From NCBI GenBank assembly GCA_965233585.1, contig CBDDTI010000731.1, positions 1 through 32,736 of the forward strand: a stretch of 32,736 nucleotides of DNA, given 5' to 3'. The notes below the pieces were generated by a model, which was not told where the DNA came from, searched no databases, and was given only the letters and a program-made list of their open reading frames with translations. The stretch's first letter is position 1. Each line of letters opens with the position of its first letter. Source of the DNA: a bacterium. GTDB taxonomy: Bacteria; SAR324; NAC60-12. The translations under genes were made by a program, and so were the position numbers. Positions 1 through 32,736 of the stretch are shown here, piece by piece.

Positions 1-1035
1 ACATTACTAGGGTTGACTGTGTCAATCACAATTAGCTTTCCTCATTCTTTGTTACTGAGCAGTTTAGGATTTTGGGTTAGGGTTAAGGGTTAGGGTTAGT
101 GTAAGGGTAAGGGTTCATGGTTATAAAATCTACATCACTAAGGTTGACTGTGACTGTGTCAATCACTATTCAGTGGTGATATTGTCTAGGGTTAGGGTTA
201 GGGTTAGTGGTTAGACCTAGCGTTAAGGTTAGGTTTGACTGTTGTGAAATCTACATCACTAAGGTTGACTGCGTCAATCACATTTAAGTGGCGATATTGT
301 CTACATCAACAGGGTTACGGTCAGGTTGACGGTTAGGGTTAGGGTTTGGGGTTTAGAGTTTATGGTTAGACCTAGCGTTGAGGTTAGGTTTGACTGTTGT
401 GAAATCTACATTACCAGGGTTGACTGTGTCATTCACAATTAAGTGGCGATATTGTCTACATCAAGAGGGTTACGGTTAGGTTTAGGGTTAGCGTTAGGGT
501 TTGGGGTTTAGAGTTTGTGGTTAGTGTTAGGGTTAAGGTTAGGGTTAGGTTTAGGGTTAGCGTTAGGGTTTGGGGTTTAGAGTTTATGGTTAGAGTTAGG
601 GTTAAGGTTAGGGTTAGGTTTAGGGTTAGCGTTAGGGTTTGGGGTTTAGAGTTTATGGTTAGAGTTAGGGTTAAGGTTAGGGTTAGGTTTAGGGTTAGCG
701 TTAGGGTTTGGTGTTTAGAGTTTATGGTTAGAGTTAGGGTTAAGGTTAGGTCTCACTGTTGTGAAATCTACATTACTAGGGTCGACTGTGTCAATCACAA
801 TTAGCTTTCCTCATTCTTTGTTACTGAGCAGTTTAGGATTTTGGGTTAGGGTTAAGGGTTAGGGTTAGTGTAAGAGTAAGTGTTCATGGTTATAAAATTT
901 ACATCACTAAGGTTGACTGTGTCAATCACTATTCAGTGGTGATATTGTCTAGGGTTAGGGTTAGGGTTAGGGTTAGTATTTGGGTTTTAGGGTTTAGGGT
1001 TTAGGGTCAGTGTTAAGGGTTTTGGTTACGGTTAA
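1..1035 (+). repeat. Degenerate telomere-like (TTAGGG variant) array interspersed with a conserved ~60-bp module
   Basis: Dense TTAGGG/TTAAGG/TTAGCG/TTAGAG/TTTAGGG variants alternate with GAAATCTACATTACTAGGGTTGACTGTGTCAATCAC. It closely matches 31865-32736. Confidence 0.9.
471..750 (+). repeat. 69-bp higher-order repeat built from TTAGGG variants (~4 copies)
   Basis: Unit GGTTAGAGTTAGGGTTAAGGTTAGGGTTAGGTTTAGGGTTAGCGTTAGGGTTTGGGGTTTAGAGTTTAT recurs at 519, 588 and 657. The ORF at 517 shows the matching 23-aa period. Confidence 0.9.
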
Positions 1036-1252
1036 TTGTTGTGAAATCTACATTACTATGGTTAGGTGAGTCAATCACAAATAAGTGGCGATATTGTCTA
1101 CATCAATTGCACAGTGCACCCTTTAACATTCCTTTTAAAGAGAGTTTTTTCAAAAGTGGTGTAACCTTCATAATTCTTTTTCTCGCTTGTGTGCGTGTGC
1201 GTGTTTACATTTGTATTTGTTTCTGTTTGTTTTGGCAGTCGCGTGGTGTTGA

Positions 1253-1392
<140 letters not shown>

Positions 1393-1977
1393 GTTCTACC
1401 TCTCTGTTCTACCTCTCGGTCATCATCTTTTTTTTATGGTTATGAAATCTACATTACTAGGGTTGAGTGTGTCAATCAAAATTAAGTGGCGATATTGTCT
1501 ACATCAATAAGCTTTTGGTCTTTACTTTTATGCAATCTTGCTTAAATAAGTGCATGAATGATTGAGTGGATAAATGAATGCCAATCAATGTCTGCTTTGA
1601 TATGCGCTCTGCAAATTGTTTAAGATTGTAGTGGTTGTTATTAGGTCGGATGGGTTTTGCAGTTTTCAGAAAAGATCCATGAAATCGTTACTGACCTTTT
1701 CTCTGGCTCTCTGCCCACCTCCTAATCCATATCCTCACTGTCAGCTTCGAACTGCTGCCTGCAAACACACAAAGAGTGTAGTGATTGACTAGGGGTTAAG
1801 CTTAGGGTTTGGGTTAGGGTTAGGGTTTGGAGTTTAGGGTTTATGGTTAGGGTTTGGGTGCGGTTAGGGTTGATTTTGGTAAAATCTACATTGCTAGGGT
1901 TGACTGAGTCAATCACTAATACGTGGCGATATTTTCTACATCAATTGCACTCTACACTTTTTAATCTTCCTTTTTAA

Positions 1978-2583
1978 CCATTTATCGACGGATTTTTCAG
2001 CTTTTAGAAGGCTCAAGTTTGGCCTTCGCACTCAAAGAGCAATATATCAACAACTACAAGCGCTACCACCACGTTAGACACACCGTTGGAAAGGTCTTCT
2101 CATTGCGCATCCAACGACAAAAAGTATTACGAAAGACCTTTTCAAACGCCTAAGATACATAGTCCTGAGTGAAGGAAGTCGCCTTCCAAAAACTGAAACA
2201 GAATATCCAATCGTTCTTTGTCAGTGGAGCAGCTATGAAGTTCGTTCTTTCGCCAGTCGACAGCTTGGATCCTTGCCGTCATTTGCTGGATACATATCTA
2301 GACGTTTCAAGTTACCATAGTAATGGAGTGAGCGAAGTCGCGGCCGCAATTCACGCTCGTCGATCGATCGAGCGCCAAATCGATCGGTTGGGTCACTTCA
2401 AACGGCTGTAGCGGCGTCATTTCTTGTTCGATTTTCAAAAACAAAGTATCCGCGTTTAGATAATGAAAAGACCTTTCCAACGATATTTTATTTATAAAAA
2501 TCCATTGAGAAATATTTACACAGTGGTAGTCTAAACTTATCGGTCGCCGGCGACCGATTTTTGACTGGCCCGTCAATAAAGGG
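1978..2583 (+). mobile_element. 606-bp non-autonomous DNA transposon (piggyBac-type MITE)
   Basis: TTAA on both sides (1974-1977, 2584-2587). Imperfect ~14-bp TIRs CC(A)TTTATCGACGG ... CCGTCAATAAAGGG. It interrupts the host motif CCTTCCTTTTAATAGAGT, which is seen empty near 31621. Confidence 0.85.
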
Positions 2584-2704
2584 TTAATAGAGTATTTTGT
2601 CAAAAGTGGTATAACTTTCATAATTGTATTACTCGCTTATGTGTATTTTTATTTGTAGTTGTATCTGTTTGCTTTGACAGTTGCTTGGTGTAGATATGTC
2701 TCTC

Positions 2705-2750
<46 letters not shown>

Positions 2751-2766
2751 CCTCTCTCTCTCTCTG

Positions 2767-2829
<63 letters not shown>

Positions 2830-3184
2830 GCTATCTTTTCTCCTTTGTTTCGTCTTTCTTTCTGACTGAGCAGTTCCTCTCGTCATGTTCACTTGAGTGA
2901 ATTTCATTTGTTTCTTGGTTATATGTATTCTTTCAAAGTGATATAACTTTCATAATTGTATTAGATAGTGTGTAACTGTGTTTGTATTAATTTTGTACTT
3001 CTCTGTTTGTTTTGACAGTCGCTTGGTGTAGATATCTCTCTCCCTCAAAGAAAAAAGGAAATGATGGCAGTTACGTAAGGTTTTCTGAGATAACTCACAT
3101 GATGTCATTTCAGAAAGATGACACGCATTTTATTTGTAGTTCTGTAATTGTGGCTGTCTTCTGGTCGGTTGGTCTGTCTACTAA

Positions 3185-3375
3185 AACAAACCAAACAATA
3201 GGAATAACCCTAACAACAAGAACAAGAACAACAGCAAAAACAACTCCAACAACAAAACAACAACAACAACAACATTAGCCACAACAACAACAACAAGAAC
3301 AGTAACAACAACAACAACAACAACAACAACAAAGCAACAATAACAACAACAAAAACAAAAACAACAACAACAACT
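3185..3375. repeat. (CAA)n/(AACAAG)n low-complexity tract of the backbone repeat
   Basis: CAA-rich run. Equivalents lie at about 5080-5135, 13015, 16180-16345, 18150-18330 and 28900-29007. Confidence 0.9.
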
Positions 3376-5138
3376 TACCTTTTTTGGCTTACACCCGGCT
3401 GCTGAAATTCATCCTAATGTAGGTTCTGCTGCTGTCTGCATGGGGTTAAAGATGAGGTTGAATATTAAATGAATCTGGCCTTAATTTACTTAGGGCTACC
3501 CAGTATAGTATTATGTTGCAAGGCTCATCAAGCTAGTTAAAAGGTTTCATTGAGAAAAGTAAATCTGGCTTTCATTGTCCTCGGAAAACTTCCTGAATTC
3601 TTTACTGACCTTCTTCCTGGGACTGCGTCCGCCAGCTGCACGTTATTGTAAAACTCCACATGCAAATTTTAAATTTTTTTGTGGGACAATGACTGCCCCG
3701 AGCAAAAATACCATTCAAGAAACATTTTTCCCTTGTCCATTCTTTCTTTTTTTTTTTAATGAGCTCAGCCAGGAGCGGGACTTTGCTAGGCATTTGCTCT
3801 TCACTTTTCTGCAATTTGCTCTTCACTTTTCTGCCTAAATAAATGGATGATTGACTGAATGAATACATGAATGATTGGTTGAATTATCATTGTCTGCTTT
3901 TATATGCGCTCTGCAAATTATTGTAGTGGTTGTAACTGGGTCGTATGGGTTTGACAGTTTTCAGAAGAGATCCACAAAATCTTTGCTGACCTTCTGTCTG
4001 GCTCTCTGCCCACCTCCTAATCGATGTCCTCACTGTCTGCTTTCAACTGCTGCCTGCAAATGGCCAAAGAGTGTAGTGATTGATTAGGGTCTAGGGTTAA
4101 GGGTGAGGGTTAGGGTTCATGGTTATGAAATCTACATTACTAGGGCTGACTGAGTAAATCACAAATAAGTAGCGATATTGTCTACATCAATTGCACTGTG
4201 CACTGTTTAACTTTCCTGTCAAATAGAGTATTTTGTCAAAAGTGGTATAACTTTCATAATTGTATTTGTCGCTTGTATGTGTTTGTGTTTGTATTTGTAA
4301 CTGTTTGTTTTGACAGTCGCTTGGTGTATATCTCTCTCTCTCTCTCTCTCTCCCTCTCTCTCTCCTCTGTCTCTCTCCCTGTCTCTCTCCCTCTCTCTTT
4401 CTCTCTCTCTCTCTATCTTCTCTCTGTCTTTCGTCTCTCTTTTTGACTGAGCAGTTCCTGTCGTCATGTTCGCTTGAGTCATTTTTTTGTGTCTTGGTTG
4501 TAGGTATTCTTTCGTCATTTCGTCACTTCATGTTGTTTTAAAAGATCTTCCAACTGTTAAAAAAAAAACGTATTTGTATTCGTCTTCACTTTCACAGCAT
4601 TTTTCATTAGACACGATACACATTCACTTTTAACAAAGTTCGGCAAAGCTTTCAGAACACATCAATACAGAACTTCAGCTCTCATTCTTTTTCTTATTGC
4701 ACACTTGCACAGTGTACCGGTATACCCTGTCAACATTGCACTTGCACTTCTTTGAATGTCAGTCTAATAAGTAGAAAACTCTTCTTTCAGATATTTAAAG
4801 CCCTTCCTTACCTTTGCTGGATTGCGGCTGATGACATTGCTGACCTCCTTCTCTAACACTTAGCTCGGTAACTCCGTCTGATCTCTGCAAAGAGAAGAAG
4901 GAAATGGTGGCGGTTACCTAAGTTCTCCTGAGATAATTTCCATGATGTTCTTTACGAAGGATGACACGCATTTTATTACTGTCAAATTATTGTTTCTTTA
5001 TTTTCTCATTGTGGGCTTTCATGAAGGAGACCTCTGTTGGCCTGTGTACTTAAAACAAACCTCAAAACAGAAATAAGCCTAACAACAACAAAAAAATAAC
5101 AAAAACAACAAGAACAAGAACAAGAACAACAACATTAA

Positions 5139-5432
5139 CCCTTTATCGACCAGCCAGTCAAAAGTCGGTCGCCGGCGACCGATAGGTTTAGACAAACACT
5201 GCTTCTTTAATTCTCAACGGATCTCTACAAATAAGATATCGTTGGAAAGGTCTTGTTCTTATCTAAACGTAGATACTTTATTTTCGAAAATCGGACAAGA
5301 AATGACGCTGCTACAGCTGTTTGAAGTGACCTAACTGATCGATTTCGGGGTCGATCGATCGATGAACGTGACTCGCGGCAGCGACTTCGCTCACTGAATT
5401 GCTATGGTAACTCGAAACGTCTTGGAATGTAT
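5139..5432 (-). mobile_element. Truncated, inverted copy of the piggyBac-type MITE (independent insertion)
   Basis: TTAA at 5135-5138 is followed by CCCTTTATCGACC. The segment is the reverse complement of the right half of 1978-2583, including the TCGGTCGCCGGCGACCGA palindrome. Confidence 0.8.
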
Positions 5433-5853
5433 ACTGACCTTCTCTCTCGCTCTCTGCCCGCCTCTAAATCGATGTCCTCACTGTCTGCTTCGAACTGCTG
5501 CCTGCAAACGGACAAGAGTGTAGTGAGTGATACTCACAGTTTTCAAAAAAGAACCATGATATTTTCACTTACCCTCTCTCTCCCTCTCTCTCTCTCTCTG
5601 TCTCTCTATCTCTCTCTGAGTCTTCAACCGCCTGCTGTACCGAACCCTAACCCTGTCCACTTGTGGTAATCCTTCCTTCTAAAACCTAACCTCACTCCTG
5701 TTGGCCCAAATGTCCAAATAGTGTGCTGTTGGAGTTCTGTTGTCTAAAGAATCTTCACAATACAAGTTGTACAACTTTGTAGGTTGTACAAATATTGCAA
5801 GTTATACACCTATCTTCCTTAGATCCCAATGCTTGTAAAACGTTGCAATGCTG

Positions 5854-6970
5854 TCCTGGTGTCATTTTTGGTTCAATTTAAATGAACCATTCACTCTTTT
5901 TCAGAAAATTCTCAGACCTTTCCTACCACATATTCGATGGTATGATTGAGTAATATATTCGATTTTCCTAACCCTAGAAAAATCGCTCAAAGACAAAGAT
6001 GACAGCGAATATGCTAATACCATGACTGGGACAAGTTGTACATGTATGTTTTCCCATTTTCCCTTGGCTTTTCTTTCTGTGTCATCAAACTTTGCCTTGG
6101 CTTACTTCAAAAGCCCACCCTGGTATTATGTCCAGTTTACTTGAGAAAAAAAATAGTTACATTCCCATCCAAACAATTCTGAGAGGTTCTTAATTAACGT
6201 TATGTGCTTTGTTGAAATTTTAGAAACAGCTTGTAGACGTGGCAGGCCTACTGCCATGAATCAGAAAAGTTGTATCTAGTCCAACTTTCGCTGTGCAAGC
6301 ACGTTTTGGTTGTATTATGTGTTAGAATATTGTGTTGTCTTTGTTTGAAAGCCGACCCTGTTGCCAAAAGTCGTGTCTTACAACCTTTCCTTGGCAAGAT
6401 TTTAGAGTTGTATTTTGTCCGCGTTTGCCTTGTGTACCTATGAAAGCCTCATCAGATATCAATTTTGGTTTGCTTTTGACAAACAAAATATCTCCTGGTG
6501 TCATTTTGATTCAATTTAAACAAACCATTCATTGGTTTTTAGACAATTCTCAGACCTTTCCAACAATATATTAGATTTTGCAATCCGTGGAAAAATGGCT
6601 TGAAGACAAAGTAGACTGCGAATATGCCAATACCAGGACCGGAAAAGTTGTACATGTATGTTTTTCCATTTTGCCTTGTCTTTTTTTTTGTCCTCGAACT
6701 TTGCCATGGCTTACTTTAGAAGCCCACCCTGGTATTATGTTCAGTTTCCTTGTGAAAAAATAATTGCATTCCCATGCAGACAATTCTGAGAGGTTCTTAA
6801 TTAACGCTATGTGCTTTGCTGAAATTTTAGAAACAGCTTGTAGACGTGGCAGGCCGACTGCCATGAATCAGAAAAGTTGCATGCCATCCAACTTTCGCTG
6901 TGCAAGCACATTTTGGTTGTAGTATGTCTTCTAATATTGCGCTGTCTATGTTTGAAAGCCGACCCTGTTG
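5854..6970. repeat. Diverged ~640-bp direct duplication (about 1.7 copies)
   Basis: TCCTGGTGTCATTTT..TTCAATTTAAA..AACCATTCA at 5854 and 6493. The shared downstream sequence includes GAAATTTTAGAAACAGCTTGTAGACGTGGCAGGCC. Confidence 0.8.
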
Positions 6971-7589
6971 CCATTTCTGGAAGGCTTTTAACACACAATT
7001 CTTTCCCATTCAGGACAGGCTCAGAGCTTTCCAATGATGACTTGTACTTCACAATTTGTGCAGAAACGGCTTCAATACTTTTTCGCAGTTCCTCTTTTGT
7101 GACTGAGAAAAGTTGTACATGTGTCTTACAACTTTTCCTTGGCAAAAAGTTTTAGTTGTATTTTGTTCACGTTTGCTTTGTGGAGCTTGAAAGCCTCCTC
7201 AGATATTTATTTTGGTTTGCTTTTGATAAACAAAGTATTCCTTTGCAAACAATTTTCAGAGATTTTCACTGTTGTATTAGATGTTGAAATCCATTAAGAA
7301 AAAGCTTGAGAACGTTTTCATGCACATGACATGATTTCAGAAAGTTGCACGTCTTGTAACCTTGCATCCATGCTCATTGTATTTTAATTTTATAGTTTCC
7401 CGGGTCCTTCTTTGAAAACCGGCCCAGTTGCAATTTGTACCTGGCTTTTGAAACAAACTGTACACCATTAAGTACACGCTAAGAGCTGTTCAATGATGCA
7501 TTGGATTTGTATAAATCAAATATATACTGCCTGAATAGATCTTCAGGCTCATTCTTCCCCCACTTCTTGTTGGCGAATATTTTCAAATT

Positions 7590-7997
7590 ATGGCTCGAAC
7601 CAAGCAAACAGCTACAAAATATGTTGGTCCAAAAAAGGCCCCTAAATTGAAAGCCAAGGCCTCTCGGAAGAGTGTCTCCGCCACTGGTGGTATCAAGAAG
7701 CCCCATCGTTACCGTCCCGGTACCGTGGCTCTTCGTGAGATTCGTCGGTACCAGAAGTCAACTGAGCTCTTCATCCGCAAGTTGCCCTTCCAGCGTCTTG
7801 TTCGCGCGATTGCCCAGGATTTCAAGCTCGGTCTTCGCTTCCAGTCGTCGGCTGTCACGGCTCTTCAGGAAGCCAGCGAGGCTTATCTAGTGGGTCTTTT
7901 TGAAGACACCAATTTGTGCGCCCTCCACGCTAAGCGTGTGACCATAATGCCAAGGGACATGCAACTGGCGCGGCGCATACGAGGCGAGCGTTCCTAA
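7590..7997 (+). CDS. H3: Divergent histone H3 variant (canonical/H3.2-derived core, remodelled N-terminal tail), intronless
   Basis: 135-aa [11 protein letters not shown]...[24 protein letters not shown]...KLPFQRLVR...[35 protein letters not shown]. Full length with ATG and TAA, no frameshift. Confidence 0.95.
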
Positions 7998-8866
7998 ACT
8001 TTCCTTTTAGTATTATTTTTTATGAACTATTCTTGTTGGTGCTTAAATTAATGTTTATGTTGTGCCTTCTTTTTTTTATAATAGTACATCTCTTTTTCCC
8101 TTTCTCTCATGTCTGTATAAAATAATCGTAAACTTTCCCTTTTTGTCACCTTTGTTGAGTATTTTGTCCATGTTCAACTTGTCTGCTTGTCTGTTTGAAA
8201 GCTTTTAGTACTAAATATAGTCCTATCAAAATCGACCAGAGTGCTTTGAAAGCTTTTTAAATAAATCTATCAATTCTGATCGGCTTTTGGTAAACAAAGT
8301 CCCCACCCCTGGGTTAGGGTTTTCAGAGCTTTCCAATGCTGTCTTGGATGTTGAAATTCATTAAGTAACACCCTGAAGACGTTTTAACGCCCACTGAGAT
8401 GATTCCCTAACCCTAGCCACAGTCAATGTTCCAGTGAAACGTAGAGAAGTACCCCTTTTGAAAATGTAGAGGTTAATATTGAAAATTGAGAAAGTAATGT
8501 TGAAAAAATCTCTAGTAGTTAGTAGCTGTGCTGCTGGTTCTCACAGTTTAAAAGTCAACGAAATTATGGTTGTGCTCAAGTTAATTAAGGATAGGGCTGT
8601 AGTGTTAAGGTGAGGAAATGTTGAAAAAAATTGCAGTAGTTAGTAGTTGTGCTACTATGTCTATCAGTTTAAAGGTCAATAAACTATCGTTAGAGTTACG
8701 CTAGTTGTTACCAAGGTTAAGGTTAGGGAAGTTTGTCTAAAGCTTAGGGGAAGGGTAGTTTGCAATGGGCGAAAGTGAGAGGGTTTTTGTGTTGAAAACA
8801 GTTACATGTATGTGCAATGTGAAATTGGTATGTACAATGTGAAATTGGGTGAAACAGTCAGGAAAG

Positions 8867-11287
8867 TTACATCAGCTTTCGCTGCTTCTTGGCCAGGTTC
8901 CTCCACTTGTCCCTGCAGTCTTGCTCCGTGCGGAAGTTGCGGGCACAAGTGGGCGGAACCGGCCTGAAAACGCTCGGCGCAGGCGTTCGTCTTCTAGCGA
9001 GCGGATACCGTTGCAATATTTCGGCCTCTTCCTCTGGGCTGAATGGTTTTCTTTTTGGCTTTGCTGTGTCAGCCAGAGTTCTCCACCGTAGGAATGGTGA
9101 CGATTGCGTCGTTGGCCTCTTCTGGTGAGGATCCGTTCTCTTGTAAAACAAAGAAGCTTGGGTCGGAATTTGTTCTTCTACTTCTTCTTCTTCTTGTTCG
9201 TCTTCTGTCTCTTCATCCTCCTCTTCCCATTCATCTTCGTCTTCTTGATCTTCTTCTTCGTCACTGCATTCGTCTTTGTCATCTTCTTGTTGTTCTTCTT
9301 CTTCCTCCTCTTCTTCTTCTTCTTCTTGTTCGTCTTCTTCATCTTCTTCTTGTTCTTCTTCTTCTTCTTGTTCTTCTCCTTCTTTGTCTTCGCCTTCGTC
9401 TCTGTGTTCTTTTTCTTGGGTTTGCTCTGGTCCTTTTTCTCCTTCTCCTCCTTCTTTCTGCCGACCGTGCTTGTCGGTGAGAACGATCGGTTGCAGACGA
9501 CCTTGGTTGGGTTGAATTGTTACCGTGTCATCGTCCTCACTCTCTTCATCGGAATCATCATCGATGACATATCGTCGGCCTTTCTTTGGAGTGCTGCTAG
9601 TCCCGCTGTCTTCGTCAGATTCTGTTATTGTTCTGTCCAGCCTGTGCTTTCCTTTGCGTACTGGAGTCCGCGGGTTTGCCTTTTGGATTGTCTTCTTCTC
9701 CTTCTTCTTCTTCTTGGGTGGGAGCTCTTGTTCATCATCGCTTGAGATGATGATGATTTGAGGGACGAACGGGTCCTTCGTGTCGTGCTCCAGGAGCTGG
9801 TGCGAGAAGGCCTCACGTGCTCGCTTTAAGCTTTTGAAGGCCTTCTCTGCCACTGAGTCCTGGAGCAAGCGACGGTAATTTTTGTCAGCTGTTGACTCTG
9901 AATGGCTCATCAGCCTAGCCGCATGGCTCTTTCCGCTGTCGTCGAGCGTTAGGCAAGATGCGGCCGTGAGCTTCCTCGAAAGAGTTGCATTTGGGATCCT
10001 CTGTCTGGTATCCTTTCCAAAGCGCATCGAGTGCATGTGATGGTGTTTGCTTTTCACTTCCTTGCCGGTGGTGGTGACCAGAAAGTTGTCGGAGGTTGAC
10101 TTTGGGCGGATCCGTGATGCCCACGTTTCCGCCCAGCTTTGGAGCTGCTTCTCCATGAACAGCTTGGCCCGTCCTTGGCGCTTGGTTTTATGGCGACGGA
10201 CCTTGACTCTCAGAGTTCCTCCTTTCCTCCTTTGCCTTGCGGTGCCTTCTTTGAACTCTGTCAATGTCATGTTGGTGACGGCACCAACACGCTGGCCATT
10301 GCCCAGAGTCAGATGTACGAGGAGACATCGCATGTAGAACAAGGTCTCAGTAAATGTGAGGAAGTGCCCTGCTTGGGCCTTCCTCTGCAACACCGTCATT
10401 TTCTGCGCCGTTTGTCTGTGGGAGAGAATGTCGTCGATAGCCGACGGTAGTATGTCAAACTCCTCGTCCTCCTCCGCGGCCAGGGACTGTTGCTCTCTTG
10501 TGTCCTGCTGGAACGTGATTTTAATCGCCTTCAGCTTGGCCATTGTGGATTTCACCACCTCCTGGTCAAACTGGTCATTGCTCCCCATCCAATGGAAGAG
10601 CATGACCAGTGAATCCATCCTCGTGACCATGCCGTGTGGTCCGGTTCCTGACACCTTCTGGTAGACATTGAGTTTCTCCTCAATGGCAGTTGCGTTGAAG
10701 AATTTCTGCATGTCGACTTTCTCGTTGTCCAGCCAGTAGGCCATTTGAGCAATTTGGCGAGTGTACAAGTCGCAGGTGGACTTGCTGAGGGCCTTGCGTT
10801 TGTCCACCCGCAATGGCAGCCAGCGGGTGAACTCGCGCAGGGGGCCCTCGTCGACGCTGTGCTTTTTGTTGAGCCCCGCCATCTTGACTTTATGTGCCTG
10901 TTCGGCCGCCGTGCGATGCGTAAAGTGTCCAGGCACTGCCTGGACACGGTACGTGCCACCGGCCCACTTGCTGCAACCTTCGCCTGATGGCCCGGGATCA
11001 CTTGCGTTTTGGGTTGGTGGCGTTCCATTGGTGCCGGTTGATTCTTGGTCGTTGCTGCTGGTCGAGGTGGTTGGTACTGTGTTGGTGAAGAACGAGGCAA
11101 TGTTAGCCGTACGCGTGTTGTGTTGAGCATACGCTTCCTTCACTCGCTTCTGCAGGTCGACTTGCTGGGCCATGGTAAGGCCCTTGTGGTGCCGGTGGAT
11201 GTGCCGGCCCAGACGGTCCGTGGTGATGCCGCACTCACACTTGTAGACCCGTCTGGACATGGCTGGTCGTGGGTCTGTAAACCACAT
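8867..11287 (-). CDS. Tyrosine recombinase (Crypton/CryptonV-like) with N-terminal Cys/His finger, acidic tract and C-terminal Myb/SANT-like domain
   Basis: Open ~806 codons. The track start at 11290 is TTG; ATGs are at 11287 and 11260. Catalytic set in ORF-track numbering: GQR334VG..NMT..EF, HK368T, T436LSR439K, MSH463S...NY472. N-terminus CECGITTDRLGRHIHRHH; C-terminus RKPFSPEEEAEIL...RTEQDCRDKWRNL. Visibly more GC-rich than the flanks. Confidence 0.88.
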   Translation of the reverse strand: MWFTDPRPAMSRRVYKCECGITTDRLGRHIHRHHKGLTMAQQVDLQKRVKEAYAQHNTRTANIASFFTNTVPTTSTSSNDQESTGTNGTPPTQNASDPGPSGEGCSKWAGGTYRVQAVPGHFTHRTAAEQAHKVKMAGLNKKHSVDEGPLREFTRWLPLRVDKRKALSKSTCDLYTRQIAQMAYWLDNEKVDMQKFFNATAIEEKLNVYQKVSGTGPHGMVTRMDSLVMLFHWMGSNDQFDQEVVKSTMAKLKAIKITFQQDTREQQSLAAEEDEEFDILPSAIDDILSHRQTAQKMTVLQRKAQAGHFLTFTETLFYMRCLLVHLTLGNGQRVGAVTNMTLTEFKEGTARQRRKGGTLRVKVRRHKTKRQGRAKLFMEKQLQSWAETWASRIRPKSTSDNFLVTTTGKEVKSKHHHMHSMRFGKDTRQRIPNATLSRKLTAASCLTLDDSGKSHAARLMSHSESTADKNYRRLLQDSVAEKAFKSLKRAREAFSHQLLEHDTKDPFVPQIIIISSDDEQELPPKKKKKEKKTIQKANPRTPVRKGKHRLDRTITESDEDSGTSSTPKKGRRYVIDDDSDEESEDDDTVTIQPNQGRLQPIVLTDKHGRQKEGGEGEKGPEQTQEKEHRDEGEDKEGEEQEEEEEQEEDEEDEQEEEEEEEEEEEQQEDDKDECSDEEEDQEDEDEWEEEDEETEDEQEEEEVEEQIPTQASLFYKRTDPHQKRPTTQSSPFLRWRTLADTAKPKRKPFSPEEEAEILQRYPLARRRTPAPSVFRPVPPTCARNFRTEQDCRDKWRNLAKKQRKLM

Positions 11288-11535
11288 CAATGGAAAGCCA
11301 ACTGATCAGCGAATTGTTCGTGGTTAAGAATTCTACATTACCAAGGTTGACTGAGTCTATCGAAAATAAATGGCGATATTGTCAAATCAATTGCACTGTG
11401 CACTGTTTAACCTATCGTTTAAATTTAGTATTTTGTCAAAAGTGGCATAACTTTCATAATTGTATTTCTCGCTCGTGTGTATTTGTTTTTGTATTTTATC
11501 TGTTTGTTTTAACAGTCGTTTGGTGTAGATCTCTA

Positions 11536-11577
<42 letters not shown>

Positions 11578-12119
11578 CCCCTCTCTCTCTCTCTCTCTCC
11601 TCGCCCTGTCGGTCATCTTTCTTTTTGACTGAGCAGTTCCTGTTGTCATGTTCGCTTGAGTCAATTTCGTTTGTTTCTTGGTATTCTTTCGTCATTTCGT
11701 CACTTCATGTTATTTCAAAAGGTATTCCAAATGGTGAAAAAAAGCGTATCTGTATTTGTCTTCACTTGAACAACGTATTCTCATTAGACAGTATACACAT
11801 CCATTTTTAACAAATTTCGTCAAAGCTTTTAGAATCTATCTGTACACAACTTCAACCCTCATTCTTTTTCTTATAGCACACTGGCACAGTGTACCGATTT
11901 ACCCTGTTAAAATTGCACTTTCACTTATTTGACTGTCAGTTCTTTTATATAATTAAAAATTAATCATTCCTCACCTGGGGTAGCGGGTGGCTGATGACCA
12001 TGCTGATCTCCTGTCTGACTGCTCGGTAATTCCGTCTGATCTCTGCAGAGAAAAAAGGTGATGGTGGTGGTTACTAGTACTCAAGAAGAAAAGATTACCT
12101 TCGTCACAAACCCTATTCT

Positions 12120-12145
12120 CCCCCCCCCCCCACCCCCCCCCCCCA
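12120..12145. repeat. Poly-C tract inside a copy-A-specific AT-rich insertion (~12080-13010)
   Basis: CCCCCCCCCCCCACCCCCCCCCCCC. The surrounding ~0.9 kb is absent from the other backbone copies. Confidence 0.8.
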
Positions 12146-13632
12146 TTCTAACGATTTCCTGTTGCTGTCGTTTTCCACGAGCTCTTTGTTAGTGTTGTAT
12201 GATGTAATTTCTGGATTTCTGTTGCCTCTTTTGTAGCGTCTTGATTAGTGCAAGTATTTTCCTTCTCCATATTTTCTGTACATTTGAGCTTTCCTGTCAC
12301 CTTTTGTGTCTGTTTATATTATCTAAGTTTGTGCTTGTCTTTTCCATATGTGTAAAAGAAAAAGAAGAAGAAGAATAAGAAGCACCCCAGCCACGCCAGC
12401 CTGACTTGGCCATGGTCGATGCTCAGATAAAATCTGCCTAGGTTTCCTTTTACTGAAACAATGTATAAAATTTTGTGGCAAGATTAAAACTCATGAAATT
12501 GAGTTTTCCACGTCTGTACATATGCAATCTGGCATTTTTTTTGTTTTTTTTGTTGCTTGGATTGCAATTGTGTTGTTGTGTCTTGTATATAGGTATTTTC
12601 TCTTCCTCTCTTTATCTCCGATTGCTAGGTGCTTTGTCAGTTTTATTCTGGTACAGTTTTTCTTTACATCTGTGTTTATGTTACAGCTTTGTTTATAAAA
12701 GAAGAAGAGGAAGACGAAGGAAAATAAATAGAAAAAAAACGAAACACATCAGCACACATGGGATAAGAGCACGAGACTTTTTTGTCACTCTTTTTTTCTC
12801 TTTTTTTGAGTTCATTTGTGAGTTCATAACAACATACTGTTTACTATTCACTTCCTGTATTTGTCACTTCTTGTCTTTGGCATTTGGTCATGTGTCATTC
12901 TTTGTTTCATGAGTCTTCATCGTATTGCGTATGGAGTATTGTTTAGTGAGTCATTTTGTTTGTAAATAAAGAATAAGAATAATCATAATCATAATCATAA
13001 TCAGAAGAAGAAGAAGAACAACAACAACAACAACTTACGTATTCTCTGGGCTTACAGCCGCCTGCTGTAATGCATCCTCACTTGCCGGCAGGTTCTGCAT
13101 GCTGTCTGCATGGGGTTAAAGATGAGGTTGAATAATATTAATTGAAGCTTGACGTAATTTACTTAGGGCTACCCGGTATATTATTATGTTGCAAGAATCC
13201 CCAGGTACCAAAAGCTAATTTAAAGGCTTCATTGAGAGGAGTAAATATGGCTTTCATTGTCCTCAACAAAACTTACTGAATTATTTACTGACCTTCTACT
13301 TGGGTCTGTGCTCGCCTGCTGCATGGTATCCTTAAATGCTACATGCACATTTGAAACTTAGGTTGAGGGACAATGACTGCCTCGAGCAAGAATATCATCC
13401 AAAAAACACTTTTTTCCTTTGTCTATTCTCTGGCCTTTTTGTTTTTCAATGAGCTCAGTCAGCAGCGGGGCTTTGATAAGCATTTGCTCTTTACTTTTTG
13501 CAATCTTGCCTAAATAAATGGATGAATAAATGAATGAATATAAATGAATGATCGATTGAATTATCGTTGTCTTCTTTGATATGCGTTCTGCAAATTGTTT
13601 AAGGTGGCTAGGGACAGTTTTGGGTCGAACAA

Positions 13633-13795
13633 AAAAAAGGTAAAAGGTAAAGGTAATTATTTAACGTCGGTGGCCAAACAGGCAAAGACTGCCTTCTTAC
13701 ATGGGCCGACGGTGTGAAGGTCGCCGATCGTCGGGATCGAACCCGCAACCTTTCGCTCCGAAAGCGCTGCACTAACCACTGCACCACGGGACCCC
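13633..13795 (-). mobile_element. tRNA-derived SINE (~160 bp)
   Basis: The minus strand begins GGGGTCCCGTGGTGCAGTGGTTAG (A box) ... GGGTTCGATCCC (B box), continues with a non-tRNA body and ends in a (TTACCT)n/T-rich tail. Confidence 0.8.
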
Positions 13796-14186
13796 ACACA
13801 AAGTGTGCCAATGTTTTTGTCAAAACCTATTATTTCATTGTTTATGGCTCAAGCAGTTAGAAAATGAAATAATATTGGGGGTCACCGTGCTCCAGTTTTC
13901 AGAAAATGGGTCCGATCATTGCTATTTTCGACCTTCTTAATAGAGTATTTTGTCAAAAGTGGTATAACTTTCATAATTGTATTACTCGCTTATGTGTATT
14001 TTTATTTGTAGTTGTATCTGTTTGCTTTGACAGTTGCTTGGTGTAGATGTCTCTCTCTCTCTCCCTCTTTAAATAGAGTATTTTGTCAAAAGTGATATAA
14101 CTTTCATAATTGTATTTCTCGATAGTGTGTAACTGTGTTTGTATTAATTTTGTATCTGTTTGTTTTGACAGTCGCTTGGTGTAGAT

Positions 14187-14239
<53 letters not shown>

Positions 14240-14256
14240 CTCTCCCTCTCTCTCTT

Positions 14257-14334
<78 letters not shown>

Positions 14335-14932
14335 TTCTCTCTTTTCTCCCTCTCTGTTCTACCTCTCTTTCATCATTTTTATGGTTATGAAATCTACATT
14401 ACTAGGGTTGAGTGTGTCAATCAAAATTAAGTGCCGATATTGTCTACATCAATAAGCTTTTTGTCTTTACTTTTATGCAATCTTGCTTAAATAAGTGCAT
14501 GAATGATTGAGTGGATAAATGAATGATTGATTTAAATATCAATGTTTGCTTTGATATGCGCTCTGCAAATTGTTTAAGATTGTAGTGGTTGTTATAAGGT
14601 CGGATGGGTTTTACAGTTTTCAGAAAAGATCCATGAAATCGTTACTGACCTTTTCTCTGGCTCTCTGCCCACCTCCTAATCCGTTTCCTCACTGTCAGCT
14701 TCGAACTGCTGCCTGCAAACGGACAGAGAGTGTAGTGATTGACTAGGGGTTAAGCTTAGGGTTTGGGTTAGGGTTAGGGTTTGGGGTTTAGGGTTTATGG
14801 TTAGGGTTTGGGTTGCGGTTAGGGTTGATTTTGGTGAAATCTACATTGCTAGGGTTGACTGAGTCAATCACAAATACGTGGCGATATTTTCTACATCAAT
14901 TGCACTCTGCACTTTTTAATCTTCCTTTTTAA

Positions 14933-15538
14933 CCCTTTATCGACGGATTTTTCAGCTTCTAGAAGGCTCAAGTTTGGCCTTCGCACTCAAAAAGCAATAT
15001 ATCAACAACTACAAGTGCTACCACCACGTTAAACACACCGTTGGAAAGGTCTTCTCATTGCGCATCCAACGACAAAAAGTATTACGAAAGACCTTTTCAA
15101 ACGCCTAAGATACATAGTCCTGAGTGAAGGAAGTCGCCTTCCAAAAACTGAAACAGAAAATCCAATCGTTCTTTGTCAGTGGAGCAGCTATGAAGTTCGT
15201 TCTTTCGCCAGTCGACAGCTTGGATCCTTGCCGTCATTTGCTGTATACATTTTTGGACGATTTAAGTTACCATAGTAATGGAGTGAGCGAAGTCGCGGCC
15301 GCAAGTCACGCTCGTCGATCGATCGAGCGCCAAATCGATCAGTTGGGTCACTTCAAACGGCCGTAGCGGCGTCATTTCTTGTTCGATTTTCAAAAACAAA
15401 ATATCCGCGTTTAGATAATGAAAAGACCTTTCCAACGATATCTTATTTATAAAAATCCATTGAGAAATATTTACACAGTGGTAATCTAAACTTATCGGTC
15501 GCCGGCGACCGATTTTTGACTGGCCCGTCAATAAAGGG
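14933..15538 (+). mobile_element. 606-bp piggyBac-type MITE, duplicated with the large unit
   Basis: TTAA-CCCTTTATCGACGG ... CCGTCAATAAAGGG-TTCA. Same length and same flanks as 1978-2583. Confidence 0.85.
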
Positions 15539-15784
15539 TTCATAGAGTATTTTGTCAAAAGTGGTATAACTTTCATAATTGTATTACTCGCTTATGTGTT
15601 ACTTTATTTGTAGTTGTATCTGTTTGCTTTGACAGTTGCTTGGTGTAGATGTCTCTCTCTCTCTCCCTCTTTAAAGAGAGTATTTTGTCAAAAGTGATAT
15701 AACTTTCATAATTGTATTTCTCGATAGTGTGTAACTGTGTTTGTATTAATTTTGTATCTGTTTGTTTTGACAGTCGCTTGGTGT

Positions 15785-15841
<57 letters not shown>

Positions 15842-15874
15842 GTACTCCTTCTCTCTCTCTTTCTGTCTGTCTCT

Positions 15875-19354
<3,480 letters not shown>

Positions 19355-19586
19355 CCTGTCTCTCTCCCTCTCTCTTTCTCTCTCTCTCTCTTCTCTCTGT
19401 CTTTCGTCTTTCTTTTTGACTGAGCAGTTCCTGTCGTCATGTTCGCTTAAGTCAATTTTTTTTTGTGTCTTGGTTGTATGTATTCTTTCGTCATTTCGTC
19501 ACTTCATGTTGTTTCAAAAGATTTTCCAACTGTTAAAAAAAAGCGTATTTGCATTTGTCTTCACTTTAACAACATTTCATTTTTTC

Positions 19587-20033
19587 AAGTATTACGAAAG
19601 ACCTTTTCAAACACCTAAGATACATAGTCCTGAGTGAAGGAAGTCGCCTTCCAAAAACTGAAACTTAAATCCAATCGTTCTTCGTCTGTGGAGCAGCTAT
19701 GAAGTTCGTTCTTTCGCCAGTCGACAGCTTGGATCCTTGCCGTCATTTGCTGTATACATTTCTAGACGTTTCAAGTTACCATAGTAATGGAGTGAGCGAA
19801 GTCGCGGCCGCAAGTCACGCTCGTCGATCGATCGAGCGCGACATCGTTCAGCTGGGTCACTTCAAACGGCCGTAGCGGCGTCATTTCTTGTTCGATTTTC
19901 AAAAACAAAGTATCCACGTTTAGGTAATGAAAAGACCTTTCCAACGATATCTTATTTATAAAAATCCATTGAGAAATATTTACACAGTGGTCGTCTAAAC
20001 TTATCGGTCGCCGGCGACCGATTTTTGACTGGC
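19587..20033 (+). mobile_element. Internal fragment of the piggyBac-type MITE lacking both TIRs
   Basis: Matches about 2122-2569 (AAGTATTACGAAAGACC ... ATTTTTGACTGGC). Confidence 0.8.
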
Positions 20034-20328
20034 AAAACGGACCTACTACGTACAATGAGCACTTTACTGCGTACACCATTATGACATTAGTGTGTGCTGG
20101 TTGATTGCACGAGGTGCAGTGAGTACGTTGTACAGCTTTTTGAAGCATGGACATGACTGGTGTGTATGCTTGCATGTTTGAGGCTGTGTGAGAGGTCACA
20201 ACTGTCTCGAGCCATCTTAAGATGTAGTGGTTGTTACTGGGCTGTATTGGTTTGACCGTTTTCAGAAAAGATCCATGAAATCTTTACTGACCTTCTCTCT
20301 GGCTCTCTGCCCACCTCCTAATCGATGT

Positions 20329-20700
<372 letters not shown>

Positions 20701-21056
20701 TTCCTTCTAACACCTAACCTCACTTCTGTTGGCCCGCTGTCCAAATGTTGCTCTTGATCGACTTCTGTGGTCTAAAGAACCTACACAATACTAGTTTTAC
20801 AACTTATTAGGTTGTAAACATATTGCAAGTTGTACACCTATTTTCCTTAGATTCCAATGCATTCTCTTCTTGTATTTTTTTTTTTTTTTTTTTGCCGAAT
20901 GCGGGCTTCCAATAGCGTTTTTCATTTTAAAAAGCTGTGATAAGGCACAATGAAAGATGGTTCTGTTCTCAATTAACTGTTCGTCTTGTTTTCAGGCCCA
21001 ATGGCCTCCATGAGAAAGTTGTAGGTCTTTTAATTTCATTGTAATTTTCTTTGGAC

Positions 21057-21301
21057 TGGCTAATACCATGACTGGGAAGAGTTGTACATGTATGTTTTCC
21101 CATTTTGCCTTGACTGAGAAAAGTTGTGTCTTACAACTTTTCCTAACCCTAAGATTTTATAGTTGTGTTTTGTCCACATTGGCTAATACCATGACTGGGA
21201 AGAGTTGTACATGTATGTTTTCCCATTTTGCCTTGACTGAGAAAAGTTGTGTCTTACAACTTTTCCTTGGCAAGATTTTATAGTTGTGTTTTGTCCACAT
21301 T
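21057..21301. repeat. 123-bp direct duplication
   Basis: TGGCTAATACCATGACTGGGAAGAGTTGTACATG occurs at 21057 and 21180. Confidence 0.88.
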
Positions 21302-21314
21302 TGCCTTGTGTGGC

Positions 21315-22467
21315 TTTGAAAGCCTGCCCAGATATCAATTTTAGTTGGCTTTTGATAAACAAAATATCCCCTTGCAAATAATTTTCAGTTTAGCTTTCCA
21401 CTGTTGTATTGGATGTTGAAATCCATAAAGAATAAGTGTGAAAACGTTTTCACGCACACTGACATGATTGCAGAAAGTTGTACATCTTGTAACCTTGCAT
21501 CCATGCTCATTGTACTATGATTTTATAGTTTCCCGTGTCCATCTTTGAAAGCCTGCCCAGATATCAATTTTAGTTGGCTTTTGATAAACAAAATATCCAC
21601 TTGCAAAGAATTTTCAGAGCTTTCCACTGTTGTATTGGATGTTGAAATCCAAAAAGAAAAAGTTTGAAAACGTTTTCACGCACACTGACATGATTGCAGA
21701 AAGTTGTACATCTTGTAACCTTGCATCCATGCTCATTGTACTATGATTTTATAGTTTCCCGTGTCCATCTTTGAAAGCCTGCCCAGATATCAATTTTAGT
21801 TGGCTTTTGATAAACAAAATATCCCCTTGCAAATAATTTTCAGTTTAGCTTTCCACTGTTGTATTGGATGTTGAAATCCATAAAGAATAAGTGTGAAAAC
21901 GTTTTCACGCACACTGACATGATTGCAGAAAGTTGTACATCTTGTAACCTTGCATCCATGCTCATTGTAGTATGATTTTATAGTTTCCCGTGTCCATCTT
22001 TGAAAGCCTGCCCAGATATCAATTTTAGTTGGCTTTTGATAAACAAAATATCCCCTTGCAAAGTATTTTCAGAGCTTTCCACTGTTGTAATGGATGTTGA
22101 AATCCATAAAGAATAAGTGTGAAAACGTTTTCACGCACACTGACATGATTTCAGAAAGTTGTACGTCTTGTAACCTTGCATCCATGCTCATTGTAGTATG
22201 ATTTGACAGTTTCCCGTGTCCATCTTTGAAAGCCTGCCCAGATATCAATTTTAGTTGGCTTTGATAAACAAAATATCCCCTTGCAAAGTATTTTCAGAGC
22301 TTTCCACTGTTGTATTGGATGTTGAAATCCATAAAGAAAAAGTGTGAAAACGTTTTCACGCACACTGACATGATTTCAGAAAGTTGTACGTCTTGTAACC
22401 TTGCATCCATGCTCATTGTAATATGATTTTACAATTTCCCGTGGCCATCTTTGAAAGCCTGCCCAGT
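21315..22467. repeat. ~225-229-bp tandem satellite, about 5 copies
   Basis: GAAAGCCTGCCCAG anchors at 21318, 21547, 21773, 22002, 22228 and 22453. A single unit is present in copy A at about 7190-7425. Confidence 0.92.
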
Positions 22468-23384
22468 TGCAATTCTTATCTCGTTTTGACACACACTGTA
22501 CACCATTAATTACACGTTGAGAGCTGTTCAATTATGCATTTGATTTATATAATTAAGGTAGAAACTGCCTGAATAGATGTTCAGGCTCATGCTTTTGACT
22601 GAAAAAAGTTGTATGTCTTACAACTTTTCCTTGGCAAGGATTAAAGTTGTCTTTTGTGCATGTTCGCCTTGTCTGCCTTTGGAAGCCTGCTCAGATCGAC
22701 CAATCTAGCCGTTCTGGCTGGCTTTTGAAAAACAAACTCTCCTTGCTGAGGATTTTCAGAGCTTTCCAATGCTGTCTTGGATGTTGAAATCCATTAAGTG
22801 ACGCCTGAAGATTTTTCACGCCCAGTGACATGATTTCAGAAAGTTGTACGTCTTGTAAACTGGCCTTGACAAATATGTTTGCTGTAGTATGCTTCCCAAG
22901 TGTGCCCTGTCTATAGTTTTAAATACCGCCCTGTTTTTATTTCTAGTTTCCTTTTGACACAAGATATCACCATACAGAACATGCTCATGGCTTTCCAATG
23001 ATGTATTGATTTTACAACTCGGGTAAAAACTGCCTGAGTAGGTTTTCAGGCTCAGTTTCCTGACTGACTAAAGATTTATGTCTCCGAAATTCTGCATGTC
23101 CCTAGGGTTGAGGTGGAGGAGCTGAGCTTAGGACCACATCTTTTCTCCCAAAGCTTATTGTCCCAATCAGGTTGTTATTTGTCCATTTGTGGTGTTACCC
23201 TGTCCCGTTGGGTGTGAGGATGTCCATTCGTGGCTCTAAGCGAAGGTGAATAATAATTTAAAATGTCCAGATGTTGTGCTTAGCAATGACTGGGACCACA
23301 GCAATCGTCCCGGACAATCGTGATTGTCCTGTTGTGGTGTTTATTTGAGCCTAGGACGACATTTTGTCGTACCAATTACTGGTC

Positions 23385-24890
23385 CTTTGTCCAATTGTGG
23401 TACCAGGCAAACTTAGCACAACAAAAAATACTGGTGGTTTGTCCAATTGTGGTTTAGGCAAACTTAATACCACACAATGATGTCCCCAAAACTGGTGCCT
23501 TGTCCAAGTGTGGTCTCAGGCAAACTTAACACCACAACCCTAAGTCCCACTGACTAGTGCTTTGTCCAATTGTGGTCTCAGGCAACCTTAAAACCACATT
23601 ATCTTGTCCCACTACCTGGTGTTTTGTCCAATTGTGGTCTCAGGCAAACTTAGCACCAAAAAATTGTTGTCCCGATAACTAATGCTTTGTCCAATTGTGG
23701 TCTTAAGCAACCTTAACACCACATATTCACGTCCCACTTACAAGTGCTTTGTCCAATTGTGGTCTCAGGCAACCTTAGAACCACAATATCTTGTCCCACT
23801 ACCTGGTGCTTTGTCCAATTGTGGTCTCAGGCAAACTTAGCACCCAAAAATTGTTGTCCCGATAACTAGTGCTTTGTCCAATTGTGGTCTTAGGCAAACT
23901 TAACACCACAACCCTAAGTCCCACTGACTAGTGCTTTGTCCAATTGTGGTCTCAGGCAACCTTAAAACCACAATATCTTGTCCCACTAGCTGGTGCTTTG
24001 TCCAATTGTGGTCTCAGGCAAACTTAGCACCAAAAATTTGTTGTCCCGATAACTAGTGCTTTGTCCAATTGTGGTCTTAGGCAACCTTAACACCACATAC
24101 TCACGTCCCACTTACTAGTGCTTTGTCCAATTGTGGTCTCAGGCAAACTAAGAACCACAATATCTTGTCCCACTAGCTGGTGCTTTGTCCAATTGTGGTC
24201 TCAGGCAAACTTAGCACCCAAAAATTGTTGTCCCGATAACTAGTGCTTTGTCCAACTGTGGTCTTAGGCAACCTTAACACCACATATTCACGTCCCACTT
24301 ACTAGTGCTTTGTCCAATTGTGGTCTTAGGCAAACTTAGAACCACAATATCTTGTCCCACTAGCTGGTGCTTTGTCCAATTGTGGTCTCAGGCAAGCTTA
24401 GCACCAAAAAATCGTTGTCCCAATACCTGGTGCTTTGTCCAATTGTGGTCTTAGGCAACCTTAACACCACATATTGATGTCCCACTGACTTGTGCTTTGT
24501 CCAATTGTGGTCTTAGGCAAACTTAACACCACATATTGATGTCCCACTGACTTGTGCTTTGTCCAATTGTGGTCTTAGGCAAACTTAACACCACGTATTG
24601 ATGTCCCACTGACTTGTGCTTTGTCCAATTGTGGTCTTAGGCAAACTTAACACCACATATTGATGTCCCACTGACTTGTGCTTTGTCCAATTGTGGTCTC
24701 GGGCAAACTTAGAACCACAATATCTTGTCCCACTACCTGGTGCTTTGTCCAATTGTGGTCTTAGGCAAACTTAACACCACATGTTTACGTCCCACTGACT
24801 AGTGCTTTGTCCAATTGTGGTCTCAGGCAAACTTAGAACCACATTCTCTGGTCCCACTGACTGGTGCTTTGTCCCATTGTGGTGTTTGGT
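23385..24890. repeat. 62/63-bp satellite, ~24 units, with a 187-bp trimeric higher-order structure and an internal dyad
   Basis: Core GTGCTTTGTCCAATTGTGGTCT(C/T)AGGCAA(A/C)CTTA..ACC recurs with spacings 62, 62, 63. The variable halves recur in the order ABC DBC ABC DBC DBC EEEE. Confidence 0.93.
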
Positions 24891-25494
24891 TTAAGCTAAC
24901 ACCACAAGTTATGTCCCAGAAAAGTTTTTGATTTGTCCAGATGTGGTGTTTGGGAAAACTACGGACCACATTTCGAGTCCCGGGACAAGAAAATTGTCCA
25001 GATGTGGTGCTAAGCTGTTGTGCTAGGTGTGCCAAGGACAACAATTTCTGTCCCGGGACGTGAAATTGTCCCGGGACAAAATTTGTGGTGTTAGGATGCT
25101 CATCTGAACACCACAATTGGACGATGTGGTCTAATGTTCCGAAGATGTGGTCTAAGTTTCCTAAGATGTGGTTAGGGTTAGGCCTAACCACATTGTCCCG
25201 GTTTTTGGCCTGGGTTGTCCCGATTTTTACCTGGGTTGTCCCAGATATTTCTGGGTTGTCCCTAAATATTTCTGGGTTGTCCCAGATATTTCTGGGTTTC
25301 TAAATTTTTTAGGTTTGTCCCGTTGTTGTGCTAGGTTGTCCCATCGTTGTGTTAGGTTGTTTTTTTTTTTTTTTAAATTGTCCTCTTGTGGTGCTAGGTT
25401 GTTGCAGTGTGGTTTTAGGCTGGCAATCTTCAATCTGTCCAGTTGTGGTGCTAGGTTGATTTTGAATGTGTCCCGTTGAGGTGCTAGGCTGTCC

Positions 25495-26238
25495 CAATGT
25501 GGTGTTAGGCAAACTTAGAACCACACAAAAATGTCCCAGCAACTGGTTCTTTGTCCAAATGTGGTGTTAGGCAAACTTAGAACCACACAAAAATGTCCCA
25601 GCAACTGGTTCTTTGTCCAAATGTGGTGTTAGGCAAACTTAGAACCACACAAAAATGTCCCAGCAACTGGTTCTTTGTCCAAATGTGGTGTTAGGCAAAC
25701 TTAGGACCCCATAAAAATGTCCCAGCAACTGGTTCTTTGTCCAAATGTGGTGTTAGGGAAACTTAGGACCCCATAAAAATGTCCCCGTAACTGGTTCTTT
25801 GTCCAAATGTGGTGTTAGGCAAACTTAGGACCCCATAAAAATGTCCCAGCAACTGGTTCGTTGTCCAAATGTGGTGTTAGGCAAACTTAGGACCCCATAA
25901 AATTGTCCCCGTAACTGGTTCTTTGTCCAAATGTGGTGTTAGGCAAACTTAGGACCCCATAAAAATGTCCCAGCAACTGGTTCTTTGTCCAAATGTGGTG
26001 TTAGGCAAACTTAGGACCCCATAAAATTGTCCCCGTAACTGGTTCTTTGTCCAAATGTGGTGTTAGGCAAACTTAGGACCCCATAAAATGTCCCCGTAAC
26101 TGGTTCTTTGTCCAAATGTGGTGTTAGGCAAACTTAGGACCCATAAAAATGTCCCCGTAACTGGTTCTTTGTCCAAATGTGGTCTTAGGCAAACTTAGTA
26201 CCACATAATGATGTCCAATAACTGGTGCTTTGTCCATT
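25495..26238. repeat. Second, more homogeneous 62-bp satellite block, ~12 units
   Basis: GTGGTGTTAGGCAAACTTAG(A/G)ACC(A/C)CA.AAAAATGTCCC.G.AACTGGTTCTTTGTCCAAAT at 25561, 25623, 25685, etc. Confidence 0.93.
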
Positions 26239-26520
26239 TTTATGTGCTGGGATAGAAATTGTACCCCTTTAGAAAATGTAGAAGTTAATATTGAAAATTG
26301 AGAAACTAAAGAAGTACCCCTTTTGAAAATGTAGAAGTTAATATTGAAAATTCAGAAAGTAATGTTGAAAAAATCTCTAGTAGTTAGTAGCTGTGCTGCT
26401 GGTTCTCACAGTTTAAAAATCAACGAAATTATGGTTAGGGTGGTTGTTCTCAACGGTAATTGGTCTTAGGATATGTTGAAAAATTGTAGTAGTTAATAGT
26501 TTTGCTACTTTTTTCTATCA

Positions 26521-26720
26521 GGTCAATAAAATTATGGTTAAAGTTATTTAAAGGTCAAAAAGTATGGTTAGAGTTTTTAAAGGTCAGTAAAATTATGGTT
26601 TGAGTTCTTTAAAGGTCAATAAAATTATGGTTATAGTTATTTAAAGGTCAATAAAATTATGGTTATAGTTATTTAAAGGTCAATAAAATTATGGTTATAG
26701 TTATTTAAAGGTCAAAAAAA
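26521..26720. repeat. ~32-bp AT-rich minisatellite, ~6 copies
   Basis: AAAGGTCAATAAAATTATGGTTATAGTTATTT at 26611, 26643, 26675 and others. A single related unit lies at ~8671 in copy A. Confidence 0.9.
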
Positions 26721-26827
26721 TTACTTCAAGTTCGATCTCCGGACTGGTCAGAACGTTTTTCCCAAGTCCGCTCCGCCGATCGAAGTCTATCCAGTAAGGG
26801 TAGCTGCGAATGGATCGCTGTTTATCG

Positions 26828-27566
26828 CATTCGGTCCGCAGCCAGGCACTCGTGCTCCTTGTGTCTTCCTGGTACGTGGTCTTGATGGCCTTGATCTTGG
26901 CCATTGTTGATTTCACCATCTCCTTGTCAAACTGGTCATTGCTCCCTATCCATGTGAGGAGCATGCCCAGTGAGTCCATACAGGTGACCAGGCCGTGCGG
27001 TCCAGTGGTGGACACCTTTTGGCAGAGATTGAGCTTCCCCTCGATCACTGTTACATCAAGAAACTTCTCCAGGTCCACTTTGTCGCTGTCCAGCCAGTAG
27101 GCCATTTCTGCAATTTGGCGGCGGTAGAGATCACAGGTTGACTTGCTTAGGACACATCAACCCGCAATGGCAGCCAGCGGGTGAACTCGAGCATGGGCCC
27201 TCTTCGGTGCTGTGCTTCTTCTCAAGCCAAGGCGCCTTGACTCCATGTGCTCGGTCGCAGTACGATGCGTAAAGTGGCTGGGCACTGCCTTGACACGGTA
27301 CGTGCCACCGAACAACTTGCTGCAACCTTCGCCTGGTTTCCAGGGACCACTTGCGTCGTGGGTTGGGGGCGTTCCATTGCTGCCGGTTTAATGTTGGCCG
27401 TTGCTGGTTGAGGTAGTTGGTACTGTCTTGGTGAAGAACGAGGCAATGTTACCCGTCTGCACCGTTGTTTGGCACCATCGGACATAGTCGATGGCCGATG
27501 GTGCGAGGTCGAACTCCTCGTCTAAGCCTGTCTGGACGTGACTGGTCTTGAGTCTGTAAAATACAT
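26828..27566 (-). pseudogene. Decayed, rearranged 5' half of the tyrosine recombinase gene (no catalytic domain)
   Basis: MYFTDSRPVTSRQA* vs MWFTDPRPAMSRRVYK; NIASFFTKTVPTTSTSN; MAYWLDSDKVDLEKF...GSNDQFDKEMVKSTMAKIKAIK. It has an early stop and frameshifts, and homology ends near residue 272. Confidence 0.9.
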
Positions 27567-27839
27567 CAATGGAGAGCCAACTGATTAGTGAATTGTTCAT
27601 GGTAATGAAATATACATTACTAGGGTTGACTGGGTCAATCACAAATAAGTATCGATATTGTCTGCATCAATTGCACTGTCCACTGTGTAACCTTCCTCTT
27701 AAATAGAGTATTTTGTCAAAGTGGTATAACGTTTATCATTGTATTTCTCGCTTGTGTATTTGTGATTGTATTTGTATGTGTTTGTTTTGATAGTGGCTTG
27801 GTGTAGATCTCTATCTATCTATCTATCTATCTCTATGTC

Positions 27840-27884
<45 letters not shown>

Positions 27885-27887
27885 GTC

Positions 27888-27923
<36 letters not shown>

Positions 27924-28171
27924 GGGTTGGAGTTAGGGTTAAACCTAAGGGTTAGGGTTCATGGTTATGAAATCTACATTACTAGGGTTGACTGAGTCAA
28001 TCACAAATAAGTGGCGATGTTGTCTACATCAATTGCACTCTGCACTGTTTGACGTTCCTTTTGAATAGAGTATTTTGTCAAAAGTGGTATGACTTTCATA
28101 ATTGTATTTCTCGCTTGTGTGTACACGTATTTGTATCCCTTTGTTTTGACCGTCGCTTAGTGCAGATCTCT

Positions 28172-28219
<48 letters not shown>

Positions 28220-30051
28220 TCTCTCTCTCATTCTCTCTCTCTCCTCCCTCTCTTTTGTATATTTTTAACTGAGCAGCTCCGACCAGGGTCATGTTCGCTT
28301 GAGTCAATTTCGTTTGTTTCTGGATGGTATGTATTCTTTCGTCATTTCGTCACGTCATGTTGTTTCAAAAGGTCTTACAATTATTGAAAAAAAAAACCGT
28401 ATTTGTATTTGTCTTCACTTTGAAAACGTATTCTCGTAGACACGATACACTTTGACTTTCGGCAAATTTCAGCAAAGATTTCAGAACATATCTGTACACA
28501 ACTTCAGTGCTCATTCTTTTTCTCATTGCACACTGGCACAGTTTACCGGTATACCCTGCTAACATTGCTCGTGCACTTCTTTGACTGTGAGTCTAACAAA
28601 TAGAAAACCGTTCTTTTAGATATGTAAAACCATTCCTTACCTTTGCTAGATTGCGACAGATGACACTGCTGACCTCCCGTCTGACTGGTCGGTAACTCCG
28701 TCTGCTCCCTGCAAAGAAAAAAAAGGAATGGTGGCAGTTACCTAAGGGTTCATGAGATAACTTCCATGATGTCATTTCAGAAAGATGACATGCATTTTAT
28801 TACTACCACATTATTGTTTCTTTATTTTCTCATTGTGGGCTGTTTTGAAGGAGACCTCTGGTCTGTTGGCCTGTCTACATAATATTATTGTAAAACAAAC
28901 CCAACAACAGCAATATGCAACAACAACCACAACAACAACAACTACAACAACAACATTAACAACAAGAACAAGAACCAAAACAATAACAACAAAAACAACA
29001 ACAAAAACGTACCTATTCTCTGCGCTAACACCCGCCTGCTGCGGTGCATCCTCTTTTGCTGGTAGGTTCTGCATGATGTCTGGATGGTGTTAAAGATGAG
29101 GTTGAATATTAAATGAAGCTGGCCTTAATCTACTTAGGGCTACCCTGTAGAGTGTAATGTTGCAAGGATCATCAGGTACCAAAAGCTAATGTAAAGGCTT
29201 TCATTGAGAAGAGTAAGTCTGGCTTTCATTGTCCTCGGAAAACTTCCTGAATTCTTTACTGACCTACCTGGGTCCTGGACCTGCCTGCTGCACGGTACCC
29301 TAAAACGCCACATGCACATTTTAAGCTTTCTTGGAGGGCAATAACTGCCCCAAGCAAGAATATCACTCAAAAAACATTTATTTCTTTTTTATCTTCATCT
29401 ATTCTCTGGCCTTTTTTTTCAAGTGAGCTCAAGCAGGGATGGGGCTTTTATAAGCATTTGCTTCTTACTTTTCTGCAATCTTGTGTAAAAAAATGGATGA
29501 ATGATTGAATGAAGAAATGAATGATTGATTGAATTATCATTGTATGATTTGATATGCGCTCTGCAAATTGTTTAAGATTGTTGTGGTTTCGTATGGGTCT
29601 GACAGTATTCAGAAAAGAACCATGAAATCTTTACTGACCTTCTCCGTGGCTCTCTGCCCACCTCCTAATCGATGTCCTCACTGTCTGCTTCGAACTGCTG
29701 ACTGCAAACGGACAAAGAGTGTAGTGAATGATTAGGGTTAAGGTTAGGGTAAGGGTTAGGGTTAGGGTTTGGGGTTTAGGGTTTATTATCAGGGTTAAGG
29801 GTAAGGGTTGATTGTTGTGAAATCTACATTACTAGGATTGTTGTGAAATCTACATTACTAGGATTGACTGAGTTAATCACAAATAAGTGGCGAAATTGTC
29901 TACATCAATTGCACTGTGCACTGTTTAACCTTCTTTTTAAGTAGAGTATTTTATCAAAAGTGGTATCACTTCCATATTTGTATTTCTCGCTTGTGTATAT
30001 TTGTATTTGTATCTGTTTGTTGTGACAGTGGCTTGTTGTTGATCTCTCTTC

Positions 30052-30089
<38 letters not shown>

Positions 30090-30478
30090 GTTTCAGTTAT
30101 TCCCTAAGCATTATGTTGCACCAAAAGCTAATTTAAAGGTTTTCATTGAGAAGAGTAAGTCTGGCATTCTTTGTTCTCGGAAAACTTCCTGAATTATTTG
30201 CTGACCTATACCTGGCTCTTGCCCTGCCTGCTCCACGGTAACCTAAAACACCACATGCACACTTTAAACTTTTTTGGAGTACAATAACTGCAACGAGCAA
30301 GAATATTATACAAAAAAAATTATATTTTTTCTTCGTCAATTCTCTGGCCTATTATTTTTTTTTAAGTGGACTCAGTCAGGGACAGGGCTTTGACAAGCAT
30401 TTGCTCTTTACTTTTCTGCAATCTTGCCTAAATAAATGGATTAATGGTTGTATGAATCAATGAATGATCAATTGAATT

Positions 30479-30871
30479 TAAAGGGAAGGTTAAACAGTGC
30501 ACAGTAAAATTGATGTAGACAATGTCGCCACTTACTTGTGATTGTTTCAGTCAACCCTAGTAATGTAGATTTCACAACAAGCAACCCTATCCTTAACCCT
30601 TAACCCCAACTCTAACGATAAACTCTAAACGCAAAACCCTGACCCTATCCCTAACCTTAACCCCAATCAATCACAACACTCTTTCTCCGTTTGCAGGCAG
30701 CAGTTCGAAGCAGACAGTGAGGACAACCATTAGGAGGTGGGCAGAGAGCCAGAGAAAAGGTCAGTAAAGATTTCATGGATCTTTTCTGAAAACTGTCAAA
30801 CCCATACGACCCAGGAACAATCACTACAATCTTAAACAATTTGCAGAGCGCAAATCAAAGCGGACAATGAT
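30479..30871 (-). other. Precise in-place inversion (393 bp) of a backbone segment
   Basis: Reverse complement of the ATCATTGTC...TTAACCTTCCCTTTA segment. The normal flanks (..TTGAATT and AATAGAGTATTTT) are retained on both sides. Confidence 0.85.
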
Positions 30872-31017
30872 AATAGAGTATTTTGTCAAAAGTGGTATAA
30901 CTTTCATAATTGTATTCTCGCTTGTGTGTATTTGTCTTTGTATCTGTTTGCTTTGACAGTTGCTTGGTGTAAATCTCTCTCTCTGTCTCTCTGTCTATCT
31001 CTGTCTCTCTCTGTCTC

Positions 31018-31107
<90 letters not shown>

Positions 31108-31185
31108 CGCCTCTCTTTCCTCATTCCTTTCTACCGAGCAGTTTAGGATAAGGGTTAGGGTTAGGGTTCATGGTGATGAAATCTA

Positions 31186-31398
31186 CTACCCTGGACAAAA
31201 AAGAACCATCCTTCTGATGCATCATGTGGAGAATCTGCAAGCGGATTTCGCCGCGATGCAACGATGGGTGAAGTAGCGGCAGTCGCACGTCGCTTTCGCT
31301 CGCGGTTTCGCAGCTGAATCGAACATCTTGATTCCTCGACATCACAAGATTCTGATTTTATGTATCAGGAGCATGGTTCTTATTTTTGTCCAGGTTAG
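31186..31398. mobile_element. 213-bp MITE with TA target duplication (Tc1/mariner-type)
   Basis: Splits the module AAATCTA|CATTACTAGGG with TA at 31184-85 and 31399-400. TIRs of ~37 bp: CTACCCTGGACAAAAAAGAACCAT... and the reverse-complemented right end CTAACCTGGACAAAAATAAGAACCAT... Confidence 0.85.
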
Positions 31399-31738
31399 TA
31401 CATTACTAGGGTAGTCTGTGTCAATCACAATTAAGTGGTGATATTGTCTACATCAATAGGGTTAGGGTTAGGGTTTGGGGTTTAGAGTTTATGGTTAGAG
31501 TGATGGTCAATAGTTAAGGTTAGGGGTGAGTGTTGTGAAATGTACATTACTAGGGTTGACTGAAACAATCAAAAGGAAGTGGCGACATCGTCTACAGCAA
31601 TTGCACTGTGCACTCTTTAGCCTTCCTTTTAATAGAGTCTTTTTTTTTCAAAAGTGGATAACTTTCATAATTGTTTTTCTCGCTTGTGTGTGTGTTTGTA
31701 TTTGCATTTATATCTGTTTGTTTGACAGTCGCTTGGTG

Positions 31739-31774
<36 letters not shown>

Positions 31775-31809
31775 CGCCCTCTCTTTCCTCATTCTTTTTG
31801 ACTGAGCAA

Positions 31810-32736
31810 TTTAGGGGTAGGGTTAGGTTTAGAGTTAGTGGTTAGAGTTAGGGTAAGAGGTTGGGTCCATGGTTACAAAATCTACATCACTAAGGTTGAC
31901 TGTGTCGATCACATTTAAGTGGCGATATTGTCTACATCAATAGAGTTACAGTTAGGTTTACGGTTAGGGTTAGGGGTTTAGAGTTTATGGTTAGACCTAG
32001 CGTTAAGGTTAGGTTTGACTGTTGTGAAATCTACATTACTAGGGTTGACTGTGTCAATCACAATTAAGTGGCGATATTGTCTACATCAAGAGGGTTACGG
32101 TTAGGTTTAGGGTTAGCGTTAGGGTTTGGGGTTTAGAGTTTATGGTTAGAGTTAGGGTTAAGGTTAGGGTTAGGTTTAGGGTTAGCGTTAGGGTTTGGGG
32201 TTTAGAGTTTATGGTTAGAGTTAGGGTTAAGGTTAGGTCTCACTGTTGTGAAATCTACATTACTAGGGTTGACTGTGTCAATCACAATTAAGTGGCGATA
32301 TTGTCTACATCAAGAGGGTTAGGGTTAGGTTTAGGGTTAGCGTTAGGGTTTGGGGTTTAGAGTTTATGGTTAGAGTTAGGGTTAAGGTTAGGGTTAGCGT
32401 TAGGGTTTGGGGTTTAGAGTTTATGGTTAGAGTTAGGGTTAAGGTTAGGGTTAGGTTTAGGGTTAGCGTTAGGGTTTGGGGTTTAGAGTTTATGGTTAGA
32501 GTTAGGGTTAAGGTTAGGGTTAGGTTTAGGGTTAGCGTTAGGGTTTGGGGTTTAGAGTTTATGGTTAGAGTTAGGGTGAAGGTTAGGGTTAGGTTTAGGG
32601 TTAGCGTTAGGGTTTGGGGTTTAGAGTTTATGGTTAGAGTTAGGGTGAAGGTTAGGGTTAGGTTTAGGGTTAGCGTTAGGGTTTGGGGTTTAGAGTTTAT
32701 GGTTAGAGTTAGGGTTAAGGTTAGGTCTCACTGTTG
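31810..32736 (+). repeat. Degenerate TTAGGG array with the 69-bp higher-order unit, running off the window end
   Basis: Same 69-bp unit and ~60-bp module as at 1-1035. Confidence 0.9.

Follow-up and report, generated by a model that had tools for sequence, protein, structure and literature searches.

The window (the whole 32,736-nucleotide stretch analysed here) holds a block with an intact tyrosine recombinase (YR) gene and a divergent histone H3 gene, and we found that this block sits at the exact position of a telomere-type tract in neighbouring repeat units. The explanation that we favour, as somewhat more probable than its opposite, is that a Crypton-like YR lies at a telomere-type tract, and that the H3 is a separate, later orphon neighbour and not part of the mobile element. 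An earlier sequence-only reading had proposed that the element carries its own H3.

An intact tyrosine recombinase gene

Both open reading frames (ORFs) described as intact in that reading are real, as judged by ORF calls, by the Pfam Histone match of the H3, and by the recombinase profile and folds of the YR. They are convergent, and the spacing given as ~870 bp is 869 bp between stop codons (Table 1). The YR frame spans 812 codons from stop to stop, the runner-up frame in the window reaching 214, and its ATG at 11287 immediately follows a TTG at 11290. A profile of the YR family matched XerA at 4.8e-7 and also XerD. The AlphaFold (AF2) model of the protein (pLDDT 77.6) had XerA, lambda Int, XerH and Cre as its top folds, and each of the 8 matches at E≤1e-3 in the fold search was a recombinase. 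The R-K-R-H-Y residues are kept in the 807-aa protein, and conservation across 17 sequences is 90% or higher at R235, H268-K269-T270, R340, H364 and Y373 (numbering of the 461-aa part). By profile and predicted fold, the 807-aa ORF is thus a tyrosine recombinase. The protein had no Pfam domain at E≤0.1.

The box-II His of HxxR is replaced by Thr436, as throughout the family; the lack of this histidine of the classical R-H-R-Y tetrad counts against the identification.

Table 1. Coordinates of features in the window
Feature	Position	Strand	Basis
Intact tyrosine recombinase ORF, 807 aa, single exon	8867-11290	-	ORF call, relatives, profile, model
YR core-binding and catalytic domains, residues ~128-504 (predicted)	9779-10909	-	R334, H367-K368-T369, R439, H463, Y472 conserved
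YR N-terminal Cys/His zinc-finger-like motif (YKCECG...HIHRHH)	11183-11248	-	Read from alignment; no Pfam match
YR acidic Glu/Asp-rich low-complexity tract, degenerate trinucleotide repeat	9125-9622	-	Repeat calls, alignment
YR C-terminal Myb/homeodomain-like helical domain (putative), ends ...RTEQDCRDKWRNLAKK	8870-9040	-	Marginal profile E-values; pLDDT 72.8
Solitary divergent histone H3 ORF, 135 aa + stop	7590-7997	+	ORF call, Pfam Histone E=1.8e-43
H3 insertion segment: ORF and ~155 bp of 3' sequence, ~565 bp	~7585-8150	+	Alignment with sister block 22510-22720
TATAAA, 75 bp before H3 ATG, within sequence homologous to 226/455-bp satellite monomer	7510-7515	+	Motif only; predicted
AATAAA, 263 nt past H3 stop	8260-8265	+	Motif
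226/455-bp satellite monomers upstream of H3	7089-7584	.	Repeat and self-alignment
Same satellite monomer resuming 3' of H3 insertion	8150-8404	.	Alignment
296-bp segment between inverted telomere-like 16-mers TTCCCTAACCCTAGCC (8403-8418) and GGTTAAGGTTAGGGAA (8715-8730)	8403-8730	.	
Block L1, 5,787 bp, holding H3 and YR genes	5532-11318	.	Junction alignments
Unoccupied site example, 33-bp interstitial telomere-type tract between ...GTGATTGAT and CATGGTTATGAAATC...	4085-4117	+	Alignment
Sister block L2, older	~20386-27597 (approximate)	.	Same junctions as L1
Decayed YR remnant in L2, residues 54-286 only	26785-27477	-	58.7% aa identity

Outside the core, the zinc-finger-like motif lines up with CxxC...HxxxxH motifs of relatives. 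A TTC/GAA-type repeat at 9173-9417 codes for part of the acidic tract, in agreement with the acidic region previously proposed for this recombinase; the tract is missing in distant relatives. The C-terminal helical domain is common to the relatives P0009 and P0005. Its description as a Myb domain survived in part: profile matches to Myb, GT-1, Reb1 and plant telomere-binding proteins had E-values from 1e-3 to 0.06, but there was no Pfam match at E≤0.1, and no match in a fold search with the modelled C-terminus had an E-value under 2.5. A Myb-like helix bundle at this putative domain is therefore weakly supported.

A phmmer search with the YR returned 264 relatives at E≤1e-3. Matches to RVT or DUF3504 were absent from two sets of family members (0/113 and 0/25), Phage_integrase matched 19/113 and 2/25, and DUF3435 matched one of the 113 weakly. 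As far as these searches indicate, the YR belongs to an unnamed, mainly animal, multi-copy family that lacks reverse transcriptase. Because its relatives lack reverse transcriptase and DUF3504, we read it as Crypton-like and not as CryptonA; the 'Crypton-class' label given earlier is fair in a functional sense, because the enzyme is a tyrosine recombinase that lacks RT and comes from a multi-copy family of eukaryotes. Two further contigs carry fragments ~90% identical to the YR, P0273 on the first and both P0003 and P0004 on the second, and all close copies found besides the intact one in the window are truncated. Two of these, on different contigs, break at the same point after NATLSR, a pattern equally compatible with segmental duplication and with transposition.

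A block at the position of a telomere-type tract

Block L1, which consists of 226/455-bp satellite and the YR gene and interrupts the ~2-kb tandem unit, replaces a 33-bp interstitial TTAGGG-type tract of that unit. The left junction reads GTAGTGAGTGAT/ACTCAC and the right one GCGAATTGTT/CGTGG. The conserved start motif of the ~2-kb unit has 21 copies in the window; the 40 bp in front of it are telomere-like to 30% or more in 17/21, TC-rich in 2/21, and a block end at YR loci in 2/21. Long TTAGGG-variant arrays occur only at the window ends (74-1034 and 31811-32725), and the window contains 104 copies of TTAGGG and 13 of CCCTAA. The genes had been placed in repeats embedded in TTAGGG-variant DNA; the block does sit at a short telomere-type tract of the ~2-kb unit, but TTAGGG arrays do not directly surround the genes.

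Within the window the block has just one further copy, L2. It contains 226-bp satellite (21314-22466), extra 62/187-bp satellites and a decayed YR with one in-frame stop and 16 gap columns, in an internal order collinear with that of L1. Over 202 codons, comparison of the L1 YR with this remnant gave a dS of 0.40 and a dN/dS of 0.40. The two blocks share both junctions, for which one insertion followed by duplication of repeat units suffices. The proposed insertion into telomeric-type repeats is consistent with the replaced 33-bp tract, but target specificity derives from a single event and the element ends are undefined. Junction alignments and repeat searches found no empty orthologous site, circle junction or terminal direct repeats. 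Furthermore, only ~30 bp separate the right junction of L1 from the YR start codon, so that the promoter must be in the flanking repeat unit; block L1 as delimited may therefore differ from the true mobile unit.

A solitary H3 inserted into satellite

The H3 had been called remodelled, and we agree: it matches canonical H3 in 114/137 aligned columns (83%) and differs from it mostly in the N-terminal tail. It is H3.2-like (SAVT patch, S96), reads ATKY instead of ARKS around K9, and is rewritten across K14-K23. Replacements affect 13/38 tail positions versus 9/97 core positions (binomial p=0.0023; Fisher p=0.0012), a skew that may partly stem from alignment choices in the tail, where two alignments differ. 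This concentration in the tail suggests a constrained variant. No histone 3' stem-loop was detected by Rfam at gathering score, nor at E≤10 over 7400-8900. The stated absence of partner histones was borne out, with no other histone or credible protein domain, and no transposon domain (0/86), among the 86 further stop-to-stop frames of at least 70 aa in the window (125 minus 38 low-complexity frames and the YR frame; spliced genes escape such a test).

The H3 segment is missing from the sister block and has no second match anywhere in the window, and its breakpoints in the alignment with L2 fall inside one satellite monomer. We read the H3 from this alignment as an ORF-only insertion into a satellite monomer, which provides its putative TATA box. 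The upstream satellite includes a hairpin at 7096-7148, and related ~610-bp repeats reach back to about 5760. Within the 296-bp segment downstream of the H3, positions 8436-8698 are common to the sister block (26302-26546). The telomere-like tract at 8715-8731 sits between the H3 and YR genes, so the mobile unit may not include the H3. The idea of an element carrying its own H3 is not supported by L2, the one other YR copy examined: its junctions and satellite match those of L1 and its YR is decayed, but a search at E≤10 still found no H3 remnant.

Absence of H3 from one old, decayed copy leaves room for a younger subfamily having gained H3 as cargo.

Comparison with known systems

TRAS/SART of Bombyx are telomere-repeat-specific retrotransposons, and there are telomere-associated members among the Penelope-like elements, which PMC3212892 cites. 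These elements and the block in the window are alike located at or in telomere-type repeats, with units parted by short telomere tracts; they use reverse transcriptase with endonuclease or free ends, whereas the block has a tyrosine recombinase and its specificity is drawn from one insertion site. Histone orphons, or solitary H3 variants, are single core-histone genes outside histone clusters. The H3 described here resembles them in lying outside a cluster, lacking a 3' stem-loop, having a polyadenylation-type signal and bearing lineage-specific substitutions. It differs in being unusually divergent for an H3.2 type, with changes concentrated at K9-K23, and in being an ORF-only piece in a satellite monomer beside a recombinase gene.

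Crypton DNA transposons were reportedly described by Goodwin et al. in 2003. As set out in a later paper on Cryptons (Kojima & Jurka 2011; PMC3212892), in which the word 'Myb' is absent, they share with the YR a single intronless tyrosine recombinase ORF, the lack of reverse transcriptase and long terminal repeats, low copy number, mostly decayed copies and boundaries that are hard to define; the GCR1_C of CryptonF is likewise an extra DNA-binding domain C-terminal to the YR. Unlike Cryptons, the YR has neither DUF3504 (CryptonA) nor a GCR1_C Pfam match, it has Thr in place of the box-II His, terminal direct repeats of 4-6 bp were not found, and its block replaces a telomere-type tract and holds a large satellite array. 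The YR-mobilised Starships of fungi carry host-derived cargo genes (PMC10104507, PMC9156397, PMC13465315) and appear to be the sole well-documented precedent in eukaryotes for an element with such cargo; they are giant, fungal and have a DUF3435 'captain', whereas the block measures 5.8 kb and its H3 is not supported as cargo.

Alternative explanations

We consider it very unlikely that a single mobile element of Crypton type comprises the YR, the satellite and the H3 and inserts into telomere-type repeats, with an H3 variant without ARKS at K9 that alters the element's chromatin, perhaps through resistance to H3K9 methylation and to binding of HP1. H3 R8 and S10 would matter to K9 writers and readers, and the rewritten tail near K9 on a constrained fold is consistent with this idea, as are the presence of both genes in the same block at the interstitial telomere tract and their intact ORFs in a window that is otherwise non-coding repeat. 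Judged by motifs only, an H3 gene with AATAAA and no stem-loop could also be expressed outside S phase. Against a single element stand the sister block, with its same ends and satellite and no H3 remnant, the discrete ORF-only insertion of H3 inside a satellite monomer, and the separation of H3 from YR by the telomere-like tract and the segment bracketed by inverted repeats. No H3 of similar type, and no closer relative, was found among the best 120 of 8000 scored H3 proteins, which is weak evidence because this collection does not contain the H3 of the window either. A literature search found no Crypton carrying a histone.

An explanation without any active mobile element is unlikely. Here a YR-satellite block would have been fixed once in subtelomeric repeat, and all its later spread between chromosome ends would be due to unequal exchange and segmental duplication, leaving the YR a relic or host-co-opted and the H3 a drifting orphon pseudogene. 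The shared junctions and collinearity of L1 and L2, the identical truncation point of two close copies on different contigs, the fragmentary state of every other YR copy, and an H3 without its own promoter, stem-loop or partner genes all agree with this. However, a frame of 812 codons that keeps all conserved catalytic residues is hard to explain without selection at such a dS, and the dN/dS between the YR copies of the window also speaks against it, as do H3 substitutions that spare the histone fold (p=0.002) and an H3 frame intact despite 22 replacements and in-frame indels. Quite improbable, too, is a mobile unit running from the telomere-like tract 3' of the YR rightwards through the gene into the flanking ~2-kb unit as promoter source, with H3 and satellite outside and the ~2-kb units as non-autonomous derivatives, set head to tail via recombination within telomere-type repeats. 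The YR ATG so near the repeat-unit junction, the telomere-like sequence before 17/21 start motifs, expected for units joined via such tracts, and a G-strand telomere-like tract ~135 bp past the YR stop, oriented like the rest of the window, point this way; yet L1/L2 homology runs on leftwards of 8715, and the repeat units lack recognisable coding capacity.

Probably a Crypton-like recombinase with an orphon neighbour

In the favoured explanation, a Crypton-like YR with a later H3 neighbour, the window would be subtelomere-type repeat DNA of ~2-kb units parted by short G-strand TTAGGG-like tracts, one of them occupied by the 5.8-kb block. The right part of the block would be an intact intronless YR gene whose product begins with a zinc-finger-like region, continues with a two-domain core of Cre/Xer type and the acidic tract, and ends in a Myb-like domain. 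Since its family lacks reverse transcriptase, this gene would most plausibly encode the recombinase of a Crypton-like DNA element. The element would have been excised as a circle and re-integrated by conservative site-specific recombination, and the C-terminal helix bundle may steer the recombinase to TTAGGG-like DNA. Later, an ORF-only copy of a replication-type H3 would have been put into a satellite monomer 3' of the recombinase gene, borrowing the TATA box of that monomer, and its histone fold would then have been held under constraint while the tail was rewritten. A separate event is indicated because the H3 is missing in the sister block, its breakpoints lie inside a satellite monomer and it lacks a stem-loop. 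Most likely, the H3 is a lineage-specific solitary variant ('orphon') that merely neighbours the recombinase. The occupied position at the 33-bp TTAGGG-type tract is a new finding of this follow-up analysis.

Results

A tyrosine recombinase gene and a histone H3 gene lie in repeat DNA with telomere-type tracts

The repeat DNA of the window has a G+C content of 36-55% (1-kb windows). Long arrays of TTAGGG variants occupy both ends, and the tandem units of ~1.6 and 2 kb between them bear (TC)n and (AAC)n tracts. The 104 occurrences of TTAGGG against 13 of CCCTAA indicate that the telomere-type DNA runs in a single orientation throughout the window. In the end arrays this DNA forms a higher-order repeat of 69 bp, with 98% matches on the left, and the two window ends resemble each other at ~86% over ~580 bp. 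RNA genes were absent from the window at Rfam gathering score.

Both ORFs on which the sequence-only reading was built are genuine: the tyrosine recombinase (YR) frame is open for 812 codons between stops, no other in the six reading frames exceeding 214 codons, and the H3 frame matches Pfam Histone at 1.8e-43. The two genes are convergent, with 869 bp between their stop codons. A Pfam scan of 86 frames of at least 70 aa, stop to stop (125 frames minus 38 of low complexity and the YR frame), found no other recognisable histone or transposon protein, a scan that spliced genes escape. A zf-CCCH_9 match (28.4 bits, 0 stretches passing) was rejected as spurious, being a translated satellite repeat, and the remaining matches in the 86 frames were low-complexity noise. 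An ORF of 104-142 aa without a Pfam match is kept in three copies of the ~1.6-kb unit, and its conservation probably reflects just recent duplication.

Coordinates of the features in the window
Feature	Position	Strand	Remark
TTAGGG-variant arrays	74-1034; 31811-32725		both window ends
69-bp higher-order repeat	468-750; 32093-32725		in the end arrays
Unit-start motif	e.g. 4125, 17098, 19085, 27967		21 sites, 123-32248
104-142-aa ORF	2307-2621; 15262-15576; 19771-20199	-	one per unit copy
L1, H3-bearing block	5532-11318		left to right: 226/455/610-bp satellite, H3, more satellite, 296-bp segment, YR gene
Hairpin inverted repeat	7096-7148; 22597-22640		in 455-bp monomers
TATAAA	7510, 75 bp upstream of H3 ATG		
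Foreign piece	~7585-8150		H3 ORF and ~155 bp
H3 ORF	7590-7997	+	135 aa
AATAAA	8260, 263 nt after H3 stop		
Inverted telomere-like 16-mers	8403-8418; 8715-8730	C-strand; G-strand	bracket the 296-bp segment
YR ORF	8867-11290	-	807 aa
Acidic tract of YR	9173-9417		trinucleotide repeat
L2, sister block	~20386-27597		
zf-CCCH_9 match	21014-21280		spurious
62-bp satellite arrays of L2	23430-24883; 25490-26236		first with 187-bp higher order; between 226-bp satellite and YR remnant

The recombinase has a conserved active site

The 807-aa YR protein matches 0 Pfam families at E<=0.1 and so has no Phage_integrase match of its own. A word-based search with the whole protein was swamped by its acidic tract, a coding trinucleotide repeat that is missing from distant relatives, and was replaced by a full HMMER scan that used residues 100-560 and returned 264 relatives at E<=1e-3; a profile word search for the family recovered 5 proteins (sources ENA and Logan). 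In an alignment of 17 sequences R, HKT, R, H and Y hardly vary, and the catalytic Arg-Lys-Arg-His-Tyr correspond to R334, K368, R439, H463 and Y472, each at least 90% conserved in these sequences. R235, H268 and K269, numbered in the 461-aa part searched, are at least 90% conserved in 113 sequences too. The classical R-H-R-Y tetrad includes a histidine in box II (HxxR) that is absent here, its place being taken by Thr436 (ATLSR); the family consensus there is ATxxRK, opposite HVLR of XerA, and the change from histidine to threonine is thus family-wide. The family profile matches the archaeal recombinase XerA at 4.8e-7, and also XerD. An AlphaFold (AF2) model of YR on the family alignment (mean pLDDT 77.6; 225 residues at 90 or above) gave XerA, lambda Int, XerH and Cre as its top Foldseek matches (prob 1.00, E 2e-4 to 1e-3), and the PDB matches span both domains of the two-domain Cre/Xer/lambda-Int fold. 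Alignment and model together indicate that the gene encodes an intact tyrosine recombinase whose active site is conserved.

The YR relatives have in common a Cys/His motif at the N-terminus and a helical domain at the C-terminus, and the three closest C-termini have the motif ...RT..DC.DKWRN... in common. A profile of these three matched Reb1 (0.0055), GT-1 (0.022), a plant telomere-repeat-binding protein (0.057) and TBP1 (0.86), with Myb also among its marginal matches, which extend to E of ~1, and the C-terminal end of the family profile matches c-Myb at ~1e-3. The modelled C-terminal domain (pLDDT 72.8) had no significant fold match, the best being homeodomains and Myb at E of at least 2.5. 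With marginal profile scores and no significant fold match, we refer to it as a putative Myb-like domain. Assignment as a telobox was rejected as unproven on the same scores.

Among the copies seen, that of the window alone is intact. A second, decayed copy in the window covers residues 54-286 at 58.7% identity. Over 202 codons aligned with the intact gene, its dS is 0.40 and its dN/dS 0.40; the comparison includes one stop and 16 gap columns. Fragments ~90% identical to YR are present on two other contigs. Two of them, P0273 on one contig and P0003 on the other, both lose homology directly behind NATLSR, which ends in the catalytic Arg, and from there share a stretch unrelated to YR, while a third fragment is internally rearranged; judging from their common break, P0273 and P0003 would be either a multiplied derivative with a shared insertion or deletion, or else a segmental duplication. 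In P0008, a relative from another contig (compare window 26701-27105), the N-terminal part of the decayed subfamily is fused to CCHC zinc-knuckle-like sequence, which suggests a retroelement inserted beside a decayed-subfamily copy; zf-CCHC is matched by 1 of the 113 family members.

The recombinase gene is Crypton-like but belongs to neither CryptonA nor CryptonF

Phage_integrase is matched by 2 of 25 and 19 of 113 family members and DUF3435 by 1 of the 113, and reverse transcriptase (RT), DUF3504 and GCR1_C by none in either set. The nearest Atlas clusters belong to Eukaryota; most are from Chordata and one is from Mollusca. Cryptons have a YR ORF without RT, RNase H or methyltransferase, and the same was found here: RVT is matched by 0 of the 86 other window ORFs, 0 of the 113 and 0 of the 25 relatives. 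The Crypton-class label of the sequence-only reading is therefore a fair functional one, and the gene, as a single intronless RT-less YR ORF, is Crypton-like in that sense.

CryptonA and CryptonF were each considered and rejected. CryptonA elements have a DUF3504-type YR, whereas DUF3504 is found neither in this protein nor in its 25 and 113 relatives; in CryptonF the YR is followed by GCR1_C, whereas here a different, Myb-like C-terminal domain holds that position. The YR retrotransposons DIRS, Ngaro and PAT differ in having an ORF for RT/RNase H as well as terminal repeats that are split or inverted, neither of which was found here. Cryptons lack TIRs and long terminal repeats and end in short direct repeats of 4-6 bp. 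In 5400-11500 no terminal inverted or long direct repeat is present, and no clear 4-6-mer is shared at the junctions, which are provisional ends of the element. Passages of the 2011 Crypton survey (PMC3212892) describe a YR followed by GCR1_C, direct repeats of 4-6 bp at the termini and low copy numbers, and the word "Myb" is absent from those passages. Likewise, passages of PMC3212892 and PMC13465315 contain nothing on a Crypton with histone cargo, Myb or telomere targeting, and no such Crypton was found in the literature searched, whose scope lay outside Repbase and subscription journals.

The recombinase-bearing block replaces an interstitial telomere tract

Each repeat unit opens with a conserved ~75-bp motif (GTGAAATCTACATTAC..., also written GTGAAATCTACATTACTAGGGTTGACTGAGTCAATCAC...). 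The 40 bp before the motif are at least 30% telomere-like at 17 of the 21 sites, TC-rich at two, and the 5' flank of a YR copy at two, so that the units resemble elements in head-to-tail series with telomere-type repeats at their joints. Alignments of both sides showed that the ordinary ~2-kb unit reads ...GTAGTGATTGAT, a 33-bp TAGGGTCTAGGGTTAAGGGTGAGGGTTAGGGTT, and CATGGTTATGAAATC...; in L1, the H3-bearing block, these flanks enclose 5,787 bp in place of the 33-bp tract. L1 thus occupies the position of an interstitial telomere tract, and it is this position that is new relative to the sequence-only reading.

The sister block L2 has both junctions and the internal order of L1, and differs from it by an extra 3.3 kb of 62/187-bp satellite and by deletion of the 3' 60% of YR. 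The extra satellite includes two 62-bp arrays that are absent from L1. Inverted telomere-like 16-mers bracket a 296-bp segment of L1 that is kept in L2; this segment may represent either a short insert within telomere-type DNA or an ancient fold-back.

The recombinase side of the sequence-only reading stands, and its link to telomere-type DNA gains precision from the replacement of the 33-bp tract by L1. Since L1 and L2 share both junctions, one insertion followed by duplication of the unit explains the position equally well as target-specific insertion. In one alignment (A3), the repeat units on either side of L1 and L2 had no obvious derived changes in common that would favour one of the two explanations. 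The limits of L1 also bear on what could move: the YR ATG lies ~30 bp from the right L1 junction, which places the promoter in the adjoining unit, and a G-strand telomere-like tract lies ~135 bp past the YR stop. Given these two features, the true mobile unit may be delimited quite differently from L1.

Histone H3 is rewritten in its tail and appears to be a later insertion

The H3 protein is 83% identical to canonical H3 (114/137 columns), and its best PDB matches are H3.2 and H3.1 (8e-67). It agrees with replication-dependent H3.1/H3.2 in fold, in patch (SAVT for S87-A-V-M) and in having S96, and it also retains C110 and all tail lysines. It differs from H3.3, which has an AAIG patch, and from CENP-A, which has a divergent fold and a longer loop 1, whereas the fold of this H3 aligns collinearly with that of H3.2 and differs by 9 substitutions. 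The ARKS at K9 reads ATKY here, and the rewritten residues 10-25 include an in-frame change of length. Differences in the HMMER alignment fall on 13 of the 38 leading positions but on 9 of the 97 that follow (binomial p=0.0023, Fisher p=0.0012). Since the substitutions spare the fold, unlike those of a drifting pseudogene, we read the gene as a constrained variant on its coding sequence. The best 120 of 8000 scored H3s are ordinary ones (53-90% identity, values above 84% being of part coverage); none of them has the altered tail or is a closer relative. By exact look-up the collection contains neither the H3 nor the YR protein of the window, and it is therefore scarcely informative on other loci.

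The alignment of L1 with L2 defines a foreign piece, consisting of the H3 ORF and ~155 bp, that has no further match in the window. Satellite sequence makes up the TATA box of H3 and almost all of its 5' leader. No H3 remnant was detected in L2 even at E<=10, and marks of retroposition (poly(A), stem-loop) are lacking around H3. The histone stem-loop RF00032 was found neither at gathering score nor at E<=10, and the 32.7 kb hold no other histone ORF that would make up a core-histone cluster. Each long (455-bp) satellite monomer contains a hairpin inverted repeat (AAAAGTTGTA...TACAACTTTT); where H3 is inserted, the left arm of this repeat has been deleted. On the YR strand, AATAAA and ATTAAA are absent between the YR and H3 stops (8867-8000, -), so the two transcripts would probably overlap, if both genes are transcribed.

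The sequence-only reading had proposed that the element may carry H3 and named other intact YR copies without H3 as evidence against this. L2, the sole other copy of the block in the window and the one copy examined, has a decayed YR and lacks H3. This absence and the discrete boundaries in satellite DNA argue against cargo on present evidence; H3 appears instead to be a later, discrete, ORF-only insertion in the satellite next to the YR gene, and may not be part of the mobile unit.

Discussion

As things stand, the recombinase and the histone form a neighbourhood and not a demonstrated unit. The YR element would excise and integrate through a circle, with the Myb-like domain guiding integration, and H3 would be expressed from the satellite TATA box. 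The ARKS context is recognised in H3K9 methylation and HP1 binding, and the altered K9 context might affect either. The most far-reaching reading is that a new animal Crypton-like lineage, with zinc finger, YR and Myb-like domain, integrates site-specifically into TTAGGG-type tracts and builds subtelomeric arrays, and that nucleosomes built with the captured, K9-rewritten H3 of an active subfamily resist H3K9 methylation and silencing by HP1. We consider this very unlikely; if it were true, a transposon would here encode an anti-silencing histone.

For H3, importance depends on both production of the protein and its recurrence with the recombinase. With the K4, K27 and K36 contexts kept and ARKS at K9 lost, such a histone would lend itself naturally to probing how heterochromatin is targeted. 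The recombinase is of interest by itself: tyrosine-recombinase DNA elements in animals are rare and poorly delimited, and an intact member with zinc-finger-like, YR and Myb-like parts, lying precisely at an interstitial telomere tract, is a testable case of target choice. The YR locus may also reveal how subtelomeric repeat arrays are built.

Follow-up and report, generated by a model that had tools for sequence, protein, structure and literature searches.

A Myb-like C-terminal module on a Crypton-like tyrosine recombinase, with a marginal likeness to telomere-binding Myb domains

How does a eukaryotic mobile recombinase choose the DNA on which it acts? To our knowledge, the tyrosine-recombinase transposons of eukaryotes are little understood, and their way of choosing sites is unknown. 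The 32,736-nucleotide stretch of DNA analyzed here (the window) contains a single-exon open reading frame on the minus strand (8867..11290, 807 codons plus stop) whose product, P0001, is a Crypton-like tyrosine recombinase extended by an acidic linker and, at the C terminus, by a Myb-like domain. The original prediction saw in this last domain a likeness to the telobox, the Myb domain of telomere-binding proteins, and proposed that it could tether the enzyme to TTAGGG tracts. We consider it probable that the tail is a C-terminal module for DNA binding, typical of its family of animal Crypton-like tyrosine recombinases, and that it holds the enzyme on a particular DNA sequence.

The frame is uninterrupted, with its first ATG at 11287 and its stop codon at 8867-8869, and a search of the assembly contigs identified it as the sole full-length copy of the gene. 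Contigs from four sequencing runs cover 8524-9274 with zero differences from the window, a set that comes from one study and at most two samples, is possibly the window's own source and has depths uninformative on copy number; in these contigs there is no joint that skips the entire gene. A second, broken copy (26785..27477, minus strand, by contig comparison) corresponds to residues about 54-286 at 58-63% identity, carries two stops and has neither catalytic half nor Myb tail, and it keeps the 3' flank (26302-26436 against 8436-8571, 96% match). The two copies have in common a stretch of about 8436-12074 and 26302-28741, the second being internally deleted, and their comparison revealed no precise ends or target duplications. 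Near the N terminus, a Cys2-His2-like motif (YKCECG...HIHRHH, residues 16-35, 11186..11245, minus strand), recognized from its residues only and without a Pfam match, recurs in the family members P0005, P0011 and P0012.

The enzyme part of P0001 is a true tyrosine recombinase of the animal type. Its two-domain core (residues 150-510, 9761..10843, minus strand) was modeled by AF2 at pLDDT 93.0, and Foldseek matched the model at probability 1.00 to XerA (E 2.4e-5) and lambda Int (1.7e-4), as well as to XerH, XerD and Cre. Along with this fold the core has the catalytic R-K-R-H-Y set, with the candidate residues R334, K368 (in an HKT motif), R439, H463 and Y472 kept in 61-70 of 72 aligned sequences. 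Pfam finds no direct Phage_integrase match in P0001 itself and matches 20 of its 109 homologues, and the family profile reaches XerA in the PDB at E 8e-11; a narrow recombinase profile returned noise (HIV capsid, E 0.12) and was set aside. P0001 shows the combination that marks a Crypton, a tyrosine recombinase without a reverse transcriptase, for no reverse transcriptase family is present in P0001 (Pfam) or in the 109 homologues (E<=0.001). DUF3504, the mark of CryptonA, is also absent from P0001 (Pfam, E<=10) and from the homologues (E<=0.001). Word-indexed protein searches with whole P0001, residues 110-520 and residues 738-807 turned up no protein other than the window's own, and scans of metagenome and genome contigs with P0001 and the family alignment found no related DNA.

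What follows the core? An acidic low-complexity linker (residues 506-745, 9056..9775, minus strand), evident from its composition and from a TTC-type tandem repeat on the plus strand, holds 90 D/E against 34 K/R in 240 residues, and no alignment with the linkers of homologues could be obtained. Behind it, at the extreme C terminus, stand the Myb/SANT-like residues, just as first described: 8870-9055 (minus strand) encodes KRKPFSPEEEAEILQRYPLARRRTPAPSVFRPVPPTCARNFRTEQDCRDKWRNLAKKQRKLM, residues 746-807, the last 62 of P0001, and the predicted span of 8870..9056 is correct at its start and runs one base past the codon boundary at its end. The tail has 17 K/R against 7 D/E in these 62 residues (net charge +10), and AF2, from a 36-row alignment, models it at pLDDT 86.5 as a three-helix homeodomain/Myb-like bundle with a basic arm in front, the helices being at 25-34, 45-48, 53-57 and 62-79 of the 80-residue model. 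The arm, KPKRKP (residues 744-749, 9044..9061), immediately precedes helix 1 and lines up with RRIRRP, the arm of AtTRP1; in the AF2 model, helix 1 (PEEEAEILQR, residues 752-761, 9008..9037) is followed by the helix 2 region (residues 763-786, 8933..9004) and by a long recognition helix 3 (residues 789-806, 8873..8926, also delimited by alignment), all on the minus strand, with R793-D794-K795-W796-R797 of helix 3 encoded at 8900-8914. Helix 2, PAPSVFRPVPPTC, had been called atypical, and it is indeed proline-rich and broken into two short helices in the model. The other two minus-strand frames contain stop codons, so helix 2 is no frameshift artefact, and the proline-rich segment is kept in P0009, a distant recombinase homologue.

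Profile and structure searches place this fold among homeodomains and Mybs. Pfam Myb_DNA-bind_6 (PF13921) matches a 77-residue piece at 23.0 bits and an 80-residue piece at 23.6 bits (E 6e-5 to 9e-5), passing the gathering cut-off of 22.9 bits by a small margin only, and the Pfam run on whole P0001 gave no Myb match. With the tail model, Foldseek gave no match at E<=0.001, its weaker listed neighbors being homeodomains or Mybs, and the neighbors listed by VIA-align are likewise DNA-binding homeodomains or Mybs (Z 6.3-4.5, 45-68 residues aligned, over 49 of the 50 rows), Z-scores of 5-6 lying in a range that the tool calls common. A protein atlas offered Myb_Rap1 as the best named cluster, at a score (0.80) that the tool's own statistics put at chance level. 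The tail fold, its structural neighbors and the fold match of the core together bear out a Myb/SANT-type, homeodomain-like domain fused to the C terminus of a recombinase.

Might this domain nonetheless be a chance feature of a decaying, functionless C terminus? A Pfam score at threshold and an assembly holding one full and one broken copy would suit such an account, which the family argues against. A local iterative HMM search detects the module behind the recombinase core of 64 out of 151 family proteins, ending no more than 20 residues from the C terminus in 48 of these 64, and a seed HMM from three tails finds P0142 (1.2e-7), P0040 (2.9e-5) and P0024 (1.2e-4), all at extreme C termini. The distant homologues P0009 and P0006 carry the same C-terminal module behind unalignable linkers, and the P0009 tail is 45-48% identical to that of P0001 and keeps CRDKWRN. 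Because the domain is conserved in P0009 and in so many family proteins, and its fold is confidently predicted, the chance reading is contradicted; with all 807 codons open as well, we find it scarcely credible. An improbable alternative is that the tail is a SANT-like module that engages chromatin or protein, such as a histone tail or a partner, and reads no DNA sequence. SANT domains have the same fold, helix 2 is degenerate, and Pfam Myb models at E<=1 match only 8, 5 and 4 of 36 tails, weakly and spread over several Myb/SANT models. Another family recombinase of the assembly, on contig C277, ends in a quite different C-terminal tail, and the tails may therefore be interchangeable targeting modules. 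Histone-binding SANT domains, however, have an acidic helix 3; the P0001 tail, with its net charge of +10, is basic in the arm as well as in helix 3, and its closest structures are DNA-bound homeodomains and Mybs.

Which sequence might such a module read? Judged by sequence ranking, the telobox likeness of helix 3 is real but marginal. A profile of four tails with tryptophan at the W796 position finds AtTRP1 in the PDB at E 0.0027, across the arm and the helices, followed by zebrafish Terfa (0.0033) and TRF1 (0.008), and telomere-binding proteins make up 15 of the top 20 rows, all E-values being marginal and many rows being repeat entries of a few TRF proteins. The non-telomeric Mybs MYB21 (0.023), Reb1 (0.042) and GT-1 (0.07) come near, and c-Myb lies at E 0.6 or worse. 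The broad family tail profile ranks Trichomonas Mybs first, with MYB21 at 4.4e-5 and RTBP1, NgTRF1 and TRF2 at 0.005-0.02. In VIA-align, TRF1 (Z 5.2) is level with homeodomains (Z 6.3-5.5), Cdc5 and GT-1, with no separation.

The individual hallmarks divide in the same way. Teloboxes carry the core motif G-x-G-x-W-x-x-I in helices 1 and 2, which is absent from the P0001 tail, as is the string V-D-L before K-D-K-W, in place of which P0001 reads E-Q-D-C before R-D-K-W; nor does whole P0001 have a Pfam match at E<=10 to a TRFH dimerization domain or any TRF family. By contrast, the tail model has the single three-helix fold at the extreme C terminus, and helix 3 has the K/R-D-x-W-R/K pattern of base-contact residues in R793, D794 and R797: HMMER aligns R793-D794-K795-W796-R797 with K421-D422-R423-W424-R425 of TRF1, whose base contacts are K421, D422 and R425, with matching positions used likewise in NgTRF1 (PMC2377444, Table 3). 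The arm KPKRKP answers to the basic arm with which TRF1 (R380) and NgTRF1 (R577) reach into the minor groove (PMC2377444), and its own contact with DNA is putative. Of the proposed telobox affinity, then, what stands is that in the sequence ranking helix 3 is nearer to teloboxes than to generic Mybs and that, at marginal E-values, telomeric Mybs come ahead of other Mybs in the search with the W-type profile; the helix 1-2 hallmarks are missing, and fold searches end in a tie.

Does the tail, then, bind double-stranded TTAGGG in the manner of a telobox, and would the recombinase, along with the repeat units that it moves, thereby be held at telomere-like arrays in a single orientation? We regard this as plausible but unlikely. 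It draws on the profile ranking, the aligned arm and the three contact residues, and on the surroundings of the gene: TTAGGG occurs 104 times in the contig and CCCTAA 13 times, where about 8 would be expected on either strand, and contig self-comparison reveals a repeat block (11316..12074, plus strand) whose start lies some 30 bp upstream of that of the ORF. The block has 21 left edges in the window; at 16 of them an exact TTAGGG stands no more than 60 bp upstream, each time in the same orientation, and at two the recombinase gene takes the place of the TTAGGG-like tract. A second family recombinase of the assembly, on contig C174, has a terminal Myb that Pfam recognizes (31.4 bits) and whose closest solved relatives are TRF proteins (Terfa at 2.9e-4; 16 of the top 20 rows), and telomere-repeat-specific tyrosine recombinases are described in nimaviruses (PMC10871703). 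Several observations point the other way. At least three of the 16 TTAGGG junctions are copies of one larger duplication, and the arrays nearest the P0001 gene are more than 5 kb away. The contigs with other family recombinases (C174, C277 and C534) have 1-4 TTAGGG each, C174 itself having 4 TTAGGG and 2 CCCTAA in 19 kb, whereas other telomere-repeat-rich contigs of the assembly (C13 and C201) contain no family recombinase. The C174 Myb lacks the tryptophan and the D/R contact residues, and its homology to the P0001 tail is not demonstrable (probability 1.7% against the family tail profile; BLASTP of P0001 against the C174 protein, E 0.62). Within the family, P0009 retains equivalents of R793, D794 and R797, whereas P0006 and P0142 do not; P0006, of the same subclade as P0001, has L-Q-R-W-K at the contact positions, and across the 64 tails the W796 position is V in 30, I in 14 and W in only 4. 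Reb1, moreover, has C-R-D-R-W-R too. The telomere-repeat context of the gene, drawn from a single contig rich in such repeats, is suggestive only.

The reading that we prefer, a family-typical module that holds the enzyme on specific DNA, would work as follows. Behind the catalytic core, the K/R arm and the three-helix homeodomain/Myb-like bundle hang on the long, acidic and presumably disordered linker. On DNA, the arm would most likely occupy the minor groove, and helix 3, long and basic, the major groove. The module would thereby hold the recombinase on specific DNA, either the element's own ends or its target, by analogy with GCR1_C, which is thought to act likewise for fungal Cryptons. 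Given the telobox-like R-D-K-W-R in helix 3 of P0001 and P0009, these two tails would be foremost candidates for reading a G-rich motif, and GGGTTA-like sequence comes first among the possible motifs. Going further, a single, flexibly tethered Myb of the TRF-like sort might aim the Crypton-like recombinase at TTAGGG-type repeats, where it would build or reshuffle the subtelomere-like arrays of blocks and telomere repeats that fill the contig in one orientation, a scenario that we think unlikely.

With its conserved Myb-like tail, this large animal family offers a concrete handle on how targets are chosen. Should the tail in the P0001 lineage read telomere-type repeats, it would tie a cut-and-paste recombinase to subtelomeric array building and would represent a second route, beside retrotransposons and nimaviruses, for mobile DNA into telomere repeats; such an element might also have been a source or a borrower of telomere-binding Mybs. 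If it does not, the tail is still a new domain architecture for Crypton-like recombinases.

How does this architecture compare with known systems? TRF1/TRF2, Terfa and the plant TRP/TBP/RTBP proteins, like P0001, carry at the C terminus just one three-helix domain, preceded by a basic arm, and share with it the helix 3 pattern R-T-x3-(C/L)-(R/K)-D-(K/R)-W-(R/K), and TRF1 superposes on the P0001 tail with Z 5.2 and an rmsd of 2.7 A over 49 residues. P0001 differs in the proline-rich segment that replaces the telobox helix 2, in C for L and Q for V in helix 3, and in lacking the fourth helix of plant teloboxes because the protein stops one residue past helix 3; its Myb-like tail sits on a recombinase, whereas the telobox Mybs of TRF sit on a shelterin scaffold. 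Reb1 (PDB 5eyb) is the best single-sequence PDB match of the tail, at a non-significant E of 0.047, and has the identical helix 3 string DCRD(R/K)WR; unlike P0001 it contains several Myb repeats and serves its host in terminating transcription.

Among mobile elements, fungal CryptonF combines a tyrosine recombinase with a C-terminal GCR1_C DNA-binding domain, as given in the Crypton survey (Kojima and Jurka 2011, PMC3212892). On that description, CryptonF and P0001 have in common a tyrosine recombinase, a C-terminal DNA-binding domain (predicted in P0001) and no reverse transcriptase, and differ in that the domain is GCR1_C in the one and Myb-like in the other. According to the survey, a C-terminal domain is lacking in animal Cryptons, groups A and I (PMC3212892), with which the tail of the animal elements described here contrasts. 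Endogenous nimaviruses encode telomere-repeat-specific tyrosine recombinases that target (TAACC/GGTTA)n (PMC10871703). By description only, these resemble P0001 as eukaryotic tyrosine recombinases with an N-terminal C2H2-type zinc motif and telomere-motif repeats nearby, and they differ in lying within 300-kb viral genomes, with no Myb mentioned in the text (PMC10871703). Our literature searches found no paper combining a tyrosine recombinase, a Myb-like domain and a Crypton, and the 9 listed of 12 papers on tyrosine recombinases, TTAGGG telomeric repeats and transposons concerned mostly fungal Starship elements, with no such domain in their titles or abstracts. The silkworm LINEs TRAS and SART are telomere-specific, have a Myb-like domain and lie in one orientation in telomeric repeats. 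Being retrotransposons, they encode an endonuclease as well as a reverse transcriptase, whereas the enzyme of P0001 is a tyrosine recombinase, and were its tail to aim it at such repeats, P0001 would be a DNA-transposon counterpart of these telomere-specific retrotransposons.

The recombinase gene of the window is an open frame of 807 codons on the minus strand (start 11290, first ATG 11287, stop codon 8867-8869), and its product, P0001, ends in a 62-residue tail (residues 746-807, encoded by 8870-9055) preceded by a 240-residue linker with 90 D/E. The C-terminal residues quoted in the original prediction, which described a Myb/SANT helix fused to a recombinase, are indeed present at the end of this frame, and stop codons interrupt both other minus-strand frames. 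Pfam gave no direct recombinase match for P0001. Residues 1-520, searched exhaustively with HMMER, retrieved 255 proteins at E<=0.001; among the best 109 of these, 20 match Phage_integrase in Pfam (best E 6.5e-10) and none matches reverse transcriptase or DUF3504. The family profile matches XerA (8e-11), an XerC-like protein (4e-9) and XerD (6e-6), and the AlphaFold2 model of residues 150-510 (pLDDT 93.0) retrieves XerA (2.4e-5), lambda integrase, XerH, XerD and Cre with Foldseek at probability 1.00. The candidate catalytic residues R334, K368 (HKT motif), R439, H463 and Y472 are kept in 61-70 of 72 aligned sequences. The Phage_integrase matches of its homologues, the fold and the conserved R-K-R-H-Y identify P0001 as a Crypton-type tyrosine recombinase, recombinase only, and the fusion of a Myb-like tail to such an enzyme stands. 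Its relatives in the protein atlas are mainly animal, Chordata and Mollusca being the commonest phyla in the clusters.

The tail domain is real and conserved. The same C-terminal module ends two distant homologues, P0009 (core 42% identical; tail ...KRRFSSAEERAIVERVPLRPGLAPATSLFRPVPSPCKIMGRTPADCRDKWRNMAK) and P0006 (about 30%), whose linkers are unalignable, and an HMM seeded with these three tails picks up the extreme C-termini of three further family proteins, P0142 (1.2e-7), P0040 (2.9e-5) and P0024 (1.2e-4). After iteration, the domain occurs in 64 of 151 family proteins and lies within 20 residues of the C-terminus in 48 of the 64, a search that is partly circular, though neither its seed step nor the constant C-terminal position is. 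In the family consensus, a basic run is followed by [FWY]-[ST]-x-x-E-E-x-x-I-x-x-x-F, P-[ST]-L-x-x-C-x-x-F-L and R-[ST]-x-K-Q-I-Q-D-K-[VI]-[RK]-N-[LI]; by an approximate motif count, the last-helix residue is W in 4 of the 64 tails, V in 30 and I in 14. The predicted function, DNA binding, is almost certainly correct. Modelled from a 36-row alignment, the last 80 residues (pLDDT 86.5) form helix 1 (752-761), two short helices in a proline-rich middle and an 18-residue helix 3 (789-806). Foldseek returned nothing for the tail model at E<=0.001, the weaker matches listed being homeodomains, c-Myb, CDC5 and TRF2. VIA-align, run against 48,161 chains, placed homeodomains at Z 6.3-5.5, the telomere-binding homeodomain of 4j19 at 5.7, Cdc5 at 5.6, TRF1 at 5.2 (rmsd 2.7 A, 49 residues), Tbf1 at 4.9, and NgTRF and GT-1 at 4.8, scores that tie and fall in a range the tool calls common. 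The predicted fold class, homeodomain/Myb, is clear, and VIA-align Z does not separate subfamilies within it: of the proposed structural kinship to TRF, the three-helix class held, but TRF ties with homeodomains and Cdc5.

Is the tail a telobox, the telomere-repeat-binding Myb motif of TRF proteins? The tail exceeds the Pfam Myb_DNA-bind_6 cut-off of 22.9 only slightly, at 23.0-23.6 bits, and searched alone it matches Reb1 best (E 0.047), via the string DCRD(R/K)WR. A broad family profile ranks Trichomonas Mybs top (4.4e-5) and plant and animal telomere-binding Mybs next (0.005-0.02, 10 of the top 20 rows). A profile restricted to the four tails with W in helix 3 puts AtTRP1 first (E 0.0027), in an alignment spanning the arm and all helices, followed by Terfa (0.0033) and TRF1 (0.008), with telomere proteins in 15 of the top 20 rows, MYB21, Reb1 and GT-1 at 0.02-0.07 and c-Myb at 0.6 or worse; these telobox E-values are all marginal, and many of the PDB rows repeat a few proteins. 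R793-D794-K795-W796-R797 aligns onto TRF1 K421-D422-R423-W424-R425, in which K421, D422 and R425, like their NgTRF1 equivalents, are listed in Table 3 of PMC2377444 as major-groove base contacts, the same account assigning the minor-groove contact to the basic arm. However, the stretch preceding the motif (E-Q-D-C) and the entire helix 1-2 region are unlike teloboxes, the contact residues are not kept in P0006 (L-Q-R-W-K) or P0142 (Q-D-R-W-A), and the D-K-x-R-N core is common across the family, with V or I, and not a borrowed telobox. On sequence comparison, the likeness is genuine at helix 3 and marginal overall; the proposed telobox resemblance survives in its contact residues and not in helices 1-2. 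That the tail tethers the recombinase to TTAGGG is a reasonable hypothesis, if in our estimate an unlikely one.

A six-frame HMM scan of the assembly (GCA_965233585.1) found three more family members, all on minus strands, on contigs C174 (9078-10766; E 4.4e-37, distantly related), C277 (6856-8133) and C534 (2400-3275). The C174 frame, which ends within helix 3, has a clear C-terminal Myb (PF00249, 31.4 bits, cut-off 24.4) whose best solved relatives are Terfa (2.9e-4) and TRF2 (1.7e-3), TRF proteins including TRF1 accounting for 16 of the top 20 rows. It is TRF-like in helices 1-2 (HGYGQWTAIL), and its helix 3 is without the W and D/R contacts; homology to the window's tail was not demonstrable by sequence and profile comparison. 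TRF-like C-terminal Mybs thus occur repeatedly in these enzymes. The C277 and C534 recombinases share a different C-terminal tail, about 110 residues long (…GDVVALVVANS…VFVAKVLRISDD…), that matches nothing in Pfam, and the family's tails may be interchangeable targeting modules. The anticipated TTAGGG flanks accompany the recombinase on the window's contig, C731, but not on C174 (4 TTAGGG and 2 CCCTAA in 19 kb), and the scan found no family recombinase on the telomere-repeat-rich contigs C13 and C201; the association is limited to one contig only.

C731, all 32,736 bases of which make up the window, is eukaryotic. It holds a histone H3 gene, microsatellites, satellite arrays and a TTAGGG excess (104 TTAGGG against 13 CCCTAA on the plus strand). 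The assembly to which it belongs, 12.0 Mb in 747 contigs and 92% complete, is in other respects a prokaryotic bin. The intact H3 gene (7590-7997, plus strand, 135 codons, Pfam Histone E 1.8e-43) is convergent with the recombinase gene and encodes a canonical histone fold; set against canonical H3, its N-terminal tail is altered, without the usual ARKS at K9. Four tandem arrays comprise a 226-bp unit x5 (21314-22466), two related 62-bp satellites about 77% alike (x23, 23430-24883; x12, 25490-26236) and a 32-bp unit x6.5 (26520-26723). Strand-biased TTAGGG/CCCTAA is also abundant on C13 (117/22), C201 (35/132), C152, C610, C742 and C423 of the bin, which probably includes several contigs from a eukaryote.

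A broken, internally deleted second copy of the recombinase gene (26785-27477) lacks residues from about 287 onward and keeps its 3' flank; the 32-bp array sits where its 3' half is missing, and the intact copy also has two degenerate 32-bp units in its 3' flank. About 20 bp beyond the 3'-side point where the two copies begin aligning lies a telomere-type dimer (8405-8416, CCCTAACCCTAG), opposite in orientation to the rest of the contig. More than 5 kb separates the gene from the nearest arrays; large ones occupy 74-1034 and 31462-32725, and short ones 1793-1871, 14747-14826 and 29732-29783. Both gene copies have a repeat block whose edge lies some 30 bp upstream of where the ORF starts. This block, about 90 bp or more with the palindrome TTGACTGAGTCAA, occurs at 4115-4200 and in 20 further copies (e.g. 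1031, 11316, 17088, 19075, 27595, 27957 and 32014), and within the assembly its 21 copies are confined to C731. Exact TTAGGG lies within 60 bp upstream of 16 of the 21 left edges, always in the same orientation; the recombinase gene stands at two edges, and a TC repeat at another two; at least 3 of the 16 junctions belong to one larger duplication, so 16 overstates the independent events. This ties the gene neighbourhood to telomere-like tracts, insertion into which is not thereby shown. The block could serve as a recombination site or a promoter, or just be part of a subtelomeric unit.

The Myb-like tail makes for a new architectural variant among Crypton-like recombinases. In the openly accessible literature, we found no Myb-like tail for such elements. 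Kojima and Jurka (PMC3212892) report C-terminal GCR1_C tails for fungal Cryptons and no C-terminal domain for animal ones; P0001 ends in a Myb-like domain. Endogenous nimaviruses, as described in PMC10871703, have tyrosine recombinases that are specific for the telomere motif without a Myb, in contrast to P0001 and its Myb-like tail with a telobox-like helix 3.
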